Below are positions 1-61,695 of a stretch of 61,695 bases of DNA, in pieces. Each line of letters opens with the position of its first letter. The first letter of the stretch is position 1. The notes under the pieces were generated by a model, which ran no database searches, was not told where the DNA came from, and saw only the letters and a program-made list of their open reading frames with translations. Source of the stretch: Puniceicoccales bacterium (GTDB lineage Bacteria > Verrucomicrobiota > Verrucomicrobiia > Opitutales > JAIRLM01). The stretch spans positions 1 through 61,695 of the forward strand of contig JAITDG010000028.1 in NCBI GenBank assembly GCA_031282685.1, given 5' to 3'. The translations under genes were made by a program, and so were the position numbers.

Positions 1-3000
1 CTCGAGAAAAGCGTTCCCTATGAAATTTACAGCAAAGCGCTGGCGGACATAGACAGCGGCGCCTCTTCCGTCTTTGACGCCCAGCCGCCGGGAGCCGCCG
101 GACCCGTTTCCGTCGCCGATATCTATAGCCAACAGAAAAAAAGTGGTGGATCGCCCCGAAAAAATCGATCTCTCGTGGATGCCGCTGGCCTCTTTAAGCA
201 CCTGAAAAATAGGGAGGTTGCGCAGCAATTGCGCAGCCACTTCGCTGAGGACGAGTCCATCAAGGGTTTCGCCTTCTTTGAAGGAACTTCTTGGTACGTG
301 CTCAAGAGGGACGGGAATGCCGTTGAACTTCCGAATAACAGCGAAGAGGCAGTTTTTAGGGCCACCGGAATAGATCGGGAAGGTCTCTTCGTATTTTTCT
401 CTCAAGCAAATAGCACTGGGACGGACTTTAAACTTTCCCTGGATGGGACCTCCGTAGTCACGGTGGATGCTAGTAGAACTTCGAATTCGCTGCTTCAGCA
501 GGCCATCCTCCGCTTACGGCAATTCTTCGATAGGCAAACCGTCGACATTGCCGTGGTCGGTGACTCGTCCGCACCGGCACCGACTGCCATGGGACCGCAT
601 ATGATAACTGGTTTTGTCGATAGACCAGCACAGCTAATCGATAGACCAGCACAGCTAATTCAAACACTGCCGGCAAAACATAGATTGGCTATGCACAATA
701 GATATTTGTCCATCGTCACGCAGACGGAAAAAAATCAATTGGAGCAAATTGAAGCGCGAAAGTACGAGTGCTTCGTAAAGGAAGCCCAGAGCGCCTACCT
801 GTGTCTCGTGGAGCACAAAATCTCCGACATAAAAAAGCAGATAAAAAAGGCCGGCCAGTCGCAGTTACTAGAAAAACAGCTGACTCTATTGATCAAATGC
901 CTAGAGGAGCTTTGCATACGCAAAAGACAATTCGACCCGGTAAAACTCTACGCGCCCGAAAAGGTATTGATGTCAGCGGAAACGGCCTTCAACGCGGAAT
1001 TGGCTAAAATGAAGAAAAGGCTGGAGAACACCATTGGCACCGATGACTACAGATTGCTCCTAGAAAGTGACGCCAACGAGCTTGCCCGCAGGTTTACCGA
1101 CGCGAGGAAGGATGATCTGAAGGCAATTGGGCAAGTGTCCGTCTTTCCGGAAGGCGCCGGCGCTGAACTGGGAGTACAAGCGCAAGCGGAGACGGAAGCG
1201 GATACGAAAGCGGAAATGGAGACGGTAGCAGTTTCACAAACTCAAACCGCATCGAGTGTAAATAGTACCATATTGAAAAACGCGACTCCAGCAGTGGAGC
1301 GCTTTATTCCACCAGAATCCAAGGGGATCATTCCGGTCAGTGCATTTGCCGCTGCCGTACTAGATAAATATAAAGGAGAAATTTTTAAAATCGCCCTAAC
1401 AAATCCCACGGTAGTAAAGAAACATTTTAATACACTCATAGCCATGCTCAATCCTACCAGCTGGGATGCCGTATTTGATTCAGTGCAGTGGCACGATGAA
1501 TCTATTCGCGCAATCTTAGACGCCCGCTTCCTTGAGGCCTTAGCAGAAAGCGGATGCCAGGTCGGAGACAGTAAAGAAAAAGTAATCAGATTTCTCAAAG
1601 AACTGGAAGAAACAAACATTCCCAAAACGGATATGGGGCCTGCAGAAATCTCGATAAGAATTCATAATCTACTTGCAAGTACAAAAGAAAGATCGGCAGA
1701 TGAGCTAGCGACTATCCTTTGGCCAGACAGACCGAATGATGGGTGGCGCAGTTTTGTAACTGAAAGTGATTGGGAATTGTGTAAAAGGGCATTTTTTGCA
1801 TTACCCAAAATTACACGTTCAAGTACAGATGCTGGTGCCACACTTGATGGGAACGATATTTTCTTTGTTGGTGCCATATTATTAAATATTGCGAGCCGCT
1901 GCGGTAGTAGCAGCGAGCTTTTTATAAAAGCGTTCCTTCCGTTTGCCCGCATGCTTGAAGGACAAATATTTCCTCCAGAAGTGACGAACAAATTTCGCCG
2001 CCTAGATGCGCAGCTGGCGATAGAGCCGGAACCGGCCGCTCCACCGGAGACTACCGCCCTGAGTCTCAAAGCGCTATTGAAGCAAGGAAATTTAGAAAAA
2101 ATGCTATCCTACGCCAGTAGTAAACTTATGGATAAATTCGGCGGAAACATTATTACTACCATTACTACTAGTGGGACTGCCATCACTTTTATCGATAAGT
2201 TCGTAAAGATTTTCGACAGAGGAAATTCTTTTTCTGCGAGAAAGCTCATTGGTCAGGGAGTGAGATCGGCTTTTAGTATAGGTGAAAGTGGAGGGATGAC
2301 TGGATTTATCACGAAGATTTTCGATGGAATCGCTATGCCGGACAGCCTGACTCCGGAAATGAAGACTGCGCTCGGCAATCTGTTCACTATCGACCTTCCC
2401 GAACTCCTTTTCAGTCTCGAAATTCTACCGCAGAATGAGGCAAAACTCCTAGGCGCAATCGCCTCGCTGGCCGTCGCCGAATTTCTGCCACCGGAATCCA
2501 AAGCCGGAGACAAATTCGAAGAAATTATCATGGGTTTGGCTAACACGGAAGTTACTATGGCAAACGGCAAAAAAACAACGATGGTAGACCCCGCCGCCGC
2601 CGTCGCTCTCACCAAAGAAATGCTAAGGCCATTAACGGCGATTACTAGGTCGGACTACATTGAAACGGAAATAGCAGCGGAAATTAGCGGTAAGCGCACT
2701 ACACATGCCCGTCTCAAGGCTGAATATGACACGCTCATGGCGCAATCAGGAAAATTGCAACATCCGAGAGGATCGATCCAGCAGGCACAAGTAGACGTAG
2801 AAAATCTTAAAAGGGCCACTGATTCGGCATTCAGCATACTTAAAGGCGCACAAACTATCGCGAACAGCGTGAAAAAATTAAATGGAATCAAAGAAATAAA
2901 AAAAGGCGTGGATGGAATTAGTGATAAACTTTACGACTCTATTAAAAGTCTACTTTCGAAAAAAAATACCGTACTAGAATCGAGTAATGTGTTGAAAATT

Positions 3001-4287
3001 GAATCTAAAGGAAGAATTAAAGCCATATCTATGAATGATGTTCTTACGGAAGTTTTCGGAAAAACAAATGATATTACTAATATACCAAAAGCAATGGTCG
3101 AATGCGAATTCATCATTAAAGGCGATGCTTCCCGAGAAGAAAAAGAACTCGCAATGCTAAAATTGGAAGTTGCAAAAGCTTGGATTGAAACGTTAGACAA
3201 AACTGACCAAGCCACTATCACTGGCTTGGTTGATAACGCGAAAAATCTGCAACAACTTAATGCGACTCTTAGTGCCAGAAAAACAAGAGCTGCGGAGCTC
3301 GAAACGGCAATGGAGCCCTTCATTGCGCCGAAAACCTTCTTTGGGAAGCGCAGGGATTTCAGATTCGACGAAGATCGAATAAAACGTGAAGCGGAAGAGC
3401 AATTTGCACCAATTGCTGCGGCACTCGCCAAGACGACAAAACTATTCATTTCCCCATTCCTGGATGCCGTAACCGAATCCGTAGGCGGAGTTACGCTTCT
3501 GGCCGTCGGCCAAAAAACTTTTTCGAAAATGAAAGACAATATCTGGTCCGACAACGGAGAAGAGCCGACAAAACTAGAGGAAATATCTCTTCCCGAATGG
3601 TTTGCCAATGCAACGAACGGTGATCCGGAGCTGAGGGGAGGCGAGGCAATGTTTTCGAGTAATGTCGTGATTTCCGGATTTTTCCGAAATCAGCTGCGCG
3701 TACTCGGTCCCGACGGAAAAGTGGACAGTGTCGCAACGTCTACCCTAAATGACCCATCGTCAAGGATCTCAGTTCACCCAGCCAGCATGCTTGTCGTCGA
3801 CACGCGGACGGAAGAGGAAATCAAGAACAAAGCCGTGCCAAAAATGAAAGCGCTATTTCTGACGGACAGCGAAAAAGAAAACGTTAAAAAGCTCATCGCG
3901 GACGGAAATCTGAGCAATTGCCATCTCTTCGACGCGGACGGCAATCCGGAGGGCGTCAAAGCTCCCTGGCAGGACCTCCAGGGAGGAGGAGAGGCTGTTA
4001 CCCTTGACGCAAAAAGCCAAGAGATCCTCGCCGATTGCCGAAGAGTGCATCAAGCGGCAACGCAAGTGGCAAAAAATGCGGCCATCCAAATGCGCATCTA
4101 CAACGGGGAAGGGACGCAGGAAGAACTGGAGCAGGTCATCGGTAATGTGCCGCCAGGATCCCGTGAATCATGTATCACTCTGGCACAGACCATCATGAAA
4201 GAGAAAACCGGACAGGATGGGACGATAAATTGGATTGAACTGCGTTCCCGTCTGACGGAACCGGCGGCAAGGAGGGCCGCCGCCTAG
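1..4287 (+). CDS. Large hypothetical coiled-coil-rich protein, 5'-partial (at least 1,428 aa); candidate secreted or host-interaction protein
   Basis: Frame 1 is open from nt 1 (LEKSVPYEIYSKALADIDSG...), so the GTG at 175 in the ORF track is only the first in-window start. Long charged helical stretches (for example KKQIKKAGQSQLLEKQLTLLIKCLEEL, LKAEYDTLMAQSGKLQ) are present. I recognise no enzymatic motif. G+C is visibly lower than in flanking pgk. Stop is TAG at 4285-4287. Confidence 0.75.
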   Translation, partial: LEKSVPYEIYSKALADIDSGASSVFDAQPPGAAGPVSVADIYSQQKKSGGSPRKNRSLVDAAGLFKHLKNREVAQQLRSHFAEDESIKGFAFFEGTSWYVLKRDGNAVELPNNSEEAVFRATGIDREGLFVFFSQANSTGTDFKLSLDGTSVVTVDASRTSNSLLQQAILRLRQFFDRQTVDIAVVGDSSAPAPTAMGPHMITGFVDRPAQLIDRPAQLIQTLPAKHRLAMHNRYLSIVTQTEKNQLEQIEARKYECFVKEAQSAYLCLVEHKISDIKKQIKKAGQSQLLEKQLTLLIKCLEELCIRKRQFDPVKLYAPEKVLMSAETAFNAELAKMKKRLENTIGTDDYRLLLESDANELARRFTDARKDDLKAIGQVSVFPEGAGAELGVQAQAETEADTKAEMETVAVSQTQTASSVNSTILKNATPAVERFIPPESKGIIPVSAFAAAVLDKYKGEIFKIALTNPTVVKKHFNTLIAMLNPTSWDAVFDSVQWHDESIRAILDARFLEALAESGCQVGDSKEKVIRFLKELEETNIPKTDMGPAEISIRIHNLLASTKERSADELATILWPDRPNDGWRSFVTESDWELCKRAFFALPKITRSSTDAGATLDGNDIFFVGAILLNIASRCGSSSELFIKAFLPFARMLEGQIFPPEVTNKFRRLDAQLAIEPEPAAPPETTALSLKALLKQGNLEKMLSYASSKLMDKFGGNIITTITTSGTAITFIDKFVKIFDRGNSFSARKLIGQGVRSAFSIGESGGMTGFITKIFDGIAMPDSLTPEMKTALGNLFTIDLPELLFSLEILPQNEAKLLGAIASLAVAEFLPPESKAGDKFEEIIMGLANTEVTMANGKKTTMVDPAAAVALTKEMLRPLTAITRSDYIETEIAAEISGKRTTHARLKAEYDTLMAQSGKLQHPRGSIQQAQVDVENLKRATDSAFSILKGAQTIANSVKKLNGIKEIKKGVDGISDKLYDSIKSLLSKKNTVLESSNVLKIESKGRIKAISMNDVLTEVFGKTNDITNIPKAMVECEFIIKGDASREEKELAMLKLEVAKAWIETLDKTDQATITGLVDNAKNLQQLNATLSARKTRAAELETAMEPFIAPKTFFGKRRDFRFDEDRIKREAEEQFAPIAAALAKTTKLFISPFLDAVTESVGGVTLLAVGQKTFSKMKDNIWSDNGEEPTKLEEISLPEWFANATNGDPELRGGEAMFSSNVVISGFFRNQLRVLGPDGKVDSVATSTLNDPSSRISVHPASMLVVDTRTEEEIKNKAVPKMKALFLTDSEKENVKKLIADGNLSNCHLFDADGNPEGVKAPWQDLQGGGEAVTLDAKSQEILADCRRVHQAATQVAKNAAIQMRIYNGEGTQEELEQVIGNVPPGSRESCITLAQTIMKEKTGQDGTINWIELRSRLTEPAARRAAA
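619..660 (+). repeat. Perfect-but-one 21-bp tandem duplication inside the large CDS (encodes DRPAQLI x2)
   Basis: gatagaccagcacagctaatc (619-639) is followed directly by gatagaccagcacagctaatt (640-660). The duplication is in frame. Confidence 0.95.
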
Positions 4288-4342
4288 TGCCTAAGGACTT
4301 GACGAAAATTCTTCGGCACACAGCCTCCGGCGGTAACTAACC

Positions 4343-5545
4343 ATGAGACGGCTACAGACGGTCCAGGACGTGAACCTGCGGGAGAAGCGCGTGCTCCTGC
4401 GGGTAGATTTCAACGTGCCCATCGACGGGGGCCGAGTGGCTGACGGCAGCCGCATCCGCGCGGCCCTGCCCACCGTCCGGTACCTGCTGGAACAATCGAC
4501 AAAAATTGTCCTGATGAGTCATTTGGGGCGCCCAAATGGACAAAAGAATCCAAAATATTCCCTCCGACCCGTCGCCCAGGAACTCTCCGCGATGTTGAGC
4601 CGACCCGTACTTTTCCTCGACGACTGCCTGGGTCCGGACGTGGCGAAGACGATCGACGAATTGGACGAGGGCTCCGTCGTCCTGCTGGAGAACTTGCGCT
4701 TCTACGGCGGGGAGGAAGCCAACGACCCGAAATTCGCGGCGCAGCTGGCCAGCTACGGCGACGTGTTCGTGAATGACGCCTTCGGCACGGCCCACCGGGC
4801 CCACGCGTCGACCGTGGGGGTGCCGGCCCTGCTGCCCGTCAAAGTGGCCGGATTTTTGATGCAGAAGGAATTGGAGTTTTTGGGGGACAGGACCGCCAAT
4901 CCGGAACGGCCCTTTGCGGTGATCCTGGGGGGTGCCAAGGTGAGCGATAAGATCGGCGTCATCGACGCTCTGCTGGACCGCTGCGACCGCATGCTCATCG
5001 GCGGCGCCATGGCCTACACCTTCCAGCTGGCCCGCGGAGAATCGGCCGGGAATAGTCCCGTGGAGCCGAGCCGCACCGAAGACGCCGTCCGGGCTATCCG
5101 GAAGGCGAAGGAAAAAGGCGTGGAACTACTCCTCCCCACGGACAATCTCTGCACGGACCACCTCGACTTTGCCCAAAAAAAAGTTGGAGAGCTGCGGACC
5201 GTCGCCGGGCCCATTCCGGCCGGCTGGCAGGGGGTAGACATCGGGCCAAAAACCATCGGCGCCTTCGGCGGGGCCATCGGCGGCGCGAAGACGGTCCTCT
5301 GGAACGGGCCCATGGGCGTGGCGGAGATCCCCTCCTGCGCGGGAGGCACCTTCGCCGTCGCCAAATTCATCGCCGACTCCAAAGCCCTCTCCATCGTCGG
5401 CGGCGGGGACTCCATCGAGGCCCTCAACCGCAGCGGCCGGGCCGACGATATTTCCTTCATCAGCACCGGTGGCGGCGCCAGTTTGGAATTTCTAGAGGGG
5501 AAGGAGCTGCCCGGCGTCGCAATTCTAAACTGGACGACAGCGTAA
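4343..5545 (+). CDS. pgk: Phosphoglycerate kinase
   Basis: 400 aa with an ATG start. N-terminus VLLRVDFNVPIDGG, SHLGRPNG, and C-terminal STGGGASLEFLEGKELPGV are classic PGK signatures. Confidence 0.95.
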   Translation: MRRLQTVQDVNLREKRVLLRVDFNVPIDGGRVADGSRIRAALPTVRYLLEQSTKIVLMSHLGRPNGQKNPKYSLRPVAQELSAMLSRPVLFLDDCLGPDVAKTIDELDEGSVVLLENLRFYGGEEANDPKFAAQLASYGDVFVNDAFGTAHRAHASTVGVPALLPVKVAGFLMQKELEFLGDRTANPERPFAVILGGAKVSDKIGVIDALLDRCDRMLIGGAMAYTFQLARGESAGNSPVEPSRTEDAVRAIRKAKEKGVELLLPTDNLCTDHLDFAQKKVGELRTVAGPIPAGWQGVDIGPKTIGAFGGAIGGAKTVLWNGPMGVAEIPSCAGGTFAVAKFIADSKALSIVGGGDSIEALNRSGRADDISFISTGGGASLEFLEGKELPGVAILNWTTA

Positions 5546-5551
5546 GCGAGC

Positions 5552-6058
5552 TCAGCAGAGGGGCCCGTCTTCCTGTGGCCTTTGCTTGGCTTCCCTAGCG
5601 GCCTTCCTAGCGGCCTTCATTCGGCGAGCGCGCTCTTCGACCGCTTTTCCTTTTTCTGCGAGGCGTTTCGTGCTAGCTTCCCCGAGGGGGTCGATGCGCC
5701 GATCGAGCTGCCACGGATTTTTCTTTAGCTCAAGAATTTCTTCCTCCAGTAGCCTATTGAGAAGGTTGAAATCGCACTTGCTTCCCCAATAGTCCAAATT
5801 GCACAGCGATGGCGGCAGCCTGAAGCGAAGGTACTGTTCGAAGTCCCGTCTACTGACTAGCGGGGAACCGTTAAAAAGCCACCAAAGATCATTTTGCACC
5901 TCAGGACTAGCCTGTACGAGACGGTTTCCCAATTCTTCAAGCTTTCTCGGCGCATTCGCAGCGACGAAATAGTAGATGCCACTCTTTTGATCGCAGATAA
6001 GGCGCTCATTCGGACGTCTTGGGCCATTCATGGCGAGCCCAATACTCCTCCAAAGCAC
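5552..6058 (-). CDS. Hypothetical protein; possibly the C-terminal part of a TGA-interrupted longer gene extending to 6394
   Basis: 168-aa ORF with a GTG start, protein-like composition and a basic helical C-terminus (KAVEERARRMKAARKAAREAKQ). It is in the same frame as ORF 6125-6394, separated by one TGA (see findings). Confidence 0.4.
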   Translation of the reverse strand: MLWRSIGLAMNGPRRPNERLICDQKSGIYYFVAANAPRKLEELGNRLVQASPEVQNDLWWLFNGSPLVSRRDFEQYLRFRLPPSLCNLDYWGSKCDFNLLNRLLEEEILELKKNPWQLDRRIDPLGEASTKRLAEKGKAVEERARRMKAARKAAREAKQRPQEDGPLC

Positions 6059-6532
6059 TCTGTCAATATAATTCTTATTCGACTGGCCCGGTCGAAGACA
6101 GAGCGAGCACTCCGCCCGGAGGGCTCAGCGGGTGGCCATTTTCCGCTTTTCGGCAACGCTATCCTCGCCGAATGGCGGCGACGCAGGACGAGCGCCATCC
6201 GCTCCCTTTCCTGCCAAATCAATGGCCGCTCCCCTGTCACCGCTCTGTCTGAGAAGAGGAATCTCGTCCTGGATGTCGCAGCTATTGTCCGAAAACCAGC
6301 CCGCCATTGCCACGCCGCGCGGGCGCTCTCCCTCGGCAAAGAGGTTCCTGGGGTCATAGATAGCACTCGCAGGCGAGCCACTCAGTCGGTCCATGGCCGC
6401 AGCTTACTTTGCCCCATTTTCGAAGCAATGGAATTTTTCCCAGAAAAATGCTAAGTCGTTGCCAGTGAACTGAAAAATACCGATACCTCTCCGCGGACCG
6501 CCGGAAAGATTTTTTAGTTGCGAAAGCTCAGA

Positions 6533-6850
6533 ATGTGTGCTAAAAATGAGAAGGCCGTGGGGATTAGCCGTAGTGTCAGTCCATCGACTTCCTTGTGGTT
6601 CTTCGCGCTTTTGGCGACTCCCTTCCTAAATTTTTTTCTTCTAACCGCCTCCCACCGAGCCAGATATCGCCATGACCTGGGTCGGCAGAACACGCTGCTG
6701 GCGAAGCAAATGGAATTGAAAGAGCAGGCAGGCGAGCTAGAGGATTACCTAGGGCGCTTTGCCCGCGACGGCGACTTCCGCCGGAGAGTCCTGCGGGAGT
6801 GGCTCGGCTACGCGGATAGCGGGGAATACGTGTACGTTTTCGAGGAGTAA
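6533..6850 (+). CDS. Septum formation initiator (FtsB/DivIC-like) protein
   Basis: One N-terminal TM segment (LWFFALLATPFLNFFLL), a short coiled coil (LLAKQMELKEQAGELEDYL) and a C-terminal REWLGYADSGEYVYVF that resembles the FtsB/DivIC ...LGYVKPGE.V motif. An alternative TTG start lies at 6518. The stop is 3 nt before the next gene. Confidence 0.55.
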   Translation: MCAKNEKAVGISRSVSPSTSLWFFALLATPFLNFFLLTASHRARYRHDLGRQNTLLAKQMELKEQAGELEDYLGRFARDGDFRRRVLREWLGYADSGEYVYVFEE

Positions 6851-6853
6851 GGA

Positions 6854-8287
6854 ATGACAAATCGCGGCAAATTAAAGGTAGAGAATTTGAAAGAAGTCCT
6901 GTCCCGCAATAGCCAGGACCACGTTCTCAGTTTTTTGGAGCAGCTGAGCCCAGAGGAACAGCGAACTCTTCTGAGCCAGCTGGAAGGGATTGATATTTCC
7001 TTCTTCCGGCGGGAGATCCTGCGGCTGCGGCGGCCAACTGCCGACGGCGGTCGGCTCCGACCGGCCCCCTGCACGCTGCTGCCCTCTTCTCCGACGGAAG
7101 AGGATAACTGGGAAAGGGCCTACCGGACCGGCGAAGAGACGATCCGGCGGGGCGAAATTGCCGTAGTGACGATCGCCGGCGGGCAGGGATCCCGCTTTGG
7201 CTCTGTCAGCTGCAAGGGCTTCGTCCCCATTACGCCGGTACGGGGGAAGCCGTTCTTTCAACTTTTCGCGGAGCGCATTCTGGCCGCCGAGGCCCGCTAC
7301 TCCATCAGCATTCCCTGGCTCATCCTCGTTAGCCCGGAGGGTAAAAAGGAGGCGATAGAGTTCTTTTCGAAGAGGGACTTTTTTGGACTGAAGGAGGTGC
7401 ACATTTTCAGCCAGGGCCAGATGCCCCTCATGGACCGGGACGGGAAGTTGATCCTCTCCGCCCGCACGTCCTTCGCCACCCACCCGGACGGCAACGGCGG
7501 GCTGCTCCTGGCGCTGAATGGCAATGGCCTGTTCACCACGCTCGCGCGGCTGGGGATAAAGCACCTATCTTCCCATCCGGTGGACAACCCGCTTGCCCTG
7601 CCCCTCGATCCCTATTTCGTCGGCTTCCACTTACTTACGCAGTCTCAGATGTCCTGCCGCTGCGTACGGAAGGCCTATGCGGGCGAACGGATCGGCATTT
7701 TTGCGGAGTCGGGCGGCAAGTTGCGCGTGATCGAGCCGCCGGACCTGCCGCCGGAGTGCGCCTCGGCCATGGACGTATCGAATCGGCTCCGCTTCGGCCA
7801 ATCCAATGCCTCCCTCCATCTCTTTGAGATCGCTTTCCTGGAACAATTTTCTCGCCCAGACTCGGATGGGCGGCGCCGGGATCTGCCACTCCACATTTCC
7901 ATGAGAAAAGTTCCCTTCCTCAACGACGCCGGCCACCTGGTCCTTCCGACCGAACCCAACGCGCTGAAAATGGAGCGCTCCATCTCCGACCTGCTGTCCT
8001 TTGCGGACCGGGCCCTTCTCCTGGAGGGGCGGCGGGAGGAAATTTTTAGTCCCGTAAAGAATCAGCTGGGGCTGGATTCGCCGGAGACTTCCCGCCGGGA
8101 CCAGGTCCGCCTCTTTGCCAACTGGCTGGCACTTGGGAAGGTGGACATGCTCCGCGACGAGGGCGGCACGCCGCCCTTCGCCATCGAAATTGCCCCATCC
8201 TTCGCCGACTCCGCCCGGGAATTCCTGGCCAAATGGTCACGCCTGGAATGGCGCCCTGCCGTGGTGGAAAATTTCTATTTAGAATAG
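6854..8287 (+). CDS. UDPGP-family sugar-1-phosphate uridylyltransferase (UDP-N-acetylhexosamine pyrophosphorylase-like, eukaryote-type UAP1 fold)
   Basis: 477 aa. GAGGAG lies upstream of the ATG. N-terminus QDHVLSFLEQLSPEEQRTLLSQLEGID, nucleotide-binding IAGGQGSRFG and HPDGNGG are the hallmark UDPGP (UAP1/AGX-like) motifs. Confidence 0.75.
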   Translation: MTNRGKLKVENLKEVLSRNSQDHVLSFLEQLSPEEQRTLLSQLEGIDISFFRREILRLRRPTADGGRLRPAPCTLLPSSPTEEDNWERAYRTGEETIRRGEIAVVTIAGGQGSRFGSVSCKGFVPITPVRGKPFFQLFAERILAAEARYSISIPWLILVSPEGKKEAIEFFSKRDFFGLKEVHIFSQGQMPLMDRDGKLILSARTSFATHPDGNGGLLLALNGNGLFTTLARLGIKHLSSHPVDNPLALPLDPYFVGFHLLTQSQMSCRCVRKAYAGERIGIFAESGGKLRVIEPPDLPPECASAMDVSNRLRFGQSNASLHLFEIAFLEQFSRPDSDGRRRDLPLHISMRKVPFLNDAGHLVLPTEPNALKMERSISDLLSFADRALLLEGRREEIFSPVKNQLGLDSPETSRRDQVRLFANWLALGKVDMLRDEGGTPPFAIEIAPSFADSAREFLAKWSRLEWRPAVVENFYLE

Positions 8288-8355
8288 GTAAAATTCTAAT
8301 CCTAGGGAATTAGAGCTTGACGTCGTAGCAGGACCGAAAGAGGGTCCGCCCCGCA

Positions 8356-8997
8356 ATGGATAGCGCTACAACACAAGCAACTCAAAATCACGGACAAAGG
8401 CCGATGGCTAGCCACTACGGCCGCCCCGGCTACGAAGGCGAAGAAGGCTACCGCCGGGAACAAGCCGGCGCCGGGATGCCTTACGGGCAAGCCTATTGGG
8501 GAGATTATGGTCAACCCACACCGCCTCCGTTTGGACCCGGCTACCAGCAGGGCTATTTCGGCCAACCTTACGACTACGGTCAGCCCTATTTTGGAGGCTA
8601 CGGCCAGCCCGCACAGCCACCGTTTGGATTCGGATACCAACAGGGCTACCCCGGCCAACCCTGGGCCTACGACGCGCCATCATCTCCTTGGGAACTGCCT
8701 TATGGGGACGGAGTGCTTATTTGGGCTTCCCGCAGAGCGATTTCTGATGTGGTCGGTATGGTACATTACTTTCTTGCCGCCGAATCCTACCGCAGGCACC
8801 AATTTTCCTTGGAAGAGATGGCCCGGTACCGGCCCCAGGACGGACAAAACGGCGGACAGGTACCTCCCCCAAACCATCCGAGAGGTGACCTACACCATGG
8901 GGCAAACCCAGGTGCAGGCTTTCCACCCCCTCCTCAGGCGGAAGCCAGTCCAGGCGATGGGCAAACTTTTGAAGTCCCCCTCTATGAGACCGTGTGA
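8356..8997 (+). CDS. Hypothetical protein with a Q/G/Y/P-rich low-complexity repeat region
   Basis: 213 aa. It contains two 63-nt repeats (8506-8568 and 8599-8661) encoding YGQPTPPPFGPGYQQGYFGQP and YGQPAQPPFGFGYQQGYPGQP. It is followed by a strong terminator. Confidence 0.6.
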   Translation: MDSATTQATQNHGQRPMASHYGRPGYEGEEGYRREQAGAGMPYGQAYWGDYGQPTPPPFGPGYQQGYFGQPYDYGQPYFGGYGQPAQPPFGFGYQQGYPGQPWAYDAPSSPWELPYGDGVLIWASRRAISDVVGMVHYFLAAESYRRHQFSLEEMARYRPQDGQNGGQVPPPNHPRGDLHHGANPGAGFPPPPQAEASPGDGQTFEVPLYETV

Positions 8998-9026
8998 GGT
9001 CAGCCCCAGTCTACAGGGCGGGATCG

Positions 9027-9078
9027 GCGGCCGGCCCTGCGTGCGGGCGTTAGTTCGCCGCGGGCCGGCCGCTTTTTT
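9027..9078 (+). terminator. Rho-independent terminator
   Basis: The 11-bp GC stem gcggccggccc (9027-9037) pairs with gggccggccgc (9062-9072), followed by tttttt (9073-9078). It sits 30 nt after the stop at 8997, in the convergent gap before trxB. Confidence 0.75.
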
Positions 9079-9142
9079 AGGTGCGCCGGGAAGTCCCGCC
9101 GTGTCCGGCCGGCCAGGGCGGGGAAAAATTTTGCCAGTTTGT

Positions 9143-10081
9143 CTAATTGGCTAGGAGCCAGCGCTCTGCGGCGATGGCGGCGCGGGCACCGGTGCCGGCC
9201 GCGACGACGGCTTGCCGGTAGAGCGGATCGGCGCAGTCGCCGGCCAGAAAAATCCCCGCCACGGAACTCTCCACCGGGTCGATTCCGCTGCCCGACAGGT
9301 AGCCGTGGCTATCTCGCTCCAGGACTTCGGCGGCAAAGGCGGAGTTGGGGCGGTGGCCCACGGACACGAAGAGCGCCGCGCAGGGCAGCCGGTGAATTTC
9401 CTGTGTCTCTAAATTTTGCAGCTCTACCGCGCACATGCGCTCGCCATCCCCGTCCACGGCGGTCACAGTCCGATTCCAGAGCGGTTCAATTTTTTTGCAG
9501 GATAGTACCCTGTCCGCCATGATCTTAGACGCCCGCAGCCGGTCTCTCCGGTGGATCAGGTAGACCTTTTCGCAAATCTGGGCCAGGAATAGGGCCTCTT
9601 CGGCGGCGCTGTCCCCGCCGCCGACCACCGCAACGACTTTGCCCCGGTAGAAGGGCCCGTCGCAGGTGGCGCAAAAACTTACACCGCCGCCGGCACCGTA
9701 TTCCCGTTCGCCGGGGACGGCCAGGGGAATGGGGGCAGATCCGGTGGCCAGCACTAGCGCCCGGCAGCGGTAGGATTTCTCTTTGCCCCGTAAAGTTTTA
9801 TGCCCATCGTGGACGGCGAGCGCCTCGACCCGATCCCCGGCAAATTCCGCACCAAAGCGCTCCGCCTGCCGCCGCATGCGTTCCACCAGCTCGTAGCCGC
9901 CGATGCCCTCCGGAAATCCGGGATAGTTCTCCACCGTAGAAGTTTGCGTCAGTTGCCCGCCCGGACAGTCCCCCTCAATCACCAGCGGCTCCAGCCCCGC
10001 CCGCGCTAGATAGAGAGCCGCCGTCAGTCCGGCGCAACCGCTGCCCACCACGATGACCCGCCGCTCGTCCATGTCCCCCAT
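9143..10081 (-). CDS. trxB: Thioredoxin-disulfide reductase
   Basis: VIVVGSGCAGLTAALY (FAD GxGxxG), redox-active CATCDG and VVGGGDSAAEEA (NADPH site). The start is placed at ATG 10081 (MGDMDERRV..., 312 aa). The longer ORF to 10456 is antisense to the divergent pseudouridine synthase gene. Confidence 0.9.
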   Translation of the reverse strand: MGDMDERRVIVVGSGCAGLTAALYLARAGLEPLVIEGDCPGGQLTQTSTVENYPGFPEGIGGYELVERMRRQAERFGAEFAGDRVEALAVHDGHKTLRGKEKSYRCRALVLATGSAPIPLAVPGEREYGAGGGVSFCATCDGPFYRGKVVAVVGGGDSAAEEALFLAQICEKVYLIHRRDRLRASKIMADRVLSCKKIEPLWNRTVTAVDGDGERMCAVELQNLETQEIHRLPCAALFVSVGHRPNSAFAAEVLERDSHGYLSGSGIDPVESSVAGIFLAGDCADPLYRQAVVAAGTGARAAIAAERWLLAN

Positions 10082-10153
10082 CCCAAAGGCCAGGCTGGAC
10101 CGAACGCAAGGGAAAAGCTTGCCAGGGGGCCACCGCCCCACTCCCTCCGACGG

Positions 10154-10927
10154 ATGGCGGACGGACAATCCATGCGGCTCCAGCGCTACCTCTCCCTCTG
10201 CGGAGTCTGCTCCCGCCGGCGGGCAGAGGAAGCAATTCTTCTCGGCGAGGTACTTGTGGACGGTCAGCGGGCAATTCCGGGCACATCCATCCGGCCCGGC
10301 GAAAGCACCGTCACCTTCCGCGGCGAGGAAATTTGCCCGCCCAAGAAGAAGATACCGACCGTTTTCGCGCTTCACAAGCCCCGCGGCTACCTCTGTACTC
10401 ACGGGGACCCGCACCACGACGGCGGGGGGACAATCTACGCCCTTCTGCCCCTCCACAAGCAGCGCAAGCTCATTTGCTGCGGACGCTTAGACAAGGACAG
10501 CGAGGGGCTCGTGCTGCTGACGGACGACGGCTCGTTGGCATTTACCCTGTCGCACCCATCGGCAGGGATTGAAAAACTTTACCGAGTGACGATCGATAAA
10601 CCGCTAGAAGAGAAGCACAAAAAAACGCTTTCGGCCGGCATCGGGGACGGCGGCGAATGGCTCACCCTCCACTCCCTGCGAGTCCTCCCGGGCGGCGGGC
10701 GGCGGCTGGCCATCGTGCTCCACGCCGGCAAGAAGCGGCACATCCGGCGCATGCTTGCCGCGCTGGGCTACGAAGTCCGCCAGCTGATCCGCTACCGCAT
10801 CGGATCCTTCGAGCTGGGCACTCTCCCGGCCGGCCGCTACCGCCGGCTCACTGAGGCGCAGGTGGCTGCCCTCCGGAAAAATACGCCCACTTCGGACCGC
10901 TTGACGGACTCCCTGGGGGGCCCATAG
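10154..10927 (+). CDS. Pseudouridine synthase, RsuA/RluB/RluE/RluF family, with S4 domain
   Basis: S4-like N-terminus MRLQRYLSLCGVCSRRRAEEAILLGEVLVDG and catalytic GRLDKDSEGLVLLTDDG. The real start may be the MRLQRY Met at 10172. Confidence 0.85.
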   Translation: MADGQSMRLQRYLSLCGVCSRRRAEEAILLGEVLVDGQRAIPGTSIRPGESTVTFRGEEICPPKKKIPTVFALHKPRGYLCTHGDPHHDGGGTIYALLPLHKQRKLICCGRLDKDSEGLVLLTDDGSLAFTLSHPSAGIEKLYRVTIDKPLEEKHKKTLSAGIGDGGEWLTLHSLRVLPGGGRRLAIVLHAGKKRHIRRMLAALGYEVRQLIRYRIGSFELGTLPAGRYRRLTEAQVAALRKNTPTSDRLTDSLGGP

Positions 10928-11691
10928 TGCGGCCGATGGCAGCCACCCTAGCCCTGCGAAACTTGTCCCTGTGCCACGGCGAACGTGTTCTCGTAAAAGA
11001 TATTAGCCTCGACCTCGCCGGGGGGGAGGTCCGGGTGCTCATGGGGCCCAACGGCGCGGGGAAGAGCTCCCTACTCAAGGCCATCGCCGGCCACCCGGAC
11101 TACCGGCCGTCGGCGGGCCAAATTCTACTGGACGGCGTCGACATCAAGGAATTGCCGCCAGAGGAGCGCTCCCGTCGGGGCATTTTCCTGGCCTTCCAAC
11201 ATCCCGTCGATCTGCCGGGGGTCAGCATCGGACAGCTCCTCAAAAGTGCCCGCCAGGCGCGGCTGGGACCGGACGAAACGCTCGACGTGGTAGCATTTTA
11301 CCGCGAACTCTACGGGGCGCTGGAGAGCCTCTCCGTGGACCGATCCTGGGCAAACCGCTCCGCCAACGACGGCTTCTCCGGCGGGGAACGGAAGCGCTGC
11401 GAACTGCTGCAGATCTTGCTGCTAAAACCGTTTTTTATCCTTCTCGATGAAATAGATAGCGGACTTGACGTGGACGGTACGGCCCTCGTAGCGAATGTCC
11501 TCTGCCGGCTGCGGGAGGCGGGCACGGGAATCCTGCTTGTCACACACAGTCGGAGACTTTTGGATGCGTTGACCCCCGACGGCGTGTCCGTGCTGCGGGA
11601 CGGCCGGCTGGTCCGCTCCGGCGGCGCCGAGCTGGCGGCCGAGGTGGAGCGGGACGGGTTTTTGGCAATCGCGGGAGAGCGGAATGGATGA
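10927..11691 (+). CDS. sufC: Fe-S cluster assembly ATPase SufC
   Basis: Walker [13 protein letters not shown] signature FSGGERKR, Walker [12 protein letters not shown]. It lies directly upstream of sufB. The GTG start overlaps the preceding stop by 1 nt; an alternative ATG is at 10936. Confidence 0.9.
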
Positions 11692-13084
11692 GGGCGATCA
11701 AGACGGTAATTTCTTCTACCGCACTGACTACGCCTACGACGCCGGCCGCGGACTCAGCGAACGTACGGTCCGCCACATTTCCAAACTGAAGGGAGAGCCG
11801 GACTGGCTACTCTCCTTCCGCCTCAAGTCCCTAGAGATCTTTCAAAAACTGTCCATGCCGGACTGGGCTCCCCTGGCGAAGGGGGATTTGGACTATGGGA
11901 GCATTCGCTACTATCTTGCACAAGAGCAACTTCCGCGCCGCAACTGGGAGGAAGTGCCGGAGGACGTAAAGCGGACCTTCGACCGGCTCGGCGTGCCGGA
12001 GAAGGAGAAAAAATTTCTCGCCGGCGTGGAGGCCCAGTTCGACAGCGAAATGGCCTATGCTAATTTACGAGAAGATCTTACAAAGCAGGGGGTTCTGTTC
12101 GTAAGCTCGTCGGAGGGGCTGCGGGACCACGAAAAAATCTTCCGCCCCCACTTCGGCACACTGGTCCCCTCCGGCGACAACCCCTTCGCAGCCCTCAATG
12201 GGGCGGCCTTCAGCGGCGGGAGCTTCATCTATGTCCCTCCCGGAGTAAAAGTTGCCCAGCCGCTCCAGGCCTATTTTCGCATCAACGCGGAGCAGTTTGG
12301 CCAGTTCGAACGCACGCTGATTGTGGTGGGGGAAGGCGCGGAAGTGACCTATTTGGAGGGCTGTACTGCACCGTCCTTCGAAACGGCGACCCTGCACGCG
12401 GCCGTGGTGGAACTGGTAGCGATGGCGGGGGCTAAGGTGCAATACGTTACCGTGCAAAACTGGTCCAACAGCGTGCGCAATTTGGTTACAAAGCGAGCTA
12501 AAGCCCTCGAAGGGGCAGAAATACGCTGGATTGACTGCAACATCGGATCCCGCATAACGATGAAGTACCCCGCCCTCCTCCTGGCCGGCGAGCGGGCCCG
12601 GGGCGAAGTGCTGTCCATCTCCGTCGCCCGCAGCGGACAGCGCCAGGACACGGGCGCGCGGGCGATCCACCTGGCCCCCCGCACCAGCTCCCAAATTATC
12701 GCTAAGTCACTCTCCATCGGGGACGGAACGGCAACCTATAGGGGGAAAATCGACGTGGCCCCCGGCGCCGACGGCTGCCGCAGCCACAGCCGCTGCGACG
12801 CGCTGCTTCTGGGCGAAAAGGCCATTTCCCAGACATTTCCCAAAATCCACTGCCGGGGCGGGAACTGCACCGTCGAACACGAAGCCTCCGTTTCTAAAAT
12901 CTCCGACGAACAGCTCTTCTATCTCCGTTCGAGGGGCTTGGACGAGCGCGGGGCACTGGGTTTGATGGTCAACGGATTTTTCAGCGACCTCATCCGCGAA
13001 TTCCCCATGGAGTACGGCGTTGAACTCAAGCGGCTGATCGAGATGGAGATGGACAACGTCCGAATCGGAGAAGGGACGCCATGA
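11684..13084 (+). CDS. sufB: Fe-S cluster assembly scaffold SufB
   Basis: 466 aa. Typical SufB N-terminus ([22 protein letters not shown]) and C-terminus ([25 protein letters not shown]). It overlaps sufC by 8 nt and sufD by 4 nt. Confidence 0.92.
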
Positions 13085-13749
13085 GCGCCGTCGAAGTGCT
13101 CTCCGGTCCGCCCGACTGCCGGCTGGAGGAGGACAATTTGGGTCCCTTCTGCTGGGACGGCGGCCGGGCAGATTTCACACCCCTGCGGCTGTCGCTCGGC
13201 GCGGGCGCCCACTTCCGCTATTTTATCTATGTCCCTCCGGCGGAAGGAATTTTTCAGCGGGCCGTGGAAATTGATCTGTCCGGACCGGGCGCAGTGGTGG
13301 AGGTTTACGGACTGATCACCGGTTCCGCGGACCGGCCCATTTCGCTGGATATCTCTCTGCGGCACAGCGCATCGGACACTCACTCTCTCTGCAAACTGCA
13401 CTCCATCGGCGGGGAGCGGGCGGACCTGTCCCTCGTCGGCAGAGTAACCGTCCCCAATGGCGCCCTCCGCTGCTCTAGTACGTTGCAAAATAGAAATTTA
13501 CGCCTTTCTCCGACGGCTCAGCTGCGGGCCATTCCCATCCTGGACATTGGAGCGCCCGACGCCCGCTGTAGCCACGGCGTCACGGTCGGGGAACCGGATC
13601 GGCAGCAGCTCTTCTACATGCGCTCCAGGGGTTTGGAAGAAAGTCGGGCCATCAAATTGCTCCGGGACGCCTTTGCCGAAGAAATAGTCCGCCACTTTCC
13701 GAAAAATTTTCAAAAACTACTGCCGGAAGAAGAACTAGCCAAAGACTAG
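13081..13749 (+). CDS. sufD: SufD-like Fe-S assembly protein (short form, 222 aa)
   Basis: C-terminal [28 protein letters not shown] matches the SufB/SufD family signature, and it occupies the sufD position after sufB. It is much shorter than E. coli-type SufD. Confidence 0.7.
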
Positions 13750-14763
13750 GCAGAAATGCAGGGCAAGGCCGGCGCAGCAGCAGAGGAGCGAGGCGGCCAA
13801 AAAACGGCCCACCACACGGCTTTCCGGACAGCCGCCCAGTTCAAAGTGGTGGTGCAGGGGCGCCATGCGAAAAATGCGACGGCCGCCGGTCCGCTGGAAG
13901 TAGAAAACTTGGGCCATCACGGAAAGTGCCTCCGCCACAAAAACTCCGCCCATAACGGCCAGCAGGAAGGGCCGCCGAAGCAGGAAGGCGGCGGTGCCCA
14001 GGAGTCCGCCGATGGCCAGCGAGCCCCCATCCCCCATGAAAATGCGAGCCGGCTGGCAATTATGCCAAAAAAAAGCCAGCAGCGCTCCCGCCAGAGCCAG
14101 CAGAAGGACGGCCAGCTCCTCGGCGCCGGGGACCGGCGGAGCGTGCCGAATGTTCATGCAAACGGCGGCGAGGGAGCAGGCTACGGCGAGGGAGCAGCCG
14201 GCGGCGAGCCCGTCGGCCCCATCGGTGAGGTTCACGGCGTTGGCGCAGCCGGAGATAATCAGAAATGCAAAAATAAAAGCTAGAATCGTAGGGAGATGGC
14301 CGATCAACGGAGCGGAGCAGGCCGGGATCCAGATTTCGTGGACGGCCCCAAAGAGCTCCCGGTCCCAGAACCGGATGCCGGCCAGCAGGCTGAGCAAGAC
14401 AACGCCCTCCCAGAACAACTTTTTTCGACCGGCCAGGCCCCGGCTACTGCGGCGGAAAAATTTGCAAAGGTCGTCGGCAAGGCCGATGGCTCCAAAGACA
14501 CTAAACACGTACAGCGCAGCGATGGACAGCGAGTTTGGCCGCCCCCAGAGGAGGGTGGCCGAAACGGTGGCGAACCAGATGCAAACGCCGCCCATCGTCG
14601 GCGTATGTGCCTTTGTGCCATGGAGATCGGCCAAATCCCGCACCTCTTCCCTAGTGCGGAAGGACTGTTCCACGCGCAATGACAGCAGAAGGCGGATAAA
14701 AGGCGGCAGCAGCAGCATTCCCAGCAGAAAGGCCGTGAAAAAGGCAGCGAGTGGACGGGCCAC
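13735..14763 (-). CDS. mraY: Phospho-N-acetylmuramoyl-pentapeptide transferase
   Basis: Polytopic membrane protein with HTPTMGG, NAVNLTDGADGLA, MGDGGSLAIGG and APLHHHFE motifs. GTG start. Convergent 15-nt overlap with sufD. Confidence 0.9.
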   Translation of the reverse strand: MARPLAAFFTAFLLGMLLLPPFIRLLLSLRVEQSFRTREEVRDLADLHGTKAHTPTMGGVCIWFATVSATLLWGRPNSLSIAALYVFSVFGAIGLADDLCKFFRRSSRGLAGRKKLFWEGVVLLSLLAGIRFWDRELFGAVHEIWIPACSAPLIGHLPTILAFIFAFLIISGCANAVNLTDGADGLAAGCSLAVACSLAAVCMNIRHAPPVPGAEELAVLLLALAGALLAFFWHNCQPARIFMGDGGSLAIGGLLGTAAFLLRRPFLLAVMGGVFVAEALSVMAQVFYFQRTGGRRIFRMAPLHHHFELGGCPESRVVGRFLAASLLCCCAGLALHFCLVFG

Positions 14764-14787
14764 GAGAAGTCCCAGAATTGCAAATAT

Positions 14788-15342
14788 TTAGGTTTCTTCC
14801 CGCTCCGCGCCGGCCGAAGGGTCGGTCCCTTCGGCCAACCCCGCCGGCTCCCCGCCGGCGCCGCAAGCGGCGCCGGCGGGGGCCGGCGGGGGCCCCTCGG
14901 GATTCTCCACAGAGACGAATGGGCCACGGAAACCGCCGACGTGCATGTCGATGGCGTAGGCCCGCTCGATGCCGAACTGGGACCGCAGGCAATCGGCGGC
15001 GGATTTTTGGATCATTTTGGCGCAGGCACATACGTTCCGCCCCATCGGCATGCGGAGTGTCACGCGCACGTGGAGCTGACCGCGGCGCCGGCGAACCCGA
15101 ACCCAGGCCCGACCGTTCGGCACGACGTCCCGGCAGACGGCCCGCACCACCTCCTGCAGGGCGGACGGCGCCACGGACACGGTGCCCAATTCGCCGCTGT
15201 CCAGGCAGAGGTGGGCGCTGGCGCGGCGCCGGCAGCGGAAGATCCAAAGTAGGAAAAGGGCCAAGAGGGCGACGGTGCCCCAGAAGGCGGCGGGGTAGGC
15301 CCCGCAGGCAGTGCGCAAAAAATTTGCTATGTCATTGCCCAT
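14788..15342 (-). CDS. Membrane-anchored protein, AmaP-like (alkaline shock response membrane anchor) candidate
   Basis: ATG start. One N-terminal TM segment (AAFWGTVALLALFLLWIF), then an Asp23-like beta-rich core (VSVAPSALQEVVRAV ... LHVRVTLRM). It lies immediately downstream of an Asp23-family gene, the usual AmaP context. Confidence 0.45.
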   Translation of the reverse strand: MGNDIANFLRTACGAYPAAFWGTVALLALFLLWIFRCRRRASAHLCLDSGELGTVSVAPSALQEVVRAVCRDVVPNGRAWVRVRRRRGQLHVRVTLRMPMGRNVCACAKMIQKSAADCLRSQFGIERAYAIDMHVGGFRGPFVSVENPEGPPPAPAGAACGAGGEPAGLAEGTDPSAGAEREET

Positions 15343-15345
15343 GGC

Positions 15346-15771
15346 TCAGTTCTCCTCCTGTCCGGCGGAAGCGCCCTTGGAGCTGTCCCGCACCTTCACC
15401 CCGTCGATGGTCACGTCCACCTGCGCCACCTCCTTCTGGGTCATGAAAAAAATCTGGTTGGCCACGTTCCGCTGGATGCGGGCGGCCACCTCCGTCAGGG
15501 AAAAGCCGAAATAGAGTACTACCCGCACGCCAATGACATAGCGGCCGTTTTCGTCCTCCCGCACGGTGACGCCCCGCTCCGTGTCCCGGCGGGAGAAGAG
15601 CTCCGCGATGCCGCCGAGGAAACTGCCCCCCACGCTGGCCACGCCGTCCACTTCCTGCGTACTGATGCGGATGACGTTAGCGATTACGGAGTGGTTGATG
15701 CGCACTTCGCCGTCCACGCCTTCCTCTTCCTCCCGGCCCTCCGGCACTTTCTCCTCCATGCTCCCTTTCAC
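15346..15771 (-). CDS. Asp23/Gls24-family stress protein
   Basis: [23 protein letters not shown] ... [23 protein letters not shown] is typical of Asp23/Gls24. The GTG start overlaps the accC stop (GTGA); an alternative ATG is at 15759. Confidence 0.8.
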
Positions 15772-17147
15772 CCTTCGTCCTCCAAAGAAATTCTATCCGG
15801 CGCCATGCGATTTGCAAACTCCTCGACGAACTTGGTCGTATAGGCCCCACTCCGGAAAATCGGGTCCCGCATGATGGCCCGCTGGTAGCCGGCCGTAGTG
15901 GGCATGCCCCGCAGGATGAAGCCGGACAGAGCCGTATCCATGCGACGGATGGCGCCGTCCCGGTCCGGCCCGCGGGCGATAATTTTCGCCAGCATGCTAT
16001 CGTATTGGGGTGGCACGTGATAGCCGCCATAGAGATGGGAATCCACCCGCACGCCGAAGCCGCCGGGGGCGCAGTAGAGGCCCACCTCGCCCGGCCGCGG
16101 GGCAAAATTCCGCTGGGGATCTTCCGCGTTAATGCGGCACTCGATGGCGTGCCCCCCGATGGCAATGTTCTCCTGTCGCAGGTCCAATTTCTCTCCGGCG
16201 GCGATGCGCAACTGCCAGCTCACCAAATCGATGCCCGTCACCTCCTCCGTCACTCCGTGCTCCACCTGGATGCGCGTATTCATCTCCATGAAGTAGAACT
16301 CGCCGCGGCCGTCCACGAGGAATTCCACGGTGCCGGCGCTCTCGTAGCCGCAAGCCCGGGCCAGTCGCACGGCCGCCGCACCCATCCGCTCCCGCAGGTC
16401 CGGGCCCAGGAAGGGCGAAGGTGCCTCCTCCACTAACTTCTGGTAGCGGCGCTGGATGGAGCAGTCCCGCTCGCCCAGATGCACCACGTTGCCGTGGCGG
16501 TCCGCGAGAATTTGAAACTCTATGTGGTGCGGCTCTTCGACAAATTTTTCGAAATAGATGCTGCCGTCGCCAAAATTTTTCTCCGCCTCCAGCCGGGCCA
16601 GGCTGAACTCCTTCGGGAACGCCGCCGCGCTGTGCACCAGCCGCATGCCCTTTCCGCCGCCCCCCAGCGCCGCCTTGAGGAGGACGGGGAAGCCCACCTC
16701 CTTCGCCCGCCGGAGTCCGGAAGCCTCGTCCGGAACGGCACCGTCGCTGCCCGGCACGGTCGGCACGGAGGCTCGCCGGGCTAACTCTTTAGCGGCCGTT
16801 TTGTTGCCCATTTGGCGGATTGTCTCCGGACTGGGACCGATGAAGGCCAAATTGCAAAAACGGCACTGCTCGGCGAAGCTGGCATTTTCGGAGAGAAAGC
16901 CATAGCCAGGATGGATGGCGTCCACGTTGCCCACCTCCGCCGCCGCCAGGATGCGGTCCGGCCGCAGGTAGCTCTCCGTCGCCGGCGGGCGGCCGATGCA
17001 GATGGCCTCGTCGGCCAAGTGCACGTGGAGGGACTCTTCGTCCGCCTCCGAGTAGACGGCCATGGTACGTATGCCCATTTCCCGGCAGGCACGGATGATG
17101 CGGACGGCGATCTCTCCCCGGTTGGCGATGAGTACTTTTTCGAACAT
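15768..17147 (-). CDS. accC: Acetyl-CoA carboxylase, biotin carboxylase subunit
   Basis: 459 aa starting [26 protein letters not shown], with ATP-grasp GGGGKGMR and [14 protein letters not shown]. Confidence 0.95.
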
Positions 17148-17156
17148 CGCTCTATC

Positions 17157-17615
17157 CTACTTCTGCGGTGCAACTTTGAAGAGCGGCTGGCCAAATTCAA
17201 CGACCTGCCCGTCCCGAGCCAGCACCTCCACCAGAACGCCCTCCACGTCGGCCGGAATCTCGTTCATCACCTTCATGGCCTCAATGATGCACACGGTCGT
17301 GTCCACGGAAACGGCGCTGCCAATTTCCACGAAGGCCGGCTTCCCGGGCGAGGAGGAGCGGTAGAAGGAGCCGATCATGGGAGAGCAGATCGTCTGGAGG
17401 TCCACCTCCCGTCCCTCCGCCGGCCCCTGGGACAGTGCCGCCGGGGCAACGCAGACGGGGGAGGACAAGATCGTTTCGCCGCTCCCACGGCAGCGCCCCA
17501 GCCGCAGTCGACAGCCCGCCCGCTCCAGCTCCAGCTCGTCTAGCCCACATCGCTCCATCATCGCCGCCAATCGCTCGATTTCTTCTAGATCCAAAGGACG
17601 CTCTTCGGCAGCCAT
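17157..17615 (-). CDS. accB: Acetyl-CoA carboxylase biotin carboxyl carrier protein
   Basis: Biotinylation motif IIEAMKVMNEI. Directly upstream of accC. Start placed at ATG 17615 (MAAEERPLDLEEIERL, 152 aa). The ORF-track start at 17681 is a GTG. Confidence 0.85.
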   Translation of the reverse strand: MAAEERPLDLEEIERLAAMMERCGLDELELERAGCRLRLGRCRGSGETILSSPVCVAPAALSQGPAEGREVDLQTICSPMIGSFYRSSSPGKPAFVEIGSAVSVDTTVCIIEAMKVMNEIPADVEGVLVEVLARDGQVVEFGQPLFKVAPQK

Positions 17616-17722
17616 TGTCGGAACGATTGAAAATTTTTTTTCTCTGGCAACGTCCTTTTCGTCGCGCGAAACCCGGCCCACCGGCCAAACGGGCTTGCCT
17701 CTCGGACGCTATCCAACAACAT

Positions 17723-18811
17723 ATGACCATGGTGCACAGATTAAAGGCACTGCTCCCGCTGGCGTTTTGGTCGATCTCTGCTCTAGTTCACGCCGCCCCA
17801 AAGGTTTCCATCTGCATTCCCACCTATAGCGCGGAACCCTGGCTGCCGGCGGCCCTGGACAGCGCCTGTGGCCAGACCCTGGGGGACATCGAAATCGTCT
17901 GCGTCGACGACGGCTCCCGGGACGGCTCCCTCGCCATTTTAAAGTCCTACGCCGCAAAAGATCCGCGCATTCGCGTCCTCGAAAACGGGACCAATAGGGG
18001 GACGCACTACAGCCGCATACGTGCCATCCTCGCTGCGGAGGGTGAGTTCATTCTCTGGCTCGACTCCGACGATGAGCTTTTTCCGGATATCGCGGAGAAG
18101 GCTTTCGCCAAAGCGGAGGCGATGGGCGCGGACATCGTCCTCTACGGCGCGGAATTTTACGGGCGAATGGGGAAAAGAATTCAGTCCCCCTGGCATAGGA
18201 TGCGGCTGCCGGAAACGGAGGGCCGACTGGATAGCGATGGGCTGATCGACCAGGTAATCGAGGGAAATATCTCGCCGACCTGCTGGGACAAGCTCTGGCG
18301 CCGGGAATGTTAGCAAAAAATGGCCAAAGACCTCCGCCCCTTCTCGGAGAAAAATCACATCGTGAAGCACGAAGATAATCTCCTTTTCTGGTTCGCACTA
18401 AAGCAATGTCGCAGCTACACGGTCTCATCCCTGCTTGGCTACAAAACTATGCAACATCGGGGGCAGGCGGCGAAGAATATGAAAAACCCGGTCTTCCTGC
18501 GCCGGTGGGCACTGGATGCGGCCACTATTCAGCGAAAAATTCTTTCCTCCGAAGAAGATGCGGCGCGGCGCGCGCTGGCCCGAAAAATGTTAAAAGGGCA
18601 ATTCGAATGGGTGGTTTTATCCCTCATTGCATCCCTGCCGGAAGAGGACAAGCTTGCCGTGTTCACCGCCTACGTCTCCTCCGTTCCCGAGCCGATGCGG
18701 AAGGAAATTCTGTCCGCCATGGAACGCCGGGACCGGAAACTCGTCGCAGACTACGAAAAAGCGACAAAGACTGGCGGAGATCGACTAATCCTCCTCGAAG
18801 AGAACCTGTAG
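17723..18811 (+). pseudogene. Family-2 glycosyltransferase interrupted by a single in-frame TAG (18311-18313)
   Basis: N-terminal half (17723-18313) has VSICIPTYSAEPWLPAALDSACGQTLGDIEIVCVDDGSRDGS and WLDSDD (the GT2 DxD). ORF 18320-18811 is in the same frame and continues with KHEDNLLFWF, the usual GT2 ED..LF region. Reading through gives WDKLWRREC*QKMAKDLRPF. Confidence 0.6.
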
Positions 18812-19339
18812 AAATATTTTGCAGGCGGCGTAGCAGGCCCTTTCCCGGAGAATGTCGCGGCCGTTGGCGGTCAAATCAATGCGCTGGATGATCTCGCGCG
18901 TCGGCGTCCGGATGGCCAGCCAGAAGGCGCCGTCCCCCCGCGCGGGCCAGCCGGCGGGCGTACCGGCGACGGCGATGGAAAAATCACTGTCCAGGAGTTC
19001 CCGCACGCCGTTTGCCACGGCCAGGGCAACTTCCCGGCTGTGCGGCCCAAAATTTTCCAAAAAAACATCGGAAATTCCCAAAAGAGGCCAAAAGGACCTC
19101 TCTCCGCCGATCACTAGCCCGCCATCCAGGGCCCGATCCACGTCTGCCTCGCCGTGCCAGAGATTTGCGAGCATACCGCCGGTCAGCGCCTCGGCGAAGG
19201 CAACGGTCTGCCCCCGCCGCAGCAGTATGGCCACGCACATGGCGATAAGCGAAGCGACATTCTCCCCCGCACCACCTTGGAAGGTGTAGCGGGCGCCGTC
19301 CGGCGAACCGTCGATCGCCCGTATGCCGCTCCGATCCAT
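18785..19339 (-). CDS. CinA C-terminal domain / nicotinamide-nucleotide amidase (PncC-like)
   Basis: 184 aa with VAFAEALTGGMLA (the CinA ES.TGG motif) and SIAVAGTPAG. ATG start. Confidence 0.7.
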   Translation of the reverse strand: MDRSGIRAIDGSPDGARYTFQGGAGENVASLIAMCVAILLRRGQTVAFAEALTGGMLANLWHGEADVDRALDGGLVIGGERSFWPLLGISDVFLENFGPHSREVALAVANGVRELLDSDFSIAVAGTPAGWPARGDGAFWLAIRTPTREIIQRIDLTANGRDILRERACYAACKIFLQVLFEED

Positions 19340-19405
19340 TTCGCTCTTGACTTCATCGGCTACGGCCTTGACTGGTACCTGTCAAAGCGAAAGTTTTGTC
19401 TAGCG

Positions 19406-19807
19406 CGGGGGCGTATGGATTCGATCTCGCGAGGCAGGACGGTGTTGCGTGCCGGAGACGGGTGGTTGGCTCCGTTATCAATCCATCCAATGTCAGTAAA
19501 TGGCAAAGATAACATCATTAGGGGTCTCAAGTTCGGTTCGAGAGAATCGGCCCTTGCGGCTGCCTAGTACCCTATGCCGCTCCTGGTAGCGGCACGTCGC
19601 GGGGGCTGACCGCCTGCTAGGTCTCCGCGGCGACAAATAGCGGGCGGGGCCGCGGACCGTGCGTATCCGCGGTCGCATTTTACGCACTCGCTCGCGCGGT
19701 TTTGCCGCAGCAGACCGCGGCGGGTTAGACAAAAGTTGCGGCTACGCACGTAGAGGTACCGCCCGAGAGCGCGGGAGACGCGGGTTCGACTCCCGCCGCC
19801 TCCACCA
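19406..19807 (+). ncRNA. ssrA: Transfer-messenger RNA (tmRNA)
   Basis: The 5' end GGGGGCGTATGGATTCGA pairs with the 3' end CGCCTCC-A-CCA, including a G3-U pair as in tRNA-Ala. T-arm GCGGGTTCGACTCCCGC is present, and the 3' end is ...CCTCCACCA at 19807. The internal tag frame ends ...ESALAAA-TAG (stop 19565-19567). Confidence 0.9.
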
Positions 19808-19878
19808 AAATTTCAACCGAACTAGGGACTTTCGCTAACGGATTGCCAGAAATTGGACCGCGCCCTAGGGCTTCCTAG

Positions 19879-20715
19879 GTGGGCAGTCTCAGTCGGGAGG
19901 AAATTCTTAAAATTCTGCTGCAGGAGGTGGAATTGCTTGCAGCCGAAGGAGTAGACGCATTACCGGTCGGAGAGAAAGAAATAGAAAATCTTCGACGGGA
20001 ACCGGCGCCGGCAGAGGACCACAAAAATTTGACGGTTCCCCAGAGTCCGCCGGAAGGCGCAATTCCGCCCCCAATCCCCTTCGCCCTGCCGGCCGGCGAC
20101 AAGGGAACCCGCTGGAACGCCCTGCGGGAGATCGTACTCGGCTGCCCCGTCTGCCGAAGCCACGTGAAGCCTTCCCTGTCCGTAGTGTTCGGCGTCGGGA
20201 ACTTGGACGCGGACATCTTTTTCTGCGGCGAGGCGCCCGGAGCGGACGAGGAGCGGCAGGGGGAGCCCTTCGTGGGGCGGGCCGGCCAGCTGCTGAACAA
20301 GATAATCGAAGCCATGGGACTGCGTCGCAGCGATGTATACATTGGCAACGTCATGAACTGGCGACCGGAAATGCCCACTTCCTACGGAAATCGGCCGCCC
20401 AGCCGGGCGGAGATGGAGTTCTGTTTGCCCTACCTGCGGGCACAGGTGGAAATTGTTTCGCCAAAGGTGATTGTGGCGCTTGGCGCGTCGGCGGCCAACG
20501 GGCTCCTCGGCTACGACCCGGACCGGCGCCTGGGGGACGTGCGGGGCCGCTGGCAGGAATTCGAAGGCCGACCCCTCATGGTCACCTACCATCCGTCCTA
20601 TCTGCTTCGCAATCCTAGCCCTACGGCAAAGCGCAGCGCCTGGGAGGACATGCTGGCGGTGATGGAGCGGCTCTCCCTGCCCATTTCGGAACGGCAGCGA
20701 AATTTTTTCCTTTGA
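19879..20715 (+). CDS. Uracil-DNA glycosylase, family 4, with roughly 100-aa N-terminal extension
   Basis: FFCGEAPGADEERQGEPFVGRAGQLL (motif A GEAPG) and HPSYLLRNP (motif B). GTG start immediately after an in-frame TAG. Confidence 0.85.
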   Translation: MGSLSREEILKILLQEVELLAAEGVDALPVGEKEIENLRREPAPAEDHKNLTVPQSPPEGAIPPPIPFALPAGDKGTRWNALREIVLGCPVCRSHVKPSLSVVFGVGNLDADIFFCGEAPGADEERQGEPFVGRAGQLLNKIIEAMGLRRSDVYIGNVMNWRPEMPTSYGNRPPSRAEMEFCLPYLRAQVEIVSPKVIVALGASAANGLLGYDPDRRLGDVRGRWQEFEGRPLMVTYHPSYLLRNPSPTAKRSAWEDMLAVMERLSLPISERQRNFFL

Positions 20716-20787
20716 CCGAATTCCCCTCCGCCAACCGTCCGCAAGAATTTTGTTCCCAAGCGCGCCGGATCCGCTAATCTTGGGCCG

Positions 20788-21654
20788 ATGAAGATCTACG
20801 TCGACGGAGTCCCCTACGGGGAGCGCGACGCGCGCATTTCTCTCCTGGACAGGGGAATGCGAGCCGGCCTGGGCCTGCGGGGCCACTTCCTTTGCCGGGA
20901 TGGTGCCTTTTTTGCACTCGACGGCCGACTGGAGCAGATGCAGTCCGCGGCGAAGGAGCTGGCCCTGCCATTCCCCTGGGAGTTACCGGACATAAAGGAA
21001 TCTCTTGCGGTGACTTACGACATGAACGGCTTCGACGGGCGGGAGGCGCTGCTGGAGCTCATTCTGACGGCTGGAGCGGAACCGAAGGGAAAAGTGGATG
21101 GGGAAAAACCGCCGGAAGAGGAGGAGTTTTTTGCCCAGCCGGCCCATGCGGTGACGGCAAAGAAAATAGTACGACAAGAGCGGCAGCCGGTTCGGCTGGA
21201 ACTGCTCCGGGACAGCGATCTCTCCGCCGCTACAGTGCTGCGGGAAAGGTATCTGCTAGGTCAGACGACGACCGCACTGGCCCGCGCCCGCGCCGGCGCC
21301 GGCGCAATTCTGCTGGGATCGGACGGAAACGTCGCCGCCTGCACGGAGGGAGAGCTCTTCGCCGTGACGGACGGCCACCTGTGGGCGCCGGAAGCCCCCT
21401 ATGGCACGGTGGACCGGAGCAACGCGCTGGAATTGCTGAGCGATCTGGAGCGGCCCTGCGCGGTTCGGTCCGTGCGGCCGAAGGAATTGAACGGTGTGAG
21501 CGAGTGCTTCCTGCTGACGGACGACTGGGAGCTGGTTCCCGTTGGCGCCATCGGAAAGGCGGTGGTCGGGAGCGGGAAGGCGGGACCGGTGGCCGCCGCG
21601 CTCGCCGAAGATCTGCCCAAAAAGCTCTGGGCAAAGGCAAAAGCGCCTTTTTAG
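20788..21654 (+). CDS. Class-IV (fold type IV) PLP enzyme, aminodeoxychorismate lyase / branched-chain aminotransferase-like
   Basis: N-terminus MKIYVDGVPYGERDARISLLDRGMRAGLGL..F...G.FFALDGRLEQM fits the class-IV aminotransferase pattern. Substrate not assignable. Confidence 0.5.
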   Translation: MKIYVDGVPYGERDARISLLDRGMRAGLGLRGHFLCRDGAFFALDGRLEQMQSAAKELALPFPWELPDIKESLAVTYDMNGFDGREALLELILTAGAEPKGKVDGEKPPEEEEFFAQPAHAVTAKKIVRQERQPVRLELLRDSDLSAATVLRERYLLGQTTTALARARAGAGAILLGSDGNVAACTEGELFAVTDGHLWAPEAPYGTVDRSNALELLSDLERPCAVRSVRPKELNGVSECFLLTDDWELVPVGAIGKAVVGSGKAGPVAAALAEDLPKKLWAKAKAPF

Positions 21655-21666
21655 GAAAAGAGGTCC

Positions 21667-22578
21667 GTGGAGCGGCCCGTCACACTGTTCGCTCTGGGCA
21701 ACCGGCACCCGGAACCGCTCCCGCCCGGGACCGTCCGCGGCCAGTTCCTGCGGGAAGCATTCGCCGGCGGCAACTGCGACGTCGCCGTTCGCGGGCAGGA
21801 GCCGGCCGGTCGGGCCCTCCTCTGGGCGACTAAGGATTTGGAAACTTCGCCGGGCCAGCGCTTTTTGGAGTTGGCCCTGGCGGCGGAGGCACTTCTGGAT
21901 TTTTTTGGAGGGGCACCGGACCTGCTCCTGCCCTACTGCGACGGCTGCCGCTCCCACCGGCCCAGCACGGTCCGCGCCCTAGCCCGCTCGCTGGCCGCCC
22001 TGCCGGTCCGCTCCATCGTCTTCTTCGACCTGCACCGGGAGGATATTTTGGATCTCCTTCCCCAAAAAGCCGTTCACTTGCCGACCCTGCCCCTCTGGGC
22101 CCAGTTCGCCGAAAAACTTTCCCCGCCCGTGGACTGGGTAGTGGCGCCCGATCTGGGCCGCGCAAGGGCCGCTGCGGACCTGGCCAAGCTCCTCTCTGCC
22201 GGCACGATCGCCCTGGACAAGGGCAGGCCCGAAGAGCCGCTCCCGCCGGAGGTCAATGGCCGCCATGTCCTTCTCTTCGATGATGAAATCGTCAGCGGCC
22301 GCACCCTCCAGTGCGCCCTAGGGCGACTGGGGCGGGCCGGAGTAAAGTCCGTCGCCATCGCAGTTAGCTACGCCCTCTGCCCCGCGACTGCGCTGGCCAC
22401 GCTCGCCGGGGAACCGTCCGTTCGCGCCCTGGCCGTCGGCGACCTCATCGCACGGCCCGCGCCGCCCTGCGGGACCGTCCCACTGGCAATCCCTCTCCTG
22501 GAACGGTTTCTTGCCATTGGCGATGAGCAGCGCGCGGGGGGAATTGCGGGAACTGGAGCGGCCAATGGCCTTTTGTAG
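21667..22578 (+). CDS. Ribose-phosphate pyrophosphokinase-like protein (divergent; possibly non-catalytic)
   Basis: PRTase region VVAPDLGRARAAADLAKLL and LLFDDEIVSGRTL is Prs-like. The usual PY..YARQDR segment reads LLPYCDGCRSHR. GTG start. Confidence 0.55.
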   Translation: MERPVTLFALGNRHPEPLPPGTVRGQFLREAFAGGNCDVAVRGQEPAGRALLWATKDLETSPGQRFLELALAAEALLDFFGGAPDLLLPYCDGCRSHRPSTVRALARSLAALPVRSIVFFDLHREDILDLLPQKAVHLPTLPLWAQFAEKLSPPVDWVVAPDLGRARAAADLAKLLSAGTIALDKGRPEEPLPPEVNGRHVLLFDDEIVSGRTLQCALGRLGRAGVKSVAIAVSYALCPATALATLAGEPSVRALAVGDLIARPAPPCGTVPLAIPLLERFLAIGDEQRAGGIAGTGAANGLL

Positions 22579-23082
22579 CACTAATCCCTCCGGCAGAACA
22601 AGTTCGAGATCAGACGGAACTTCCAAAATGGCCACCGCTTCCGGTCCGGCCGATTGAAGATGCCTATGCAGAAGATTTAAGTGCCGATGCGGATCCCGGC
22701 GGAGCGATTCGTAGGGCGGGTCGCAGAAAAGCAAATCCGGAGCGGCGCCGATGGGCACGGAAAATGCATCGCCGCAGCGGACTATGAATTGCTCGGAAAA
22801 AACGCGGGCGGCGGAACAGGCGGCACTGAGGTTCTTCCTAATTAGTGCGCAACACTCCCGGCTCCTCTCCACGAAAATGCCGGACTTGGCCCCGCGACTC
22901 AGCGCCTCCAGCCCGTAGCTGCCCACGCCGGCGAAGAGATCGGCGAAGCGGCCGTAGCCCTTTCCCATCGCCGTGAGCGCGGAAAAAACCGCCTGCCGAA
23001 GGGCATCGGTGCTGGGCCGAATGTCGAAATCTCTGGGGCAGGACAGGAGGATGCCGCGGGCGAGCCCGCCCGTGATGCGCAC
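22318..23082 (-). CDS. rsmD: 16S rRNA (guanine966-N2)-methyltransferase RsmD, with an atypical C-terminal read-on
   Basis: MRITGGLARG..L......IRPSTDALRQAVFSAL, FADLFAGVGSYGLEALSRGA and LLFCDPPY are present. The last approximately 60-75 codons are antisense to the Prs-like gene (261-nt convergent overlap) and look non-native. Confidence 0.8.
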   Translation of the reverse strand: MRITGGLARGILLSCPRDFDIRPSTDALRQAVFSALTAMGKGYGRFADLFAGVGSYGLEALSRGAKSGIFVERSRECCALIRKNLSAACSAARVFSEQFIVRCGDAFSVPIGAAPDLLFCDPPYESLRRDPHRHLNLLHRHLQSAGPEAVAILEVPSDLELVLPEGLVLQKAIGRSSSRNSPRALLIANGKKPFQERDCQWDGPAGRRGPCDEVADGQGANGRFPGERGQRSRGAEGVANCDGDGLYSGPPQSP

Positions 23083-25136
23083 TATTCTTCCTCCAGCCGA
23101 GCCAGCCGCTCCCGGAGGGCTTTTATGGAAAAACCCCTAGCCACGAGCAGTTCTGCCCCGCACCGGCTCTCTCCAAATTCCCGCACGGCCACTACCCAGT
23201 CCCAGTCCACGTAGCGGAGCCACGGCTCCGGCCCGGCCGCCTCGACGGCCAGGCGGCGCCGGCAGGAGGGTGGCAGGACCGCGTCCCGGTAGTCCGCCGG
23301 CTGGCGGGCGAAGGCCTCCAGGCAGGGCAGGGAGAGCACGCGGCAGTGGGGAAAGGGCTGGGCGGCGAGGAGGGCCAGCCCCACTTCGCTGCCGCTGGCC
23401 AGCAGGAGGGATCGGAGGGGCGGCTCTTCCGGCCGAACGACGTAGCCGCCCAGCCGGGCGCCGGCCCGCCGGTCGGCGCCGGTCAGCGGACCCAGGTTCG
23501 GCAGCTCCTGGCGGGAAAAGATGAGGGCCGTCGGCCGAGTCCCGTTGTCCAGCGCCAGGGCAAAGGCTCCCACGCACTCTTCCCCGTCGGCGGGCCGGAC
23601 CACGTCCAAGTTGGGGATGGCCCGCAGGGAGGTCAGCGTCTCCACCGGCTGGTGCGTGGGGCCGTCCTCACCCACGGCGAGAGAGTCGTGCGTAAAAATA
23701 TAGAACACCGGCAGCCGGGCCATGGCGCTGAGTCGGATGGCGGGGCGCAGGTAGTCGGAAAAAACCAAAAACGTGGAGGCGGCCGGCAGAAAAATACCGT
23801 CGTAGGCCAGGCCGTTCGCAATGGCCCCCATGGCGTGTTCCCGAGTGCCGCACTGGATGTTACGGGCTGCGGTACAGTCGGCGGAAAGGGTCGGCGAGCC
23901 GGCGATGGCCGTGCCCGTCGAGGAGAATAGATCCGCACTCAAACTTATGAGGGAAGGCAAATTCCGCGCGACTTCCTGGAGCAGCGCCGAACCGCTTCGC
24001 CGGGTGGCCAGCGGGGCAGCGCCAAAGGGAGGAAATTCGGCCAGCAGCCGATCGCCGCTGAAGGACTTGCGGCAGAGCAGATCCAGCAGGTCACCGTGCC
24101 GTTCGAGGACGAAGGAGAAGCGCTCCTGCCAGCCGATGCGGGTGCGCCGCCGTTCCCCGGCCAACTTTTCGAAAAACTGCCGCACATTTTCCGGGACGGT
24201 GAAGGGCTCTTCGCCGGGGCAGAGCTCTTCCCGGGCGGCCCGCAGCGCGGCGCGGTCCAGCGGTAGGCCGTGGACCCGATGGCCGCCGGCGACGGACGGA
24301 ACTCCATTTCCCGCAACCGTCCGGGCGATGATGGCCTGGGGCCGGCCGCAGGGGAAGGAGCGGGCACGCTGGAGTGCCCCGTGGAGCTGCTCCAGGTCGT
24401 GGCCGTCCACCGACTGCACGGACCAGCCGAAAGATTCCAAAGTGGCTGCCGTGGTAGGCTTTTGCGAGTCCGCCGCCGGACCATCCAGCATGATCCCGTT
24501 GCTATCGTAGATGAGGATCAAATTCCCCAGCTCCCAGAGGCCGGCAAGCGAAAGCGCCTCCAACGCAACGCCTTCCTGCATACAGCCGTCGCCGGCGAGG
24601 CAGACCGTCCTGCCCTCCAGCAGGGACACGTCGCTACCCAGGCGGGCCGCCAGCAGCTGCTGGGACAGAGCCATGCCGACGGCGTTGGCCACGCCCTGGC
24701 CCAGGGGACCGGTGGTGCATTCCACGCCGAGGGAGCGGGAGAATTCCGTATGGCCGGCGGCGGCGCCCCCACGGCGGAAAAGGCGCAGGTCCTCCAAAGG
24801 GACGGGAAAGCCGGCCAAATGCAACCAACTGTAAAGGAAAGCGCTGCCGTGGCCGGCGGAGAGGACGAAGCGGTCCCGGTCCAGCCAGCCCGTATCTGTG
24901 CCGTCGCAGCGGAGGAATTTTCCAAAAAGTACGGCACCGATCTCCGCGCAGCCCAGGGCCATACCCATGTGCCCGCTCCCCGCCGCCGCCAACATGTCCA
25001 GAACCAGCGCGCGGGCCGCGCGGGCCACTCCGGCAAGAGTATCCCGCTCGCCTTCGCCGAGCGAAACTGGGCACGCCGTGTAATCCGCGCAATCGCCGCA
25101 GACCCCTCCGCAGTCCATCGGCCCATGGCAGCTCAC
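23082..25136 (-). CDS. tkt: Transketolase
   Basis: SGHMGMALGCAEI, GDGCMQEGVALEALSLAG (ThDP motif), THDSLAVGEDGPTHQPVE. Start is GTG 25136 or ATG 25118; either way there is a Cys-rich N-terminal extension. Confidence 0.93.
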   Translation of the reverse strand: MSCHGPMDCGGVCGDCADYTACPVSLGEGERDTLAGVARAARALVLDMLAAAGSGHMGMALGCAEIGAVLFGKFLRCDGTDTGWLDRDRFVLSAGHGSAFLYSWLHLAGFPVPLEDLRLFRRGGAAAGHTEFSRSLGVECTTGPLGQGVANAVGMALSQQLLAARLGSDVSLLEGRTVCLAGDGCMQEGVALEALSLAGLWELGNLILIYDSNGIMLDGPAADSQKPTTAATLESFGWSVQSVDGHDLEQLHGALQRARSFPCGRPQAIIARTVAGNGVPSVAGGHRVHGLPLDRAALRAAREELCPGEEPFTVPENVRQFFEKLAGERRRTRIGWQERFSFVLERHGDLLDLLCRKSFSGDRLLAEFPPFGAAPLATRRSGSALLQEVARNLPSLISLSADLFSSTGTAIAGSPTLSADCTAARNIQCGTREHAMGAIANGLAYDGIFLPAASTFLVFSDYLRPAIRLSAMARLPVFYIFTHDSLAVGEDGPTHQPVETLTSLRAIPNLDVVRPADGEECVGAFALALDNGTRPTALIFSRQELPNLGPLTGADRRAGARLGGYVVRPEEPPLRSLLLASGSEVGLALLAAQPFPHCRVLSLPCLEAFARQPADYRDAVLPPSCRRRLAVEAAGPEPWLRYVDWDWVVAVREFGESRCGAELLVARGFSIKALRERLARLEEE

Positions 25137-25254
25137 CGCAAGCCGTTGTCAGCATAAAAATTTGGAGCGGACCCGGAAAGATATTCTGCCGGCAAAAATC
25201 GGAGGGATTAAAATTTTTCATTGCTCCGGCGCGCTCTAGCGGCGACACTCTCCC

Positions 25255-27900
25255 GTGAGAAAGCAAATTGGGCAGTTTTTGGGCCTGGGAATCCTTTATC
25301 TCCTTCGCGGGATAGCCTTCGGTGCGAACGTAGCCGTCCCCTGGACCTATCCGGCCGAAGATGGCACACTGCAAGCCGTTGAAAGTGCAGGAAACGGCGA
25401 TAGGCTCTACTTCTCGGAGAGCACCTTTGTCTTTAGCGAGCAAGTTTCCGTAGAATTAGATAAATTCCTCGGCCTCTGTGGCTCAGAATTCGACGGTTCC
25501 GGCCGACCCACGACGGTTTTGCAAAAGGCCGAGGGGGCCGAAGGTCGGTTCTTTGATTTTGCTGGAGCCGCTGGCGACGTTTCGGCCCTCACATTCGAGG
25601 GGGAAAACTCACCGTACGGAGGGGCGCTTTCGTCTGTCGTCTTCTCCGGCAACATCCAAAGCTGCGTATTCGCGAACAATTCGGAATCGGCGGAAGGTGG
25701 GGCTGTCTTCTGTAAATGCTTCGAAGGAAACATTCAGAGCTCGTTTTTTATAAATAACTCATCCGGGACAGACGGCGGGGCGCTTTGCGTAGAAGGGATA
25801 AATTCCCCTATTCAATACTTCATCGGCAACATTCAAAATTCTATCTTTTCGGGCAATTCGACCGCCAATGGGGGACGCGGCGGGGCAATCTACTTCGACA
25901 AATTCTGCTCCGAAGATGGCGATGACCAGGCGGATTTGGGCGGAAGCTACTTTTTGGGAAACAGCGCAGGTATTTTGGGCGGAGCGCTTTATGCATCCGT
26001 AGATGCTCAATTGGCGGCCCGGTCCGGCGATGTGATTTTCCAGAGAAACTTAGCCGATGGGCACCCCAATGGGATGCACTTTGCCAACTTAAACAATGGC
26101 CAAAGGATCCTCATTGGGGCAGCAGAGGGCCATACCTTTTGGAACTACGACCCCATTTGGAGCGGCACCTCCGACGGCGAAAAGCTCGCCCATCAGAACC
26201 TCTTCCTGGAAATTAACGCGAATAGCGGGGAGACGGGCACGGTGCTCTTTGATCGCCACCGATCGGACATTTGGTTTCAAGGTGCCAACGGTGCAACGGT
26301 TTTCAACGGTACACTGGCACTGCAGAATGGGGCTTCCTTCGGTGCCAGCGAGAGCAATGTGTGGGGATTTCCCGCCAATGCGGGCCGTTTTACGCTGAAA
26401 GAGAGCGCCACCCTACGGATCGCCTACGGCCAGGATATCAAGCGTTACGAATTCAACGAAAGCACATTTAAACTGGAATCCACCCTGGAATCCGTGCCCT
26501 ACGATCCAGATTCCATGCGGAGCGGAATCTACGCCGGCATAGCGGATCTGCTGGGGAATTTGCAATTCATTCTGCCGCTAAATGTTACGACTAACACCCC
26601 CATGCTCTCGATCCCGTTTGGGGAAGTTACTGTTAGCCCATCGACCATAATCGACGTTGGCGTGAGTCCCTACGGCGACGGGCCATTCGCGCTTTCGGAG
26701 GGACAGTCGGTGACATTGTTGGATTGCGCTTCATTGGACTGCGAGCGGACGACCTTCCCCAACTGCGACGGATCGAGCATTCCCAACGTACGGACCGGCT
26801 ACCACTTCTCCGTTCTACAGGACGGCAATCGAATTTTAGCCAAATTTCTAGGGACGGGCAGCGGAAGTTCGTCCTCCGGCTCCAGCAGTTCGACGGCCTC
26901 CAGCTCGATCAGTGGAAGTTCCTCAATCGCAAGTTCGTCCAGCTCAAGCGGTGAAAGTTTTTCTTCCGGTTCCAGCGGCTCGGCGGCCTCCAGCTCAAGC
27001 GGATCGGATGTTGGTGCCATACGGCGCAAGATTTTGGGCGAAGGATGGCTGGCGGGCGTTGCCCTAGTAAACGGCGGCGGAGATCGGCTGGAATTCCCCG
27101 TTGCGAAAAGTGTGGCCACCTTCTGCTCCCTCGATGGGAGCCTGGAATGGCACAGGGAAAATCCACACCTCAAAGCGCACGGCACCTCCCTTGCGGCTGG
27201 ACTTACGGGCGCGGCCGGCCCACTGACCTGCGGCCTATTTTTCGAGGGAATATTCGCCAGAACGGACTCCGGGAAAGAGTGGGACGGCGAATGGGAGATT
27301 TCCGGCAGAGGACAAGCCCGAGCTATCGGTGGTGGAGCGTTCTTGCTCATAGATTTCGAATGGGCCTCCGTGGACTGCCCTCGCATAGAGGTGGCCATCC
27401 GGACCGGGCGCCTGCGAAATCGCTGGAATGTCAAAGATAGTTCCGGAAACGGGCTGGCCTTCGACGGAACCGCTCCCTACGTTGGAATTCGGCTGGGCGC
27501 CGCCTACGGCCTTCTATGGAAAGAAAAATTTCCCATCAACTTCTACGGCAAATGCTTCTGGTCCCATCTGTTCAGCGAAGAGTTCGAAGGCGAAGGAATT
27601 TTCTTTCGCTACTTGGACTCCTTCCGCCTGCGGCTGGGCGGCCGGCTCACCTATCCGGCCGATCGGAGACTAGTACCCTTGTTCGGAGCATACTATGAAC
27701 AGGAGCTGGCCGGAACGGCGGTGGGCAGCGCGGAGGGGTCGAAAATCCCACAGGCAACATTGCGGGGCGGCAGTGCCGCCGGCGAAGGGGGCTTCTCCTA
27801 CCGGCCTATTTCGCATGTCGCCGTGGACCTGCTAGTTCGCGGATCCGCGGGCCGAGAATCAGGCATAAGTGCATCTATCGTAGGAAAATATGAATTTTAA
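25255..27900 (+). CDS. Pmp-type (polymorphic membrane protein family) autotransporter, paralogue 1
   Basis: Signal-like N-terminus. Alternating GGA[ILV] (GGALSS, GGAVFC, GGALCV, GGAIYF, GGALYA) and FxxN (FANN, FINN, FSGN, FLGN, FQRN) repeats. Ser-rich linker. C-terminal beta-barrel-like domain ending KYEF. Confidence 0.85.
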   Translation: MRKQIGQFLGLGILYLLRGIAFGANVAVPWTYPAEDGTLQAVESAGNGDRLYFSESTFVFSEQVSVELDKFLGLCGSEFDGSGRPTTVLQKAEGAEGRFFDFAGAAGDVSALTFEGENSPYGGALSSVVFSGNIQSCVFANNSESAEGGAVFCKCFEGNIQSSFFINNSSGTDGGALCVEGINSPIQYFIGNIQNSIFSGNSTANGGRGGAIYFDKFCSEDGDDQADLGGSYFLGNSAGILGGALYASVDAQLAARSGDVIFQRNLADGHPNGMHFANLNNGQRILIGAAEGHTFWNYDPIWSGTSDGEKLAHQNLFLEINANSGETGTVLFDRHRSDIWFQGANGATVFNGTLALQNGASFGASESNVWGFPANAGRFTLKESATLRIAYGQDIKRYEFNESTFKLESTLESVPYDPDSMRSGIYAGIADLLGNLQFILPLNVTTNTPMLSIPFGEVTVSPSTIIDVGVSPYGDGPFALSEGQSVTLLDCASLDCERTTFPNCDGSSIPNVRTGYHFSVLQDGNRILAKFLGTGSGSSSSGSSSSTASSSISGSSSIASSSSSSGESFSSGSSGSAASSSSGSDVGAIRRKILGEGWLAGVALVNGGGDRLEFPVAKSVATFCSLDGSLEWHRENPHLKAHGTSLAAGLTGAAGPLTCGLFFEGIFARTDSGKEWDGEWEISGRGQARAIGGGAFLLIDFEWASVDCPRIEVAIRTGRLRNRWNVKDSSGNGLAFDGTAPYVGIRLGAAYGLLWKEKFPINFYGKCFWSHLFSEEFEGEGIFFRYLDSFRLRLGGRLTYPADRRLVPLFGAYYEQELAGTAVGSAEGSKIPQATLRGGSAAGEGGFSYRPISHVAVDLLVRGSAGRESGISASIVGKYEF
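26857..27009 (+). repeat. Serine-rich low-complexity coding tract (imperfect AGC/TCG-type repeats)
   Basis: Encodes GSGSSSSGSSSSTASSSISGSSSIASSSSSSGESFSSGSSGSAASSSSGS. It contains the repeated DNA element ggcctccagctc. Absent from the downstream paralogue. Confidence 0.85.
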
Positions 27901-27994
27901 AGCGGCGCTCGGCACTGCCTTCGATCGCAACAAAAGAGAAAAAAGTGTAAACTTTTTGCTTGCACCGCTCTATTTTTTTCGCAACATCCACCCC

Positions 27995-36879: not shown

Positions 36880-36954
36880 TGGAGGCGCGGGACGGAATTG
36901 AACCGACGAATGGAAGTTTTGCAGACTTCTGCCTTACCACTTGGCTACCGCGCC
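36880..36954 (-). tRNA. tRNA-Cys (GCA)
   Basis: 75 nt including encoded CCA. Acceptor GGCGCGG/CCGCGCC, anticodon stem GAAGT/ACTTC with loop CTGCAAA, T-loop TTCAATT. One U-U mismatch in the T-stem. Confidence 0.9.
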
Positions 36955-37077
36955 ACTGCACCTTCCCTGGCCATTCGCTTGGCGGCCGCAAGGAATTTTT
37001 TTGGGGATCTGGGCCAGCCGAGGAACATCGGACGCGAAACCCGTTGACGGGCCGCCATTCCGCCGGTAGGAAGGACC

Positions 37078-39246
37078 ATGGCTTCCCGTCCCAGCGAAAA
37101 GCCAACTCCCAAGCCGCTTCCGCCGGCCGAATGGCCCAAGAGGCGCCTGCACGGCATCGCCTACGGCTGCCTGGCCTTGCTGCTGCTGGTGGCCCTCTTC
37201 GGCTACGATCCCGCCCAGTGCCCCTGGCTCAGCACGATGGCCAATGCGCCGGACGGACCTCACAACCCCATCGGCACCCTCGGCCTGTCGATCACCTTTG
37301 GCGGCCTTTCCGCATTCGGTCTGGCCTACCTGCTGTTTCCGATCTTCCTCCTCCGCGCCAGCCGCTGCCACATTTCTTCCCACAGTAGGCCCATGAGCCG
37401 CGGCCGACTCCAGGCCATGGCACTATCCCTCGCTCTGACTCCCATTTTTCTGGCCCAACTGCAGAGCAGCTTCGCCTTCCTCCGCCGCCGTTCCCTCGAG
37501 CGGCTCTTTCTGGACGGCCTCGGCGGCTGGATCGGTGACATCGCCTACTCCTACGCGTTCTTTTCCCTGCTCGGCGCCACCGGGACGGCCCTAGCCGTCG
37601 CCATTCCGCTATTTTTTTCCCTCTGGTGCGTTTTCACCGGCAAGGGCTCGCTGCCGGAGGCCATGGAGGGCGTTCTGGCTGAGGTAAGTCACTTTTTTTA
37701 CGCATCAGTCCAACTCTTCCGGCGGCCCCGGGTCGGCCCGGGCGAGAGAAGGGTGGAAGCCAGCGCCTTCGAGCTGCTCGGAGAAGTGCGGGATCAGCCC
37801 CCGCCGGCTGGGGCTGAGGGCGGTGAGTTTTTGGAGGAACAGGATGCGGTGGACGATGCGCTGCTGGCCATGAAAAAGGGGGCCGTGCAGGGGGAACTCT
37901 TCGAGGAGAGCTCCTTTTCCCCGCCGACGGAACCCTACGTCTTTCCGCCTCTGGACCTTCTCGATAGGCCCGGTGGCGGCGGCGAGGAGGGAGCGGCCCG
38001 GGACCTGCTGGCCATGGAGCTGCGGGAAGCGCTGGAGCAGTTCGGCGTGGACGTGGAAATCGGCGAAATTCAGTCGGGGCCGGTCATTACCCGCTTCGAA
38101 GTGCTGCCTGCCCCCGGCGTTCGCGTGGAGAAGATTGTCAGCCTGGACAAAAACATCGCCCTCACCCTGCGGGCACCGTCGGTTCGAATCCTGGCCCCCG
38201 TTCCCGGGAAGAACTGCGTCGGCATCGAAGTGCCTAACGCCCAGCCGGCTCCAGTCTGTCTGCGGGGAATTCTGGAGTCGGAAGAGTGGCGCACTAAGAC
38301 GGCGGAGATCCCCATCGTCCTCGGCCGCGGGGTGACCGGCGAGCCGCTCATCGCCGACCTGGCCCGCATGCCGCACCTGCTCATCGCCGGCGCCACCGGT
38401 TCCGGCAAGACGGTCTGCATCAACTCAATTTTGGCCTCTTTCCTCTTCCACGCCTCGCCGGAGGATCTGCGGCTCATCCTGGTGGACCCCAAAATCGTGG
38501 AGATGCAAGTGTATAACCGACTGCCCCACATGCTTCTACCGACTCTAACGGATCCCAAAAAAGTGCCCAACGCGCTCCGCTGGCTCATTTGCAACATGGA
38601 GTGGCGCTACCACCTGTTCGCCAGCGTGGGCGTGCGGAACATCGCCGGCTTCAACGGGAAAGTCACCCGCACGCGGGAGGAGATGGAGCGGGCCGACGCC
38701 CTCGAGAAGGAGCTCTCCCCGGAGGAGCGGGCCGCCATGGCGGCCGTGCGATCCGGCCGCCGGGAAGTGGCCGCCGTGCCTCGGCAAAAATTGCCCTACA
38801 TCGTCTGCGTCATCGATGAGCTGGCGGACCTGATGCTGGTCGCCCCCGACGACATCGAAAATTCCGTCACTCGCCTCGCCCAGCTGGCCCGGGCCGCCGG
38901 CATCCACCTCATTCTTGCCACCCAGCGGCCCTCCGTGAACGTCATCACGGGCGTAATTAAAGCCAACCTGCCCAGCCGCATCGCCTTCAAGGTGGCCTCC
39001 AAGGTCGACAGCCGCACGATTTTGGACGCCAACGGGGCGGACGGCCTCCTGGGCCGCGGCGACATGCTCTTCCTGCCGCCGGGCGCCTCCGCACTCCAGC
39101 GGGCCCAGGGCGCCTGGGTGAGCGACGAGGAAATCAACAAAGTAGTAGATTTTCTTGCCCGCGGCGGCCCGCCCCACTTCGACCGGCAGGCCATGGCCTT
39201 CGTGGAAAATCCGGAAACGGCCGGCGGACCGGCGGCAAATCCCTAG
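37078..39246 (+). CDS. ftsK: DNA translocase FtsK/SpoIIIE
   Basis: N-terminal TM segments, a linker, then the motor domain with HLLIAGATGSGKTV (Walker A), IVCVIDELADL (Walker B) and GIHLILATQRPS. AGGAAGGA lies upstream of the ATG. Confidence 0.93.
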   Translation: MASRPSEKPTPKPLPPAEWPKRRLHGIAYGCLALLLLVALFGYDPAQCPWLSTMANAPDGPHNPIGTLGLSITFGGLSAFGLAYLLFPIFLLRASRCHISSHSRPMSRGRLQAMALSLALTPIFLAQLQSSFAFLRRRSLERLFLDGLGGWIGDIAYSYAFFSLLGATGTALAVAIPLFFSLWCVFTGKGSLPEAMEGVLAEVSHFFYASVQLFRRPRVGPGERRVEASAFELLGEVRDQPPPAGAEGGEFLEEQDAVDDALLAMKKGAVQGELFEESSFSPPTEPYVFPPLDLLDRPGGGGEEGAARDLLAMELREALEQFGVDVEIGEIQSGPVITRFEVLPAPGVRVEKIVSLDKNIALTLRAPSVRILAPVPGKNCVGIEVPNAQPAPVCLRGILESEEWRTKTAEIPIVLGRGVTGEPLIADLARMPHLLIAGATGSGKTVCINSILASFLFHASPEDLRLILVDPKIVEMQVYNRLPHMLLPTLTDPKKVPNALRWLICNMEWRYHLFASVGVRNIAGFNGKVTRTREEMERADALEKELSPEERAAMAAVRSGRREVAAVPRQKLPYIVCVIDELADLMLVAPDDIENSVTRLAQLARAAGIHLILATQRPSVNVITGVIKANLPSRIAFKVASKVDSRTILDANGADGLLGRGDMLFLPPGASALQRAQGAWVSDEEINKVVDFLARGGPPHFDRQAMAFVENPETAGGPAANP

Positions 39247-40769
39247 GAATCCGATCCGTTCCCCGCCCGCAGCTGGAGATAGTCAAAGAGAGCTTTCACG
39301 CAGATGAAACACGACGATTCGGTCCGTCTGCGGGCAATCAACTGTCCCAGATCGACCTCCAGCCTTTGAATTTCTCCCTGGCACTCCGGCGGCAGGTTCC
39401 CGTTACACTCCAAAAATGCCTTTACCACTCGGGGTGGAAGAGTTTTCAGACTAGAATTTTCTCCCACGGCATCTGCGAGAACTCGCGCAATGCTATCCTC
39501 TCCGGGAATTTCGATCGGGACGGGAAACGCGCCAAAGAGGGCACTTCTGCTGGACTCCAAATCCCTTCTAATGGAGGGAGCAGCGATACGGGCGCAGTCG
39601 ACGGCAAACTTTTCCGCCACCAGCTCCGCAAGCTCCTTCCGGGAGAAAATGTCCTCCATGACGGCCTCGAAGGCGCCAATGAGCCCCGGGTTCACTTGCC
39701 CCGCCGCTTCGCACTTCCGCCCGTCGGTCCGGAGAAAGTCCACGAGAACCTCGCCGAGTTCGGCTCCGGAGCTTTGATTTTCGGCGCACTGCCGCAGGAA
39801 TTCCTCTCTAGTCCCGCCGTGACCGGCCCCTAGAATATCGTAAGCCCTGTCCAGCACAGCGGTTGCACGGGCTTCGTCGCCCAGTCCGAGCGAATTCGCC
39901 AAAAAGGGCAGGAAGGCCCCCGCATCCCTGCCACAGGTGATAATGGCAGGCAAGTGGCGCCCCATGAACGCGTCGATTTCGCTGCCCTCCCTGTCGCGAA
40001 GGAAAAAGAAGCCGCGCACGGTGCCATAGGTCCCCAGGGCTCGGTTCAACTTCGGAACGTCCCGCAGTCGGTCGACGTCGACAACCAAAAATGGAGTGGA
40101 ATTGCAAAGAAATCTAAGCGAAGTCGTGGGGAAAACAACTCCGATGAAGGGCACTAGAAGGAAGGCAAATGGGCAGAGGAGCGCCCGACGTGTCACCGTG
40201 CCTTCAAAGTCGATTTTGTTGGCGTCCTTCGAGCGACGAAAGAGCTGGACGATGGAAATGGCGATGCCGCCGAGAAACACGATGGGAAGAAAAATAATGC
40301 AGACAACGGAAGCGGCCCGCCAGATCGCCGGCGCCGCTCCTATGGCCGATTTTTGCCAGCCGTCGAGCGGCACTGCGCAGTGCTGCGAATCGAGATTTGC
40401 GTAGGGCAATATGCTCGCCAATAGGGCGCTATCGGAGACAACCCTATCGACACTATCGGCACCACTTCGATCGGATGCAAAAGGAATGACTGCACTACCC
40501 ACAGAGGAACCGGCGATCAAGGGTTCAGCCGTGGTGCGCAATCGTGGAAATGTCAAGCTCGGAAATGGGAAAGTTGGAAGAAAAGTGACCGCGCGATAGT
40601 GCCACCGGATGGCCCCGGCCGCATTCACCATTAGGGCCCTAAACATTTTCCAGCCGCAGCCCTCTCCTGCCCCGCATGCTCCCCCGGGACAGTTCCAAAG
40701 TTTGCAGCCAAATCCAGACCCATTGCCGCGGCGCCGGCCGTCCCCCATTGGAAGATTGGAAATAATCAC
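39243..40769 (-). CDS. Hypothetical membrane protein with a two-TM hairpin and a large soluble C-terminal domain
   Basis: Hydrophobic segments AASVVCIIFLPIVFLGGIAISIVQLF and ALLCPFAFLLVPFIGVVF are separated by about 18 polar residues, followed by roughly 300 aa with no motif I recognise. The true start is uncertain (GTG 40769, ATG 40748 or ATG 40646). Confidence 0.55.
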   Translation of the reverse strand: MIISNLPMGDGRRRGNGSGFGCKLWNCPGGACGAGEGCGWKMFRALMVNAAGAIRWHYRAVTFLPTFPFPSLTFPRLRTTAEPLIAGSSVGSAVIPFASDRSGADSVDRVVSDSALLASILPYANLDSQHCAVPLDGWQKSAIGAAPAIWRAASVVCIIFLPIVFLGGIAISIVQLFRRSKDANKIDFEGTVTRRALLCPFAFLLVPFIGVVFPTTSLRFLCNSTPFLVVDVDRLRDVPKLNRALGTYGTVRGFFFLRDREGSEIDAFMGRHLPAIITCGRDAGAFLPFLANSLGLGDEARATAVLDRAYDILGAGHGGTREEFLRQCAENQSSGAELGEVLVDFLRTDGRKCEAAGQVNPGLIGAFEAVMEDIFSRKELAELVAEKFAVDCARIAAPSIRRDLESSRSALFGAFPVPIEIPGEDSIARVLADAVGENSSLKTLPPRVVKAFLECNGNLPPECQGEIQRLEVDLGQLIARRRTESSCFICVKALFDYLQLRAGNGSDS

Positions 40770-41170
40770 AGGATGCTGCCGACGGAGAGGGCCGGGACTA
40801 GGAAGGGGCGGAGCCGACCTGCCAAACCTCGCGTGCCTGCTCCGCTGTTTCCTTTCCTAAACGCAGCGATCGGCAGGATCAGGAAGGCGGAGCGGAACTG
40901 GTTGAGAGCGAAATCGGAAGACCAATCCCCCGCGCAGTGGTCCAACAGCAAACCCACGACCGGCCGCATAATGCCACCGATGAACATCACGGCCGCGTTT
41001 ACGGCGGCGATGGCCGTCCCCCGAGCTTCCCGACCATTGTGTTCGCTGCTGACAGTGAAGCAGATAACCTGTGGACTGGACAAAATGTCGAGGAGAAAGA
41101 GGAGGAGCCCCAAAGTGGAAAGTGAAAGGTGCGAGGGGCCCAGGATGAAATGCAAATGAAACCCCGTTGA
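40766..41170 (-). pseudogene. Remnant of an MFS-type transporter (C-terminal approximately 130 codons only)
   Basis: GTAIAAVNAAVMFIGGIMRPVVGLLLD ... FRSAFLILPIAAF looks like the last 2-3 TM helices of an MFS permease. No room exists for the N-terminal approximately 270 aa, because the upstream part of the ORF runs antisense into rnpB. Confidence 0.45.
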
Positions 41171-41244
41171 TAGGGCGAGAGTTCGCAATTTTTTTGCCGG
41201 AAAAATTTCTGCCCTTGACGGCTCCGACCGGGCGCACATTGGGG

Positions 41245-41625
41245 GTGCGAGGGGAAGGCACCCGCTCGCCGGTCCGCCGGCGAGAGGAAAGTCCGGACAT
41301 CGCAGGGCAGGACTCCCGATGAAAGTCGGGGAGGGGCATCGAAATGTGCTCCGACGGCCAGTGCCACAGAAAAAAAACCGCCCGCCCAAGCGGGTAAGGG
41401 TGAAAAGGTGGGGTAAGGGCCCACCGCGCCGGCGAGCGATCCCGGCGGCAGGGTAAACCCAGTCCGATGCAAGGCAGAATAGGGAGCCGGGCGGCCCGCC
41501 CGACGGCTCCGGGTACGCCGCACCGGCGGACCTTCTTAGGTCCGCGGGAGTCTCCTTCGGGAGACTAGATGAATGGGTGCCACGGCCCGCAGGGGCCGAA
41601 CAGAATCCGGCTTACCCCTCAAATT
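41245..41625 (+). ncRNA. rnpB: RNase P RNA, bacterial type A
   Basis: Conserved blocks GAGGAAAGTCCGGAC (41282-41296), CCACAGAAA, GGGTAAGGGTGAAA, GGTGGGGTAAGGGCCCACC, GGGTAAACCC, GCAAGGC, and ACAGAATCCGGCTTA (41600-41614). P1 candidate gagggg (41249-41254) pairs with cccctc (41615-41620). P3 hairpin ctcgccgg-tccg-ccggcgag. Ends are approximate. Confidence 0.9.
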
Positions 41626-43600
41626 TTTTATCCCCGGCACGGGATCCGCGTAGAATCTTTTTCTCCGCAAAAAATGCTTCTCCTTTAAGGTGATAGCGGA
41701 AGGGAAAAACAACATCTGTGCAATTTACTTTTTTAGCGGTAACATTAATCCATTGTGACTTCCCCTTTTTCCGGCCACGGGCCCATTCACATTTCTCCGA
41801 ATTACGCGCAACTTCCTTCGAGCCCTCCCCCGGCTAATGGGCCGCAAGCAGAAGAGGCGCCGACGTCACTCATGGGCAGTGGCGGGCTTTGGGAGACGAG
41901 CGCAAAAGATAACAGGCACGAAATTGAAACCATCGTCGACGATTGGTACAAAAATACGCAAGCCTCCTTCCGGGTTGACTCGGGGAAAGTCCCCCAGTGC
42001 GACACCAACGCTGCACGCGAAGTCTTTTGGTTTAAAATATGCACGGCCGTGGATGACCTCTATCCAAACAAAACCTACGAAGAAAAAAGAGAAATTGCAA
42101 ACGAACTCTGTGTAAGAAGCGAGGATGCGTTCGTGGATTTGGATCATTCATTTAGGAATAACGACAAGGAGTGGACAAAACCGATGCGCTATGCGGCAAC
42201 AAATGGCGTCATTGAGCACATCCTTTTTTCTGCAAGAAAAGAGGCACTTTCTCCCGACGCACCCATCATCATTCCCTCTGCAGACAAATTCACGCGTCTA
42301 GTGCTTCCGGGCGGCGGCGGAAAAGGTGCAGTTTACCCGCTCGCGCTTAAAATGCTGCTAAAGGATAATCCAGAATTATTTGACAAAGAAAACTTAACCG
42401 TGGTCGGCTCCTCCGCCGGCGGGCTAGCCGCCGCCCTGGTCGCCACCGGCTGCAATTTGGAAGAATTGCCCACCGTCCTAGCTAATCTGCAGTCCATGGC
42501 ATTGCAATTCGGGTCGAACCACGGTGCTGCGTACCCGTCGATTAGCATGCCGGGCGCATCAATCTTTCCTGCCGCGGAAATCATCCGCTACTTGGACGTC
42601 GAAATTGGAAGAAGGATAAAAACATTTTTAGCCAATTTGAATTTAGGGGAAATTCGACAGAATTGCAATCTCAGTGACAAGGAAATGGCACGGCTGGAAG
42701 TGCTGCGCGACAGGAATCTAGAAGATGTGTCTACTCCTCAAGAAGATAAAATGCCAACCTTTGCCGATCTCGCCCTCCTGCGAAAGATTGGCGCCCCATT
42801 CCATAATTTGGAAGTCACACTCTACAACGAAACGGCCCACGAGGAAATTTATGCCAGTGCGGAGAATACGCCCGACCTTCCCATTGCCTTCGCAGCGAGG
42901 GGAACGATGGCCCTTCCCCTAATGTTTCGGGCCATTTCTATTCCTACTAGACTTCTCCACCCCGCCGATCCTGCCAACCCCGCGAACCCGGACGACAGAA
43001 GCGTCATAGTCGACGGCGGCATAGGGGACAATATTCCCGTAGGCAATAGCGCCCCTTCTCGCAATATCCTCGTTCTCGCGTTTCATAAGGACGGGGACGA
43101 ATTTAAAAAAATTGAAAGCGCCCAATATGCGCTGGGAACCGCAGAGGCGCTGGAGGAACGTTTTGTCACACAGACGCAAAATCCGCTAGTCACATTAGTG
43201 ACAGATCCCGAAATAATGAATAGGGCAGTGGATTTACTAGAAGGCCACATAGGTGGAGGATTTATTTCTTTTTTCCTCCATTGGACGACCGGCGGGAAAA
43301 AGGATACCTATGACCGCGAATCGTACCTGCGAATCGCCGCCGTGGCCAACGGCATGGAAAATGGAGTCGTAAAAATGCTCCTCCATGGGACCATCGGCAC
43401 GCTGACCATAAATCCGACCTCAAGGCAGCAGGCCGTGGTCGATGAAACTTCCCGCCACGACATTCAGGCCCTCGTGGACCAGACTTACCTGGAGCGAGGA
43501 GTACTCGCGGACGGTAGGCCTTTCGGTCAAACGACGGCCGCCTAGCGGCCGGCCCTCCGGAGGAGGGCCCCGCCCGTGTCCGGATTTCCGGAGAAATTCA
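41571..43600 (+). repeat. Tandem segmental duplication, copy 1 (rnpB 3' end + leader + patatin gene + degenerate rluD 3' tail)
   Basis: Collinear with 43601-~45600 at a constant offset of 2,030 nt (for example 41581 aligns with 43611). Confidence 0.8.
41755..43545 (+). CDS. Patatin-like phospholipase (ExoU/VipD-style), paralogue 1
   Basis: GGGGKG (oxyanion hole GGGxKG), GSSAGG (GxSxG nucleophile) and VDGGIGDN (catalytic Asp) are in the canonical order. Roughly 190-aa N-terminal and 150-aa C-terminal regions are of unknown function. GTG start. Low G+C. Confidence 0.8.
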   Translation: MTSPFSGHGPIHISPNYAQLPSSPPPANGPQAEEAPTSLMGSGGLWETSAKDNRHEIETIVDDWYKNTQASFRVDSGKVPQCDTNAAREVFWFKICTAVDDLYPNKTYEEKREIANELCVRSEDAFVDLDHSFRNNDKEWTKPMRYAATNGVIEHILFSARKEALSPDAPIIIPSADKFTRLVLPGGGGKGAVYPLALKMLLKDNPELFDKENLTVVGSSAGGLAAALVATGCNLEELPTVLANLQSMALQFGSNHGAAYPSISMPGASIFPAAEIIRYLDVEIGRRIKTFLANLNLGEIRQNCNLSDKEMARLEVLRDRNLEDVSTPQEDKMPTFADLALLRKIGAPFHNLEVTLYNETAHEEIYASAENTPDLPIAFAARGTMALPLMFRAISIPTRLLHPADPANPANPDDRSVIVDGGIGDNIPVGNSAPSRNILVLAFHKDGDEFKKIESAQYALGTAEALEERFVTQTQNPLVTLVTDPEIMNRAVDLLEGHIGGGFISFFLHWTTGGKKDTYDRESYLRIAAVANGMENGVVKMLLHGTIGTLTINPTSRQQAVVDETSRHDIQALVDQTYLERGVLADGRPFGQTTAA

Positions 43601-43693
43601 CGAATGGTGCCACGGTCCGCAAGGGCCGAACAGAATCCGGCTTAGCCCTCAATATTTTTATCCCCGGCACGGGATTCGCGTAGTAACCCTTCC
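43601..43693 (+). repeat. Orphan duplicated fragment of the RNase P RNA 3' end plus its downstream flank
   Basis: 76 of 83 aligned positions are identical to 41571-41653 by my count, including ACAGAATCCGGCTTA. It lacks all upstream rnpB sequence. Confidence 0.85.
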
Positions 43694-43792
43694 CCGCGGA
43701 GAAATTTGTTATCCTTCTTCGCCAAAATGATAGCCAAAGAGAGAAATAATAGGCGTGCATTTTACTCTCTCTAATGGTAGCATTAGCATGCG

Positions 43793-45565
43793 ATGACCTC
43801 TTCCCTTCCCGCCCGCAGATCTACTCATAGCGCTCCCTGTTCCGCGCGAGTTCATCCACGTTCGTACTCGGAAGAAGGTCCCTGGGAGCCAACGCCACTC
43901 GTAGGGATGAACGGGCCCCGGATGCGAACGGTGGGCATTGAAAGACACAATAGCTGGCCCAGCGCCGACAGTTGGCAAGAAAACACGCAAGCTTCCTTTC
44001 GGACTGACTCAAAAAAAGTTCCCCACTGTGACATTGCCACCGCACGCGAAGTCCTTTCATTCAGATTGAATGTCCTCCTGGAGGAGCTCTATCCGGATGG
44101 GTCGTCCGAAAAAAAGGAGCAAATCGCAAACGATCTCCTCGAGAGAGGAGAGAATGAATTCGTAATTTTAAGTGAATCGCTTAGGCGGAACGGCAAAGAA
44201 TGGACAGAGCCAATGCGCTACGCGGCGGCGAATGGCATCATTGAACACATTCTTTTCGTTGCACGAAAAGAGGCCATTTCCCCGAACGCGCCTATCACCA
44301 TTCCCGCCACAGACAAATTCACGCGCCTAGTGCTCTCGGGCGGCGGCGGAAAAGGCGCAGTCTACCCGGTCACCCTCGAAACATTGCTGAAGCGGCACCC
44401 AGAAATGTTTGATCAAAAGGGCCTAACAATTGCCGGCTCCTCCGCCGGCGGGCTAGCCGCCATCGCCGCCGCCTTCGGTTTTGATTCGCCCGCCGCCCTG
44501 AAAGAGATGCAAACCAGTGCAACAAGCTTTATTGCGGAAATCGCAGGAGGCTTAAGATCTCTATATCCGTCAACCGAAACGCCGGGCCTATCGCCCTTTT
44601 GCGCTAGGGGGGTCATCAAATGCTTGGACGTCAAAATTGGGACAAACGTAAGAAATTTTTTACGGCCTCTGAATTTCGAAGAAATTCAACAAAAACACAA
44701 TCTCGCCGATGCGGAAATGGCACGGCTGGTAGTGCTACGCGATAGAAACCTAACAGACATGTCCGCTTCACAGGAAGGCAAGATGGTAACTTTTGCCGAT
44801 CTTGCCCTGCTGCGGAAGGTTGGCGCTCCGTTCTACGACCTGGAAGTCACGCTCTACAATAAAACGGAGCACGGGAAAATCTATGCCAATGCGAATACTA
44901 CGCCCAATCTCCCCATTGCTTTCGCAGGAAGGGGCACGATGGCCCTCCCCGTAATGTTTCGACCACTTTCCATTCCCAATAGGTTTCTTTATCCTGCCGT
45001 AAGAAACAGTAACGGCAAAAGCGTCCTAGTCGACGGCGGCATAGGGGATAATATTCCCGTCGGCGATAGCGTCCCTTCTCGCAATATTCTCGTTCTCTCA
45101 TTTCATAGGAACGGGGACGAATTAAAAAAAATGGAGAGCGCACAACGTGCACTGAGAGAAGCCGAGAAACAGGAGGGGTGCATTGTATCGGACGCAGTAG
45201 ATGCGCTAGGCGCCCTAGCGGCAAATCCCCAAGTAAAGAAAACGGCAATTGATTTATTAAAAAAATACATATGCGTAGGATTTATTTCCTATTTCCTGCA
45301 CTGGCTGATCGGCACGGAAAAGGAAGACTACGCCCTCGAATCGTATCTGCGAATCGCCGCCGTGGCCGGTGGTATGGCCGGCGGAATCGTGAAAATGCTC
45401 ATCCATGGGAACATCAACACCGCAAACATGAATCCGAGCCCATGGGCGCAGGACGCGGTCAACGAATCTTCCCACTACGACATTCAGGCCCTCGTGGACC
45501 AATTTTACTTGGATCGGGGAAAGCTTCCGAGCGGTGAGTCCTTTAAGGAAGCGGCAAGGGCCTAG
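43793..45565 (+). CDS. Patatin-like phospholipase (ExoU/VipD-style), paralogue 2
   Basis: The same GGGGKG / GSSAGG / VDGGIGDN triad. Collinear with paralogue 1 (for example EWTEPMRYAAANGIIEHILF versus EWTKPMRYAATNGVIEHILF). ATG start aligned with the GTG of copy 1. Confidence 0.8.
   Translation: MTSSLPARRSTHSAPCSARVHPRSYSEEGPWEPTPLVGMNGPRMRTVGIERHNSWPSADSWQENTQASFRTDSKKVPHCDIATAREVLSFRLNVLLEELYPDGSSEKKEQIANDLLERGENEFVILSESLRRNGKEWTEPMRYAAANGIIEHILFVARKEAISPNAPITIPATDKFTRLVLSGGGGKGAVYPVTLETLLKRHPEMFDQKGLTIAGSSAGGLAAIAAAFGFDSPAALKEMQTSATSFIAEIAGGLRSLYPSTETPGLSPFCARGVIKCLDVKIGTNVRNFLRPLNFEEIQQKHNLADAEMARLVVLRDRNLTDMSASQEGKMVTFADLALLRKVGAPFYDLEVTLYNKTEHGKIYANANTTPNLPIAFAGRGTMALPVMFRPLSIPNRFLYPAVRNSNGKSVLVDGGIGDNIPVGDSVPSRNILVLSFHRNGDELKKMESAQRALREAEKQEGCIVSDAVDALGALAANPQVKKTAIDLLKKYICVGFISYFLHWLIGTEKEDYALESYLRIAAVAGGMAGGIVKMLIHGNINTANMNPSPWAQDAVNESSHYDIQALVDQFYLDRGKLPSGESFKEAARA

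Positions 45566-61695: not shown

What the first reader, a model, noticed from the sequence alone, without database searches (positions are those of the whole stretch)
43601..43693. Orphan rnpB 3' fragment is conserved far better than the duplicated coding sequence
- The non-coding copy of the rnpB 3' end and its flank matches the parental sequence at 76 of 83 aligned positions by my count.
- In contrast, the adjacent leader and the two patatin ORFs have diverged strongly. By eye, roughly half to two-thirds of residues are identical and the N-termini are almost unrelated.
- Under neutral decay the fragment should be the least conserved part of the unit.
- One explanation is ongoing gene conversion from the functional rnpB.
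- Another is that the fragment and its flank (...ACAGAATCCGGCTTA.CCCTCAA.ATTTTTATCCCCGGCACGGGAT.CGCGTAG) carry a reused signal, such as the rnpB 3' processing or termination element or the promoter/5' UTR of the patatin genes.
- A third possibility is a stable sRNA derived from an RNase P pseudogene.
Basis: partly seen in the sequence, partly recalled or inferred. Interest (0 to 1): 0.62.

Follow-up and report, generated by a model that had tools for sequence, protein, structure and literature searches.

The report
Well-kept orphan end of rnpB
A 2-kb stretch starting inside the RNase P RNA gene was duplicated in tandem together with a patatin-like phospholipase gene, and the leftover 83-base piece of the RNA gene has stayed about 92% identical to its source while everything else drifted to about 60-65%, most likely because the working gene cannot change and the piece was re-copied from it later, not because it is a new functional RNA.

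Summary
Block 43602-43684 matches 41571-41653 at 76 of 83 columns, with 6 substitutions and 1 indel. The two patatin ORFs are 55-58% identical in protein, 64-65% identical at four-fold sites, and have dS 0.65-0.69.

About half of the contrast is trivial. The parental copy is the working rnpB 3' end and is frozen, so only the orphan can drift. Even then 17-23 differences are expected and 7 are seen (P 0.003 to 2e-5).

The 26-nt flank beyond rnpB is the stronger anomaly, with 1 difference where 9-12 are expected.

The whole unit is collinear, so this is a tandem duplication. RecA is present, and no tyrosine recombinase was found in the five genomes of the genus searched. Best explanation: frozen parent plus one later homogenisation by gene conversion.

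No promoter, terminator, known RNA family or unusually stable fold was found.

Side finding: elsewhere in the phylum the rnpB 3' end is repeatedly duplicated, once next to an integrase at one end of a 37.8-kb insert.

Interest is modest.

The parts
41246..41627 (+). Complete RNase P RNA gene (rnpB, bacterial class A), the parental copy
   Evidence: RF00010, 202.8 bits, model 1-367. It is the only full copy in the assembly.
41571..41653 (+). Parental block. It holds the last 57 nt of rnpB (P2 3' strand, P18 hairpin, P4 3' strand ACAGAATCCGGCTTA, P1 3' strand) plus 26 nt of downstream flank (T-run and hairpin ATCCC-CGGCAC-GGGAT).
   Evidence: Alignment, Rfam alignment, fold.
41654..41871 (+). 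Leader of patA. Only the middle part (41691-41747) is still significantly similar to leader B.
   Evidence: score 34 against 14.9 +/- 2.3 in shuffles.
41872..43545 (+). patA, a patatin-like phospholipase (557 aa from ATG 41872; the open frame runs from 41755)
   Evidence: PF01734, E = 4.7e-15. The gene call on record is 557 aa.
43562..43600 (.). 39-nt junction stretch between unit 1 and the orphan block. It has no detectable similarity to the sequence after patB. Its first bases close an 8-bp GC hairpin (GGCCCTCC-GGA-GGAGGGCC) that starts just after the patA stop.
   Evidence: score 13 against 13.4 +/- 2.4 in shuffles; fold.
43602..43657 (+). Orphan copy of the last 57 nt of rnpB. It has 6 differences from the parent: 1 deleted G, C>T in the P18 stem (G-U kept), loop GCAG>GCAA, C>G after the P4 strand, and AT>TA before the T-run.
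   Evidence: It is not detected as RNase P or any other Rfam family at E <= 10.
43658..43684 (+). Orphan copy of the 26-nt rnpB downstream flank (T-run and small hairpin), with 1 difference from the parental flank
   Evidence: statistics. The flank is not conserved among congeners.
43685..43921 (+). Leader of patB
43922..45565 (+). patB, a patatin-like phospholipase (547 aa from ATG 43922; the open frame runs from 43793)
   Evidence: PF01734, E = 3e-14. The gene call on record is 547 aa. It is 56-58% identical to patA.
45543..46490 (-). RluA/RluD-type pseudouridine synthase gene, convergent with patB and overlapping its end by about 20 nt. The unit homology ends inside its last 14 codons, which marks the right edge of the duplication.
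   Evidence: PF00849 plus S4 domain; tail alignments.

Best explanation
The block is the left end of an old head-to-tail duplication of about 2.03 kb. The unit started 57 nt before the end of rnpB and ended inside the 3' end of the convergent pseudouridine-synthase gene. It carried the patatin gene with its leader.

Two things keep the block similar to its source:
1. The source copy is the working 3' end of RNase P RNA and is held fixed by selection, so only the orphan copy can drift. This is shown.
2. The orphan, together with 26 nt of flank that is not part of rnpB, was overwritten at least once after the duplication by RecA-dependent gene conversion or unequal exchange with the parental copy. 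This is inferred. If the orphan has drifted freely since, the overwrite falls at roughly a quarter to two-fifths of the way back to the duplication. It has picked up 7 differences since then.

On this view the fragment is a relic with no function of its own. The slowest-diverging segment of a tandem repeat simply stays a recombination substrate longest.
For: - The whole unit is collinear. Offsets are 2031 in the block, 2037 in the middle of the leader and 2029 in the ORF. Homology runs about 20 nt past both stop codons, into the end of the rlu gene. This fits a tandem duplication, not an unrelated insert.
- patA and patB have the same G+C (51.9%) and GC3 (56.6-56.8%).
- The parent is frozen. 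rnpB 3' ends of G000 and G003 differ at 6 of 54 positions, although proteins compared between this genome and its congeners are only 35-40% identical.
- The frozen parent is not enough. There are 7 differences in 83 nt against 16.7-22.7 expected if only the orphan drifts (P 0.003 to 2e-5). The flank has 1 difference in 26 against 9-11.6 expected if both copies drift (P 2e-4 to 5e-6).
- The flank is not conserved in congeners, so deep constraint on it is unlikely.
- The right boundary of the block is abrupt.
- RecA is intact in this genome (C34:22673-23455) and present in all 7 genomes of the family that were searched.
- No tyrosine recombinase was found in the five genomes of the genus searched.
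- No promoter-like or terminator-like site lies in the block, and no fold is better than shuffles.
Against: - There is no direct evidence of conversion. No second strain or sister species is available, so shared derived changes cannot be scored.
- Synonymous identity along the ORFs shows no mosaic (permutation P > 0.1), so conversion is not visibly active elsewhere in the unit.
- At 83 nt the block is a short substrate.
- At two or three of the seven sites the orphan may hold the older state (GCAA loop, AATATTTT as in G003), so the parent is not perfectly frozen.
- The boundaries of the block were chosen after seeing the data, which inflates the P values.
- A cis-acting function cannot be excluded without transcript data.
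Confidence: 0.45

Rival explanations
1. The block is a reused cis-acting signal. The end of rnpB and its flank could carry the transcript end or processing site of rnpB, or an upstream element of the patatin promoter or 5' UTR. A duplicate of the patatin gene could only survive if it took this signal along. Selection would then keep the signal in front of patB and behind patA.
For: - Both patatin genes sit at the same distance (about 220-240 nt) behind a copy of the block.
- The flank, which has no role in RNase P RNA, is the best conserved part (25 of 26).
- All substitutions spare the P18-like hairpin (C>T keeps a G-U pair; the loop stays a tetraloop) and the small flank hairpin.
- A T-run lies between the two hairpins.
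Against: - The block holds no sigma-70-like promoter and no hairpin-plus-T-run terminator. The only -10-like hexamer (TAGAAT) straddles the boundary and is lost in the orphan (TAGTAA).
- Fold energies of the block and its surroundings are no better than shuffles (z from -1.6 to +0.4).
- With only 6 substitutions, about 1 in 5 random patterns would spare both stems (my estimate).
- The flank and leader motifs are not found upstream of the third patatin gene of this genome or of homologues in relatives.
- The universally conserved catalytic P4 strand, useless outside RNase P, is kept perfectly. That fits copying better than a new function.
Confidence: 0.2
2. The block is younger than the rest because it is an attachment-type or long target duplication. 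On this view the patA unit, a diverged copy of the same locus from a relative or an integrase-less cassette, was inserted at the 3' end of rnpB. That end would act as a docking site in the way tRNA and tmRNA gene ends do. The two blocks are then the duplicated target, and patA and patB had diverged before they became neighbours.
For: - The rnpB 3' end is repeatedly duplicated in the phylum.
- G456 has a full rnpB, a tyrosine integrase 72 nt downstream, and a 178-nt rnpB 3' copy at 86% identity 37.8 kb further on. Between them lie a WYL-domain gene and a C5 methylase gene next to the integrase, and a weak phage-tail match.
- G163 has an exact 71-nt orphan and G575 a 72/73 orphan. Their left limits lie 5-14 nt from the one here, and their right limits are a short way past the gene end.
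- The orphan differs from the parent no more than working rnpB ends of different species differ.
- The layout (direct repeat over 30 bp, insert under 20 kb, no mobility gene, low-GC insert) meets the published criteria for insertion with long target duplication (PMC2853133).
- A 39-nt junction stretch of unknown origin lies at the join.
Against: - Beyond the block the two units are still collinear homologues through leader, ORF and about 20 nt of the rlu gene end. An ordinary att or target duplication does not give this. It would need a donor with the same chromosomal locus.
- No third copy of the block lies after patB.
- No tyrosine recombinase was found in this genome or its four congeners.
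- patA and patB have identical composition.
- G163 and G575 show no integrase within 3 kb of either copy.
Confidence: 0.2
3. Nothing beyond the frozen parent and chance. The orphan has decayed neutrally since the duplication, the parental block (flank included) is constrained as part of the rnpB transcription unit, and the low count of differences is sampling noise plus post-hoc choice of boundaries.
For: - With the lower neutral estimate (four-fold sites, d = 0.47), the rnpB part alone is only marginally low (6 of 57 against 11.4 expected, P = 0.044).
- The upper 95% limit of K reaches 0.85 of dS/2.
- The block limits were picked by eye.
Against: - With dS from three codon methods (0.65-0.69), P for the block is 2e-5 to 4e-5.
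- Leader and tail, the non-coding controls inside the same unit, are at about 60% identity with many indels.
- The flank would have to be constrained, yet it has no counterpart in congeners.
Confidence: 0.1
4. The fragment is expressed as a stable small RNA derived from an RNase P pseudogene, for example one that competes for the RNase P protein or pairs with rnpB transcripts.
For: The P18-like hairpin and the small flank hairpin are retained. The fragment lies between two expressed-looking genes on the same strand.
Against: - No promoter-like site lies upstream and no terminator-like site lies after it.
- There is no match to any Rfam family.
- Fold stability is not above shuffles.
- No homologous element exists in any relative.
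Confidence: 0.04

Closest known systems
Tandem segmental duplication leaving a truncated gene copy at the junction, with concerted evolution (gene conversion) of part of the repeat
   Same: - Head-to-tail collinear units.
- A novel junction that joins the unit's end (inside the rlu 3' end) to its start (inside rnpB).
- One intact and one truncated copy of the boundary gene.
- One segment far more similar than the rest.
- RecA is present.
   Different: The homogenised segment is a short non-coding relic of an RNA gene. The classic cases involve whole genes such as rRNA operons or tuf. Conversion is inferred here, not shown.
Genomic islands and prophages integrated into the 3' ends of tRNA and tmRNA genes (tyrosine integrases, attL/attR repeats of the gene end)
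   Same: There is a direct repeat of the last tens of nucleotides of a structured RNA gene plus a little flank, with the intact gene on the left and an orphan 3' piece on the right. In the same phylum, G456 shows this with rnpB and an adjacent integrase.
   Different: Here there is no integrase, in this genome or in its four sampled congeners. The 'insert' is one gene, and it is homologous to what lies beyond the right repeat, leader and downstream gene end included. There is no third repeat.
Insertion with long target duplication (Nobusato et al. 2000; Furuta et al. 2010, PMC2853133)
   Same: An 83-bp direct repeat of the target brackets a short, low-GC, single-gene insert without mobility genes.
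   Different: The published cases are restriction-modification genes unrelated to their flanks, and each was demonstrated by an empty site in a sister strain. Here the insert is a paralogue of its neighbour and no empty site is available.

Membership tests
Bacterial RNase P RNA class A (RF00010) | Full catalytic core (P1-P4, P15, etc.) scoring above the gathering threshold | tested here: not met
   The parent scores 202.8 bits. The orphan holds only the last 57 nt and gives no RF00010 hit at E <= 10 in a local search of 43400-44000. It is a gene fragment, not a second rnpB.
Tandem segmental duplication | Two adjacent, same-strand, collinear homologous units with a novel end-to-start junction | tested here: met
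   Alignment. Constant offsets of 2029-2037 nt through block, leader and ORF. Homology ends at about 43561/45588, inside the rlu 3' end.
Gene-conversion tract | A segment with much lower divergence than neutral sites of the same repeat, with sharp limits | tested here: met
   K = 0.089 against dS 0.47-0.68. The probability under one-sided drift is 0.003 to 2e-5. Identity drops abruptly after 43684.
Gene-conversion tract | Identical derived changes in both copies across strains or sister species | not testable with these tools
   No close relative exists in the protein, genome or metagenome collections.
Gene-conversion tract | Homologous-recombination machinery present | tested here: met
   RecA (PF00154) is intact at G000:C34:22673-23455, E = 5e-116.
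Integrase-mediated island in an RNA gene 3' end (attL/attR) | Direct repeat of the RNA gene's 3' end bracketing the element | tested here: met
   Blocks 41571-41653 and 43602-43684.
Integrase-mediated island in an RNA gene 3' end (attL/attR) | Integrase gene in the element or at least in the genome | tested here: not met
   No PF00589 match at E <= 1e-5 in G000 or in congeners G001-G004. The assembly is only 65% complete, but five genomes agree.
Integrase-mediated island in an RNA gene 3' end (attL/attR) | Sequences just inside and just outside the right repeat are unrelated (element versus chromosome) | tested here: not met
   Leader, ORF and about 20 nt after the stop are homologous and collinear in both units.
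Insertion with long target duplication | Repeat over 30 bp, insert under 20 kb, no mobility genes (criteria of PMC2853133) | tested here: met
   83-bp repeat and a 1.95-kb insert holding only patA.
Insertion with long target duplication | Empty target site in a related genome | not testable with these tools
   Congeners have other genes after rnpB, and no synteny is left.
Intrinsic terminator | GC-rich hairpin directly followed by a T-run | tested here: not met
   The scan of 41000-46000 finds none on the + strand in either block. In the block the T-run precedes the small hairpin.
Sigma-70-type promoter | -35 and -10 hexamers at 16-18 nt | tested here: not met
   No site in either block. The promoter types of this phylum may differ, so the test is weak.

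The most novel reading that the evidence does not exclude
The 3' end of rnpB may be a recurrent docking site for mobile DNA in Verrucomicrobiota, analogous to tRNA and tmRNA gene ends. The 83-bp block here would then be a relic attachment or target duplication that once allowed a single-gene effector cassette (patA) to be inserted, and possibly excised, next to its homologue. This reading is consistent with the integrase-linked 37.8-kb insert in G456 and the 71-73-nt orphans in G163 and G575.
Probability: 0.15. Interest if true: 0.6.

Novelty: new member of a known kind. Interest (0 to 1): 0.3.

Why it matters
For this locus the result is mainly a caution. A duplicated piece of a constrained gene will always look 'too conserved' next to fast-evolving cargo, because only one of the two copies is free to change. 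The right yardstick is half the neutral distance. Measured that way, the anomaly shrinks from about 5-8-fold to about 3-4-fold.

What remains points to recombination between short repeats in a reduced genome that has kept RecA, in a genus where no tyrosine recombinase was found in any of the five genomes searched. The two 83-bp repeats also give the cell a ready route to delete patA by homologous recombination, so the copy number of a likely host-directed phospholipase could change.

The wider observation has more general interest if it holds up. rnpB 3' ends are duplicated in several Verrucomicrobiota, once beside an integrase. The paper library searched holds no report of natural integration into rnpB.

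Tried and rejected
- **Close relatives for a conversion test.**
  - An exact-protein look-up found nothing.
  - A homologue search found nothing closer than 35% identity outside this contig.
  - Two metagenome scans, with a 21-mer of the flank and a 36-nt rnpB pattern, found nothing.
  - Congeners have no patatin gene after rnpB and no conserved flank.
- **Mosaic test for conversion inside the ORFs.** Not significant.
- **Known RNA family in 43400-44000.** Only noise.
- **Promoter and terminator scans, and folds of block, leader and sub-segments.** Nothing above background.
- **Shared leader or flank motif upstream of other patatin genes or elsewhere in the window.** None. The 27-nt match at 33974-34000 lies inside an ORF and is taken as chance.
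- **Homology of the distal tail 43562-43600 to the sequence after patB.** None.
- **Ancestral arrangement of the G163 orphan by synteny in its family.** No synteny is left.
- **Assembly chimera of two strains.** Considered and rejected. The junction shares only about 5 nt with rnpB, too little for a k-mer join. This could not be verified with reads.
- **Literature on rnpB as an attachment site.** Nothing found.

Full report
**What is there.** The window is a contig of an 850-kb, 65%-complete assembly.

Rfam finds one complete class-A RNase P RNA gene at 41246-41627 (202.8 bits). A local alignment shows two head-to-tail units, 41571-43600 and 43601 to about 45590. Each unit holds four parts:
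- an 83-nt block, made of the last 57 nt of rnpB plus 26 nt of downstream flank
- a leader of about 220-240 nt
- a patatin-like phospholipase gene (PF01734)
- about 20 nt after the stop codon

In unit 2 those last 20 nt are the final codons of a convergent RluA/RluD-type pseudouridine synthase gene (45543-46490, minus strand). So the duplicated segment ran from inside rnpB to inside the end of that gene. A 39-nt stretch (43562-43600) at the junction has no detectable counterpart.

**Check of the observation.** The rest of the unit is much more diverged:

| Part | Measure |
|---|---|
| Leaders | about 60% identity, 30 gap columns |
| Proteins | 55-58% identity |
| Four-fold sites | 64-65% identity (n = 164-173) |
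| ORFs | dS 0.65-0.69, dN 0.30-0.33, omega about 0.45 |

The block's distance (K = 0.089, 95% limits 0.035-0.198) is 5-8 times lower than dS.

One correction concerns the 'unrelated N-termini'. They lie upstream of the start codons used in the gene calls on record (557 and 547 aa). They have no significant nucleotide similarity, so they are probably non-coding leader.

**How much of the contrast is trivial.** The parental copy is the working end of an essential ribozyme. Its 3' end hardly changes. G000 and its congener G003 differ at only 6 of 54 positions there, although proteins compared between this genome and its congeners are only 35-40% identical. So after the duplication only the orphan could drift, and the proper expectation is half the neutral distance.

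That predicts 16.7 differences (four-fold sites) to 22.7 (NG86 dS) in 83 nt. Seven are seen (P = 0.003 to 2e-5). For the 57 rnpB-derived nucleotides alone the deficit is modest (6 against 11.4-15.6; P = 0.044-0.002).

The clearer anomaly is the 26-nt flank. It is not part of RNase P RNA and has no counterpart after the rnpB genes of four congeners. It shows 1 difference where 9-11.6 are expected if both copies drift (P = 2e-4 to 5e-6).

These P values are somewhat optimistic because the block limits were chosen after looking. Still, the leader and tail of the same unit serve as internal non-coding controls, and they have decayed to about 60% identity.

**What the block is not.**
- It is not a second RNase P RNA and matches no other Rfam family.
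- Neither copy holds a sigma-70-like promoter or a hairpin-plus-T-run terminator. The one -10-like hexamer (TAGAAT) straddles the block's right edge and is lost in the orphan.
- Folds of the block, its parts and its surroundings are no more stable than shuffled sequence.
- The substitutions do spare the P18-like hairpin (C>T keeps a G-U pair; GCAG>GCAA) and the small flank hairpin. With six substitutions, roughly one random pattern in five would do the same (my estimate).
- No similar motif precedes the third patatin gene of this genome or patatin genes of relatives.
- There is no other copy in the genome.

**Duplication or insertion.** The units are collinear beyond the block. The middle of the leaders (41691-41747 against 43728-43785) is significantly similar (score 34 against 14.9 +/- 2.3). 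Offsets stay at 2029-2037 nt from block to ORF. patA and patB have identical G+C and GC3. This is what an in-situ tandem duplication gives.

Synonymous identity along the ORFs shows no mosaic, so conversion is not visibly at work inside the genes. RecA is intact. No tyrosine recombinase, not even a XerC/D-like one, was found in this genome or its four congeners.

My best reading is a frozen parent plus at least one later homogenisation of the still-similar left end by homologous recombination. Seven differences have accumulated since. I give this reading 0.45. The first half is shown and the second half is inferred.

**A rival that gained some ground.** I scanned about 800 genomes of the order and phylum for the invariant P4 strand (ACAGAANCCGGCTTA). 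After chance 15-mers were weeded out, three other genomes held a genuine extra rnpB 3' end:
- **G163** has an exact 71-nt orphan on another contig.
- **G575** has a 73-nt orphan, 72 of 73 identical.
- **G456** has a full rnpB followed after 72 nt by a tyrosine integrase gene (PF00589), then a WYL-domain gene and a C5 methylase. A weak phage-tail match lies further in. A 178-nt rnpB 3' copy at 86% identity lies 37.8 kb downstream. This is the classic picture of an element integrated into an RNA gene's 3' end.

The left limits of the 71-, 73- and 83-nt repeats fall within about 15 nt of each other.

Two earlier notes of this scan point the same way. One describes a cassette bracketed by a 65-bp rnpB-end duplication in an archaeon. 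The other describes insertion with long target duplication. That class is published (PMC2853133). These notes are leads only.

For this window, however, the simple version fails three tests:
- What lies inside and outside the right repeat is homologous.
- There is no third repeat.
- There is no integrase.

A version in which a diverged copy of the same locus was inserted cannot be excluded. I give it 0.2.

**What could not be done.** No strain or sister species exists in any collection searched, so the decisive test for conversion (shared derived changes) is out of reach.

**Verdict.**
- The most likely cause is ordinary: selection on the source copy plus recombination.
- The novelty for this locus is low.
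- The recurrent duplication of rnpB ends in the phylum deserves its own survey.

Noticed in passing
L112-L114 (G456:C7:151637-189785): An island or prophage-like insert in rnpB in another Verrucomicrobiota genome. A full rnpB lies at C7:151637-151985. A tyrosine integrase (PF00589, E = 5e-14) starts 72 nt downstream, followed by a WYL-domain gene and a C5 DNA methylase. A weak phage-tail match lies further in. A 178-nt rnpB 3' copy at 86% identity lies at C7:189608-189785, 37.8 kb away on the same strand.
   Followed up: partly
L091 (G163:C34:978-1046, minus) and L117 (G575:C33:46334-46406): Orphan rnpB 3' ends of 71 nt (100% identical to the parent on C52) and 73 nt (72/73, parent on C20). 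They start 5-14 nt upstream of the point where the block of this window starts. No integrase lies within 3 kb of any of the four copies. G593:C7:1702 may hold a diverged further example.
   Followed up: partly
whole genomes G000-G004: No tyrosine recombinase (PF00589) at E <= 1e-5 in any of the five genomes of the genus searched, so not even XerC/D was found. RecA is present in all five. This is unusual even for reduced genomes, though all five are incomplete MAGs.
   Followed up: no
window 41872-45565, also 1-4284, 25240-30982, 35401-36768, 56489-58099: Both patatin genes have GC3 of about 57%, against 70-80% in the housekeeping-looking ORFs of the window. Several other large ORFs are similarly or more AT-rich. 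Together they form a compositionally distinct gene class, possibly host-directed proteins.
   Followed up: no
window 41872-45565: dS between patA and patB falls along the gene: 1.19 in the first 130 codons, 0.66 in the patatin core and 0.46 in the last 150 codons. Omega rises from 0.27 to 0.75. The trend was not significant in a permutation test of identical codons.
   Followed up: partly
window 45543-45565: patB and the convergent pseudouridine-synthase gene overlap by about 20 nt at their 3' ends. The copy of this stretch after patA has evolved into, or kept, a perfect 8-bp GC hairpin (43553-43571).
   Followed up: no
window 41589-41592 versus 43619-43622: The P18 tetraloop of the working rnpB reads GCAG, which is not GNRA. 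The orphan reads GCAA, and congeners have GAAA. The orphan may preserve the older state, so the working gene may have changed a loop that usually docks into P8.
   Followed up: partly
L080, L081 (G224:C331 and C22): One MAG of the order carries two full-length rnpB genes (229 and 221 bits) on different contigs. This could be strain mixture or a true duplication.
   Followed up: no
The 508-aa membrane protein upstream (39246-40769) also gave none.
   Followed up: partly
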